A stretch of DNA of 64,000 nt, from contig NC_042999.1 in the NCBI RefSeq assembly GCF_006345805.1, positions 89,962,001-90,026,000 on the forward strand, written 5' to 3'. Below are positions 1 through 64,000 of the stretch, in pieces. The position numbers were made by a program, and so were the translations under genes. Source of the DNA: Octopus sinensis. Taxonomy: Eukaryota. The notes beneath the pieces were generated by a model. That model did not search any database and was not told the origin of the DNA. It saw nothing but the letters and a program-made list of their open reading frames with translations. Every line of letters begins with the position of its first letter. The stretch's first letter is position 1.

Positions 1-74
1 TTGGCAAATATCTTTTCCAATAGCCTCGGGCCGATCAAGCTGAAAGAAGCCTGTCGCATAGATGTATGTAGATA

Positions 75-77
<3 letters not shown>

Positions 78-143
<66 letters not shown>
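78..143. repeat. (TG)n microsatellite
   Basis: Pure TG run. Confidence 0.95.
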
Positions 144-145
<2 letters not shown>

Positions 146-149
146 CTGT

Positions 150-345
150 GTCTGTGTTTGCCCCCTGTTATCGCTTGACAACCGATGTTAGTGTGTTCCC
201 GTAACTCAACGGTTCGGTAAAAGAAACCGATAGAATAAGTACTCGTCTTACAAAGTTCTGGAGTTAATTTCTTCGACTAAAAAACGCTTAAAGGCGGTGC
301 ATGGTTGCAGTCAAATGACTGAAACAAGAAACAGAATAAAAGAAT
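150..345 (+). mobile_element. SINE 3' part (abundant family in window)
   Basis: Motif 'cgactaa..aaggcggtgc..catgg..gcagtcaaatgactgaaaca' recurs at ~3110-3175 (+), ~21640-21715 (+), and inverted at ~2480-2525 and ~22015-22080. Confidence 0.65.
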
Positions 346-1548
346 ATATATATAATTAATAATATCAGGGTAATAAAGATTTTAGAAATTTTTACTACCA
401 GTGGCCTAGCGTATAGAAAAATTAGTCAATAGACTATATATAATTCATATAAAATACAGTGTACATTTAAACACATTAAGCGGTATCCATCATAGGTCTC
501 CCTTACGCTAGAAGGAACCGCTAAAATCCAAACCACTAATTAGGGATAAAATCTCGAAGGGAATGAAAAATAAAAACATTTACCATTTATTTCCTGGACC
601 ATGGTTTCTGACTTTTTTTTAGCAAATAAAATAATTTGCCAGGCGCCTGTTGACGAAGACTTCGCCTAGCAAATTCTATTTTTCAAAAATACTTTGAAAT
701 CGGAAAGAAATGAAAAGGAAGAATTTGGTAAGTTGAATGGTAGTCCAATTTCGAGTTAGTCTCACCTATGCGCAGAAAAATTTGAAATATTTTCCCGGAT
801 TTAATAATAACCACTCTGAAAGCGAAGTTCGTTCGCATCAATAATGTTCAATGCGTTTCTATGGCATTAATTGATGTGACATCTTTAAATGGAAAGCTTG
901 CTTGTTTATCACATGTCGTCGTCCGTGTTACACTACCAACCTCTGATCACATCCTCAAATAGATGAAACTGAGCAGATATGCAATAATGGCGATGTAAAT
1001 GATACTCTGATATGAATTATTATCAAACATCCACTGTATTGAACTTTCTTTTGTCTAACTATAAACTCACTAAACTAGGAAACTTTGTGGGAGATTAAAT
1101 CATTAACTTTTCCATTTTTTTTAATTGCTAATTAAAAATGAATATCTGATGTGCATATTTTCCAAACATTGATTATGCTCTTACTGATATATTTAACATG
1201 CCCTAACAAAGATGCAACAAAAGCAAACACAAATCTACAGCCAACTTTTTCTTACAGATGCTGATTGATTGCATGTGTTTTAAGTTTATTTTAAATGATA
1301 CTAGCGAAACCCATGGAATTTCAACAAGTTTCACTTGAGAAAAGTGAAGACTGTTGTCTTTGTGACTGTGATGGTGGAGACGACAATGAATAGCAGGCGA
1401 GATAGATAGATTGATGGATAGAGTGAAAGACAGACACACAGACAGAGAAAGGAGTGAGGAGTAGAATGGAAAATTATGACATACAATTATTCACAAATAC
1501 ACATTCATGCACACAACCACTCTCATATACACACACATATATCTACAA

Positions 1549-1675
1549 ACATACATACATACATACATACATACATACATACATACATACATACATGCAT
1601 ACATACATACATACATACATACATACATACATACATACATACATACATACATACATACATACATACATACATACA
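1549..1675. repeat. (ATAC)n microsatellite
   Basis: Tetranucleotide run; gives the spurious HTYI/MYVC ORFs. Confidence 0.95.
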
Positions 1676-1955
1676 CCTGACATAGTGATTTGGGTTAGAG
1701 AAGAGAAACTCTGTATAGTTGTAGAAATCAGCTGCCCTGCAGATGTTAACATAAAGCTAAAGATCAGTGAAAAAGAGAATATCTACGCTGAACTATCGAG
1801 AAATCTACAGTTACTCTTTCCAGATTACAAGTTTAGGTTTATACCTATAATTTTGGGGGCACTTGGATATGTGACAAACTGCCTAAATACCAATCTTGAA
1901 AAATTAGGCATCTCAAAACCAGAAAGGAGACTGTAAAACTATCCAGAAGTTTAAG
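1676..1955 (+). mobile_element. 3' fragment of an RLE-type non-LTR retrotransposon (R4/Dong/NeSL-like endonuclease)
   Basis: PDIVIW...VVEISCP...K...Y..L...PIILGALG is a PD-(D/E)xK restriction-like endonuclease C-terminus. It starts directly at a microsatellite. A similar tail occurs at ~43905-44050. Confidence 0.75.
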
Positions 1956-2819
1956 TATTCTACTATTGCCTTATTTAAAATAGTTAAATCAGAATTCCGT
2001 TAAAGAAATTAGACAATATCCGTTAATGACTTTCGGACTTAAGTTTTAAACTTCTCGGATGCAAAATCTGCAATTTTTATTTCACTTTAAATTTTTAAGA
2101 AATAGGAATTAATTAGGAATAAAGGACTTTCCTGTTACAGTACAATTGTCAGTACAGTTGTGGGTATAAGTTTATTTGTCTGCATTTAAACAGTATAATT
2201 TGTTTGCATTTGCCACCAATTTTCCAGCTTTAATAAATTGACAATGAGACCACAATATTTATACACGTCCAATGCAAACAAAATTTATTTTACAAACAAT
2301 AAAATGCGCTGCAGCATTTGCACTGTAAATGTTCTAATTCAGATATTTCTATGAGAATTGAACAAGGTGACAGACAACGGAGTTTCAGGTTTCTACTTAA
2401 GTTTACTGTGAAAATTTTGGTTTGTTTATGTAAAAAAAAAATTTCTCAAGCTGTTCTTTTTATTCTTTTATTCTCTTACTTGTTTCACTCATTTGACTGC
2501 GGCCATGCTGGAGCACCGCCTTAAAGGGATTTGAGTCGAAGAAATCGATCTCAGGATTTATTCTTTTTGAGCTTAGTACTTATTCTATCGGCTTCTCATG
2601 CCGAACCGCTAGGTTACGGAGACGTAAACTCACCAACATCGGTTGCAAAGCCGATGGTGGGTGAATCTGGTAGGCCCAAGGCTATAGTAGAAGACATTTG
2701 CCCAAGGTGCCATGTAGTGGGACCTTGGAACCCGGAACCATGTGGTTGGGAAACAATATTATTACCACACAGCCACGCCTGCGCCTTGTCTGACGACAAT
2801 GTTATAACTAAAGCATTGC

Positions 2820-3190
2820 TGTGTTGTTAAGAAGCTTGCTTTGCAACAACGGAGTTTCAGGTTCAGTCCCACTGTGCAGCACGTTGGGTGTCTTCTACTA
2901 TAGCCCTGAAACGACAAATGCATTGTGAGTGAATTTGGTAGATGGAAATTGTGTGGCGTATTACCGCACACGCGTGCGCATGTGTGTGTGTGTGTTTTAC
3001 CCTCACCGCTTGGCAAACAGTGCTGGTTTGTTTACGTCCCCATATCTTAGCGGTTCAGCAAAAATGACTGATAAAATAAGTGCTATATCTAAAGATAAGT
3101 ACTAGAGTCGATTTGTTTGACTAAACCCTTCAAAGCAGTGGCCCAGCATGGCACCAGTCCAATGACTGAAATAGGAAAAAGTTAAAAGAC
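2820..3190 (+). mobile_element. tRNA-derived SINE, degenerate
   Basis: B-box-like 'ggttcagtcccactg', followed by the shared SINE body and tail seen elsewhere in the window (similar copy ~40390-40770). Confidence 0.55.
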
Positions 3191-3428
3191 AAAACAAAGA
3201 TACACTGCTAATGAGATCAAATTGAAACTGATACCGTGTCCATAATTGTTCCCTCGCCTCCAATCGAGGATCGAGCGGTCCTTTTTCTCAATCAGGAATT
3301 TATTAACTTCTTGCAATTATCTCCTCTTTTCCTTTAGTGTTGCAAACTATTATCGCTGGATTTTTGTTTGCCTCAGAAGAAAATTTCAATAAATCACGAT
3401 TTCATTATGCACTACAATCAGAATACTC

Positions 3429-3430
<2 letters not shown>

Positions 3431-3498
<68 letters not shown>
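3431..3498. repeat. (AC)n microsatellite
   Basis: Pure AC run. Confidence 0.95.
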
Positions 3499-3500
<2 letters not shown>

Positions 3501-3641
3501 ACAAACATTTCAAAAGCAAATAGACACTCCCCATTACCCTGTTGTATTTGAGCAGGCACTACCTGGTGCTTCAAACTTGTTTATTCTATTATTAAGTCTC
3601 ATTTCAGATAACAGTAAATTCATTGTTTATAACAACTAACC

Positions 3642-4010
3642 ATGCCACGAACACCAGAAACAGAAAAGTTGTCTGATTTTCAAAGAGGGCGTATTGAAGA
3701 TCAATCTGAGTGTGGAATTGCTCAGCGTAAAATTGCACAAAACCTTGGGCTTCTTCTTGCCACAATCAGCGAAGTGACTGTACCATTCACCAGCAAAGGA
3801 AATGAATCAACTAGTACCCGTTCAGGTTAACCCTCGGGCTGTCAAGTGGTTTGTTGAAAATAATCCCCGTTTTAATGTAGCTGGTGTTGCAGAACAACTC
3901 CAACTGATTCGGAGTACTTCTATGAGTTATCTCCATCAACTTGGCTACTATGAAACAGCATCTAGAAAGAAACCACTTCTTCAACCGGCAGGTATCCTCA
4001 AAAGAAAGAG
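3642..4010 (+). pseudogene. Tc1-like transposase N-terminal fragment (frameshifted)
   Basis: KLSDFQRGRI..HTH..RSG(R)PR..VENNPR..LHQLGY..RKKPLL are typical Tc1 paired-like DNA-binding motifs. Confidence 0.7.
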
Positions 4011-4048
4011 GAAAAAAAATCTTTCAAAAATGATGGCGTCTACTTAAT

Positions 4049-4083
<35 letters not shown>

Positions 4084-4114
4084 CGCGAGAAAGAAGCAAC
4101 AAGAATGGATAGGT

Positions 4115-4205
4115 TTTTAGTACAATCGTTTCATACAAGGACAGGCTTTATTAAAAGTTGCAAAAATTACAGCATATAAACGTGTCCCGTACTCATCAGC
4201 TAAAA
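4115..4205 (-). ncRNA. Type I hammerhead ribozyme
   Basis: Inverted copy of 6290-6380. Confidence 0.75.
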
Positions 4206-6289
4206 TACATGTGAGTTCTCTAGACATCCTAGTGGTTGAGGCTATACTCATGAAGTAATGTAGATAATTAAGTAACATAAACAGATTTCCAAAGTTCATT
4301 AAAGTTCTTTAAAGATGATGTACAGTCTTATCACAGAATTTTAAAAAAGTTTTAATAGCATCACAGAGAAGGTGACCTAATCCATAGTGCACATATGAAT
4401 TTCCAGAGATATGAGGAGGGATTACATACTCACAGACGACAAATTTATCCATTGTTAATCACAACGAGGTGGGTCTCAATTCCTGCTTATTAGCATTACA
4501 GAGAGGGTGAATTAATCCTTTGTATAGATGCACAATTTCCAATGGTGTAGATGTAAATTTCCAGAGAAATGAAGAGGAATTTCATATTCACAGGCGATAA
4601 ATTTATCAATGGTTGAACACAATGAGGTAGGTATCAATTCTTGTTATATGATTAGGTATTAGCCACATTAATCACATTACTGCTATTTACAAGAGGCTGT
4701 AGCTATTTAACTTTTAAATGCTTTAGAAATTCTAAAGCATAGAAAACATAGAAACTTATTGAATAACCATATCGAACTAGGTCAAGTTTGTGTCCACGCT
4801 AAATTGAAGACTTTAAAATATTTTAAATGATTAGAATATCCGTAACTAGATAGATAGATATAACTTGATTTTTACTAGTATAGCACTGCTTTAAGTAGAT
4901 AACTAAGAGTTCTCACACTACAGTTATCTTTTTCCTTATATCTGCATCAGTTTTTTGAGAACAGGGAAATGAATAGTACTTATACGCTGCTTAATTGAGG
5001 CTTTATTTAATTTCAAACTCATAATTTTAAATCTTAATTTTAAATCTTAATTGTAATTTTTAATTTTAATTCTTAACTTAATCTAATTTAAGTAGCATAA
5101 CTTTAATAAAATAAAATGAGTTACTAAAGCCCCATAATTCTATTTCAAAATTAAATAAATAAGGCTACTCCCTCGGTGATAATATGATTATCTTCATTAT
5201 GATAGACAATTCCCTAACACCTTGTAAATGATCTTCTAAGATTTGACCTGTAGTCCGTCAATGTATGAATAATAACGGCAACTCCTTAAGACAATAAAAT
5301 GAATAAATTAAATAAATAAATTTTAATGACTTTTTGATAAGATTATACTTAGATTTTCCTAATGTATTTTCTTTTGATTTTAGCCTCTGACCCCTAAACC
5401 CCTGCCCGTGTTATCTCTTTAGATTCTCTTTAAATTCATAGCTGATTTCAACAGCAATAAATTAGCTGTTTTACTGGTCAAAGAATAATATTCTCCTCTA
5501 GTTCCTAGATGCCTGTAAATTAAAACCAGACTTGCCGTCTACTAATTCTTCTGTATAACTAGAACCCTCTTTTTTTCTTTTTCTTTTTTTTCCCTTCTTT
5601 CCCTATTTCTTTCTCTTTTCTCTTTTTTCTTTTTCTTCTTCTTATTCTCTTTTTTCTTTTCTCTTCTCTTTTAGTCCCCCTCCCCCCCCCTTTTTGCTCC
5701 CTCCTCCTTTATTTTCTCTCTTTTTTTCTCTTCCCTTCCCTTTTCTGTTCTTTGCCTCTCTAGAAAGCCCTTCAGCCTTTAAAAGTTAAATAGCTACAGC
5801 CTCTTGTAAATAGCAGTAATGTGATTAATGTGGCAAATACCTAATCATATAACAAGAATTGATACCTACCTCATTGTGTTCAACCATTGATAAATTTATC
5901 GCCTGTGAATATGAAATTCCTCTTCATTTCTCTGGAAATTTACATCTACACCATTGGAAATTGTGCATCTATACAAAGGATTAATTCACCCTCTCTGTAA
6001 TGCTAATAAGCAGGAATTGAGACCCACCTCGTTGTGATTAACAATGGATAAATTTGTCGTCTGTGAGTATGTAATCCCTCCTCATATCTCTGGAAATTCA
6101 TATGTGCACTATGGATTAGGTCACCTTCTCTGTGATGCTATTAAAACTTTTTTAAAATTCTGTGATAAGACTGTACATCATCTTAAAGAACTTTAATGAA
6201 CTTTGGAAATCTGTTTATGTTACTTAATTATCTACATTACTTCATGAGTATAGCCTCAACCACTAGGATGTCTAGAGAACTCACATGTA

Positions 6290-6380
6290 TTTTAGCTGAT
6301 GAGTACGGGACACGTTTATATGCTGTAATTTTTGCAACTTTTAATAAAGCCTGTCCTTGTATGAAACGATTGTACTAAAA
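6290..6380 (+). ncRNA. Type I hammerhead ribozyme, long stem II
   Basis: ttttag-CTGATGA-gtacgggaca...tgtccttgtat-GAAA-C gatt G-TA-ctaaaa; stem I ttttag/ctaaaa pairs fully. Confidence 0.75.
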
Positions 6381-6529
6381 ACCTATCCATTCTTGTTGCT
6401 TCTTTCTCGCTTATAATCACCCCACATTACTGTATTGTTAAAACAGTATAGTTTTTTTTGGTGCATCTAAGTTAGGTACCATATTCAAGTAAATTCATTT
6501 AAATTAACTTGAATCTTTATTGCTTTTTG

Positions 6530-6682
<153 letters not shown>

Positions 6683-7214
6683 GGTTCTCTGGGTAAATTG
6701 TCGCTATTTTATATTTTTAATTTCGCACATGCACATTGTTTGCTTTTGATTTTGTCGACTACACAGTATAGCAGGGTCAGTTGGGCACCGTCTGTGAGAA
6801 AAATACCACCATGACGCAATTCATTCTGCAGAAATTTAGAAACGACATGCTGTACTGCTTGGCATTCGCACTGGAAGCTCCAATACGAACATTTCCGAAT
6901 GTTTGGGTGTCAATCTGAGGACAGTGCAATCTGAGGACATGTGCCGAAAATGATAAAAATCAAACATTCAGTCAACATCATGCATTGTGGATGTTGTGTT
7001 GGTTTTGTTATTCTTGTTGTCTAGCCCGAATCCAGTCCTGTTCGAGCAGATTTATCTAGAACTACATTATCCAGTGTTTCCTTTTTTAAGATAGTAAGAT
7101 GCTATTTAAGTGAGATTTGGTCACTATTCTAGTAAGTTAAGCGATCACATATACGTTCCTTCGTTATCTCATCTTTATTCACTCTGATATAGACTAGAAT
7201 ACACAATATTCAGT

Positions 7215-8199
7215 GCGAGCAGTGGCGTGCCTCAAGGTTCAGTGCTTGGGCCCTTATTGTTCTTAGTCTTCATAAATGACTTGCCCGACGACCTCACGCA
7301 ACACACCCTTCTATTTGCCGACGATGTCAAACTTGTCGCTCCTCGCGGTGATATAGAGGATCTTCGTCGATGCCTCCACCAAATTTGGAGGTGGTCTAAC
7401 GAATGGGACCTGTGTCTGAACGTGTCAAAGTGCTTTCATCTGCCTGTTGGCTCTCCTCCTGCAACTCAACTTGATTTCGAGCCGGGTCGTCTGCTGCTGG
7501 AGAGGACCGATCAGGTAAAGGACCTGGGTATCTTGGTGGATTCCTCCTTTTCGCCTTCGGCCCAGTGCGTCCATGCTGATAACAAAGCACGCGGAATTCT
7601 GTTCTTGATTCGACGGTCATTCGGAATGCTCACAGCAGCCATATTCCTACCGCTCTATGTCACGCTGGTGAGACCCATATTGGAGTACGGGATTCAAGCC
7701 TCTTCTCCTTATCTCCTCAAAGACACAGCATCTCGAAAGAGTCCAGAAGCTGGCTACCCGCATGGTTCATGGTCTCAAGAATTTATCTTATGAAGAAAGG
7801 CTGAAGACGCTCGACCTTTATTCTCTAGAAAAACGCCGCCGCTGTGGTGATCTCATTCTCGCTCACATCATAAGCGGAAAGTGTAACCTCTCGAAAGAGC
7901 TGTTCTTCACTCCTGCTCCAGAGCGTCGGCTGCGGGGTCATTCCGAAAAGCTCTACCTGCGACGATTTCATCTCAATCGAAGGAGAGGAGCTTTCTCCGT
8001 CCGGGTTGCGGATCCGTGGAACAAGCTGCCAGACGAGATGGTGAAGATGCCGACGACTGCTTTGTTCAACGTCTCCCTTGAGCTCAAGTGGCCTGAACTC
8101 TTTACATGACCACCACCCTGTACATAACTCCATGTCCCCCTACATGGCCTTGCTTTTTGCTTTTGAGCCAAAAATTAACTAACTAACTAACTAACTAAC
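7215..8199 (+). mobile_element. 5'-truncated CR1/L2-clade LINE (RT C-terminal half, frameshifted)
   Basis: GVPQGSVLGPLLFLVFINDL, LFADDVKL, KDLGILVD, LVRPILEY, FSVRVADPWNKLP; (CTAA)n tail at 8176-8199. Confidence 0.9.
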
Positions 8200-8867
8200 A
8201 ATAACACACAAAATACTTGACTATATATTACAATATATGCTACAAAACAGTATGTTTTTACACATAGTATAACTCAGTACATCAAAGAATACAGTACAGT
8301 AAACAATATAATCTTTTTTATCATTCTTTGATTGGAACTTTTGAAAGCCTAAATATGAAATATTTTTTCCGCAACATTAGATAGCATTCATCACTCTCCT
8401 TATAATCTTTTGCTTCTTTGCGGGTTCTAGTTCTATGGATTGTGGCTATACAAAAGCTTCAAAAGAAATTCTGAAAGCAATCTAAGAGATCTTACTTCTA
8501 CTGTTAAGTTTCATCCATATTCGAACCCTGATTTCTGAAGTGTTTAGTAAAAATAATTTGTCCTGGAAGAAACACTAGTCTCTCCAAGTGATTTATTTCT
8601 CAGATGCCATGAATCAGCATTACTGACAGTCACATGGTTGTTCGTTACCTTACCGTATCAACACAGTACATTTATCAGTAATATACATAGCCGAAGTTCC
8701 TTTCGCAATCATGAGGTTTCGGATTCGATACCATTGCGTGGCATCATGGTCAAGAACTTAAGTTGAACCAGGATTTGCGCGTGAAATTAGGTAGACGGAA
8801 ACTGTGGAAGCTCTTTAGATAGACTGCACCTATAATTCAAAGATATCGGGCGAATTTTTTTTAAAGG

Positions 8868-10139
8868 TACGAGGGGCGTTCAATAAGTAATGCCCCTGAT
8901 CCACTTCCCATAGCAGTAGAGCAACGAAACTTGGCACAGTTATTAGTCTTTTTCTACATAGGAACAACCCAGAGTTACGCATTTCTCCCATCGTTTGATG
9001 CAGCTCTGGAGACCGTTTTCGTAGAAGACACCAGCTTGGTCCTCCAACCACGATGTGACTTCAGAAATCAAGGCTGCATCATCTGGGAAACGTTTTCCTT
9101 TAAAAAATAACTTCATGGCTGGGAAGAGGTGAAAATCAGAGGGTTCAAGGTCAGGAGAGTAGGGGGATGGGGGAAGAGTTCATAGCCGCACGCCTGTGCT
9201 TCTGATCTGGCGACACGCGAGTTGTGGACCGGAGCGTTGTCCTGCAAGAGGAGGATGCCTTTGCTGATCTTGCCCCGTCTCTTGGTTTTGATAGCTTCTC
9301 TTAATTTCCTCAAAAGTGAAGCATGATAGGCTCCTGCAATTGTGGTACCCTTTGCCAGGAAATCTGTCATCACTACTCCGTCCTGGTCCCAGAAGACTGT
9401 GAGCATGACCTTGCCAGCGGAGGGCTGCGCCCTTGCCTTCTTTGGAGGAGGTGAGTCATGGTGCTTCCACTGCATTGACTGGGCTTTGGTCTCTGGATCA
9501 TAGTGATGGACCCAGGTCTCATCCTGTGTAATCAGTCTTTTGAAACATTTTGACTCATCTTCTTGGCACATCCCTAAATTCATCCTCGAGGACTCGACGC
9601 GTTCTTGCTTCTGGAAAAGTGTGAGCAACCTGGGAATCCATCTGGCAGACACCTTTTGCATATGCAAATGGCTATGAATGATAGTTTCCACAGACCCGGT
9701 ACTAATCTTGACCTCATGGGCTATTTGGCGAATAGTTATGCGTCGATCTTTCAAAATGGCAGCCTCAACTTGACGGACAGATGCCTCATCAATGGCAGAA
9801 GGGGTGCGACCAGATCTGGGAGCTGTTTCCACAGGGTTCCGACCATGTTTGAATTCACGATGCCAGCGTTTTACAAGGTCATATGATGGGGCATCATCAC
9901 CATAAGTTACTTTCATTTCATCAAAAGTCTCCTGTGGTGTGCGTCATTTCAAATACAAAAACCAGATCACTACTCGACACTCAACAGGCTCCATTTCCCA
10001 CTTGACTCATTTCAAACACCTGTAAATCAGAAACCACAATTAGTTCGGAGCTGTAATTTGCCACGTAATCTATAAAAATACAGCTAGATCAAACAATGGC
10101 AAGTGGGTCAGAGGCATTACTTATTGAACGCCCCTCGTA
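8868..10139 (-). mobile_element. Full-length mariner DNA transposon, inactivated
   Basis: TIRs TAcgaggggcgttcaataagtaatgcc / ggcattacttattgaacgcccctcgTA with TA TSD; ~1.27 kb. Confidence 0.92.
8945..9994 (-). pseudogene. Mariner transposase with premature stop and frameshift
   Basis: WIPRLLT, TQDETWVHHYDPETK, LQDNAPVH motifs. The ATG at 9994 is followed by an in-frame TGA at ~9945, and there is a frameshift at the HPP(YSPDL) motif near 9165. Confidence 0.85.
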
Positions 10140-10218
10140 CTCGTATCTATGGAATGCTCAACCACTTGCAAGCTAATTCGGGGAGATGAGTCGCTGCTAT
10201 CACTAGATGTCTAGCGTC

Positions 10219-10263
10219 CATCATTGATGAAACCAAGGAAGGTTGAAATTACGTGATCTGATG
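10219..10263 (+). ncRNA. Hammerhead ribozyme-like motif (C3U core variant)
   Basis: catca-TTGATGA-aacc aaggaa ggtt-GAAA-tt acgt ga-TC-tgatg; all three stems pair. Confidence 0.6.
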
Positions 10264-11767
10264 ATCTCGGCGCTGGCAATGGTGTGGGTTTATATCCCCG
10301 CTAGCGATATAAACAAAAGTGCATTTTGCATCAAAACCCAATGTAAGAGTTTCTCTCATGATATCTACCGTAGAATACTCTGTTCTAACAGAACATCCAT
10401 GTTTAAATGGGGATAAATATTACCATTAATCCAATGCATTGTTGAATCAATTGATCGAATAATTGAAACTTCATCGATGAAACCGACGTAGAGTCATTTA
10501 ACATTCAGTACAGCAAAGTCCGTTCAGATGAATATACAAAATTAGGATCGACCCAAACTTTATGAGTGAAACTGAGTGTACGGAAGTTAAATAAAAACCC
10601 GACGAGTGGATTGTAACTGTGATTCAAAAGTTACAATATCGCACACTGTGTCACGGAGATGATTCTGACTGAGAATCACGATAAAGGTAGATATGTTCGT
10701 GGAATATTCAGCCTACTATTGCGTATTAATTCAATGAAAAGGGTAGTTCAGTTGATCGAATAACAATTGAACCGGATCCACCTGTGTCTGGTCTAATAAT
10801 TCATTAGTACCTGGATTAATGATCGGGTTAATGTTTAGACTGTCATCTAGAAGAGTGTCTCAAGTATCCGTTAGGATTGGTATCTCAATTAAAGTCTGGC
10901 TTAGAGACCTAAATAGGCTAACCCAGTATTTTAGCACATTTTTAACACTTACCATTTAATAATCCAAAACTCTAGCAAGACTGGTGTTTACATTGTTATA
11001 ATCACGGCCACTACGTCACTACACCACCACCCTCATTGCACTGCAACCGCCACTACCACCATCAACTTTATCACAATCAACCCCACACCACAGCAGCAGC
11101 ATCGCCATCATTCCCACCACCACTGTCGTTGTCGTCGTCATCATCATCATCATCGTAATTATTAGAATCATTATGACTCCATAGTTTTGGTAATTAATAC
11201 CAAACTTCAAATGTTTTTCCTAGCAGAAATGGCTCGTTTATTATTCGTTAATTACTAAACATTACATTCCTGTTCGACTACTTCTACAGTAACAATTGTT
11301 AAAAATATAATGAGATGTGATGTACAGCTCATTATATTTTTAACAATTGTGGTATACAATATCATTTAATTGTCATATGAAAGAAAATTAATTTCGCTAC
11401 ATTTCCAGACAGAAAAAAGTTTCCTTGTTCATATCGACGTTTATGCTAACAAAACAAAGTAACTCAATGGATAAGATATTGCAGGTCAGTGCCTTATCCA
11501 TTGTTGTTTCTGGTTTCAAGGAGTGGAGCTGGTTGTGACGTTTAAGAGCATAGCACCTTCTTTCAGATCAAACTATTTTATTCTACATTCCACAAGAATG
11601 AAACGTCAAAGAATCCAAATACTATACGCAAACTACACGTTTTTTCCTCTTACAGATACAAGTCTTCGCCTTTTAAATACAGACCATCTCTGCTGTCAAT
11701 ACCTCACTCTCTACTCAAACATCACTCTGAAAAATGTCTGTATGTATTTCCCCTCCCCTAATACTCA

Positions 11768-11828
<61 letters not shown>

Positions 11829-11949
11829 CAGTTCTTCTCTCCCATGGATATAACCAGTAAAATCTTACTGTTACTTTGAACTGATGTCTCTCCCCCTATT
11901 TTTTCCTTTGAATACCGTTGCCTTTAGTACTCTCCAAACTCTTCCTCGG

Positions 11950-13330
11950 TATCTCTTTTCTTAAATCCAGAACATCTACCCAATACCACCCTTTTTCTGA
12001 AGGCTATATTTTCGATGACTTCAGAGTTCACTACTTACCTCTACGCTATTCGACATGGTGCTGGTGGTGGTGCAAAAAGAGAAATTTTTAACAATCCTCA
12101 ACTCTCCACATCAATAAGTTTGATCTCCTATAACAGTCTATGACCAACACACAAAAATTCCAAACACTGCTTGATCTCTTTCTCACCTTCCAATACAGAT
12201 TTCAAATGCAAACCATCACCGTTACTGCATCTATTAGTTTTACCCATCCATAGCCTTATTACGACTATCCACCATGCAACCACATACTATGCAACGTCCC
12301 CACCTCCCGTAGCTGACGTTACTTCAAAATAGCTGATTTATCGGAGCTTCACAGGTTCTACTTTAACTATACCTAGCAGCGCTTGTACTTCAATCCAAAA
12401 CTGTCCCTAAAGCAAACTGCTCAGCTTAGAGACAGCTAAGCAGGTGACTGGAAACATCCTTTCAATCATGTTCTTCCACTTTGCATCCCCAAAGTCCATC
12501 CCCTCCTCACCGTGGTGGGGATGCTGGCAACAGGTAGTGTCAGAGCTATGTCGTCGGGAACTCCGGTTCCTGGTAGGGCCACCCAAGGTGGATTGGTCTG
12601 ACACCGAGTGGTATTAGGGCCACAACCCGGCATCCTCGGAGTGTCTGTTTCGGCAACCTGCGGCTCCTCGGTCGTTCTGTCCCTGCGTCTGCGGACAATC
12701 TGCAGCAAACAGGATGTCTCTACATGCGGGATTGATGGGAACCGCTTGTGAAATTCATATTCCCACGAAACTTCTTCCACTGCCATGGTCCGAGATGTCT
12801 CGAGGGTGGTGGAAGAAGCCGACTCAACCCGCCCAGAGTGAATGTCGCCACAAGTAAGTACAAGTAAGTACTTCCCACACGCATTCAAAATACAAAACCT
12901 AAAATATACCAATACACTGCAAGCTGTGCTGTAGCATAAACTAAGGACGCGGCCTACAATTCTTGAAGAAAAAACAGCGCTTACTGTCTTAAGCATGATT
13001 TGAAACAGAAAAAGAAGCTCCGTGCTTCAAATGCCCTCTCACTGTGCAAACTGTGGTCGCTTCTTCTGGTCGCTTACAAAACAGATCTCTACTGACTTTA
13101 TGCTTACTACTTGCGACTTCTCGACCATGATGGTTTCGTAAGAACTATTCCCGTCGGGAACACTTAAAATTTGCTGTCGGCTCTGCATCCACTTTACAAA
13201 GTCCAAAACACACCTTATCCATTCTACCGGACTTACTCCCAGGTACTCATACATGCTGACTGAAAAAGTGCTTCTGGTCTCTTAAACCATTAAAACCTCT
13301 AACTTTAAAGTCTCTTCTAGTACCTTCAAA
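11950..13330 (-). pseudogene. Highly decayed LINE ORF1-like remnant (PHD/SGNH esterase-like traces)
   Basis: Minus-strand DGLHL near 12200-12225 and EWIRC..W near 13200 resemble the esterase and PHD domains of CR1/RTEX ORF1; very degraded. Confidence 0.3.
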
Positions 13331-13400
13331 CAATAACCCCTGTCATCGCTAAAATCCTTACTTACTCTCTCACACACACGCTCTCTCTCTCTCTCTCTCC

Positions 13401-13442
<42 letters not shown>

Positions 13443-13579
13443 GGCCTGCTCGCTTAGCCAGTGGGGTGGCGTCATTCGAAGGCTAAAACAATGAGAATGC
13501 ATTGTGACCAGCGATGTGTAACTTCATCTGATGGACTGGTCGGTCACGTGATCACGTGATCTATCTATCTCTCTCTCTC

Positions 13580-13625
<46 letters not shown>

Positions 13626-13910
13626 TATATATGTGTATGCATATATGGGTACAAGACGTCACCAACAACAAACAGCATGAAATACGAAAACAAATAAGTT
13701 ACATAAGTAGTTCTCGGGGAGATCAGCATGACACGCACATACACGCTCTCACATACACACGCACGCGCACCTTCGTTTGTGGATTACCACTACTTCATTA
13801 TCTCCTCTTCTTCCTAGCCCTCCTGTGTGACCCCTCTGCCAGGCATTCGCCATGATAGATCGCTAACCACTAAACCTTTTTTTTTTCTTTCCCTGTTTAT
13901 TTCTGTGTTC

Positions 13911-13946
13911 CTTTCTGTCGAAGAAAGTAGGCTCGAAACGTAAAAG
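13911..13946 (+). ncRNA. Ultra-minimal HHR-like motif (variant core)
   Basis: cttt-CTGTCGA-agaaagtaggctc-GAAA-cg-TA-aaag; stem II is weak in this copy. Confidence 0.35.
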
Positions 13947-14035
13947 ACTTACTCACTTCCCGAGCGTTAAACTAACGCATGTTTGTTGTTTACACACCCG
14001 TCTTCGTCTTCTGTGGGGTTTTTTAGTAAATTTTC

Positions 14036-14102
<67 letters not shown>

Positions 14103-15039
14103 ATATATGGGTACAGGACGTCACCAACAGCAAACAACATGAAATACGAAAACAAATAAGTTAAATACGCCAACAACGAGAGGAAAAATGGAAAACAGGA
14201 CAAGTAACACAAAGGGCGACCCTTCGTCAGTTGTCGGCTGTCTATCTACTCCTCATTTCGAGCATTGAACGACAATATGAGTCTTCGAAGACAGTTGCTC
14301 CCATAAATACCTGCTAGCTGCTAGAGACTGACATCAAATCTTGACTGGAGAGGGTTACTGCTGGAAGACCATTTGTGTGGCAGCAAAGATATAAATAATT
14401 GACCTTTCAAGTAGAAAAACCAATAACGAGACTATTTCTAATATCCACAACAGTCTACTCCCGTGACTTTAATAAATTTTACAGTGTTATCATTACACAC
14501 AGCAGCCTTCTTAATTGTCTGTGGGTTGAACTATTGAGAAATGAAGTAGCCACGGACACAATGTAACACCGGTGAACAACTGAGACCGGTTGCCCAGTAA
14601 CATATCAACATCATCGACATTCATGCGTCAAAAGAAACAGAATAATATCACATTAGAAGTCAGTCACTACTTAATGTTGGTTTCAAATTTTGGCACATGG
14701 TCAGCAAATTTGGGGCGGCGGGTAAGTCGACTACATCAACTCCAGTACTTGGCTAGTACTTATTTTATCGGCCCCGAAAGGGTAAAAGACAAAGTCGACC
14801 TCGGCGGAATTTTATTTCCCAACATTACCTCGTGTCCGCTAAAGCCGTGTGGGTGAAATTTGGTAATATGAAATTCTGTGAAAAACCCACCGGAGAGATC
14901 GTTCTTTTTGGTGGTAGACTTAATCAAATATCAGATTTAACATCACTGCCTGAATGTCTTTAGCTAGAATTCACTTTGGTGCAAACGTTCGAGTTACGTA
15001 TCGTGTCTAAGAATAATTTCCTTCATTCTTCCCACCAAT

Positions 15040-15330
15040 CTGGAACCACATGTGTCTATGGCTACCCGAACAAAGTTACATGAACTTGGCTGGGATCTCT
15101 TAATCCATCCACCATATTCTTCTGATACTGCACCATCCGACTGTCACTTGTTTTTGTCTCTACAGAACTCATTGCAAGGGAAAACATTTAACGATTTAGA
15201 TGGAATCAAAATGCATCTAGATAACTTTTTTTTCTTCAAAACCAGTCAAATTTTGTGCTGATGGAATATTTAAATTGCCTGATATATGGGCAAAGGTCAT
15301 TAATAATAATGGAAATTATTTCCTTGAATA
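15040..15330 (+). pseudogene. Mariner transposase C-terminal fragment
   Basis: KLHELGWDLLIHPPYSSDTAPSDCHLFLSLQNSL (YSPDLAPSD-type motif). Confidence 0.85.
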
Positions 15331-15368
15331 AAATTTATTTATTGAAAGGTCAATTATTTATATCTTTG

Positions 15369-15700
15369 CTACCACACATATGGCCTTCCAGCAGTAGCTC
15401 TTTCCTGCCAATATTTGATATCAGTCTCTAGCAGCTTCACACAGCCGTGTGAATTGAGTCTAAGGTTCTGTTCAAAGATGTAGGGAATTCTGTTGTAGCT
15501 ACCCATGTCAGCTACAGTGTTCACCGAACATTGATCAGGAGTCATGATGTCGGCAGTTTGATATCCGGCGCATATCATCATAATACAAGTAACTCTTTAT
15601 CCATATACAGACAATTTCCAGTCCTCCGTGTCAGTTAACTTTTTCTCAACTACAACATTAATACTTTTGCTCTCCAGCGCCGTTAACTAATCGCCAACAC
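15369..15700 (-). pseudogene. Tc1/mariner (DD37D-like) transposase remnant, internally deleted
   Basis: LRLNS..VKLLET...W.ERA.AGRPYVW resembles the segment before the second catalytic D. Confidence 0.45.
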
Positions 15701-15758
15701 ATCAAGCTGTTCCTGAAAAAAGGAGACATAAAACCTCTTCAAATTTAGCCCTAACACC

Positions 15759-15826
<68 letters not shown>

Positions 15827-15859
15827 ACAAACCGAAATATGTATTCCGCACTGACAGGA

Positions 15860-18075
15860 GAGAAGTCATGATGAGAGGGTAGATTGCTGAGAATAAAATA
15901 TCTAGGGTAGATTATTGATGAAAATGGACGCAGACCAGACCCGTCTAGGGTGAATGCAATAAAAAATATGCCTTCCCCGATAAACATTAAAACGTTACAA
16001 GCATTTTTAGGGCTCGCAAATTACTACCAGGTATACATACTGAATATGCACGATTTAAGAGCACTCCTGAATAATTTGTTAATAAAAGATGTTAAGTTGA
16101 ACTGGTCGGACAAATACCAAAAAGCTTTTGAAGAAATTAAAGACGTTTTAATGTCGGAATTGTTATCACATTTTGACCCAAATTTAGAAATAATAGTGGT
16201 AGCAGATGTTAGTGAAAGTGGTATTGGACCTGTGATTTTACCCAAATATGAAGGTGGTAGCCTGAAAGCAGTAGCTCATACTTTGCGTTCATTATTGCCG
16301 GTTGAGAAAAGTTACAGTCAAATAGAAAAAGGGGCATTAGCCATCATATTTGCAGGAAAAATTTTCATAAATTTAGACATGGAAGATGGTTCCGTCTGCA
16401 GACAAACCACCTCCCATTATTGTCGATCTATGCATCAAAAAAGTGTATCCCTACACATACAGCCAAAAGATTGCAGCGCTGGGGAACGATCCTACTAAAT
16501 TACGACTTCAAAATGAAGTATTTGCCATGGCAAAAAATTGGGACATGCAGATGGTTTGTCAAGGTTAATGCCAAAATACAGCGAACCACTAGAAGACACA
16601 GTGATAGCGGCGTTAAAAGCCGAAAATGAAATTTAAAATATATTGTGCAATGTTGTACGTGAATTTCCTGTGACATTGGAGGAAATAAAAAGTAAGACAG
16701 AGACGGACGAGTTTATCATAAAATGAAAAAAATAGTGAGGTCAGAAAAAACAGCAAAAATACGTGTGGCTGGACGTAACACAATTTCGAATTTGAGGAAT
16801 ATGAGGAGTTATGTTTACTGGCCAAAAATAGGTCTAAATATTGAGAGGTTGGTAAAATCCTGCAGAGGTTGCGCTCTGACAGCGAAAGCACCACTTATAA
16901 AATTTCAACCTTGGACCATGGAATATCCGCCCAAGACCGATATTCCATGGTCCGGACTACACATAGACTTTGCAGGACCGTTAAACCGGTCATGCTATCT
17001 AATAGTGGTAGATAGCTTTACAAAATGGCCAGAAATTTAAATGTACAAACCGACATCCACGGTAACAGTGGAATTTCTACACGAACTTTTTGCTAAGTAT
17101 GGCGTCTCGGATACCATAGTCTTCAATAACGGTACGCAATTTTTGCAAGATGTACTCAATTGAACATATCACTACTCCATCGTATCACCCAAGATCAAAC
17201 GGGCAAGCGGAAAGGTTCGTGGATACATTTAAAAGAGCATTAAGGAAATCAAGAAACGAGCTAGTCGATGACGCAGTATTGACACAATTTTTTAGGGTTT
17301 ATAGGATAACACAAAACCCAAACGCTTTTTCGTGCAAGTCGCCAACAGAACTAATGTTTGCTCGAAAAATAAAGTCAGTTTTTGACAAGCTGTTACCAGT
17401 AAGAAAAACAAATAAGAAAACACTAAATATACGACAAAGCACTTTAATATCGGTGACAAGGTGGTTTTCAAAATACATAAAAATGGAAAACAAGGTTGGG
17501 AAGACGAAGTAGTAATAAAAAGAATAGCCAAAATGACATATATGATAAGAAGTGAAAAATGGGAACACAAAAGACATTTAAACTAGCTAAAAAATAGATA
17601 TACGGAAAAGGGAAAAGAGATACCCATGGAAGTGTTCTATGACACCTTTGATGTTCCAGCGCGAAAGAAATCGAACCTAGGCGTAGCAGCACAAGAAAGA
17701 GGAAACAAACAGAACGGTTGGAAGTAGTGCCTAAACGGAGGAAATATCAAACTTTCCTATGAGGAAAATCTCAAAAAGAGGGATGTGATTGAAGAAAAAT
17801 AAATAAATAAATAAAAAATAATAATATTAACTTCCAACAGAAGTCAATCTTAGTGGGGGAGATGTTGTGGCGAGAGCCATTGACATCCTTGGGGGATTGA
17901 AAGAATAGACTAGCCGAACTCTTATAAAGAGTAGCGTATTGGATGAGATAAGAGGTCGGTAGGAGTCATTGAGAAGGCGCTTTTGAGTCTCACGAAGTAC
18001 ATCGTATGAACACATTGATTTTACTTCTGCATCGTTAAATTATATATCTAACATTTGTCAAAGATATAAAACTAT
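15860..18075 (+). mobile_element. Decayed Ty3/Gypsy pol (RT end, RNase H, integrase) plus probable 3' LTR
   Basis: LQAFLGLANYY, VVADVSESGIG, YSQIEKGALAI, RLQRW, LHIDFAGP, YHPRSNGQAERFV; PPT 'agtgggggaga' then TGT at ~17862. Confidence 0.85.
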
Positions 18076-18410
18076 GCAATATTTACAGTCAATTGAAACA
18101 CGATACAGAACGGGAGGTTCTTGCAACCTATCTCACCAACGAGAGTTGCGGATGCACCATCTTAGAATATCATGTCTCTAGTGTATGACTTAATCAAGAA
18201 ACTTAATCTAGAACTGATTGGAATTCACTGAGAGAGATCAATCCTCTTGGCTATATTACCCAATATATTACTGGCATCAGATATATCAAGGAATACAACA
18301 ATGTACCAGCTGATATACTTCATACTTCTGCCTCTATTGATTTCGACGAGATAACAGCTAACCAGGAAAATTATGAGCTTTCCGGCCTACGTAATTAGTC
18401 GTCTGTTTTA

Positions 18411-18551
18411 TAAGGTTGTCCCAAAAGTTCGTAGAAAGTCTTGAAAAATAATGATCTTTATTTTGAGGAATAATTTTTGTTGCTTTTGTTAGTACTTGGC
18501 GGGTAAAAATTCAATTTTCGCAAGTGTTTACGAACTTTTGGGACAACCTAA
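18411..18551. mobile_element. Mariner-type MITE
   Basis: TIRs aggttgtcccaaaagttcgta / tacgaacttttgggacaacct with TA-rich flanks. Confidence 0.7.
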
Positions 18552-18689
18552 TATTATTTCAGATTGACATATTTGCTCTGATATTACTACTGATATTTAA
18601 CGCACTTTTTTTATATAAAAATATCGTTGTGTAACCTTTATTGTGACACCAGATCTACACAGTTGACATTGGCACGCTTTATTTGGACT

Positions 18690-19310
18690 GATACCAGAGA
18701 GTGAGCCAAGATCTGTAATGCAGAAGTAAGCCTAAAACATGAAACAAAATCGCTTATTTTAGCCGCTCGGGAACAAGCTAATAGAACAGAATTAACGACG
18801 GAAAAGATTGATAAAAGTAAGTCAGAGAGCAAACGCTAAACCTGTGGGAAAAAGGAGACGAAATATAAAAACATTAACCATAATTTAAGTGAATGAACTA
18901 AGCTAGCGCAAAAAGGGTATAAACATAGGCAATGAATTCATGGTAACAGAAAAGCAGGAAGCACACGAACCAGAGGTTTATGATAGTGAGTGAATACTAT
19001 AGAATTTTACAGGATTTTTCCTTAATGATTGACCATACAGTAGAAGTAAGGAGACCAGATTAATATCGTAATAGGCAAAGGAAGTTAACAGTGTAAGATT
19101 ATAGACTTTGCTATACTATATAATAATAGAGTAGATACCAAACAAATTGAAAAAACTGAGATGTATCAAGACCTAGCCAGAGATATGAAAAGATTGTACA
19201 AGGTGACATTTGCTCCTGTATTAATTAGTGCACTTGAAACAACACCCAAATTACTAAGAGGTTGAAGGACATTGATGATCTACAGAAAAGTGTCACCTCA
19301 GATTACTAAA
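18690..19310 (+). pseudogene. Decayed R4/Dong-type non-LTR retrotransposon C-terminus
   Basis: LKHETKSLILAAREQA..KIDKS..TCG..ET..KLAQK..RPD..IIDFA..ISALETTPK across shifted frames. Confidence 0.55.
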
Positions 19311-20439
19311 ACAATTATATAAACTGGATTGCAACAAACAACAGGGCTACACCTGGTTTTAAATGATCAAGCTGAAATAGTACACGAAAGATCCAATGAC
19401 TGCAGCTCAGAATCAGTGTCTCATAACAAAAAAAAATGATCAGAAATTCATTTTTGAAGCGCAATATCTAGATGAAGAACTTAAAGGTTTGATGCGATTA
19501 TCGTCCTCTATAATATTGTCGCCCTAACACTGACCGTGTCAGAATATATCTCAAGACATCACAATGCTGCTACCTACACTCGTTGGAAAAGTTAAAACGA
19601 TATAACGGCTGCTGCAAAAAAAATGCACAAGTATGTCCCAGACTGTGGAAATGGTATGATGTTTGGTAGTATAAAAATAAATAATGACAGTGAATTTAGA
19701 ATGAAAGGATTGGACGTTATTATAAAAGACAAGAGCTACATCACTTGTACACTAAGTGATGTAGTTTGTCTAAATGACAAGAAGCTGCTAAAGGACTTTG
19801 AAAAAATCCTTCAGACATAAAAACATAAAGTGGAAATAGCGCGAATGGACACAAGAACAGGTGCAGTAAAATAGAGTACGTGTGCCTTTCACAGGATAAA
19901 AATAGTGTAATTGTGATACTGATATTAATAATGATTTCTTTGTTAACCACAAGAACAGCACAAATACATACTAATAACAGGAGTTGCTTTTATCCACTTC
20001 ACACCAGTGTTTTAAATGCTATCCGTGTTATTGACATTTAGTTTTTTTTATAAACAGGCAACATTAATAACCTTGCATTGTTGTGAAATTTTCAAGTTTG
20101 CCCAATTTTAAAATTAATTATAAACCTGAAGCAAATAACTTTTCAAATTAATGTTGACATTTTAGCTCATTTCAGAAGATATTTCTAAATTACATTAGCG
20201 TTCTTGTCACGTTTAAATTTACTCGGGTATTTAAAAAAAAGTTTCTACTCATTCTCATATGTTATATTTCTCCTCTAACTTCTTCTGACAAGATATTCGG
20301 AAAGTTGAGACGATTGACATTTCTTATTTGCAATATCTCTTTCATATACTGGCATTAAAAAAAAAACTCTCTCTTTTGACGATCCCCTAACTACACTTTG
20401 AATGGGCTTGGAAGGTAGTTAACGGACATTATTACCAAG

Positions 20440-21620
20440 AATATGCCGCAATCTATTTTATTGTAAAAATTCTGTTCCATCCTCATATTCTGCTGTACTG
20501 TAAAGAATCCGTCACACTCTGACTCGAAACAGTTCATAACACTTTAACAAATAAATTGTCTGTGACATTCTACTGTACTGAAACAGGTCTATCACATTCA
20601 ATACACTAACTCCATGTTTTATTGTACGGTATCTGTTGCACTGAAATGTGCAGCCCATCAAACACTGCTGTTAAAAGTGTCAGTTAAAATGCAACTGTTA
20701 TAATATCTGTTGCTCATTACTGTAAAAACCGTCACATTCCATTCGACGCAGTTCGTCATTCTGCATTGTAAATAACCCGATCATGAAGTGTCTATATCGG
20801 CTGTTACACTTGGAATCCGTCACACTAAACTGTACAGTGCTTGTTACACTGTACAGTAAAGTGTTCGTTACACTCAACTACACGGTTGCGTCACACAGTA
20901 TAACCTGTCGCACTGGCCATGTCAATATATTTCATAGCATGAAAATGCTGCTACAGGATCCAAATACTGTTCAGTTACACTGTCTTATACATGTATGTCA
21001 CACTATAATACATTGCGTACTGTACTGCATAATTTGTCACACATTTAACACACTATATTGTGCAAGATCTTATATATCAACTGTACTCTTATGTGTATAA
21101 ACAGCAACTTTCTAAATCATATAATCCCTTCATTGAGCAAATTCCAAACAGTTTACACGATGCCTGTCAGACATTATCATAAAATAGCTGCTTTATTCTT
21201 TTGAACGGGGTTTGTCACAATGTATCTTACAATACAGGATCTCCTCTAATCTTCGATTACAGTCATAGTCCATTACTCAAAATCTGTCACCTCTGTTGGA
21301 TAGGGTTCGCTATAAACCACTGTACTAAGAATTGTCTACGAACTGATGTTGGTTCAACAAACTCTGTACAGTAGAATTTGATTGTCCATCGAAGTATGTG
21401 ATAGATTCTGAGCAATGAAGTACGACGGACGCCGTACAGGAGCGTGTGGCCAATATTGTACTGTAGACTATGAGACACGCTTCATCACTTCGTTCTGTCA
21501 GAATACTGTGCAGCCTCAATACACGTTACAGTACGGGACTATTCATCAAATCGTCTGTCACATACTACAGTAGGGAATATACTTTACAGTACAGAATCTG
21601 AGACCGATATAATTAGGACT
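20440..21620. repeat. Degenerate minisatellite (ctgtcacactgtactgtac-like units)
   Basis: Recurring 'gtcacact', 'tgtactgta', 'cagtacag' words. Confidence 0.45.
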
Positions 21621-22099
21621 AGGCTTACAGAGAATAAGTCCTGGGGTCGATTTGTTCGACTAAAGGCGGTGCTCCAGCATGGCCGCGGGCAAATGACTGA
21701 AACAAATAAAAGAATAAAATAATAAAATATATTCAGCCTTCCTTAAATATATTATTAAATGTTCGCGAGTTTTGTTCTTGATTATAACACATGCACCCAG
21801 CCTAATCCATATTACGCCTACATTAACGTACCACGCGACAATGAATACAAGAACCACAAGACAACTCTTTCTCGCGTTGCCCTATTTCTTATCTTCTACA
21901 AAAAGGTGTTTTTACTATATACCAACCCCTACTGATATAAGATATTGATTCTTTTGCTGAGACATAAGATTAAACATTTATTGAGAGGGATTACAGTGAT
22001 TATATATATTTACATGTTTCACTCACTGAACTTGCAGCCATGCTGGGGCCACCGTATTGAAGTGTTTAGTCGGAAAAATCGACCACAGAACTTATATAT

Positions 22100-22308
22100 A
22101 ATGTGACCGCGTGTGTACCGTTGGCGATTTTTTTCCCTCTGTCTTCCCTTCTCTGGATCTTTCCTTATCCTGTTTCCGACGAAGAGCTCCGCTCGAAACG
22201 TTAAGCCCTCCTTCTTTCCTTCTTTCCTGAGCGTCCAATAATACTATATTTGTTCCACGTCCTCGCGTTGTTGTGTGTTTTTTTGTGCTTTCTTGTTTGG
22301 ATTAACTT
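22100..22308 (+). mobile_element. ~200-bp non-autonomous element in a (TA)n context, with HHR-like motif
   Basis: Near-identical copy at 45012-45210. Contains gttt-CCGACGA-agagctccgctc-GAAA-cg-TT-aa(g/a)c. Confidence 0.7.
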
Positions 22309-22434
22309 TATATATATATATATATGTATATGTATGTATATATATATATGTATGTATGTGTGTATGTGTATATGTAGGTGTATGTGTGTATGTATATGTT
22401 TATATATATATGTGTGTATATATGTATGTATATG

Positions 22435-22471
<37 letters not shown>

Positions 22472-22642
22472 AAGTTTATTATATGTATGTATCCGTCTAT
22501 ATAATAGGTAACTGCACGTACATATACTTAATATTTATTTTTTGAGTATGCATGTATGAATAACTGCGCGTATATATATTTACTATTTACTTATTTTTTG
22601 AGTATGCATGTTAGTATGAATATGTATATGTATATATATGTA

Positions 22643-22691
<49 letters not shown>

Positions 22692-22835
22692 GTACATGTA
22701 TGTATTTGTATGTAGGTGTACATGTATGTGTGTGTATTTATATTTATTGGTGTATATGTATAGACTAGCCTTCTAAGAGTGTAGACATGAATCTGTAGGT
22801 ACGCGTATATATATATATATATATGTATATATATG

Positions 22836-22877
<42 letters not shown>

Positions 22878-23807
22878 TGTACATGTATGTATTTGTATGT
22901 AGGTGTACATGTATGTGTGTGTATTTATATTTATTGGTGTATATGTATAGACTAGCCTTCTAAGAGTGTAGACATGAATCTGTAGGTACGCGTACGTATG
23001 TGTATATACGTGAATGTATGTAGATGTATGTATGTATGAATATAACGCGTGCGTGCGTGTATGCGTATGAGTGTACGAATGAGTGAGTGTACGTGCTAAA
23101 GAGTGTGCGTGAGTGAATGAGTAATTGTTTTCCAGTAGACGGATAAATGGTCTGGCTGTCATAGCCAAGATGTTTGTGACCAAGCGGCCAAAGATAACAA
23201 AAGTAATAAACGAAGATAATAAAATTAAAATTAGGGAATGGGTCTGTATTTGTATATGTATATATATATGTGTGTATGTGTAGGTATGCATGGGTACACA
23301 TATGTATATATATGTGTATATATATATATATATATGTGTATGTATATATATATATGTATATGTATGTGTATGTATGTATATATATGTGTATGTATGTGTA
23401 TGTGTGGGTGTATATATATGTGTGTATGTGTATATATGTGTATATAGGGACTAGTGTGCTGTGTGTGCATGTGTGTGTATGGATTTGTGTGTGTATGCGT
23501 GTATGTGAGTATGTGTGTGTATGTGTATATATATATTTTTCTGTGTGTATATGTATGTGTGGTCGTGTGTGTATATATACATGTGTGTATACGTGTATGC
23601 AAGTGAGTGTGTGTATGTATACATATATATGTGTATGTGTAGATATGTATATGTATGTGTGAGTGTATATATGTGTGTATGTGTAGAGGTATAAGTGAGA
23701 ATCTCCTTATTTACCTAAAACTCTATTCCCCCCTTTTTATATATATATATATATTATATATATATATATATATTTTATTTTATTTTTTTTTATATTTTTT
23801 TATTTTT

Positions 23808-23830
<23 letters not shown>
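22308..23830. repeat. Compound TA/TG/TATG low-complexity tract with a ~187-bp tandem duplication
   Basis: 22690-22805 is repeated at 22877-22992. Confidence 0.85.
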
Positions 23831-23849
<19 letters not shown>

Positions 23850-23997
23850 TTATTCTCCTATCTAATTTAACACTGACCCCTTGACCACTCCCCCAAGTAT
23901 GATTTTTTGCGCTATGCCTACCCCCAAAAAAGTCCCCCACCACCACACCCTTTAAACCTGCCTAAATGTATAAATGCCAATACAATTCTTGTTAACT

Positions 23998-24048
23998 AGC
24001 TTCCTGAAGATTTCTCTTGAATGAAACAGTTCTAGTCCTGTAGAAGCT
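23998..24048 (+). ncRNA. Type I hammerhead ribozyme
   Basis: agcttc-CTGAAGA-tttc tctt gaat-GAAA-cag ttctagtc ctg-TA-gaagct; 6-bp stem I and 3-bp stem III. Confidence 0.65.
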
Positions 24049-24130
24049 CCTTCTATATAATAAATTAATTTTACTCTGCTATGTATTGAGTACCTTATTT
24101 ACTGTGGTTAACCCCGAATCAACCGGGACC

Positions 24131-24177
<47 letters not shown>

Positions 24178-25170
24178 CCAAGAAAAAAGCAACAAGAATG
24201 GATCGGTAGATTAGTACAATTGTTTCATACTTCATACTATAAACATTTTATTTCAAGCTGCAAATATTACAGCAAATATAATGTCAAGTATTCATCAGCT
24301 AAATCACATATAGGTTTTCCAAGTATCTTGTAGAGTGTAAATATCCTTATGAAGTTATAGGAGTGAGTTCCATGAATCTGAAGTAAGATTCCAAGCATAC
24401 TATATATGTTTTCCAACAATACAAAGTTTAAAAATTGATTATTAACATCCCAGAGAAGATAAATCTACTCATAAAAATGTGGGTATAAGTTCCAAGAGGC
24501 ATGAGGAAAGATGTTGGTCATACCACGGTTAAGTCCGCATCTAACTGTTGCAGACAAAATTCTATAGTAGCAAGAAATACAGCGAGGTAGGTTTAGCTAA
24601 AGCAAAAGACATCAGAAGAAAAAAAATGGGGATGTAAGAAGGAATAAAGATACCACAGACAAAGGTCAGTCTATATCTGTGGTGACAGAAAATCTAGGTC
24701 AGTGTAGAAGGAATCTTAAATTCATAAAAGAACTGTAAGTTTGACCACCACTAGCTTTGAACTGAGAAACTCATAGAATTAATGGTGGGATTGAGAATAC
24801 AGGAAGAACAAAGGAAAGCACTAAAGGGGTCATAGGTCATCGATAGAGGGAGATATAGTAAGAAATTTAAGGTTAACACTAGAATAGAAGGTATTTTATT
24901 TATTATTGCTTCTATTTTAACTTATGTTTATATATGGTAAGAAGGAATTTAGGTCAACATCCAGAGGTCAAATCAATTCAATAGCAAATGATAGGGGAAT
25001 CTTACTTATTCAAAAATCATAGTGAAAATCACATGTATCATTAAGGGAAAAATATTGAGATTCTAAAGCATAGAAAAAATAAAAAATCTACTAAATAACC
25101 GTATAGAGTTGTGTCAGTCTTGCATTCACTCAAAAATCAAAACTCTGAAATATTTCAAATAGAAATTTGC
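24178..25170 (-). mobile_element. PLE-like terminal repeat, diverged relative of 4085-4830
   Basis: Shares 'aagcaacaagaatggat..ttagtacaat.gtttcatac' and 'attctaaagcatagaaaa..aataacc' with the 4.1-kb element. Confidence 0.65.
24211..24302 (-). ncRNA. Type I hammerhead ribozyme, long stem II
   Basis: Reverse complement: ttag-CTGATGA-atactt...aagtat-GAAA-C aatt G-TA-ctaa; palindromic stem III. Confidence 0.75.
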
Positions 25171-25547
25171 AAGTTCTCCTACTGTTGTTCTTTCTAACTT
25201 GCATCTTTTAACATAAATAAATAGTATTTATCGGCGTGTGACAATCATAGTTGTCGATGAGAAGTCGTTTCCCTTCACAAATACATATACTTTTTCCAGT
25301 ATCGATTGACACTGATATTGAAAAAGTGAAATCAAACAATGATAAATCTCAGAGCGAGTTATAAACAGTAGCAGAAACACATCGTGACATATATTTGCCA
25401 TTTGAATGTGGCTAACCCCTAAGGGTGGATGCTACTGTAGTTTGTAGCCCCAGGAGGACACCTCCTCCAGCTGGCTATAGACACACTTTCTGTGCCCTAT
25501 CAGTATTTGCGAAGGGAAGCAATCCTTCCCGTCTTCAACTTATGATA

Positions 25548-25592
25548 CACACGGACTCGAGTTTCAGGGTATTGACCCGTCATCGGCGTGTG
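25548..25592 (-). ncRNA. Minimal type I hammerhead (U4C variant)
   Basis: Reverse complement: cacacg-CCGATGA-cgggt caat accct-GAAA-C tcga G-TC-cgtgtg. Confidence 0.8.
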
Positions 25593-25835
25593 ACAATCAT
25601 AGTTGTCGATGAGAAGTCGTTTCCCTTCACAAATACATATACTTTTTCCAGTATCGATTGACACTGATATTGAAAAGTTAAATATATGTCACGATGTGTT
25701 GCTGCTACTGTTTATAACTCGCTCTGAGATTTATCATTGTTTGATTTCACTTTTTCAATATCAGTGTCAATCGATACTGGAAAAAGTATATGTATTTGTG
25801 AAGGGAAACGACTTCTCATCGACCACTATGATTGT

Positions 25836-25880
25836 CACACGCCGATGACGGGTCAATACTCTGAAACTCGAGTCCGTGTG
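25836..25880 (+). ncRNA. Minimal type I hammerhead (U4C variant)
   Basis: cacacg-CCGATGA-cgggt caat actct-GAAA-C tcga G-TC-cgtgtg. Confidence 0.8.
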
Positions 25881-26187
25881 TATCATAAGTTGAAGACGGG
25901 AAGGATGGCTTCCCTTCGCAAATACTGATAGGGCACAGAAAGTGTGTCTATAGCCAGCTGGAGGAGGTGTCCTCCTGGGGCTACAAACTACAGTAGCATC
26001 CACCCTTAGGGGTTAGCCACATTCAAATGGCAAATATACGTCACGATGTGTTGCTGCTACTGTTTATAACTCGCTCTGAGATTTATCACTGTTTGATTTC
26101 ACTTTTTCAATATCAGTGTCAATCGATACTGGAAAAAGTATATGTATTTGTGAAGGGAAACGACTTCTCATCGACCATTATGATTGT

Positions 26188-26232
26188 CACACGCCGATGA
26201 CGGGTCAATACTCTGAAACTCGAGTCCGTGTG
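26188..26232 (+). ncRNA. Minimal type I hammerhead (U4C variant)
   Basis: Identical to 25836-25880, 352 bp downstream. Confidence 0.8.
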
Positions 26233-26424
26233 TATCATAAGTTGAAGACGGGAAGGATGGCTTCCCTTCGCAAATACTGATAGGGCACAGAAAGTGTGTC
26301 TATAGCCAGCTGGAGGAGGTGTCCTCCTGGGGCTACAAACTACAGTACCATCCACCCTTAGGGGTTAGCCATATTCAAATGGCAAATATACGTCACGATA
26401 TATATATATATATATATATATATT

Positions 26425-28641
26425 AAGACTAGCAGAAGCATCAACCAGTTTCAATTCTGAAGATGAATCACTAGTCAAGAACAAAAGTGAACACATCCCA
26501 CACAGAGGAAGAAATAAAGATCTTGATGAATTCTGTAACCACATTGAGAACTTTCCCTACCATACTATGCATAAACAGAAAGTTAACTCAAATTTTAACA
26601 CTACACAATGGAAGGAACTGATAGAACTTCAAAATGATGAGGATATAACAATTAAAGAAGCAGACAAGGGAAATGCAGTTGTAATAATGGATACATCATA
26701 CTATAGAAATCTTGTAATTTCCTTGCTTGATGACGACCTACATTATGAAAAAATTACCAACTACATCCCACAAAAAATAATGAAAACTCTATCTTCACTA
26801 ATTAAAACCCATGAAAAGGAACTAACAACCAAAGAGATTGACTTTCTAACAAACTTTAAATGCAAACCTAGCCTTTTCTATGGTCTGCCAAAAATCCATA
26901 AAAGCCAAATTATAAATGAAACCATTAAAAAATCACCAAAGACATACATACACACACCTAACCCGGGGGACCTAAAACTACGACCCATTGTAGCTGGCCC
27001 AACCTGTGAAACACACAGACTAAGTCTATTTATGGACATCCTCCTGAAACCTTTCCTTAAACATATCGATAGCCATATCAGAGATGACTTAGATATGTTA
27101 AACCACTTCCCAAAAAAAGCCAAGGAAGAAACAATCCTGGTTTCATTTGATGTAGTTAACTTGTATACCAGTATACCTCATAATTATGGACTAGAGGCAA
27201 TACAGTTCTGGCTGGACCAATTTCCGGAAGAAATACCAAAAAGGATCAGTAAAGAATTCATTACTAAATCAATTGAATTCATCCTACATAATAACCACTT
27301 CATGTTTGACAATACATTTTACCGTCAAAAATCCGGAATTGCTATGGGTACAAGGGCAGCACCAGTCATTGCGAACCTAACAATGGGCTACATGGAAATA
27401 ATCATTTACCAGGAATCTTTATCAATCTTTGGAACCCCCCTTTCTCAATACATAAAAGAGAATTGGAAACGATTCTTAGACGATTGTTTCATACTCTGGA
27501 ATGAAAACACAGATAAACTCCTAAAATTTAAAAACCTATTGAACAGCATAAACCCAAATATACAGTTCACAATGGAATACAACCAAAAGGAGCTCCCGTT
27601 CTTGGATATACTAATTTAAAAAATTAACCTTAAAATAGAAACAGACATTTTTTACAAAGCCACAGATGCCAAACAATACCTTCTTTTTAATTCATGCCAC
27701 CCAAGACACACTAAAACAAACATCCCCTTCAACCTTGCAAGAAGGATATGCACAATAGTGTCAGAACAAAATACCAGGAACTTTAGACTGCAAGAACTCA
27801 AAAACACCCTATTGACAGACATTACCCAACTCAACTCATAGAGGATGGGATCAGACGTGCAACAGAAATCAACATAGAAACTTTAAGAAAAGTTCAACAC
27901 AACAACACACCTTCCCCGAAAATACTACCTTACATATCTACATACAACCCCAGAAACAAAGAAGCCTTCACCATCATCACCCAGAATTTACCAATATTTC
28001 ATAAGGACCCCAAATTAAAGGAAATTCTTAACATACACCAAATCATTAAAAGCTACAAACAACCTAAATCACTTAAAAAGATTCTCACAAAGGCAAAATT
28101 GTTTTCTGAAATTACGGATGCAAAAGTAAAAAAATGTGGTAGATCGAACTGTGCAACATGTCCAAACCTGCTAGAAGGATCAGAATTCCTCTTTAAAGAG
28201 GGACAGAAATTCAAGATCAAATCTAACTTTACTTGTGCCTCTGAAAACATAATTTATGTCATAAAATGCTCGGGCTGCCACCAAGACTACGTGGGATCCA
28301 CGGGACTATCACTCAGACGTAGATGCACACTGCATCGACAACAGATTGCATTCCCAGAATACAGAATGATACCTTTTAGTGAGCACATTGAAAAATGCGC
28401 AAAGCAACTACTACCACAATTTTTAATCTTTCCATTTTACCAATGTGCTATCGGATCATCAACACAAATTAGACTAAACAAGGAAACATTCTTCATTGAA
28501 AAGTACAAGCCCAGACTTAACCATGCCAACATACTGATACAGAGAAATTCACACCAAGGGAAAGGAAAAAAATTTTTTTTAATTTTAAGCGATTATCTCC
28601 CTTACACCGGAAGAAATCACTCATTATCTCCCCTTATTTAG
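26425..28641 (+). mobile_element. Penelope-like element: RT plus GIY-YIG endonuclease, disrupted
   Basis: IKEADKGNAVVIMD, FYGLPKIHK, LRPIV, SFDVVNLYTSIP, GIAMGT, RFLDD, LPFLD; stop at 27617 and a frameshift near 27830; then CGRSNCATC..IYVIKCSGCHQDYVGST..RCTLH (Cys-rich linker plus GIY-YIG, Neptune-like). Confidence 0.92.
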
Positions 28642-29197
28642 AACTCTTTTAAACATAAACATAAAGATAACTCTGTTCAAGATAAACATAACGTCGTAAG
28701 AAATTTGAAAAGCTAAACGCGAAACCGATCTTTCTTCAAAACTATGTCATTGTAGGGAAAAAAAAAAAAATTTTAATATTCTTCAGACATATTGACGCAA
28801 ATATATATATTTTTTAACCTTTAAGCCTTCTGTAGTTTTTTCACTTTTTACTATTTTCTATATATTCAACCACGTGCTTTCACAAACCAACTTTCTTATC
28901 TATATATATATATATATATAATATATATATGGAATTTAAAAGTTATTGCCATTAATAGAGTCACCATTGGTGTCGCATCTATATTACATTTAACAGTAAA
29001 AGGGACTCGTCAAACTCAAATGGCTGAAGGCATAAAGCTTCTCTACAACTGGAAGAAGAAATACGTAACTGTCAGTTGGTTTTTAAACAAAAAATAATCG
29101 TCCGTACTGCGAGTGGAATGGAGTTATCTCCCTTGCACCGGCTCCGGCCATGGTGATATTCGAAGGAGTGGTGGCGGGAATATTCAACGAATGGAGC

Positions 29198-29646
29198 ATA
29201 TTTATCATAAGGGCACACGAGGCACCTACCTGCTAGAACGTGGAGTTAAAACCTTCAACTTAACCACCAATGACACTGAAAAATTTTACAGACAACAGTA
29301 GACGGGCGATAGAGTAAACAAATTCAACATACCATCAAAGCTTAATGCTATATAGTTTGGTATTTGGATATACTTGTATCATGATTTCGAGTTTTGGCGA
29401 ACTCGATAAGACTTGCTGACGAGAGTTAAAGAATTTTGCCAAAACTCGAAATCATGATATAAGTATATCCAAATACCAAAACTATAGCATTAAGCTGTGT
29501 TGGTATGGTGATTTTTTTTTACTCGTTTTTTTACTCGTTTACTGTTGTTGTCCGTGAAATTTTTCAGTGTCATTAGTGATTAAGTTGAAGGTTTTAACTG
29601 CACTTTCTAGCAGGTAGGTGCCTCGTGTGTCCTTATGATAAATATG
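29198..29646. repeat. ~450-bp imperfect fold-back repeat with central HHR
   Basis: 29198-29400 is an imperfect reverse complement of ~29435-29646. Confidence 0.8.
29411..29464 (+). ncRNA. Type I hammerhead ribozyme
   Basis: acttg-CTGACGA-gagtt...aactc-GAAA-t catg a-TA-taagt; canonical core, palindromic stem III. Confidence 0.7.
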
Positions 29647-31249
29647 AATTTTAATTCTATAGCTATCTAGCGCTATTTAATGCCTGCAGCCACTTATATT
29701 ATTATTGTTATTATTATCAATTCTCTATATTTTCCACAGATGGTAATAACAATAATAATATCCATATGGATATTCGATTTTGCATATTTACTCCTTACTA
29801 TATATGTATAATAGTTGTATACTGTCAATTTAACGTGACAGTAAGGGATTACACCACCGCTGTTTAGCCCTAGGTAGCATCGAACGCTTCCTGTCGGCTT
29901 CGACACATTTACTGTGTCCTTATATATATTTATGAAGGGGAGACAAATACCCCCAACAGCTAGGCCTGCATCTAGAGACACACATATTTCAGGGTCTTTG
30001 CCCATCATCATATATATGTATCATATGTGATTAAGAATCCCACCTTGCAACTATGTGGTTTGGGGTTCAGTTCCACTGAACCATGAGCAAGTATATTCTC
30101 TTATAACCCCGGCCAGACCAATGCATTATGAGTTAATTTGTAGACGAAAACTAATTGTATACCCGACAAGCTTCCACACAGTTTCCGTCTACCAAGGTGC
30201 TGTGCAGTGGAACTGATCCCTAAACCACGGAGTTGCAAAGTAAGCTTCTTAACCACATAAAAAATATAGAGCTGTATAGAATCGTCCTCGGCATCTTACT
30301 AGTTCTTATTTAATCGAAAAAAGGCTGGTGAAAGCAGAATGAAACGAAAGTGACTAAATACGGCGTAGAAATGTTCTGCTCCCCTACCGATCTGGAATTA
30401 ATCGCGTAGGAAGAGATTGATAATTATTATTACTAATAATGTAGTACAAACGAATCGAAATACTCTCATTTGGCAGAACAATGACTATAATAATAATAAT
30501 GGTTGCTAACATTGGCACATTATCCCAATTATTGTAGGGGAAATGTTTCATTCAATTACATCGACTCTAATACATGAACAGTACATAAATTATTGACCTC
30601 AGAAATACCGGAGTTAAATTTGATGTTGACGAGGAAGGGGCTTATGAGAACGTAATTAAATAACAATAGACTAGTTAGTACTCGGTGTGGAACCTTCCAA
30701 GAAAAGAGTGAATAAAGGACCTCTGGGGAGGGTCTTTCGGAGACTGCTAAGACACCGGGTCACCATTTCTTCAGGAACAAGATAATCAGCTTATCCTGCT
30801 TTTTCTCCGCCTAACATAGAGTACGTTGCTTGGAAACAAAAGTATTTGATAAACGATCATAAGTTACTCTGTACGCTTGTAGTAGACATCAACAAAATCA
30901 TGACCTCCAAGACACATAAACTGTCGTTTCTTGTAGGTTTTACTGCTTGATATATGCCTCGTTCGGTGATCCCTTTTCTTGACAGTGTTTGCTTCGAGAA
31001 AATCTGGATCTTGAGATAACAGCTATCATCATAGATTCAAATGGTCGGCCGATGGTCCCGAAAGAGAACAATAATAAAAATGGTGTCTTCCGACTCTTGG
31101 CCTGATCTGACTCGGCTTGAGTCGAAAGATCAGGCTTCCCGACCCAAAACGAAATGTCTAGTATGATCCATTGAATAGACTTAGTGAAAGACTAGAATAG
31201 TACCTTAGATTCATATTAAAATTGGTTGAAAGTAAAGAAAAGAAGAAAA

Positions 31250-31990
31250 CTTTGAAGTAGGTTAACAGATGTGTGCAAATCTGGAAAGGTGGAAGTAGTC
31301 CCATGATGTCAATATGCACATGTTGGAATTATGCGTCAGGTGTAGCAAAAGTATCAAATGGTGACTTGACATGGTGTATTTTAGCTTTTTGACATGCGAT
31401 ACAACTACTGGGCCATTTCAAGATGTCCTCGTTGATACCAGCCCGTACAAAACAGGACGACATAAGCTACTGTGTGGATCGGATACCAAGATGCGATAAA
31501 CAGTGCAAAGCGGGAAAAAAATACCTGACATCAATGCTTTTGTGGTACATGCGGCGAGCTGGCAGAAACGTTAGCACGCCGGGCGAAATGCGTAGCCGTA
31601 TTTCGTCTGCCGTTGGGTTCTGAGTTCAAATTCCGCCAAGGCCGACTTGGCCTTTCATCCTTTCGGGGTCGATAAATTAAGTACCAGTTACGCACTGGGG
31701 TTGATGTAATCGACTTAGTCCGTTTGTCCTTGTTTGTCCTCTCTGTGTTTAGCCCCTTGTGGGTAGTAAAGAAATAGGTACATGCGGGCGTTCATAACAG
31801 ATACAATCGTTACTCTAAAGAGAAGGAATCGAAAACTCTCAAGCATGAATTGAAAATGCTTGAGAGTTAAATATGCTGCCAATAATTCCTGTCCGAAAGT
31901 GTTGTATTTAGATTGCAGTCGCTAACTGCTATACAACACATCTGACTGCAGACCAGTAGGATGCGTGTCGAATCATGTCGGACTCATTAG
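31250..31990 (-). pseudogene. Decayed Gypsy integrase region interrupted by a SINE
   Basis: Minus-strand LSHPGIRSTQ..CIACQK..FQHVHIDIMGLLP..THLLT. Confidence 0.65.
31553..31776 (+). mobile_element. tRNA-derived SINE, full length
   Basis: A-box-like 'tggcagaaacgttag', B-box 'gagttcaaattcc'; TSD ggtacatgcgg (31544-31554 / 31777-31787). Confidence 0.85.
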
Positions 31991-32593
31991 ATATAACATG
32001 TAAGATGTAACAAAATGGAGATATATATTTCTTTACTACACACTAGGGGCTGTAACGTGAAAGGATCTATCATCGAAACACTGGCAGGGTGTCGAGATCC
32101 TTTCTAGTCACATACAAAAATTCTTGTAGAAAACAAACAGACGAAACTCAGGTTAAAGGTGAACAGACAACTTGGTTTATTGATTCATGGTTGTACGTTG
32201 TCTGATGGGGGAATAGACAGCCTCTGATATACTGCTGGTGTTGGTCGTTGAGGTTGGTTGAAGTTGGTTGAAGTTGGTGTGTGGCTGTCAGAGCCAGGAA
32301 AACCGTGACCGATCGCAGTGCTGTCTAGAGCCGAAGAGAGAGATTTGAGGTTCGCGGGCTCGAGAGATGTTTTCCCGCACATGCGCATGGGGAAGACTTC
32401 CGGTGGCCACCCGGAAGTAGTCCCATTCTGCGCATGCGCGCCGAACCCTACACTGTAGCATCACTACAGGGCTCCCCTCCGAGTGCGAAGTACGGCAACC
32501 AGAATATTGTGGTGGTGCTGCAGAAAACAGAAGGCTTGCCGATCCCCCAGAAGACTTGGTACATACTATTATACAATAAGAAACATTTTAAAG

Positions 32594-35500
32594 TTAAATG
32601 TAAATTGTTTTTGAAAGTTTCTTGGGCCAATGCACTGTTCTGCCCGATTTTGTAACATACGGTGTGCTCGGGGCACCCGTTGACGGCGAGGGTGGTGTTG
32701 TAGGAGCCGGTGAAATTGTTTGTGCAGGTGAAGGCGTTTGTGCAGGTGAAGGCGTTTGTGCAGGTGAAGGCGTTTGTGCAGGTGAAAGTGTTAAAGGTGC
32801 ATAGGTGGGTGTGTCAAGGTTGTCATCAAAAGATGAAGACGTCTCAAAATGTGCCTTTTTTAAACGGTCCACGGAAACGGTCTCCGAACGACCATTTATC
32901 TCAATCGTGAAAACCTTTGGTGTGCGAGAAAGCACACGAAAAGGTCCTTTATAGGGAGAAACAAGTGGGCCCTTCACAGAATCGTCCCGAACAAAAACAT
33001 GCGACCAGGTGTTCATATCCGGTGGAAGATGGGACGGTGGAGATTGCTTTCTGGGAAGCATGGGCGGAAGGTTTGAAAAATATTCCCGCAGTCTGGTGAC
33101 ATAGGTCGCCGGATCATGGGGCGGGGAAGTGTCTGGCACCAACATCGTACCGGGCAATGCCAGTGTGGTACCATACAGCAGCTCTGCAGCAGAAAACCCC
33201 AGGTCTGCCTTGACAGCAGTCCGACAGCCGAGAAGCACAATGGGCAGAATTCGATCCAGGACTGTGGGTCCGAAGAGGCACGAAGAGCGGCCTTGAGCTG
33301 TCTATGGAACCGCTCAACCAATCCATTAGACGCTGGATGGTAGCTTGTGGTGTGGATATGGTGCATACCCAAAATTCGCGACAATTCGCGAAATAGCGAG
33401 GCCTCAAACTGTCGTCCACGATCAGTTGTCAATCGGGACGGGACTCCGAAGCGAGAAATCCAGTTTGAAACGAAAGCTCGCGCAACAGTCTCAGCAGAAA
33501 TGTCTGCTATCGGAATGGCTTCTGGCCAGCGGGAGAAACGATCGACACAAGTTAATAGATAAGAGAACCCGCGACTCACAGGCCATGGTCCAACCAGATC
33601 GATGTGGACATGGCGAAAACGGGCCTCCGTGGGGGAAAATTGTCCAAGCGGGGCACGAACGTGCCGTTGAATCTTGGATCGTTGACACTTGGAGCAGGTG
33701 CGTGTCCAACAAGTAATTGTGCGACGCATATTCGGCCAGAAAAACCGAGCAGTGATTAGTTTGAGGGTGGCAGCGATGCCAGGATGTGATAAGGAGTGCA
33801 GTGCTTCAAACACTGAGCGTTGATGGGTCTCAGGCACCAGTGGCCTGGGAGATCCAGTTGAAGTGTCACAAAGAATGGTGCCTTCGGCTGACGGAAGCGG
33901 AAGGTAGGAAAACTGGCAACAGGAGAACTTGGGAGAAGTTAAATCTAACGACGCCAAAGGTGGCTGCTCCTGCGATATGGCAGCTAAGTCGATAGTAGCA
34001 GGAGACGAAAGGGCGCAAACTGGAAGGCGAGAGAGAGCGTCAGCAGGAACGTTCTCTTTTCCAGGTATGTGTCGAATGTTGCTAGTAAATTGAGAGATAA
34101 AATCCAGGTGCCGAAAAGCACGGGGTGAGAGTTTGTCCGTTTTTGAAAACAGGGCAAACGTAAGGGGCTTGTGATCCGTATAGATCACAAAATCTCGCCC
34201 TTCAAGTTGATGCTGGAAATGACGAACCGATAGATAGATCGCTAGGAGCTCACGATCAAAGGTGCTGTATCGTCGTTCAGCTGGTTGCAGTTGACGGGAA
34301 AAGAAGGCTAGAGGTCGAACATGGTCATCCACTGTGTGTTGTAACACAGCGCCAATCGCAGTGTCCGATGCGTCCACAGTCAAAGAGAGAGAAGCACCAG
34401 GAACTGGATGTGCAAGCAAAGAAACAGAAGCCAGCTCCTTCTTAATGGACTCAAAGGCTGTCACTGCCTCAACAGAGAGGGTGACTTGACTGTCCTTTCT
34501 AGGAGAGTCCTTTAACAGCCTGGTGAGAGGTAGCAGCTTATCTGCACAACCGGGAATGAAGCGTCGGTAGAAATTGACCATCCCTAGATAATGCCTGAGC
34601 TGGCGCAAGGAAGTGGGGGGTGCGATGCGTTGAATGGCATCGACTTTTGACGAGAGGGGGCTGATTCCAGTCGAATCAATATGATGCCCTAGAAAATCTA
34701 GGGAAGAGCGTCCGAAAACACACTTGTCGGGGTTTATGCGTATGCTATACGCGCGAAGACGCTGGAAGAGTTGAGAAAGGTGCCGGAGATGATTTTCTCG
34801 TGTGTCGCTCGCAATGAGTATGTCATCGACATAGGCAAACACAAAATCAAGACCGCGGACAACCTCATCAATGAAACGCTGGAAGGTGCTAGTAGCATTC
34901 CGCAAACCGAAACTCATGTACAAAAACTCAAAACACCCAAACGGGGTAGTGATTGCAGTTTTTGGAACGTCGGCTGGGTTGACCGGTATTTGGTGGTAAG
35001 CGCGTATCAGATCGACCTTCGAAAAAATGGTACAACCATGGAGATTTGCTGTAAAGTCCCGGAGATTTCTAATCGGATAGCGATCGGCTATTGTGACGGC
35101 ATTGAGGCGTCGATAGTCTCCAACCGGGCGAAAATCAGACTCGCCCTTTCGCGCCAAATGAAGGGGAGATGCCCATGGGCTGGTGGAGGGGCGTATAAGG
35201 CCAAGTTGAAGCATGTGCTCAAACTCGGCTCTGGCCGTTTTTAGTCGGTCTGGCGCTAGGCGCCGGGGGCGTGAGAATACAGGTGGCCCATTGGTGGTGA
35301 TGAAATGGAGGGTCGAGTGGGTAGGATTTTCCGGTTTAAAGGCAATGTCCACTAGCTCCGGAAATGAAACCAAAAGAGAGTGAAATGGGTCTCCAGAGGT
35401 GGCAACAAAGAATGTCGGGCTAAGGACCGCAGTGGTGGAACTCCCAGTCGGTGTAGAGAGCGACGTCGTGCTATCAAGAAGCCTCCGACGCCTGACATCC

Positions 35501-35840
35501 ACCAATAGGTTAAACCTATCCAGGAAATCAGCGCCGAGAATAGGATGTGGGATATCAGCGATGACGAAAACCCATCGAAAATCTCGACGAAGGTTGAGGT
35601 TGAGGCGCAGCGAAACCTGACCGTAAGTGGTTATGGGAGACGAGTCAATAGCATGCAAGACAATCGAAGAGCGCTTGGGCTTGTCTGCAGCCAGACGAAG
35701 GGGCCAGATGCTGCAACAGGAGCCGGTGTCTACCATGAAGAATGTCTTCGACACCAGATCTTTTACATAGAATGCACGATGTTTGGGAAACGAGATGGAA
35801 GAAGGTGACGTGCTCACCTCCTCCGGATTTAGTTTTCCGA
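32594..35840 (-). CDS. pol: Gypsy pol (PR-RT-RNaseH-IN), 1-nt frameshift near 33245
   Basis: VDTGS protease, YVDD RT, DASD/ELLAI/TDHKPL RNase H, HSLSH..CSKC, HIDLVGP/TDRGRQF/GLVERFH integrase, YKGPF module. Confidence 0.93.
32712..32787. repeat. 18-bp tandem repeat x4 encoding (TPSPAQ)n in the integrase tail
   Basis: 'tttgtgcaggtgaaggcg' repeated. Confidence 0.9.
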
Positions 35841-36565
35841 GGGCTTGAAAGTGCACGGCTGGGTACACCGATCTGCCTTTTCGGCATATCTCGAATGGTA
35901 CCAGCACCAGCCGGAACGAGAAACAGAGTCACTCCGACTGCGGGAAATAGAGCTACTGCGACTACGAGATTGGCGTCCGATCGCACGGCACAGATCATCG
36001 ATCCTCCGCGTAAGCGCGTCGATGTTCTCGGCCAGTTTATCGTTCGTCGGAGGGGTCGGGGGGGCTCTGTGCATGCGTACAGGCCCCGCGAGGGAGATGG
36101 GCGCGAAAACTCCAACACTTTGTCGGCCATCGTGGCGATCTGGTCCACAGACACAGCATCCAGTGCCGTGGCCAACATTGTCTGCACGTGGGCAGGCAGC
36201 CTTGAGAAAAATATCTTGCGTAAGAGCGGCGCGTCAGCGGCGTTGCCGCTTAGCTCTCTTAGATGGCGCAGAAATTGGGATGGAGTTCTGTCCCCTAACT
36301 GCTCGTCGGCCATCAGTTCATTAAATTGACATTCCTCTGAGCGCGTGTTGCGACGGAGGATCTCCGCCTTTACTGACGCATATGTGGCGTCAGGATGGGG
36401 ACTCACAATGAGATCCCTGACCGATGTTGCGAGCCGGGAGGGCAAACTTGAAAACAGTAGATGTAACTGCTGTTGTGGCGGAATGGTATGCGCGGCAAAG
36501 TGTGACTCCACCTGTGCAAACCACAGCCCCGCATCCCCCGTAAATGAAGGCAAACCTGAAGCCAT
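35829..36565 (-). CDS. gag: Gypsy gag (1-nt frameshift in a C-run near 36060)
   Basis: [38 protein letters not shown]; continues in the next frame to [17 protein letters not shown]. Confidence 0.85.
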
Positions 36566-38759
36566 GCCTTTGTCGGAAGGAGTCTGTGAGAAGGGGGCAG
36601 AAGGTATGGTCGAGAAACGGAGAGAGAACACGTGGAACCGAGAAGGCAATTGAAAATTGTGTTTGTGTGTGCACCTCGTGGGTAGCAAAAAAAAAAAAAA
36701 ATAAGTGTGTACAAGGAAAACAAAATACAGAAAAGGAAAAAAAAATGAATGTGTGTGTGTTTTCTTTTTTCTTTCTTTTTTTTTTTTTGTACTGTGTGCG
36801 GTGAATAAGGTTATTTGACCCACCTCGCCGTGCTGAAAAGGAGAAAATAGGAAAATAAATGTGAATTTCCGCGCTCTTCGGCCCCAAAAAAAACCTGTTC
36901 GCTGTGTCTTCTTCTATCCTGTTCTTTTTTTCAACTAGGGGTCACCAATTGTAACGTGAAAGGATCTATCATCGAAACACTGGCAGGGTGTCGAGATCCT
37001 TTCTAGTCACATACAAAAATTCTTGTAGAAAACAAACAGACGAAACTCAGGTTAAAGGTGAACAGACAACTTGGTTTATTGATTCATGGTTGTACGTTGT
37101 CTGATGGGGGAATAGACAGCCTCTGATATACTGCTGGTGTTGGTCGTTGAGGTTGGTTGAAGTTGGTTGAAGTTGGTGTGTGGCTGTCAGAGCCAGGAAA
37201 ACCGTGACCGATCGCAGTGCTGTCTAGAGCCGAAGAGAGAGATTTGAGGTTCGCGGGCTCGAGAGATGTTTTCCCGCACATGCGCATGGGGAAGACTTCC
37301 GGTGGCCACCCGGAAGTAGTCCCATTCTGCGCATGCGCGCCGAACCCTACACTGTAGCATCACTACAGGGCTAAACACAGAGGGGACAAACAAGGACAGA
37401 CAAAGGATTAAGTCGATTACATCGATCCCAGTGCGCAACTGGTACTTCGACCCCGAAAGGATGAAAGGCAAAGTCGACCTCGGCGGAATTTGAACTCAGA
37501 ACGTAACGGCAGACGAAATACAGCTACGCATTTCGCCCAGCGTGCTAACGTTTCTGCCAGCTCGCCGCCTTAATGTAACAAAATGGAGATATAACGAGTT
37601 TCTGGATGTATTAAAATGAATTGACGAAAGCTAGTCTATACTTATGACAGATTTTATTCAAATGCTACGTAATTACACAACAGAGACCAGTTCGAGGCAA
37701 ACCCAGATATTTGTATTGTGATTCGTCGTCTATTTCCTTAGAAAATCTCTTGTCCAGTTCTTATAGGTGTCTACCACTTAGTGGAAAGAGGATGGTAATG
37801 GGTTCGCTCGAAAGAAGTTTGTCAGTGTGTGTATGTGTGTATGTGTGTGTGTGTGTGCATGCGTGCGTACGTGTGTGACCGTGTGTGTGTATGTGTATTG
37901 CGTATGTGCAGGTGCGTGCATGTGTGAAAACTAAGTCTCGGCGAAGTTGTTAAAAATGACAGAAGTAAATTGTATGAAAATTACTGAAGGAGCTGTTTGA
38001 AAATCACTGAAGGAACTGTCTGTTTTTTTACAGGTGTTGCGAATATATACCTGTGTTACTGGAAAAAGAATTGGATGGACCTGTCTAGATTCCCCACGGT
38101 TTAACATAAGATGATGGCGAATTTGATAAGTTAAACAAATGGGGGTATCTAGTTTGTTTCATTTACAGAAGCAGCCCTCTTTAATTTTGCTCAGATTGTT
38201 TTCAAATTTGGTGTATTGATGCAATTCTGAATGGTGATTACGCTTAGCTAATTACGTTATCTCGTAAATTAAAGAATCTGATGTTATTTGGAATTAAGAC
38301 TCGGAAAATTTGGGTAATTTTAGGCAATCAACAGACATCAGGCCATTAACAGCTAGTTACCATGACAACTGCACGTTGTGCTGATTCTTCACACTACGAG
38401 ATTCACTTCACCTGCACCTTACTTCACCTGCACATTTTGTTTGTGCATGTCACTGTTTTTTTTTTCAGAACAATTTATATTTATCAATTAGAATTTTATT
38501 GTAGATATTTTTCGTCAATTGTCTTAATATTTTACATATTTTTCATATATTTTTCATTTATATTTTACGTATATTTCGTGAAGTTTTTCTGTGTTTACTT
38601 TTTCTGTCTTTACTGTTGCTTCGAATTGTCGCATCCACATTCAAGCCATTTAGTTGTACCACTCTGAAGGAGATTTTGAAAACAGAATGAAAGAACACTT
38701 GATGGAGCATCCATTTCAATGGTAAACATATTGACGGAAATGAATATCAAGCGGTTGTC

Positions 38760-39110
38760 ATCAAGAATGAAACAAGTGAAATCAAGCTGGCTGCTCTGAA
38801 GCTGTATGATGGTAAGGCTGAGACCATTGTGGAAGGATTGAAAAGCGTCTTGGACAAACTTCACTTGTGGAGCACAATCTCAATGATTATTGCTGATATG
38901 AGTGTGAATACAGGATGAAAGAGTAGGGTAGTGATTAGACTGTAGAGAATGTTCTTGAGCAAAGGCTATGACAAGCCACAATTCATGAGCTGCCAACACC
39001 ATGTCTTGGACAGAATCCTACACATTGTTATGGATGAGGAGCTAGCAGGCACAGGCAATTCACTCAATATCGAACATTTTCTTGTCAAAGAACTCATAAT
39101 AGTTATGGAT
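38760..39110 (+). pseudogene. DDE transposase fragment with CxxH motif (hAT-related group)
   Basis: EIKLAALKLYDGKAETIVEGLKSVLDK..MIIADMSVNTG*..FMSCQHHVLDRIL; in-frame stops. Confidence 0.55.
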
Positions 39111-40517
39111 TAAACGTCTTGGATCTTTTTCCCTTTTTTTGTTTATTATTCTATCAGGGTTCTAGATTTTGTAAATCCACCCAAATGCAACCAAGCATAA
39201 AAATTTCAAAGTTGGTCATGGGTAAATTTTTTTGATCAAATACAAAAATGACATTGATTCTTCATTGTTTTCTAGCAAAAGCTCATCAGATAGTATAATA
39301 CAGGACTATGAAGTTACAAAAAGGTGTATACCTAGTGCACACAGCAAGGTGAGAGTCAGTGACCAGGTTTTGGGTAGGTGTTCTGCTTGTTATGGGCAGG
39401 TCTTCTCAAGCACGCCAGAGCACCACCCTTCCCGATCCATTGTCATCTCCTCCGTAAGGCTCAGCATCTTGAGGTCAGCTTTCCCAACCTCATCTCATAC
39501 TGCTTGGCAAAGATCTCATAGAGCATTTACTAAGACATTTGAAGATGATGCAATACTACTATTGAGTACATCATCTTTATGAAACAAACAAGTATTGTTG
39601 CATCATCTTTGAAGGGAATGAGGAAACATTGCATCATAATTCAACAAGAATAAAACAGTGACAGCTTGCCAACTGTTCAGTTGTCCTTTGGTTTTATAGT
39701 TGTAATCCTTCCATGAAATATCAAAGCATCAAAAGCTAAGCTTTGAAGAGATTTCACAATCATTATCCAACTTACATAAAGAATGGGAAAAAATTATTTG
39801 TGATCTTTATTTAGAAACCTACAATGAACAAGTCATTTCATAGACACTAAGCTATAAATTTCACACTGCTAAGTTGATACCACTACAATGCAGAACATTT
39901 CTGTCTCATTATTAGCTAAAAATACACAATTTTCCGAATTTTAAACACCTGTAACTTTTTCGTCAAATTTTTTCTTCATAAGTTCATGGCTTCACAAGAA
40001 TAAGCGTGGAAAACTGCACGAATATAACCGATTTTCAGATGTTTTACTTCCTTTTAAAAAATGCAGATTCTGTGAATGAAACAAACTAGATCCCAAATAT
40101 GTTTTACGTGCACAATCCGAGGACAATGTAAACGAACAGGAAGACTAAAGTTTTGTCCCCTGGTTAAACCGAATCAGTGGAATTTGAACATAAATCGTAA
40201 AGAGATGCACCAAAACACCACAAACAGCTTATCTATTTCAAAAATACAGCACAAAATAAAAACCGCGCCGATAAAAACAATAAAATCTTAATTCACTGAT
40301 ACAGGGGAGGTAACACTTAAGTAGTTTCTCTTAATCTACATCAATTCTTGTAGAAGGAATCTAACATATCAGTTTCAGTCATAGACATGAGTAGGCGCGG
40401 GTGTATAATTAGAAGTTTGCTTCCCAACCACTTGGTTCTGGGTTCAGTCCCACAGCATGGTACGTCTGAATAATGCCTTTAGAATTGATATGATAGACAG
40501 AAACTGAAAGAAGCCAG

Positions 40518-40640
<123 letters not shown>

Positions 40641-41321
40641 GTATATGTGTTTGTCCACCACTTGACAACTGATGTTGGTTTGTTTATGTCCTTGTAATTA
40701 AGCGGTTCTGTAAATGAGGCCGGTGGAATAAGTACCAGGCTTTAAAAAATAACTACAGGAGTCGATTAGTTCGAGGAAGTGAGAGAATGTGATATCGCTC
40801 TGAACGTGAGCTAACAAATGAAGAGTAAAATGAACGAAGGAAGACTGATTCTCTTCGACAACAACCGTTTCTGACACCCAGAGATAAGGTTTTTATGTGA
40901 TTATTCAACCCGCTAGAAATATCAACCGAATCTCTCTCAAATATCTCTCCACTGACTTAAAACTCGAAGAATACTTACCACCACCACTAAATGTTGGTTT
41001 GGATGTCTCGAAAGCAAAAGAAGAAAAGATGGGATCCTCATGGTTTGAATGCCTTCAACAAGTGTTTGAACTGAACTATGGTTAGAAGTGAACTATGGTT
41101 AAACAACAAGATTAACAAAAGCTGTTAAAATAATTGCAGCCAACTGCTTAAAAATCGAATAACTGCCTTCGAAAACAATGAGTAGTAATTTCCCATATTC
41201 AACATTTGGCCATATACATACATACATACATACATACATACATACATACATACATACATACATACATACATGCATACATACATACATACATACGAATTTG
41301 TGTGTGTGTATGTAGATAGAT

Positions 41322-43903
41322 ATGTTTCTTTATTAGCCACACAGGGCTGAACACAGGGGGGACAAATTACAAAGTAGAGCTTTTCTTTTGGGGGAGAAAA
41401 AAAAGGCAGTGGGGGTAGGTTTTCGATCAAAACGGATCGTTAAAAAAAGCATCAATAGGAATCGTGTATCACAGAAATGTCATGATGTAAAGTGTAAAGG
41501 GGGAAACAGATAAGGTTTATCCGTGGAAAGAAAAGCCTACGAAAAGACCACGGTAACCTCGGTCAATAATGTCACATGTTAACACATTTATTTGCAAGAA
41601 AGTAACTCTCTGCTTTAAATTTTTCCGGTTTCATAGGATTATGCTCAGGTGGTTTCGTCATTCATACGTACCATCCTTGCTACATTCATTCATCTTTTTT
41701 TTTTTTTTTTGAAACATTCGCTCGACAAAACTTGATTCTCTACTCTTACTTTCCTTTTCAAGTGATACTTGAAGAAGTTGATAAGAGATTGACCAAATAG
41801 GAAAGTGTTTGTCTCTAATCCTTTCAGATGCGTCCACCAGATACATTTTTTCGTCATAGCCACAAGTATGATGAAAATAGCTCTTCCTTCCCGTTTGAAG
41901 GAAGGAGGCGTGACGATATTGACGATAGACTCGGCTGATAAACCGACTCGTCCCACACGTGACAACAGTCGTTCGACATAAGCCCACAGGTCGGAAAAGG
42001 TTGGACACTTTGACTACATCTCGGGCAGGTCGGCCCTGTGTTTCTCGAGCCGTGTCGTAGAGCTTATCCCGAACGGGTAGCGCTTCTCGGTAGCACTGCC
42101 AGGCCAAGGATCTCTGGAAGCTGTCCTTAGGTCCCGGCCCGAGAGTCGTCTTGAACAGGCGGGTCAGGTATTCCTCGTCGATGCCCAGGTTCGCCCCGAG
42201 ATCGTCGTCGTACCTCCCATCCACTAATCCCTTATAGAATGCTTTGGTTGTGTTGAAGTCGCTCAAGGTCAACCCGGGACGGTATAGCTGCTTGGGTGCC
42301 ATTCGCCCTCCCTCGGCCTCTTTTTGATCCACGACTGCAGTTCGGTCATGGAGACGAGCTGCGGGAAAGCGTACCTCACAAACGGTGACCACACCTGTTC
42401 ACTGTCGTCTACGTAGAGCCGGAGATGTCGCAGTCTCAGCGCGTGTCTGCGCATCATCAATCACGGCATGCCCAGCCCTCCTTTTAACGGGTGTTAATAG
42501 CAAATGGATCGCCTGACCATCGGGACGCATTTTCCCACAAGAAACGGGAGACAATGCGTTCTAGTTTGGTGATGGTAGGGTCAGGACAAGGTACGACGGT
42601 CAGGCAGTAGTAGATGACGGATGCGACGTACGTGTTCACCACCTCCGCCCGACCTTTTAGAAACAGTTTCCTCTCGGCCCATTGCCGGGCAAGAGTGACC
42701 ACCCTACTCGTTATCTCGTTCCAGTTTTTCTCCATTTGAAGGTCTGGACCAAACCAGACGCCGAGTAACTCGACTGGACCGTCGGTCCAGTGTCCCACGA
42801 CGGAGGCGCCGGTGGACGGCATGGGCTTGCTTCTCCAGGTGCAGAGCCGCAAGCCCACTGGCTTTTCCCGGTTGATTTTCGCTCCTGTTACCGCTTCGTA
42901 GTCTTTCAGTGTCTCGCCGACCAGTTCGATGTCCTCATGGCTAGACACTATCACGGTGATGTCGTCCGCGTGTGCAAACACGCTAGTCCCGCATCCCAAT
43001 TCTCGCGGGATGCCCCTCAGAGTCGCCAGCTTCTGCAGTAGTGACTCGAGAGTTAATACGTATAGAAGCGACGAGAGGGGGCATCCCTGACGGACCGAAC
43101 GTGCAATGTCGAAAGGTCTCGATAGATGTCCATTTACGCGAATTACCGAACGGATACCTCTGTACAAAGCAGCTATCCAGCCTCGGAAGACGGGGCCGAA
43201 ACCAGCCGCTCTGAGGACAGCCTCCAAGTATCGATGGTCTACTCTATCGAAAGCTTTCGATTGATCCAAATTGATCAGGGCCCCACCCATGCCAGGTTCC
43301 TTAACTACCCTGTCTATGATGTAGCGCATCAGATGGAGGTTGTCATGGATGCTCCGGCCCGGCACGGCTCACGTTTGTACCTTGTCGACCAGTTTCTCGA
43401 TGACAAGCGCCAAGCTCTTGGCTAACACCTTGTCCAAAATTTTCAAGTCTGCTTTAAGCAGTGTGATGGGCCTAAAGTTATCTATTACGTCCCACTTTTT
43501 TTGGATCTTTCTTCAGCAGTGTTACGGCTCGTCGGCTCACAAAACCGGGGATGCTCCCGTTTTGCTGCCAGTTGCAGTACACCGCTGCCAAGACGTCTCT
43601 AAACAAGTCTGGCATACAACTGTAAAGCTCGTAGGGTAGACCATTCAAGGCCGGCGATTTGTCCCTCGAGCATTCTGCCATCGCGTCTCACACTTCCGCC
43701 GCTGTGATGGCACCTTCGCAGCGCCCTGCTTCTCTTGTCGAGAGTCGTGGCAGGCTGTGTAGATAGACACTGAAGTCCACCCTGCGTTCTCGCCCGCCAC
43801 TCGTCCCGAACAGCCGGGCAAAATGCTGTTGAAAGGCCTCACACATTTTACTTGGCTCGAGTAATTCGCGCCCCTGTTCATCTACCAGAGACCGAATGGT
43901 GGC
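41322..43903 (-). mobile_element. 5'-truncated Tx1/L1-clade LINE, frameshifted
   Basis: KSPALNGLPYELY, GRSIHDNL, LDQSKAFDRVDH, VRQGCPLS, AHADD, INREK, GLGMP; ~330-bp 3' UTR with AATAAA. Confidence 0.9.
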
Positions 43904-45011
43904 TTAAGAAACGCTGTGATACTAAACGCCTTATGGACGTGAAGCCGAAGATAATCCCATAGAAAGCAAAATGCTGATTCGAAGACTACAGATACAAGCT
44001 GTCACTGGAACGGAACAAATCTGTAAAACTTTCCAGAAGTTTATCATCTAAGTATATATATGCAGGTCTATATATGCAACTATATGCATGACAATACATA
44101 CATTAAACAAAGCATACAAATCTGCTCATGTACTGATTCCAAATACTGCACATGTAGATATACATGCACAAGTATGCTGTTGATGTTGAAATTCCAAGTA
44201 TATATGCCGTGCCTTCCAGCTTGTTTTCATGAAAAAAGTAGTCTATAATTCTTTGGAATTATAGTACTATTGTAAGACTGAAACTAAAGCTCTCCAGCTG
44301 AAATACTTGGCCAGTAGTAATTATTGTCGGGACGCAACACAGCATAATAATTTGCACAGCGTCCGTTGATAGTATTAAATACTTGTACGAATATATTTTC
44401 TTACTTCTGTCATCTAATTTGGGCAGCTAGTTATCATATAGATGAATTTATTAAGAAATCAACTAACTCCCATTTGCTGTTATCGTTTATTTGTAATTTG
44501 TGTTCGTCAGAGTTTGTCACTTGGCTCGATGTACATCAAAACAAGTTGCAAAACTAAAGCTATCTGAGAATAAATAAAGCTGTTATGTTTCCAACACTCT
44601 TAGTGATAACAAAACCAGATACCAAATCAAAAAGATGATAATAATCTTTCTAAAACGCACGGTTAGCAACATTTGAAGAAAACAAATATAAATTACTTGA
44701 AAATGTACGAGCGTAAGAATTGAAAATTTCAAAATATGTTAGAAATTATGCAATCAATATTTATGTTGTGATACTTCTTATAAAATGTTTATTTGAAAGC
44801 ATTTTCTGGTTACGTATTAGTTTCTGTACGTTTGAATTTGAAATGTTCAGTACATATGATTTGAGGAGAGCACGTGTATATCAGCTGGGTTTTATTGAAG
44901 GTCGTATGCTGCTTGCATAATCTGTTGTGGAGTCTGCATATGAGAGAGAGGTGGGAGAGAGGAAGAGAGAGAGACAAACAGACTGACAAACAGACAATAT
45001 ATATATACAAA

Positions 45012-45210
45012 ATGTGACCGCGTGTGTACCGTTGGCGATTTTTTCCCTCTGTCTTCCCTTCTCTGGATCTTTCCTTCTCCTATGTTTCCGACGAAGAGCT
45101 CCGCTCGAAACGTTAAACCCTCCTTCTTTCCTGAGCGTCCAATAATACTATATTTGTTCCACGTCCTCGCGCTGTTGTGTTTCTTTGTGCTTTCTTGTTT
45201 GGATTAACTT
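45012..45210 (+). mobile_element. Second copy of the 22100-22308 element (HHR-like motif at 45084-45118)
   Basis: Direct sequence identity by eye. Confidence 0.75.
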
Positions 45211-45256
45211 TATATATATATATGTAATATAATGTAACAATTATCCGGTTGCCATA

Positions 45257-45315
45257 ATAAGACTCCGAGTTTCGGATGTCGGGGCGGTAATCTGCTCCGG
45301 CATCTCGTCAGTTAT
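45257..45315 (-). ncRNA. Type I hammerhead ribozyme downstream of the Naiad-like EN
   Basis: Reverse complement: ataa-CTGACGA-gatgccggagcag atta ccgccccgacatcc-GAAA-ct cgg ag-TC-ttat. Confidence 0.7.
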
Positions 45316-45995
45316 CAAGACAATCAAAAGATGCTATGAAAATGACCGTGAAACAAAAGGAAATTACTATGTAATTGACCGTTATTAAGACAAACGAGCT
45401 ATTAGAATGAAAAAGGAGAAAAAAGCGAAAGGGAGAAAATAAAACACCAAAAGAGTAAATATGCTCATAGAAATCGCGTATGCGCGCATGTACATACATA
45501 CACATGCGCGCACGCACACCCACGTACATGTGCCTATATGCATATGTTCACTCACACTCGCGTGAAACATATACATGCACACCCACACATACGCCTATAT
45601 ATGCAACTCTACATGTACACATATATATGCAACTCTACATGTACACATATACATATCCGCACACTCACACATGCACATATCCATACGCGCTCAATTATAT
45701 TCAAATACACGTCTAAAATATGCACATGTTATATTTACATATGCTCACTCACGCTCGCGTGAAACACATGCGTTTACACCCACATATATATGCAACCATA
45801 CACACGTGCATATATGTACATATATACATACCCGCATACACGCACACACACACACACACACCCATACGTGCACAAATATGTTCATATACACGTCTATATA
45901 CGGATATGCACAAGAAAAATGCAGAGTGAAAGGTAAAATACAGGGGGGAAATGTGTAAAAATATATAAAGCAATAAAATTGATATATATAAATAA

Positions 45996-46089
<94 letters not shown>

Positions 46090-46179
46090 ATATATATATA
46101 TAAATATAGAGAGATAAAATGCTTGTGCGGGGACACAATATAAAAATCAGGTTCTATCTGTGATCTTGGGGGGATCAAA

Positions 46180-46640
46180 AACATATGTGGACATGATCCA
46201 AAAAGTTCAGTTCTTGAATTTAGACATGTAGCGGAATCTAAGCTGTTTTCCACATGAGCCATCTTTCCATATCACAAAAACTGCACTTTCCACTGCCGTT
46301 GGTGTAAGGCTTACACTTGGCTAAGATCTTCCAATGGATGTTGTAACTCACACCTTTATCTTTTAAGGACCATATATGACTGTATAATTTGGTCGTTTTT
46401 CTTTTATCCCAGCGTCTGAAGCTCAAGGTGTGATTATTGAACCTGGCCTTAAAATTCCCCTCTGTGAGACCCACATATTTCTTTGACGAAACTGCGTTTT
46501 TGGTGGTTGTAGAGTCTACAGTGGCTTCATAGATGATAGTCTCGGACATGCAAGTTCCATTTAGGGCACAACTTTTTATACCTGCATGAACAGCTGGTTT
46601 CATTTTGTTGTTTTTGTGTGATGTGTGTGATTATATTTTT
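46180..46640 (-). pseudogene. GIY-YIG endonuclease fragment of a Naiad/Chlamys-type Penelope-like element
   Basis: CSCR..C.LNGTC..IIYEATV..YVGLTEGNFKARFNNH..SF..HIW.LK..CSFCDME..LNSRTELFGSCPH over three frames. Confidence 0.75.
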
Positions 46641-46859
46641 AAAGCTAGTAGTTGAGCTAACACTGATTCTTAAGTTATGTTTATTGAAGAGCTTTCTGTA
46701 ACTATGATTGATTAGAAAATGTCTATGGAAACCGGATAATTGTCACATATTATATAACAGATAAATTCCTCTATTTACATAATATCGAGGTTTCATTCAT
46801 TCTTTTGTTGTCTTACTATTACTATTAATAGTTGTGCAAAACCTGAGGTGTTTGCGATA

Positions 46860-49800
46860 GTTGAAGCTGAAGTTGTTGAGTCCGTTTGAGGAACGGTGGG
46901 AACTGAAAGTAAGTCCTCTTCGACGAATGCTTTTTTTAAGCGATCATCAGATACAATATTTCGTTTTCTTCCGATATCGAGAACGAAATATTTTGGTTCT
47001 TCTTGGATTATGTTGTAGGGCCTGGAATATGGTGGCCGAAGTTGAGAAGGTATTCCATCATTTCTAACGAAAACATGCGTCCAAATATTGATGTCCTTTG
47101 GGACATGTGAAACGACGTTCTGTTATCTGGGGCCTGCAGGGGACAAATGGGACATAGACGTCCGTAAGCGGTGAACATATTTTGCTGGGTCCGGAAAGTC
47201 TTGTGGTGAAACAAGGTCGATCATCTGACCAGGTAAGGCGAGTGCCGTGCCATAGACCAGTTCAGCCGGAGTATGTCCAACTTCCTTCTTAACCGTGGAT
47301 CGAATACCAAGGAGGATGAGAGGGAGATATTCCAACCAGTTGGAGCAGTCTGAATATGCTTTTATAGCCCCCTCCCTCCTTCGAAATTTACCAAGCCAAG
47401 AAATTCCTGCAATTTGCGGAGAGATGAGGGTGGTGGAAAGTCTACGATGGCTTTGACTTTCTCGGGAAGCGGGTGAATGTCATCCTTATCGACGATATGC
47501 CCGAGAAAATGAAGGGACGCAACTCTGAACGAACATTTGTTGGGGTTGATACTACTGTATTCACGCAGACATTGGAATAGCAGGCGCAGGTGTTGATCGT
47601 GCTCTTTGTCTGAGCTACTAGCTACGATTACGTCGTCTATGTATGCATAGACGAAAGGTAATCCTCTGGTAACTGTGTCTATAAAACGTTGGAACGTCTG
47701 TGCTGCGTTACGTAAACCGAATGGCATACACAGGACTTCAAACATTCCGATAGGTGTCGTGACTGCTGTCTTCGGAATATCCGCAGGTTCCACAGGGATT
47801 TGATTCTAAGCTCGCACAAGTTCGATCTTTGAAAAGATGCAGAGAGCTACAAAAGTCCTGTAGAAGTGGGCAAGATATGCTTCAGGTACAGTGCAGTTAT
47901 TTAGCGACCGATAATCACCGCAAACTCGCCAATGATGACTCCTTAGGAATGCAATGTATTGGCGAGGACCAGTTGCTGCTAGACGGGCGGATGATTCTGC
48001 GGTCGAGCATGTGCTGGAATTCTTGCTTGACGGCCTTGAGACGATCTGGTGGTAACCTTCGAGGTCGTGCAGTAACAGGTGGACCGCGGATCTTGATGTG
48101 GTGGGTGACTTCATGTTTGCTAGGTTGTCTATGGATATTGGTCGAACGACGTGCAGGTATTCTTTAAGGGTAGTACTGTGACGGGTTGTCGTTGTTTGCA
48201 AAATGGTTGGACTGACTGTGACCATATGAACGGTTATACCGCGCACAGTAAACTGAGTGGTGTTGTCGACAAGTCTTCTGTACTTAATAATCACCAGGAG
48301 ACCGAAATGATAAAAGAAATCGGCTCCTAAGATAGGGATCGGCAGTTTAGCGATGACGAATACCCACTGGAAGGTGCGGCGTAGTCCTAAGTTCAGTGTT
48401 AGGGACTGTTCACCGTAGGTTGGAATCGATGAGTGGTTGACTGCCTGAAGATAGACTGGTATCTCTTTTCTTTTGCCTGAAGTGCAAGAAACAGGGATTA
48501 TGCTGACTTCAACGCCGGTATCAACAAAGAAACGCGTGCTTGTTACAGGATCGCAAACGAAAAACAGGCGACTTTGTGGGTGAGAGCCAGAACTTCCATC
48601 GCGTTCAATTCCAGGCTGTGTCGTTTCCCGAACGGGATGCTGAAAACGACCATTGGAACGTGCATTTCTACACCCATGTTCCGAACTTTCGGTGGTACCA
48701 ACATTTGCTGCGGGGTGGTAAGCTGTTCTACGGGTGTTTTTACACTCGAGGACCGAGACGGCTCGGTGAAAAGGTGAGAATCGAACTGATGTCCTCTGTC
48801 GGTGGTGATCGTCGCGGGTGTGCCGAAACGCGAAACCCAGTGAAACACTAGAGTTTTGGCGACAGTTTCCGCAGAAATGTCCGATAGGGGAAAATCTTCC
48901 GGACAGTGAGAAAATCTGTCAACACAGGTGAGCAGGTGAGTGCAGTTGTTGGAAGGATGCAAGGGTCCAACAATGTCGATATGCACGTGTTGAAAACGTG
49001 CATCGCAAGTTGCAAAGGAACCTATAGGAGATTTAATGTGTCAGTGGACCTTTGCTTTTTGATACGCGACGCAGGCCCAATCACGGGTGTCCTTGTTGAT
49101 GTTGGGCCACACGTAACTGTGTCTATAAAACATTAGAACGTCTATGCCACGTTACGTAAACCAAAAGGCATACGCAGGAATTCAAACATTCCGATGACTG
49201 CTGTCTTCGAAATATCCGCAGGTTCCACAGGGATTTGATTGTAAGCTCGCACAATGTCGATATTTGAAAAGATGCGCTAGGGAATGCTAAGCAGAGAAAA
49301 CGACACGTCTGTGTTTCTGCGGCAAGTAGGGACGTTCATGACCAGTGGAGGTGTCGCACCAAATATAGCCTGTGGCAGAGGGTATTGGTGATTGCCGAAA
49401 TTTCAGAGATGACGAATTCCGGAGCTGTAATAGTTCTTCGTCATCTTGTTGATCAGATGCAATCTGCTGGCGATCAATAGTAGCAGAGGTGTGGATAGCG
49501 ATAAGTTCCATGCGTGACAGAGCATCAGCTGCAGAGTTGTTTGCACCCTAGATGTAGCGAATGTCTGTTGTGTACTGTGATATGAAGTCTAGATGTCGGA
49601 CTTCTCTGAGTGAGTGACGATCGGGCTTGGCATTGAAGGCTTAAACCAGCGGTTTATGGTCGATATAAAATGGAGAAAACGCGGCCTTCCAGCATGTGTC
49701 GAAAATTCTTGACAGCGAGATACACTGCCGGTAATTCTCGACCGAAGGTACAGTATTTAGTCTCGGCGGATTTTAAGCACTTGGTGAAGAAGGATACAGG

Positions 49801-52385
49801 TTGCCAAATACCGTCAGTGAGTTAATGGAGCACACCTCCAACTCCGGAACCGGATGCATCAACTAGTAGATGGAAGCACTCCGTCGGTTACGACGATGAG
49901 GGTTCCGGTTGATCCGAATCAACGGAACAGCCTGCTCGTGAAATTAACGTGTAAGTGGCTGAGCACTCCACAGACACGTGTACCCTTAACGTAGTTCTCG
50001 GGGATATTCAGCGTGACACAGAGAGTGACAAGGCCGGCCCTTTGAAATACAGGTACAACAGAAACAGGAAGTAAGAGTGAGAGAAAGTTGTGGTGAAAGA
50101 GTACAGCAGGGATCACCACCATCCTTGCCGGAGCCTCGTGGAGCTTTAGGTGTTTTCGCTCAATAAACACTCACAACGCCCGGTCTAGGAATCGAAACCG
50201 CGATCCTATGACCGCGAGTCCGCTGCCCTAACCACTGGGCCATTGCGCCTCCACGCATCAACTAGTACAAACAGTGGGGCGTCTGGTTTGGGATACACCA
50301 GCATGGTAGCATTAAGATAGTTAGATAACGCTTTTTTCAAAGCAGCGAATGAGACAAGTTGTTCTTCACTCAGGGCAATGTTTTTACATGTTCGCTGTCG
50401 CAGCAAATCTATGAGCGATTATGCTGTCTCTGCACAGTGGGGTAAAAATCTCCGGTAGAAATTTACCAAGCCAAGAAATTCCTGCAATTTGCAGAGAGAT
50501 GAGGGTGGTGGAAAGTCTACGATGGCTTTGACTTTCTCAGGAAGCGGGTGAATGTCATCCTTATCGACGATATGCCCGAGAAAATGAAGGGACGCAACTC
50601 TGAACGAACATTTGCTGGGGTTGATACTACTGTATTCACGCAGACATTGGAATAGCAGGCGCAGGTGTTGATCGTGCTCTTTGTCTGAGCTACTAGCTAC
50701 GATTACGTCGTCTATGTATGCATAGACGAAAGGTAATCCTCTGGTAACTGTGTCTATAAAACGTTGGAACGTCTGTGCCGCGTTACGTAAACCGAAAGGC
50801 ATACACAGGACTTCAAACATTCCGATAGGCGTCGTGACTGCTGTCTTCGGAATATCCGCAGGTTCCACAGGGATTTGATTCTAAGCTCGCACAAGTTCGA
50901 TCTTTGAAAAGATGCAGAGAGCTACAAAAGTCCTGTAGAAGTGGGCAAGATACAGTGCAGTTATTTAGCGATCGATAATCACCGCAAACTCGCCAATGAT
51001 GACTCCTTAGGAATGCAATGTATTGGCGAGGACCAGTTGCTGCTAGACGGGCGGATGATTCTGCGGTCGAGCATGTGCTGGAATTTTTGCTTGACGGCCT
51101 TGAGACGATCTGGTGGTAACCTTCGAGGTCGTGCAGTAACAGGTGGACCGCGGATCTTGATGTGGTGGGTGACTTCATGTTTGCTAGGTTGTCTATGGAT
51201 ATTGGTCAAACGACGTGCAGGTATTCTTTAAGGGTAGTACTGTGACGGGTTGTCGTTGTTTGCAAAATGGTTGGACTGACTGTGACCATATGAACGGTTA
51301 TACCGCGCACAGTAAACTGAGTGGTGCTGTCGACAAGTCTTCTGTACTTAATAATCACCAGGAGACCGAAATGATAAAAGAAATCGGCTCCTAAGATAGG
51401 GATCGGCAGTTTAGCGATGACGAATACCCACTGGAAGGTGCGGCGTAGTCCTAAGTTCAGTGTTAGGGACTGTTCACCGTAGGTTGGAATCGATGAGTGG
51501 TTGACTGCCTGAAGACAGACTGGTATCTCTTTTCTTTTGCCTGAAGTGCAAGAAACAGGGATTATGCTGACTTCAACGCCGGTATCAACAAGGAAACGCG
51601 TGCTTGTTACAGGATCGCAAACGAAAAACAGGCGACTTTGTGGGTGAGAGCCAGAACTTCCGTCGCGTTCAATTCCTGGCTGTGTCGTTTCCCGAACGGG
51701 ATGCTGAAAACGACCATTGGATCGTGCATTTCTACACCCGTGTTCCGAACCGTCTACCAAATCGACGCGTGGTGCCAAGCGATAGGGCTTGTATCTGCTC
51801 TGTCAGGACCAGTACTTGTGATGCCCGCTGCGCCACCAATGAAGCACTGATCGCAGAAAGGAAAGGATTTGCAGGCTGGCGTCACCGTTGATACCGTTGA
51901 ATATCTATGTGGTACCTCGGTGATTTTGTCAGCTAGGTCTGCCAGTTCCTCAATGGAAGTGGATTCTCGTGTGGAAGCGAGAACTACCTGCGTGTAGGAG
52001 GACAGACGCTGGAGAAAAAGTTGCTTAAAAATCTTTTCGGGGAGGATCTCATCTCTCAGAAGTTGCTTCATTCTTCGTAGAAGCTGGGAAGGCGTTCTAT
52101 CTCTCAGTTCTTCCGATGTAAGGAGCTAGTGAGTCGCTTTTGTTGGGACTCTGAAGCCCTGTTGATCAGGATGGTTTTAAAAGTGTCGTATGACACAGAA
52201 TCGGGTGGTCCCATAATGAGATCACGGACCACGTTCAAGATCTCTGGTGATAGGGAACCGATTACGTGCGTAAGGAGAGACGCATCGCTAACTATTCGGT
52301 TGGAAGAAAACTGGGCCTCGATATGGTGAAACCATAATGCAAGATCGTGTGTCCAAAATGGTGGAATCCTCAGCGTAATCGCAGC
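46860..52385 (-). mobile_element. Decayed, internally rearranged Gypsy element (related to the 32-37 kb element)
   Basis: gag (LWFHHIEAQF, DRTPSQLLR, FLQRL), FLVDTG, YIDD, MHIDIVGP, TDRGHQF; many stops and frameshifts; PR-RT block present twice. Confidence 0.9.
49869..50254 (-). mobile_element. tRNA-derived SINE (second family), full length
   Basis: Head GGAGGCGCAATGGCCCAGTGGTTAGGGC..GGTTTCGATTCC (A/B boxes); 13-bp TSD gcatcaactagta (49856-49868 / 50255-50267). Confidence 0.88.
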
Positions 52386-53827
52386 CTGGAACTGATTATT
52401 CTCTTCAGAGCCAGAAAAATGTTTAAGTCTCCAGCGTTGTTAACATTCTGCATAACACAAGTCAGGTTCACAATGCACCATGGGGTATTACTTACACATC
52501 TGAAACGGTGCTGCTACAGCACACACTCTAGATCCTGGACCGCATCTAGAGAAGGGCCACTTGAGTGATTGGCTTTAAATCACTCATAAGCACATTCCAG
52601 CTTCTGACTCCTAGGTGTGCTGCCTCCTCTCTTTATGTCTTGCCTATTTTAACATTATTGTAATAGGCTTTATTCCTTAGAGCTGGCTAGTATTATTCCT
52701 CCCCAACTCAGGCACTTCTAAATCACTTGTCTCCCCACCTCTCACTACCCTTCTTGCATCACTCCCGCTGAGGCCCAGCTCTGACTACTATGTCCAAACT
52801 TTTCTCCCCAGAACACCAGATCTCTGGAATCTCCTCCCAGCCTTTACATGGTGTAGGTTGTTATTGTTGAACCACCTAATATGATTCACTCAGAAAGCTG
52901 TGATCTCATTTGGTAGTAGACCCGGATGAAGAACATATCAACTAGGTTGTAACCTTAAACACGTTTATTGTGGCCACACGTATATACACAACTAATGATA
53001 AACAAAATGGTTGGCGTACTGAGACCATGGTCTTCTGTGCCTTGCTCCTGTCTGACCTGTTGTATAAGAGAAACCCCAATTTAGTTACGTCCTCACTGCT
53101 CGCGTGTCAGTGCAGAAAAAAAAAAGAGAAAAGAGTGTTTGAACCTTTATGTTGTGTAACGCCCTCTATATCTTTGCTTGACTCACTGTCAAGTGGGGCA
53201 ACTGCGCCTACAGAATCCCATGTCTTTCCTGCCAGTGCCGACTTGCAACGGTTCGAATAGAACATTAACAGTTTCAGTCTCACCGGTCTTGGAGAGCCTG
53301 CGGTTATTATCGACACTATTCTTGCCTTCAGACCAAGCAAGTAAAGTAAAATAAAATATGAAAATATAAATTTTTCAAGAATTGGTTAAGGTGTTGAAGG
53401 AAATATCAAGAGGAAAAAGTAATACTGAGGGCGTTGGTTTGTTTGCAGTGGATCTTATTACCGGGGAGGGCACGCAGAATGAGACGCAATACCAAATAAT
53501 AAAATTGCAACGGACTGTCGCCTACGTCAGTCCAAGTGACATTGCCCTCCTCTGCCGTTCAAACGTTGAGATCAAACATTGTTATTGTCGATCCCCTTGC
53601 TCCGCTGTCGAGGTCTTGAAGAGAGTTGGTCGTGTTCAGTCTGCGTTGTCTTTTTCGACCTTAACGCCATGAGCGTCCCTATAAGGAGTACAAAACTTCC
53701 GACGACGACAATATCAACATCATTGAACCACGTAAGCCCTCCACCACCACAAAAAAGCGAAAGTAAATTGACAATAAAAAATATTAATTACTCAAAATAC
53801 CGACACAGTCCCCCACTCACTTGAACA

Positions 53828-54009
53828 GGCGATCCTTCGGTATAGGTACCGTAAGTACGGGAAGTGGCTTTGTTTACATTGCTGAAGATAACAGAAACCC
53901 TTTTCTCCCCCCGCCTACCCCTAACCTACCCCCCCCCCCCCATATATATAAAAGAAACACTTTCTTGAAATGTATCCGGTACTTCCGGTACCTATACCGA
54001 AGTTACGCC
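53828..54009. mobile_element. Merlin-like MITE
   Basis: Termini GGCG..CGCC, 24-bp inverted core (53835-53858 / 53979-54002), 8-bp TSD cttgaaca. Confidence 0.65.
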
Positions 54010-54192
54010 CTTGAACATTATAACAAAGAATAATGACATTTCCATCCAAAAAAGTTCAAGGCAACCTAGAGCATTCACATTACTGTGCTGAGAGACAATG
54101 AAAAATATCATATGATATTTCGGGAAGATAAGATTTCCACAATGACAAAAATTACTTGTCAACGACCCAGCTTTTCTCAAGAAAACTAAAGG

Positions 54193-54284
54193 CACTAGCG
54201 TAGCTAGAGTGTGTGTCGCCGGGGCAGCCCTGCCGTTTGTTGACAGCAGACCAAAAGTACCGCCCCCTACTAGCTACGCTAGTG
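54193..54284. mobile_element. 92-bp hAT-like MITE
   Basis: 15-bp TIR cactagcgtagctag / ctagctacgctagtg; 8-bp TSD actaaagg / actaaaag. Confidence 0.7.
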
Positions 54285-54983
54285 ACTAAAAGTGCATGTG
54301 AAGCCGGAGCGTATATTACGGGTGTGCTAAGTGTACTCTGCACACCCATCAAAAATGGCAAATTCATTTTAACTATTAACCTATTAACCTTAATCATAAA
54401 TCTAAATAGAAAACTTTTGTTATACTCCCTTCTTGAAATTTGGTGGCAACACACCCAATATATAACAACCACAATAAACCATATGTGAAGTGACGGAGGA
54501 TTGAAACTGGGACACATAATCAACTCACTAACAATTAATTGCTATACTATATTTTATGCCTTAAATGTATAAATAACATCCTATCTATCTGCTTGAGTCG
54601 TTTGTATCTACTTACAGCTGACACTAATCTGTAAAAGAGCTGATAAGTTTTATCAACTGTCAGATACTATACTTATTTTTAACATGGAGAGCATCACGTA
54701 TGGAATAGTTTTTATTTTTATACTTAGATAATTTATAAATGATATTTTTACTTATTAAGATTAAAAAAATCAATATTTCTGTATTTCACATAAATGTTTA
54801 TTTACAATTATCATGTAATCAGTAAAAATACTGGTAACAATTGCTTTATATAGGCATGTGGTGCATCATGCAGGATACTATATATTCAGTTCCTTTTTTT
54901 TTTTTTTTGTCACATGGTCATAGTTTCTGTGTTCAGCGCAAGTTCTGTTTGTCGCAACTCGGATTCTTTCACAGTTGTTGACA

Positions 54984-56150
54984 ATGTATGTGAAAATAAT
55001 AACCATTCTAATCTTTGTGACTGTTGTCTCAGGCTTCGTTTTAAAGCCGTTTGATGGCAAATGTGTTACGGATGCTTATCCACCAAAATCTTCCACTACT
55101 GTCCCGAACTTGACTATCAACTTAGATCTACCTGCTCACGACCGATGGAAAGAAGTAGCTATAAAGTATAAAGATTCTATGAAAAGTCTCATCGGAGATC
55201 TCAAGAAACTGGTGGGAAGCGTACCCGTTGTGGGAGACTTAATCATCAAAATTATTGATAATGAATTTGAGAAAATTATCCCCACACTTCCCGCTCCTTA
55301 CGCTGATGAACTGTTGGGTATGGCCGATTACTCTGGTATCAACCGCGGCGAGATACTCTTATATAACATCTTCTACGAAGTATTTACGGTGTGCACATCG
55401 ATCATTGCTGAAGACAAGAATGGTGAGTTGTTTCATGCTCGAAATCTTGACTTCGGTTTATTTATGGGATGGGACCTTAAAAAAAATGACTGGGCCATTA
55501 CAGAGGCCCTTCGGCCCATGATTATGAACTTGGATTTTCAGAAAAACAACAAAACTGTTTTTAAATCTGCAAGCTTTGCTGGTTACATCGGAGTCCTGAG
55601 CGGTGTAAAACCAGGTGTCATTTCACTCACTTTAAACGAAAGATTCCAACTTAAAGGTGGCTTTATTGGAATAATACAGTGGCTGTTGGGTCAAAGAACA
55701 GCTAAATGGTCAAGTTTTTTAACGAGGGACACCCTTACATCTGCAACTTCCTATCAAATGGCTAAAACTGAGCTGTCCAAGACGGAACTACTAGCACCCG
55801 TATATTTCATCTTAGGTGGAACAAAGTCTAAAGAAGGATGTGTTATCACAAGATCCCTAAATAAGACTGATAATATATGGGAAATGTCTGCAGCGGGTGG
55901 CTGGTACATACTGGAGACAAATTACGATCACTGGTTGCCTCCACTGTTTATCGATGATCGCCGAACCCCAGCTACGTTGTGTATGAATGAACTCACTCAA
56001 AATAACCTTACAATGGCTGGACTTTACAACGTACTCAGTACAAAACCAGTACTCAACAAACTTACAACATACACTGCATTAATGCAGGCAAAAAGTGGAT
56101 CTTTAGAAACACACATCCAAAAGTGTCCTGATCCTTGCTGGCCTTGGTAA
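54984..56150 (+). CDS. ASAH1: Acid ceramidase (N-acylsphingosine amidohydrolase), single coding exon, 388 aa
   Basis: Signal peptide, INLDLPAHDRW, YNIFYEVFTV/CTSII (Ntn nucleophile Cys), HARNLDFG, LETNYDHW, DDRRTPA, LNKLTTYT, terminal CPDPCWPW; AATAAA at 56354. Confidence 0.95.
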   Translation: MYVKIITILIFVTVVSGFVLKPFDGKCVTDAYPPKSSTTVPNLTINLDLPAHDRWKEVAIKYKDSMKSLIGDLKKLVGSVPVVGDLIIKIIDNEFEKIIPTLPAPYADELLGMADYSGINRGEILLYNIFYEVFTVCTSIIAEDKNGELFHARNLDFGLFMGWDLKKNDWAITEALRPMIMNLDFQKNNKTVFKSASFAGYIGVLSGVKPGVISLTLNERFQLKGGFIGIIQWLLGQRTAKWSSFLTRDTLTSATSYQMAKTELSKTELLAPVYFILGGTKSKEGCVITRSLNKTDNIWEMSAAGGWYILETNYDHWLPPLFIDDRRTPATLCMNELTQNNLTMAGLYNVLSTKPVLNKLTTYTALMQAKSGSLETHIQKCPDPCWPW

Positions 56151-57052
56151 CAAAATATTTTAAGTAATATTTTTTATAAAAATGAAATTCTAGTTTTACT
56201 GCTTTCTTTTTGTGATGATACTACTTAATTTTCCATAAACTCTAAACTGTCGCAGCTGAGTGTCTTAACGTTTTAATTTTCTTTTCTAATTTGTCTTGTT
56301 TTGTTTGGAAATTTTTTTATTGTAAAAACTTTCAAATACCAAGTTATTTTTGTAATAAATATTTTCTATATCATTAAATCTAGACGTTATTTTATTGCAT
56401 CCTACTTAACACAAACCACAACTGACCTCACCACCTGACTGAAAGAGTTTGGGCGTGGTGTGTTTGTTTATTTGTTTTGTTTCTTTTCTGACGATAGTGG
56501 AGTTTCGAAAATATCTTGTGAAATTATGCAGCTATGTGAATAAACCATTTTTAATTAATACGACAGCGAAAAGTAAAGTTACGCACTGGGGTCGATGTAT
56601 TCGACTTAATCCCTTTGTCTATCCTGCACTACTATAACGAAGGATGCTACTATAACTCGTTCACTATTTGGCATCAAACGTTTTCGAGAACCTTTATCAT
56701 GATACTGTATTTTTACCGATATTTCTACTGTATGAAGACGAAAAAATAATAATGATACTTAATTTCACCAAACACCTTAAGTTTCATCACGCTTCGTAAC
56801 CATGGGAGACCAGTATTTATTTACTTACGGTCCAGTTTGATGGAAATAGCTATCATGAGTTTGTTGTCTTTTAGAGCCAGGTCATCCCCGATAATCAAAG
56901 GAGCTCCGATCATGACTACTCTGTCTTTCTGTATATAGAACTGCATTATTAGTGTGTCCTTCCATTTTTAAATTGGTAGGATGTTGAGGGAATTTTGGTT
57001 GCTATTTCTACCCGTTCGAACGACCGCGTAGATGTCTTCTTGTCTCGTAATT

Positions 57053-57612
57053 GTTAATAATAATAATAATAATAATTGTGTACAGTGCTCAGGTGCACTA
57101 CAACTCATCTAAAGTGTATATATAATCAGGTGTAGTTTCGGTGGATTTCGGAAAGCATGAGGGCCTTAAAAGATGCAGTGTCATGGCAGTCAACAACTGA
57201 CGCAGGCAGTTTATTCCATGCTTCAGCAACTCTGAGCGTGAAAAAATGTTTCCGAAAGTCATGAGAGCTGTATTGTTTTCTGACTTTGTAGGCATGTCCA
57301 CGTGTGTTAGACACATGGAGATCAAAAAGGTGTTCAGTGTTGTTGTTGGTGAGGTGGTTGATAATTTTGTGGGTGTTTACCAAGTCCGTCGCCAGACGCC
57401 GGAGCTTCAGTGAATCCATGCCCAGGGAAACAAGGCGCTCAGAATATGGTAGGTGTCTGATGGAGGGTATGCGTTTGGTTGCACGTCTCTGGACAGATTC
57501 CAGGAGGTCAATGTTCTGTGCAAGATAGGGGTTCCAAACTGATGATGCAAATTCCAAGTGTGGTCGTACCATAGCTGTATACAGTTTTAAATAGATGGCT
57601 GGAGAGCGGCTA
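57053..57612 (-). mobile_element. CR1/L2 LINE 3' fragment
   Basis: MVRPHLEFASSVWNPY, LESVQRRATK, TRGH, FFTLRVAEAWNKLP; (ATT)n tail. Confidence 0.88.
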
Positions 57613-58689
57613 GGCTGTTATCAACAAATGTTTAGATAACTAACTACTATTTTGCTTAGTTGTACACAAATTTCATAGCCTTTTTGCTCAATGTTTCTCT
57701 TTTCGATTGAAACCAGTTGTATTTTACTACTTGATCCTACTTTTATTTGAAAGCTTTCAACTACTGATCACATCACTTAAAATTAACATTTTCGTTTAAA
57801 AAAAAAAACAACAAAATTATTCAAACAGGTTAATTTTCAAGGTTTTATCTAAATTCTCACATACTATTCCATCCAACGTTCTTTTTTTTTTTCTTTTTTA
57901 GATATTTAAGTGGGCTAGTGACACCTCAAGAGGAGGTGCTAAAAAGTTCCTGGCTTTGGGTAAAAGAAAATACGGGAGGAACAGCTAGTTATGATTTTTA
58001 TTCAAGATTTCAGTTTGTATCGGCAAAGTTTTTAATTATTAGTATCAGGTGTGGCTTAGGTCACGGGCAGGTAGAATCATTAGCACGGCGGACAAAATGC
58101 TTATCGGCATTTCGTTCGTCTTTTGTTCTCAGATTCACAGTGGTCCTTCAGTTCTTCTAAGCCCCATAAAAGAACTCAGAAGGTTAGGCCTCCAACTAGG
58201 CTTTTAGCGATACTTTTAAAGCCATGAACTTTTCAGCACCCAGTCATATATAACACTTCGTTTTTGTATTTGGTTTGCCAGATTCTTGATGTGAATTTGT
58301 GTGTTGAAGCAAATCTTGTGTTGCGGGGGGTCATTATGCCAAATAAAATTAAAACAAACACACGCACTGTTTCAATGCCATTTCTTTATTTTACCTACCA
58401 AGTATTGAATTGTTTAGTTGGTAAAAATAAAGTGGTATTGAACCAGTGCATGTGATTATATAACTCTTAAGGCACAAAGCTCGTAATTTTGAAGGAAAGG
58501 TGTAGTCAGTACTATTATCTCCAGAACTAGCCCCTGGGGTATGACAGGCCAAGCTAATTTCAGCAGTATTTTAACTCAGAATATAAATATCAGGAACAAA
58601 TACCAGGCTGTATTTTCTCCAGCATGCTTACAATTCTGCCAGTATGCTACCTTGTGGGTTTATGTAATGGAATTTGGTCCTCATCTATC

Positions 58690-59050
58690 TTCTAAATTCG
58701 TGTGGCTTCCTTGTATCTTGTCTATAAGTATTTTCATGGACATTATTCTACTGAGCTATATTCTCTGGTTCCTCCTTTAAGAACTTATCAGCGATCAACT
58801 AGACTTGCATCCAGTTCTCATCAGTATGCTATGCAACTTCCTAAGTGTCATAAAACACTTTACAGTACCAGTTTCTTCCCTTGCACTTCTGAACTTTGGA
58901 ATTCCCTTCCACAGTCTTGTTCCCCTCTTCAACATGACCTCCAGTCTTTTAAGTCTAATGTACATTGTCACCTATTGACTTCTGTCTAGCATCCATTTTA
59001 TTCTAGTAGCTCTTGCATTTTTGGTGGTCTATGGACCTTGTAACGAGCAA
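58690..59050 (+). mobile_element. Jockey/CR1-like LINE 3' fragment
   Basis: ASL..YKYFHG..STELYSLVP..SFFPCTSELWNSLP..LQSFKSNV. Confidence 0.7.
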
Positions 59051-59055
59051 GTGCT

Positions 59056-59285
59056 TTAACCCTTTTGATACCAACCTGCCTGAAACCACCTCTGGCACTG
59101 TAGTGCGAATGTCTTGTTTTCAAAAGTTCTGAATTAAAATCTTCCTCCAAACCTTAGTCACAATTTATCTACCTAACACTAGTTTAATGATAACTAAGTT
59201 ACTTTACTAAATTCTTTGTTACATTTAAAATTAATTGAAAGACACACAGAGCATCTCAACAGAAATATGGTCAGAAAAGGGTTAA
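59056..59285. mobile_element. piggyBac-like MITE
   Basis: TTAA-ccctttt...aaaaggg-TTAA termini. Confidence 0.65.
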
Positions 59286-59802
59286 AGAAAGAAAAAGACA
59301 TTTATATTCTTAGTGCAAATAGATTTTTAAAAAAAGATTGGAATAAAGGGAATTACAATTTTACTTTTATATAAAATAGTATATTTTATTCCTGGTATTA
59401 ATGAATGAGACGGATATCAGTATTTGGTTACCTTTTAGAATAAAATAATAAAAAAAAAAACAAATGTAAAAATAATTTCAAATATTCAACAAATCATTAT
59501 TTTCCAAAACTATATTTAATAATTGAAAAATACTAATGACTGCCACATACTTCATAAAAGTTTGCTGATGTAAAAATATCAACTTCAATATTTAACAAAA
59601 AGAGCCTCCAGTTTCTTTTTTTAAATACTTATGTGTGTATCTTTGTGTTTGTCTCCTACACCACTTGACAACCAGTGTTATGTCCTTATAATAGAGAGAA
59701 AGATGATGATGGTAGTGGTGAAGGTGGCGATGGTGAGTGCATAGAAAAAAGGTTTTTTTTTTAAATTGAACTAAGTTTTTCATATCATTTATCACTTAAT
59801 GC

Positions 59803-60080
59803 ATGCACATCCCAAACTTGTCATTCACTTTAGAAAGAAACCAGTTTCCTGTTTGCCTGTCATATGCAGTTACTATAAATAAATCACAAGGGCAGACATT
59901 TAATAAAGTGGGACTGTTCTTGCCTGAACTTCTATTTGACCATGGTCAGCTATATGTTTCATTCTCAAGGCATGCAAATTATCTGATGTGAGAGTTAAAG
60001 TTATCAACACAGACAAACAACGGAAAAGAATAGGGAGAACTTTCATGAAGAACATAGTCTGCAAAGAAGTATTGGATTGA
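59803..60080 (+). pseudogene. Helitron PIF1-helicase C-terminal fragment
   Basis: QFPVCLSYAVTINKSQGQTF..VGL.L..FDHGQLYVSFSR; next frame KNIVCKEVL. Confidence 0.85.
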
Positions 60081-62939
60081 AAGGTATATGCAAATTGAAA
60101 TGTGTATTGGCTCTGACCCATTGCCTTGGCTTATAAGTTATGATGTGGCTTTCAGAGTATGCCATGTTGCATTAAATTTTTACCCATATGTGACCCACTA
60201 TATTTTACATATAAAATCATTTTCTTTTACCATAAAATTTTTCTTTTCTAGATATGAAATTGTGACCATGTAAATTTTAAAATGTAATTTTTTTACAGTG
60301 TCTGAGAAAAATGGTAAAATAAGAGCGAAATATTTATTTTATGAGTGCTATGTATTAAGTTTATAAAATTGTGCATTAAGTAATCATCATATTCCAATTT
60401 CCTTCACTTTTCAATGAATAGCTGATGAGTGACTGTCTTTTGATACAGACACAAAACAGGCTATGCTTTCGGGATTTTGGGACAAAGTTTTCAGGAATAA
60501 CTTTTAATTTCATGAAATATTCACAGATCCTGCTTGTACATTTATTATTACACTTAAGAGGATACTCCAACAAAGTTTCTGATTGTGACATGTGTTAGTA
60601 ATCACTATTACACAAAAAAAAACTATTCTGATTAAAAGTAATTGTAATCTCATGACTCCACCATTTATAGTTGTTAATCCCAACACATGACCTCAGACCA
60701 CAGTCATGTGCCAAACATGTTCAACTCAGGAATATTTTACAATAATATTTACATAATAGATCAAATGAATAAAGTTCAAAACTTTATTTCTTCGTTGTTT
60801 ATGAATGCACAAGTGAAACTAGATGATCAAAAGTCTATTTTTCAAGTATAAAACAATGTGCTGACCTCTTCTAAAGCATTCAAAGCAATGCAGAACGAAC
60901 AATATCTGCTGGGGAACTGAAAGTGTTCAAGGGTAATGTTGATTTGACACAAGATTTAAGAAGACCAGAGAAGGAAGGTATGACCATTCTAATGTAATGG
61001 TGATGATTTAGTCTTTGTATAGGGAAAATATCTATGTAATTAGAATTCTTGATATGTTTTTTCCTTTACAGTTAAGCTATGCTGGGATTACTACCTTAAA
61101 GTAATATTATATTTTTTGAACAGTAACACAGTGGAGGAAGTATATAGTATTTTTAATAAAAGTGAATATAATTTCAGGTTTTTTAATGGAACAAGAAGAA
61201 ATACACTCCCCCCCTTCACAATTTTAAGTAGGGATGTAGTTGATAGCTGTACTTTACTTTTCAACCTTGAAAGAAGAAAAGATAGTCAGCCGTAACAAAA
61301 TTTGATTCAGATAAAGATTTGTAAGGAAATGGCAAAAGACATGGACACTACTACATTGCAATTGTCTTCTAAACTATATAAACAATTTGCAATTCATCTC
61401 AATAAACTCTAAACATTTGTAACATTTCACATGTTAAAACAGTGCTAGCATCAGTTTTGATTTGATGCCAATAACAACTTGAACTAGACTGAACTCTCAC
61501 TGCTCAACTTTGTACTTACACACTGGGGAGAAAGGGAATATTATAGAATTGATATCATTATCCTCAAAGTTAAATTGTTGGACAAAACAAAGGTTAGGGA
61601 ACAACTTGGTGGCAGACAAAAATTTTGCCTGCATTCAAAATTAAAAACTACCCATTGATGGAAGTACTCTAAATAAACTCTAAGACAAAAAGTTATGTAA
61701 TATAAGTTGCTTCAACACCTAAAATATTTACAACATTATTGCTTAATGCAATATAACATTTTAATATTATTTAGTCTGGTCATATTGATACCTATGAATT
61801 TGTGTAATTAACAGTTTCTATATTTCCTCTTTGCCCCAACACTTAAATGCTGCAGACAATGCACATTTTTTAGTGCTGAGACTAGGTACCATGATAGAAT
61901 GAACCCCATACATTGTAAAATGGTTAGCAATATGAAGGACGTCCAACCATATATGAAGTAGTACCCAGACTAGTTCTGTAGCATGCCAATTGATGGCATT
62001 ACCTGGTTGCATGTGCAGTGTATAAATTTATTTAACAACTTGTTATACATACATACAAACATACTTATGCATATACACACATACAATCATCCATAGACTC
62101 ATGCAGATAGATACATATTGTAGAATAAAGTAGATTATATAATAAATTATAATTAAAGGTTATGAAAATATATGTCCTTGTTTTGCAACAGAAAAAGTTA
62201 GGGGAAATTGACAAAATGACACCATAATCTAGTATATTCAGTTTAAAAGTGTGCATACTAACTAGAAACATTTCCAAAAACAGAAAACCCAACCATTTGG
62301 ATATAAAGATAGTTGATAAATGGAAGTAAAATTAAAATGGTATGAAAATAAAATAAAATTTGCAAGAATTTGTTAAGAACTGTTAGGTGATTGGAAAAAC
62401 CACTTTAAATATAATGTATACTAGCTCATTACTTGTTGCTACACTGCTAGTAAAAATATTTACTAAACATGTAGTCTGTTTTTGTTTTGTCTATATGTTG
62501 AAAGACATACAGAAACACACACAAATAACCAAATAAAAAGTAACTATATGTATTGTATATATGCATATAGTCTTTTTCTGAAGTCTGTGTTATGTTGACT
62601 TGCACTTAATATTCCCTCATTTTTAATCAAAACTTGTTAGTCACTAAGGTGACAACATTACCTATTTATCTATCTTTCCAACACACGTATGCTCTCTCTC
62701 TCAACAACTTTTTCTCCTCTCCTCCTTCCCTCTCTCTGCACTGATGTTGTTATGGACAGACAGATAGAGAACAGCTTCTCTTTATAATATAAGATTGCGG
62801 TGCAAAAATGTGTATCACAAAGTCTGAAAAAGATGGGTTGTGAGGTCAGAAACACTATAAAGTGCCAGCAAAAACAAAGTTGTATAAAAGGAATCAGGTT
62901 ATTTTAGAAGATAAATAACATTTGGGGAAACTTATATGG

Positions 62940-63975
62940 ATATGGAATCAACAGAAATGAATTTAGTGTACCAAGGCTCAGTTCTCAGCCTACTCTTATT
63001 CATTATACTCCTCCAGGCCATAACAGAGGAATTAAAAACTGGATGCCCATGGAAACTGTTATATGCTAATGACCTTGCCCTTATTACAGAATCTTTAGGA
63101 GAATTGGAGAAGAAATTCCAGGTATGGAAGCAAAACATAGAATTAAAGTTAACCTAGCAAAGACCGAAGTTGTTGTTAGTAAGGAAGAAGTCCTTCTGTC
63201 AGGTAAATGGTCCTGCTCAATATATAGGAAAGGAGTTGGAAGAAATTCCACTCACTGCACCCAGTGTAAGCTATGGACACATAAGAGGTGCAGTGGAATC
63301 ACAAGTAGATTAACAGATAAAGTTGTCTTAGTATACAGCAGATGTGCAGGAACAATTAGTACTAAGAGCACACAAGACTTAGATTCTCTCAAATTCCCAG
63401 GAGGCTCTCTTGAGGTTGTAGATAGTTTCTGTTACCTAGGCAACCAAATTAACAATGATGGAGGAAGCTCTGAAAGTATTGTTTCTAGAATAAGAATAGG
63501 GTGGAGGTAATTCAGAGAGCTATTACCTCTGTTGGCAACAAAAGGACTCTCTCTTGGAGTGAAAGGTACACTATGATGCTTGTGTGTGAACAGCTATACT
63601 CCATGGTAGTGAGATATGGGCTCTGAATGCAAAAGGATTGTGTAGACTGGAGAGAAATGACAGCAGTATGCTCTGTTGGATGTGCAACATCAGTGTGCAT
63701 GTACGACAAAAGTTGGGTATAAGAGGTATCAAATGTAGCATGCAAGAGAGAAGACTACATTGGTTTAGATATGGGATGCATATGAATGAGGACAGCTGCA
63801 TAAAGAAGTGCCAATCACTGAAAGTGGATGGCACCTGCGGACGTGCGAGACCCAGGAAACATGGAATGAAGTGGTAAGGACCGATCTCGGGATTTTGGAC
63901 CTCATGAATGAAATGACAATGGACCGACATGTCTGGCAATATAAGGTTCTTGAGAAAACCTGCCCATGTCAGCGA
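62940..63975 (+). mobile_element. RTE-clade LINE 3' part, decayed
   Basis: VYQGSVLSLLLF, LLYANDL, VNLAKTEV, FCYLG, RIRIGW, ERRLHWF, GRARPRK. Confidence 0.85.
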
Positions 63976-64000
63976 AACTGAGTTCTAGAAGCGCTATGTT

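Follow-up and report, generated by a model that had tools for sequence, protein, structure and literature searches.

The tandem and inverted array at 25230-26399 of the window, the whole 64,000-nucleotide stretch of Octopus sinensis DNA analysed here, is one insertion of a dispersed 352-nt family and not a lone locus. The reading preferred here, at a probability of roughly 0.65, is that the family is a dispersed non-LTR retrozyme whose transcripts likely self-cleave and likely circularise, and that the RT/endonuclease of a Neptune-type PLE likely copies the circles into (TA)n. A more specific version is proposed tentatively, at somewhat less than an even chance. Here, a ribozyme-made circle sharing no sequence with its helper would be copied by rolling-circle target-primed RT of a Neptune-type PLE, with two internal start points that can be mapped.

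Tandem Repeats Finder returned a period of 352, with 2.0 copies and 98% matches at 25680-26399, in agreement with the array described in an earlier note on this DNA. The segment 25230-25676 is 98% complementary to 25752-26198 across 447 nt, and the orientation flip, previously put at about 25680, is located at 25676/25677 with a short overlap. Unit positions are counted from the base after the predicted cut (25875 = 1). The 3' end of the direct arm, before the (AT)n tract, falls at unit position 173, which is the most frequent of the family's fixed 3' ends. The outer end of the inverted arm lies inside the hammerhead core, at unit position 324, and lacks (TA)n, which is atypical compared with most copies. 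The copies of the direct arm agree on three variants against the inverted arm, and one variant is present in both copies of each arm, which suggests that two template molecules may have contributed. The longest ATG-started frame of the unit has at most 57 codons, and no tRNA gene was found in the 352-nt monomer.

Table 1. Features of the array and of the adjoining PLE (window positions).
Feature	Position	Strand	Basis
Inverted arm, 1.27 units	25230..25676	-	inverted-repeat and sequence comparison
Hammerhead of inverted arm, complete, predicted cut at 25554	25548..25592	-	motif scan (hit at -25586)
Direct arm, 2.05 units	25677..26399	+	tandem-repeat and sequence comparison
Hammerhead 1 of direct arm, predicted cut after 25874	25836..25880	+	motif scan (hit at +25842)
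Predicted 352-nt monomer, cut site to cut site	25875..26226	+	motif positions, folding
Hammerhead 2 of direct arm, predicted cut after 26226	26188..26232	+	motif scan (hit at +26194)
(AT)n tract, target microsatellite common to array and PLE	26400..26423	.	sequence
Family A PLE (context, outside the element)	26424..28900	+	RT, CX4CxxC linker, GIY-YIG-type endonuclease

When the window was scanned for the motif on both strands, three complete type I hammerheads were identified in the array, together with a leftmost fourth that is cut off inside its core. Stem I comprises 6 bp, stem II 4 bp, and stem III 2 bp (A-U, C-G) closing a UCGA loop. The core CCGAUGA and the position of this loop within an 8-nt palindrome bear out the U4C core and palindromic stem III noted before, and the scan places the predicted cuts of the two + strand hammerheads at the expected sites (~25874 and ~26226). 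In all three complete hammerheads, stem II has an unpaired C.U at its base, which the earlier note does not mention. The label 'minimal HHR' was wrong. In the available text of PMC4209133, a 6/4/1-2-bp hammerhead is termed canonical metazoan type I, which is the type represented by the 6/4/2-bp shape found here, while the 'minimal' PLE hammerhead has a long stem II and a short stem I. According to the accessible part of PMC3088659, hammerheads with U4C are less active in vitro but still sustain a viroid in vivo, and tolerance of U.U at the base of stem II is described there as well. The motif is not a product of chance, because 223 sites in the genome match a 31-nt hammerhead pattern exactly, against 0 for its reversed control. 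When 20000-34000 was searched against Rfam, hammerhead families were absent from the results at E<=1, and what did appear were miRNA matches driven by hairpins and falling short of their cut-offs. Two further matches of the loose hammerhead scan in the 64 kb lie at 24004 (doubtful) and at 29416, the latter in another element.

The 352-nt monomer is predicted to fold with a z-score of -5.62, none of 100 shuffles being as stable. For the direct-arm transcript, the double hammerhead was calculated at 4.1 kcal/mol above the minimum, one single hammerhead at 8.7 and two singles at 17.4, in a folding model that leaves out core and tertiary contacts. The double fold is thus predicted to be cheaper than the single folds, which favours the earlier idea that the two hammerheads pair through their palindromes. 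A transcript entering from the left is predicted to form a 447-bp hairpin, with a stem I probability of 0.0 in both + strand ribozymes, and only starts between 25677 and 25836 would avoid it. Since such a transcript would bury both ribozymes, the locus is unlikely to be a source of circles unless transcription starts internally. Of the earlier proposal of a circle-producing retrozyme, the element type is supported; the role of this very locus as circle maker is weakened by the predicted hairpin. It is more likely a product than a source. Contigs from runs presumed to be RNA (four, then three) cover the unit, with depths that allow no ranking. In contigs of three of four such runs, the sequence joins back on itself over 352 nt, a joint that genomic tandems give identically.

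The unit is widespread: an 18-mer from it has 1,502 exact matches in the 2.7-Gb genome, against 0 for the reversed control. Two sets of loci were compared. The first follows genome order and contains 67 loci with 92 arms, left from 70 after removal of 3 overlapping ones; the second is score-biased, with 76 loci and 119 arms picked by score or pattern. Between 0.3 and 2 units are present at most loci, which lie on many contigs in unrelated surroundings and have ragged 5' ends. In the genome-order set, the 3' ends of 73 of the 92 arms fall at unit positions 160-176 or 204-226, peaking at 173 and at 212-219; the two fixed ends, at ~173 and ~214-219, are 41-46 nt apart. A TA-type tract abuts 47 of these 73 arms, and 22 of the 67 loci consist of two inverted arms with their 3' ends facing outward. 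The same two 3'-end classes include 101/119 arms of the score-biased set, which have 89 different 5' ends.

These marks are those of PLE insertion. Among the PLE features given in the portion of PMC8557442 at hand are truncation at the 5' end, partial tandems, an inverted copy alongside and a 30-40-nt tail, and the preference for (TA)n is linked there to a CX2-5CxxC motif of PLEs. The inversion in the array is PLE-like, as had been held before. In the available part of PMC11167929, the PLE tail is the stretch delimited by two internal start sites of the RT, and insertion involves extension of both DNA strands. Two fixed 3' ends, 5' truncation and an inverted neighbouring copy together correspond, as judged from sequence, to the signature of a PLE-mobilised element. 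The PLE next to the array carries a CX4CxxC motif and has the same two-ended pattern. The unit family and many PLE families are present in one genome.

Across 44 aligned copies, the named hammerhead stems are paired in 96% of cells, and they are kept in all three subfamilies, which are about 20% apart. Compensatory change is limited to the first pair of stem II (G-C in 23 copies versus A-U in 13, at subfamily level), and this covariation amounts to about one inherited event. RNAalifold recovered stems I and II, not stem III, with little covariation. The old subfamily (24 rows) has U4, and the young rows have C4 (11) or U4 (9), U4C marking a subfamily. In a rough tree of 204 columns, the nine young U4 rows group as a clade nested among the C4 copies (96/86). 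The idea that U4C defines the youngest subfamily was rejected, as the nested U4 group is equally young or younger. A ribozyme-less subfamily, suggested by a loose-end consensus of contigs, was also dropped, being found neither in the loci examined nor in the genome.

The state of the template can be narrowed down from the position of the arms. In the genome-order set, 56 of the 92 arms cross the cleavage site by at least 10 nt and none starts at the cut. The 5' ends are not piled up there either (16 in the surrounding 31 nt, 14 and 14 in the adjacent bins). As arms cross the cut and none begins at it, the template is not a cut linear monomer; it is either a circle or an uncut multimer, for which the DNA looks alike. 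Crossing of the cut is no proof of a circle, because uncut RNA can serve as template and PLEs without ribozymes form tandems too. The accessible part of PMC11167929 reports that PLE ribozyme mutants still insert, the ribozyme being dispensable in vitro and uncut RNA the main template, and ribozyme-less PLEs yield partial tandems, inversions and tails in the part of PMC8557442 consulted. A non-autonomous PLE-type element could accordingly spread from uncut tandem transcripts, with the hammerhead as a passenger or slow processing signal and no need for a circle. This explanation is unlikely, yet credible enough to be kept in mind, and it fits all insertion marks equally well. The U4C lineage was amplified, and the longest array seen (L119:4014-6641, contig C2), with 7.2 units that differ by 0-2 substitutions and a short added inverted arm, carries a G5A core in every unit. 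This array points to local amplification or an uncut template. Against the passenger role stand the stems persisting over subfamilies, the agreement of the ribozyme with the canonical animal type of circle-making retrozymes in the available text of PMC7229834, and the nesting of young U4 copies among C4 copies, as if a canonical core had been regained. The last point is tempered by the position of C4 in a CpG, so that reversion to U4 needs no selection and CpG reversion alone could suffice.

The PLE next to the array is 5'-truncated and broken, with a stop at 27617-27619 and a frameshift further on, and it has its own 3' end and its own (TA)n. Within the window, its ORF lies beyond the (AT)n tract and no unit is found at the 3' end of the ORF, both as previously stated. 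In 19 other sampled copies of this family A, the 3' end is never occupied by the unit; a single copy is preceded, past a TA tract, by an old unit. The 3' ends of 18/19 fall at 28899/28900, and those of one copy and six inverted arms at 28857-28865. All are at TA or simple-repeat tracts, and the two ends are 35 nt apart. Some family A copies (L037, L047, L049, L046) end in (TATC)n or (TC)n echoing the last bases before (TA)n, as if the RT had slipped and made a microsatellite at priming.

The unit might instead be the ordinary pLTR or 3' end of an autonomous PLE whose full-length copies lie outside the sample, and this is quite improbable. Such an origin would agree with the tail, the inversion and the (TA)n preference, all of them PLE marks, and a rare parent might lie beyond the best 40-150 candidates that the genome searches scored. 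As to linkage of unit and PLE elsewhere in the genome, a check proposed in the earlier note, 9/136 unit loci have a PLE protein match within 1.5 kb, counted after removal of recognised duplicates and excluding one locus reached from the PLE side. In the loci read, the PLE lies past a TA tract, in varied orientation, or at a distance, with one exception, and neighbourhood past TA tracts is attributed to shared targeting. The exception is a direct fusion inside an ORF (L115:786-1737, contig C5), in which a family B RT-linker fragment adjoins an old-subfamily unit with TA on both outer sides; this single case is possibly a template switch or deletion. Opposed to a pLTR origin are the own 3' ends of family A and of family B (24 other copies), as well as a full-length family A copy with a 78-nt pLTR of its own, which repeats the copy's 3' end in front of it. 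At 30 of 147 GIY-YIG loci examined, representing 11 sequence clusters, the unit does not occur as a terminal repeat, and the ribozyme is of the canonical 6/4/2-bp shape and not a minimal hammerhead. Long copies wrap into unit sequence. Of 30 loci that include positions 221-328, 25 were kept after removal of 5 rows from the window or duplicated; 21/25 run on upstream into more unit, 4/25 end no more than 5 nt on, where they meet an inversion, a TA tract or unique DNA, and no common non-unit upstream sequence or ORF was found among the 25. A shared 5' extension was considered and discarded, since 34 alike flank pairs near the junction, on either side, were by eye TA tracts or other interspersed repeats. 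No parent PLE with the unit contiguous to the 3' end of an RT and GIY-YIG ORF was found in the loci sampled, and no likeness between the unit and the PLE families compared was detected. The earlier suspicion of a separate non-autonomous element, and not the pLTR of the neighbour, is thus supported by the PLE copies' own 3' ends and by unit wrapping into unit. The idea of a satellite-like repeat that spread through duplication of DNA, without passing through RNA, is largely refuted for the family and hardly credible: recombination does not yield fixed 3' ends and ragged 5' ends in unrelated flanks on many contigs. It draws on the homogeneity of the 7.2-unit array and on bioRxiv 10.64898/2026.07.22.740005, which in its available part proposes local amplification of PLE termini.

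In the retrozyme reading, tandem transcripts of the 352-nt repeat would likely self-cleave to monomers, which likely close to circles. A PLE protein would nick (TA)n, and its RT would start at two internal RNA sites, producing the PLE tail, about 170-220 nt from the ribozyme cut. By circling round the template, the RT could copy more than one unit, and priming from both strands could give two outward-facing arms. Against this reading count the U4C core with its lowered activity in vitro, the unpaired base of stem II, the Xenopus retrozyme dimers that did not cleave, and the lack of any detected likeness to the PLE families compared by which a helper could recognise the unit. By eye, the palindrome CACGTG is present in the 3'-terminal regions of three PLE families (28866-28900; L123-L130; L164), and at the inner 3' end of the unit a small hairpin with a CACG loop is predicted. 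This likeness may be a lead for RT recognition.

By sequence criteria, the octopus family belongs with the metazoan non-LTR retrozymes, its cleavage and circles being predictions. The accessible text of PMC7229834 (Cervera and de la Peña 2020) describes circles from mussel (350-390 nt) and axolotl (330/350 nt) retrozymes and names PLEs as likely helpers. Shared features are a non-coding tandem unit within ~150-450 nt, without LTR or ORF, a GC content under 50%, strong predicted self-pairing, co-existing PLEs, and one type I hammerhead per unit, with stems of 6, 4 and 2 bp and a palindromic tetraloop on stem III, complete in two consecutive units here. The C.U mismatch recalls axolotl HHR_Amex2, which has U.U at the base of stem II. 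The U4C core in part of the octopus family is unlike these retrozymes, and so are its mostly short, scattered insertions, which show a PLE tail and inversion and target (TA)n, as far as the published descriptions of retrozymes were available. In the available part of the preprint by Li, Clavereau and Pollet (2026; bioRxiv 10.64898/2026.07.22.740005), vertebrate retrozymes are linked to pLTRs, 24/57 Xenopus families match TEs (PLEs 21/22), and Xenopus retrozyme dimers showed cleavage in 1/9 cases and none in 8/9. The octopus unit differs from the Xenopus families in that no pLTR homology was found.

Compared with the Neptune/Nematis-type PLEs in the available passages of PMC8557442, the octopus family has the same partial tandems, adjacent inverted 5'-truncated copy and (TA)n preference, and likewise two 3' ends separated by the length of a tail (41-46 nt here versus 30-40 published). 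The unit is unlike them in having neither an ORF nor sequence common to the PLE families compared, and its canonical ribozyme contrasts with pLTR min-HHRs, which have a long stem II and short stem I in the part of PMC4209133 consulted. Non-autonomous Chlamys PLEs such as MRC1, described in the same passages of PMC8557442, are similarly non-coding, with pLTR-like partial tandems and head-to-tail copies. They generally have a common 3' end with an autonomous partner and no canonical hammerhead, the opposite of the octopus unit. In the literature reached, mostly non-subscription, neither a cephalopod retrozyme nor tail-based evidence for retrozyme mobilisation was found; a squid paper only counts 235 hammerheads.

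Other elements accompany the array. By eye, the 3' region of the neighbouring PLE seems to hold a variant minimal hammerhead at 28698-28736 (+), seen in the window and in L083, with a U3-A8-type core, a 2-bp stem II and a tiny palindromic stem III; family B has a similar motif. A 450-nt inverted element at 29197-29646, with a canonical-core hammerhead (29416-29459) and a palindromic stem III, probably represents a third insertion of PLE type next to this TA region. The window further contains an LTR-retrotransposon pol frame (RT, RNase H, integrase) at 33013-35928 (-), another RT fragment at 42484-43368 (-), and, at 54924-56150 (+), a frame of 408 codons without interruption that belongs to the acid amidase (NAAA/choloylglycine hydrolase) family. 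Elsewhere in the genome, several GIY-YIG matches lie in open frames of ~780 codons, and some PLE families therefore have intact ORFs.

The retrozyme class and the idea of PLE helpers were already known, in the accessible parts of PMC7229834 and the 2026 preprint, from co-occurrence and pLTR likeness. The octopus family adds evidence of another kind, the unusually clear insertion marks themselves, namely the tail, the inversion, the (TA)n target and the read-through of the cut site. With this family it becomes testable whether retrozyme circles serve as templates for the RT of a PLE, and whether selection acts on the activity of the ribozyme. If true, the circle-copying reading would offer a ready in vitro template, with natural U4, C4 and G5A variants to probe the need for cleavage, and would represent the first nucleotide-level footprint of PLE-driven retrozyme mobilisation.
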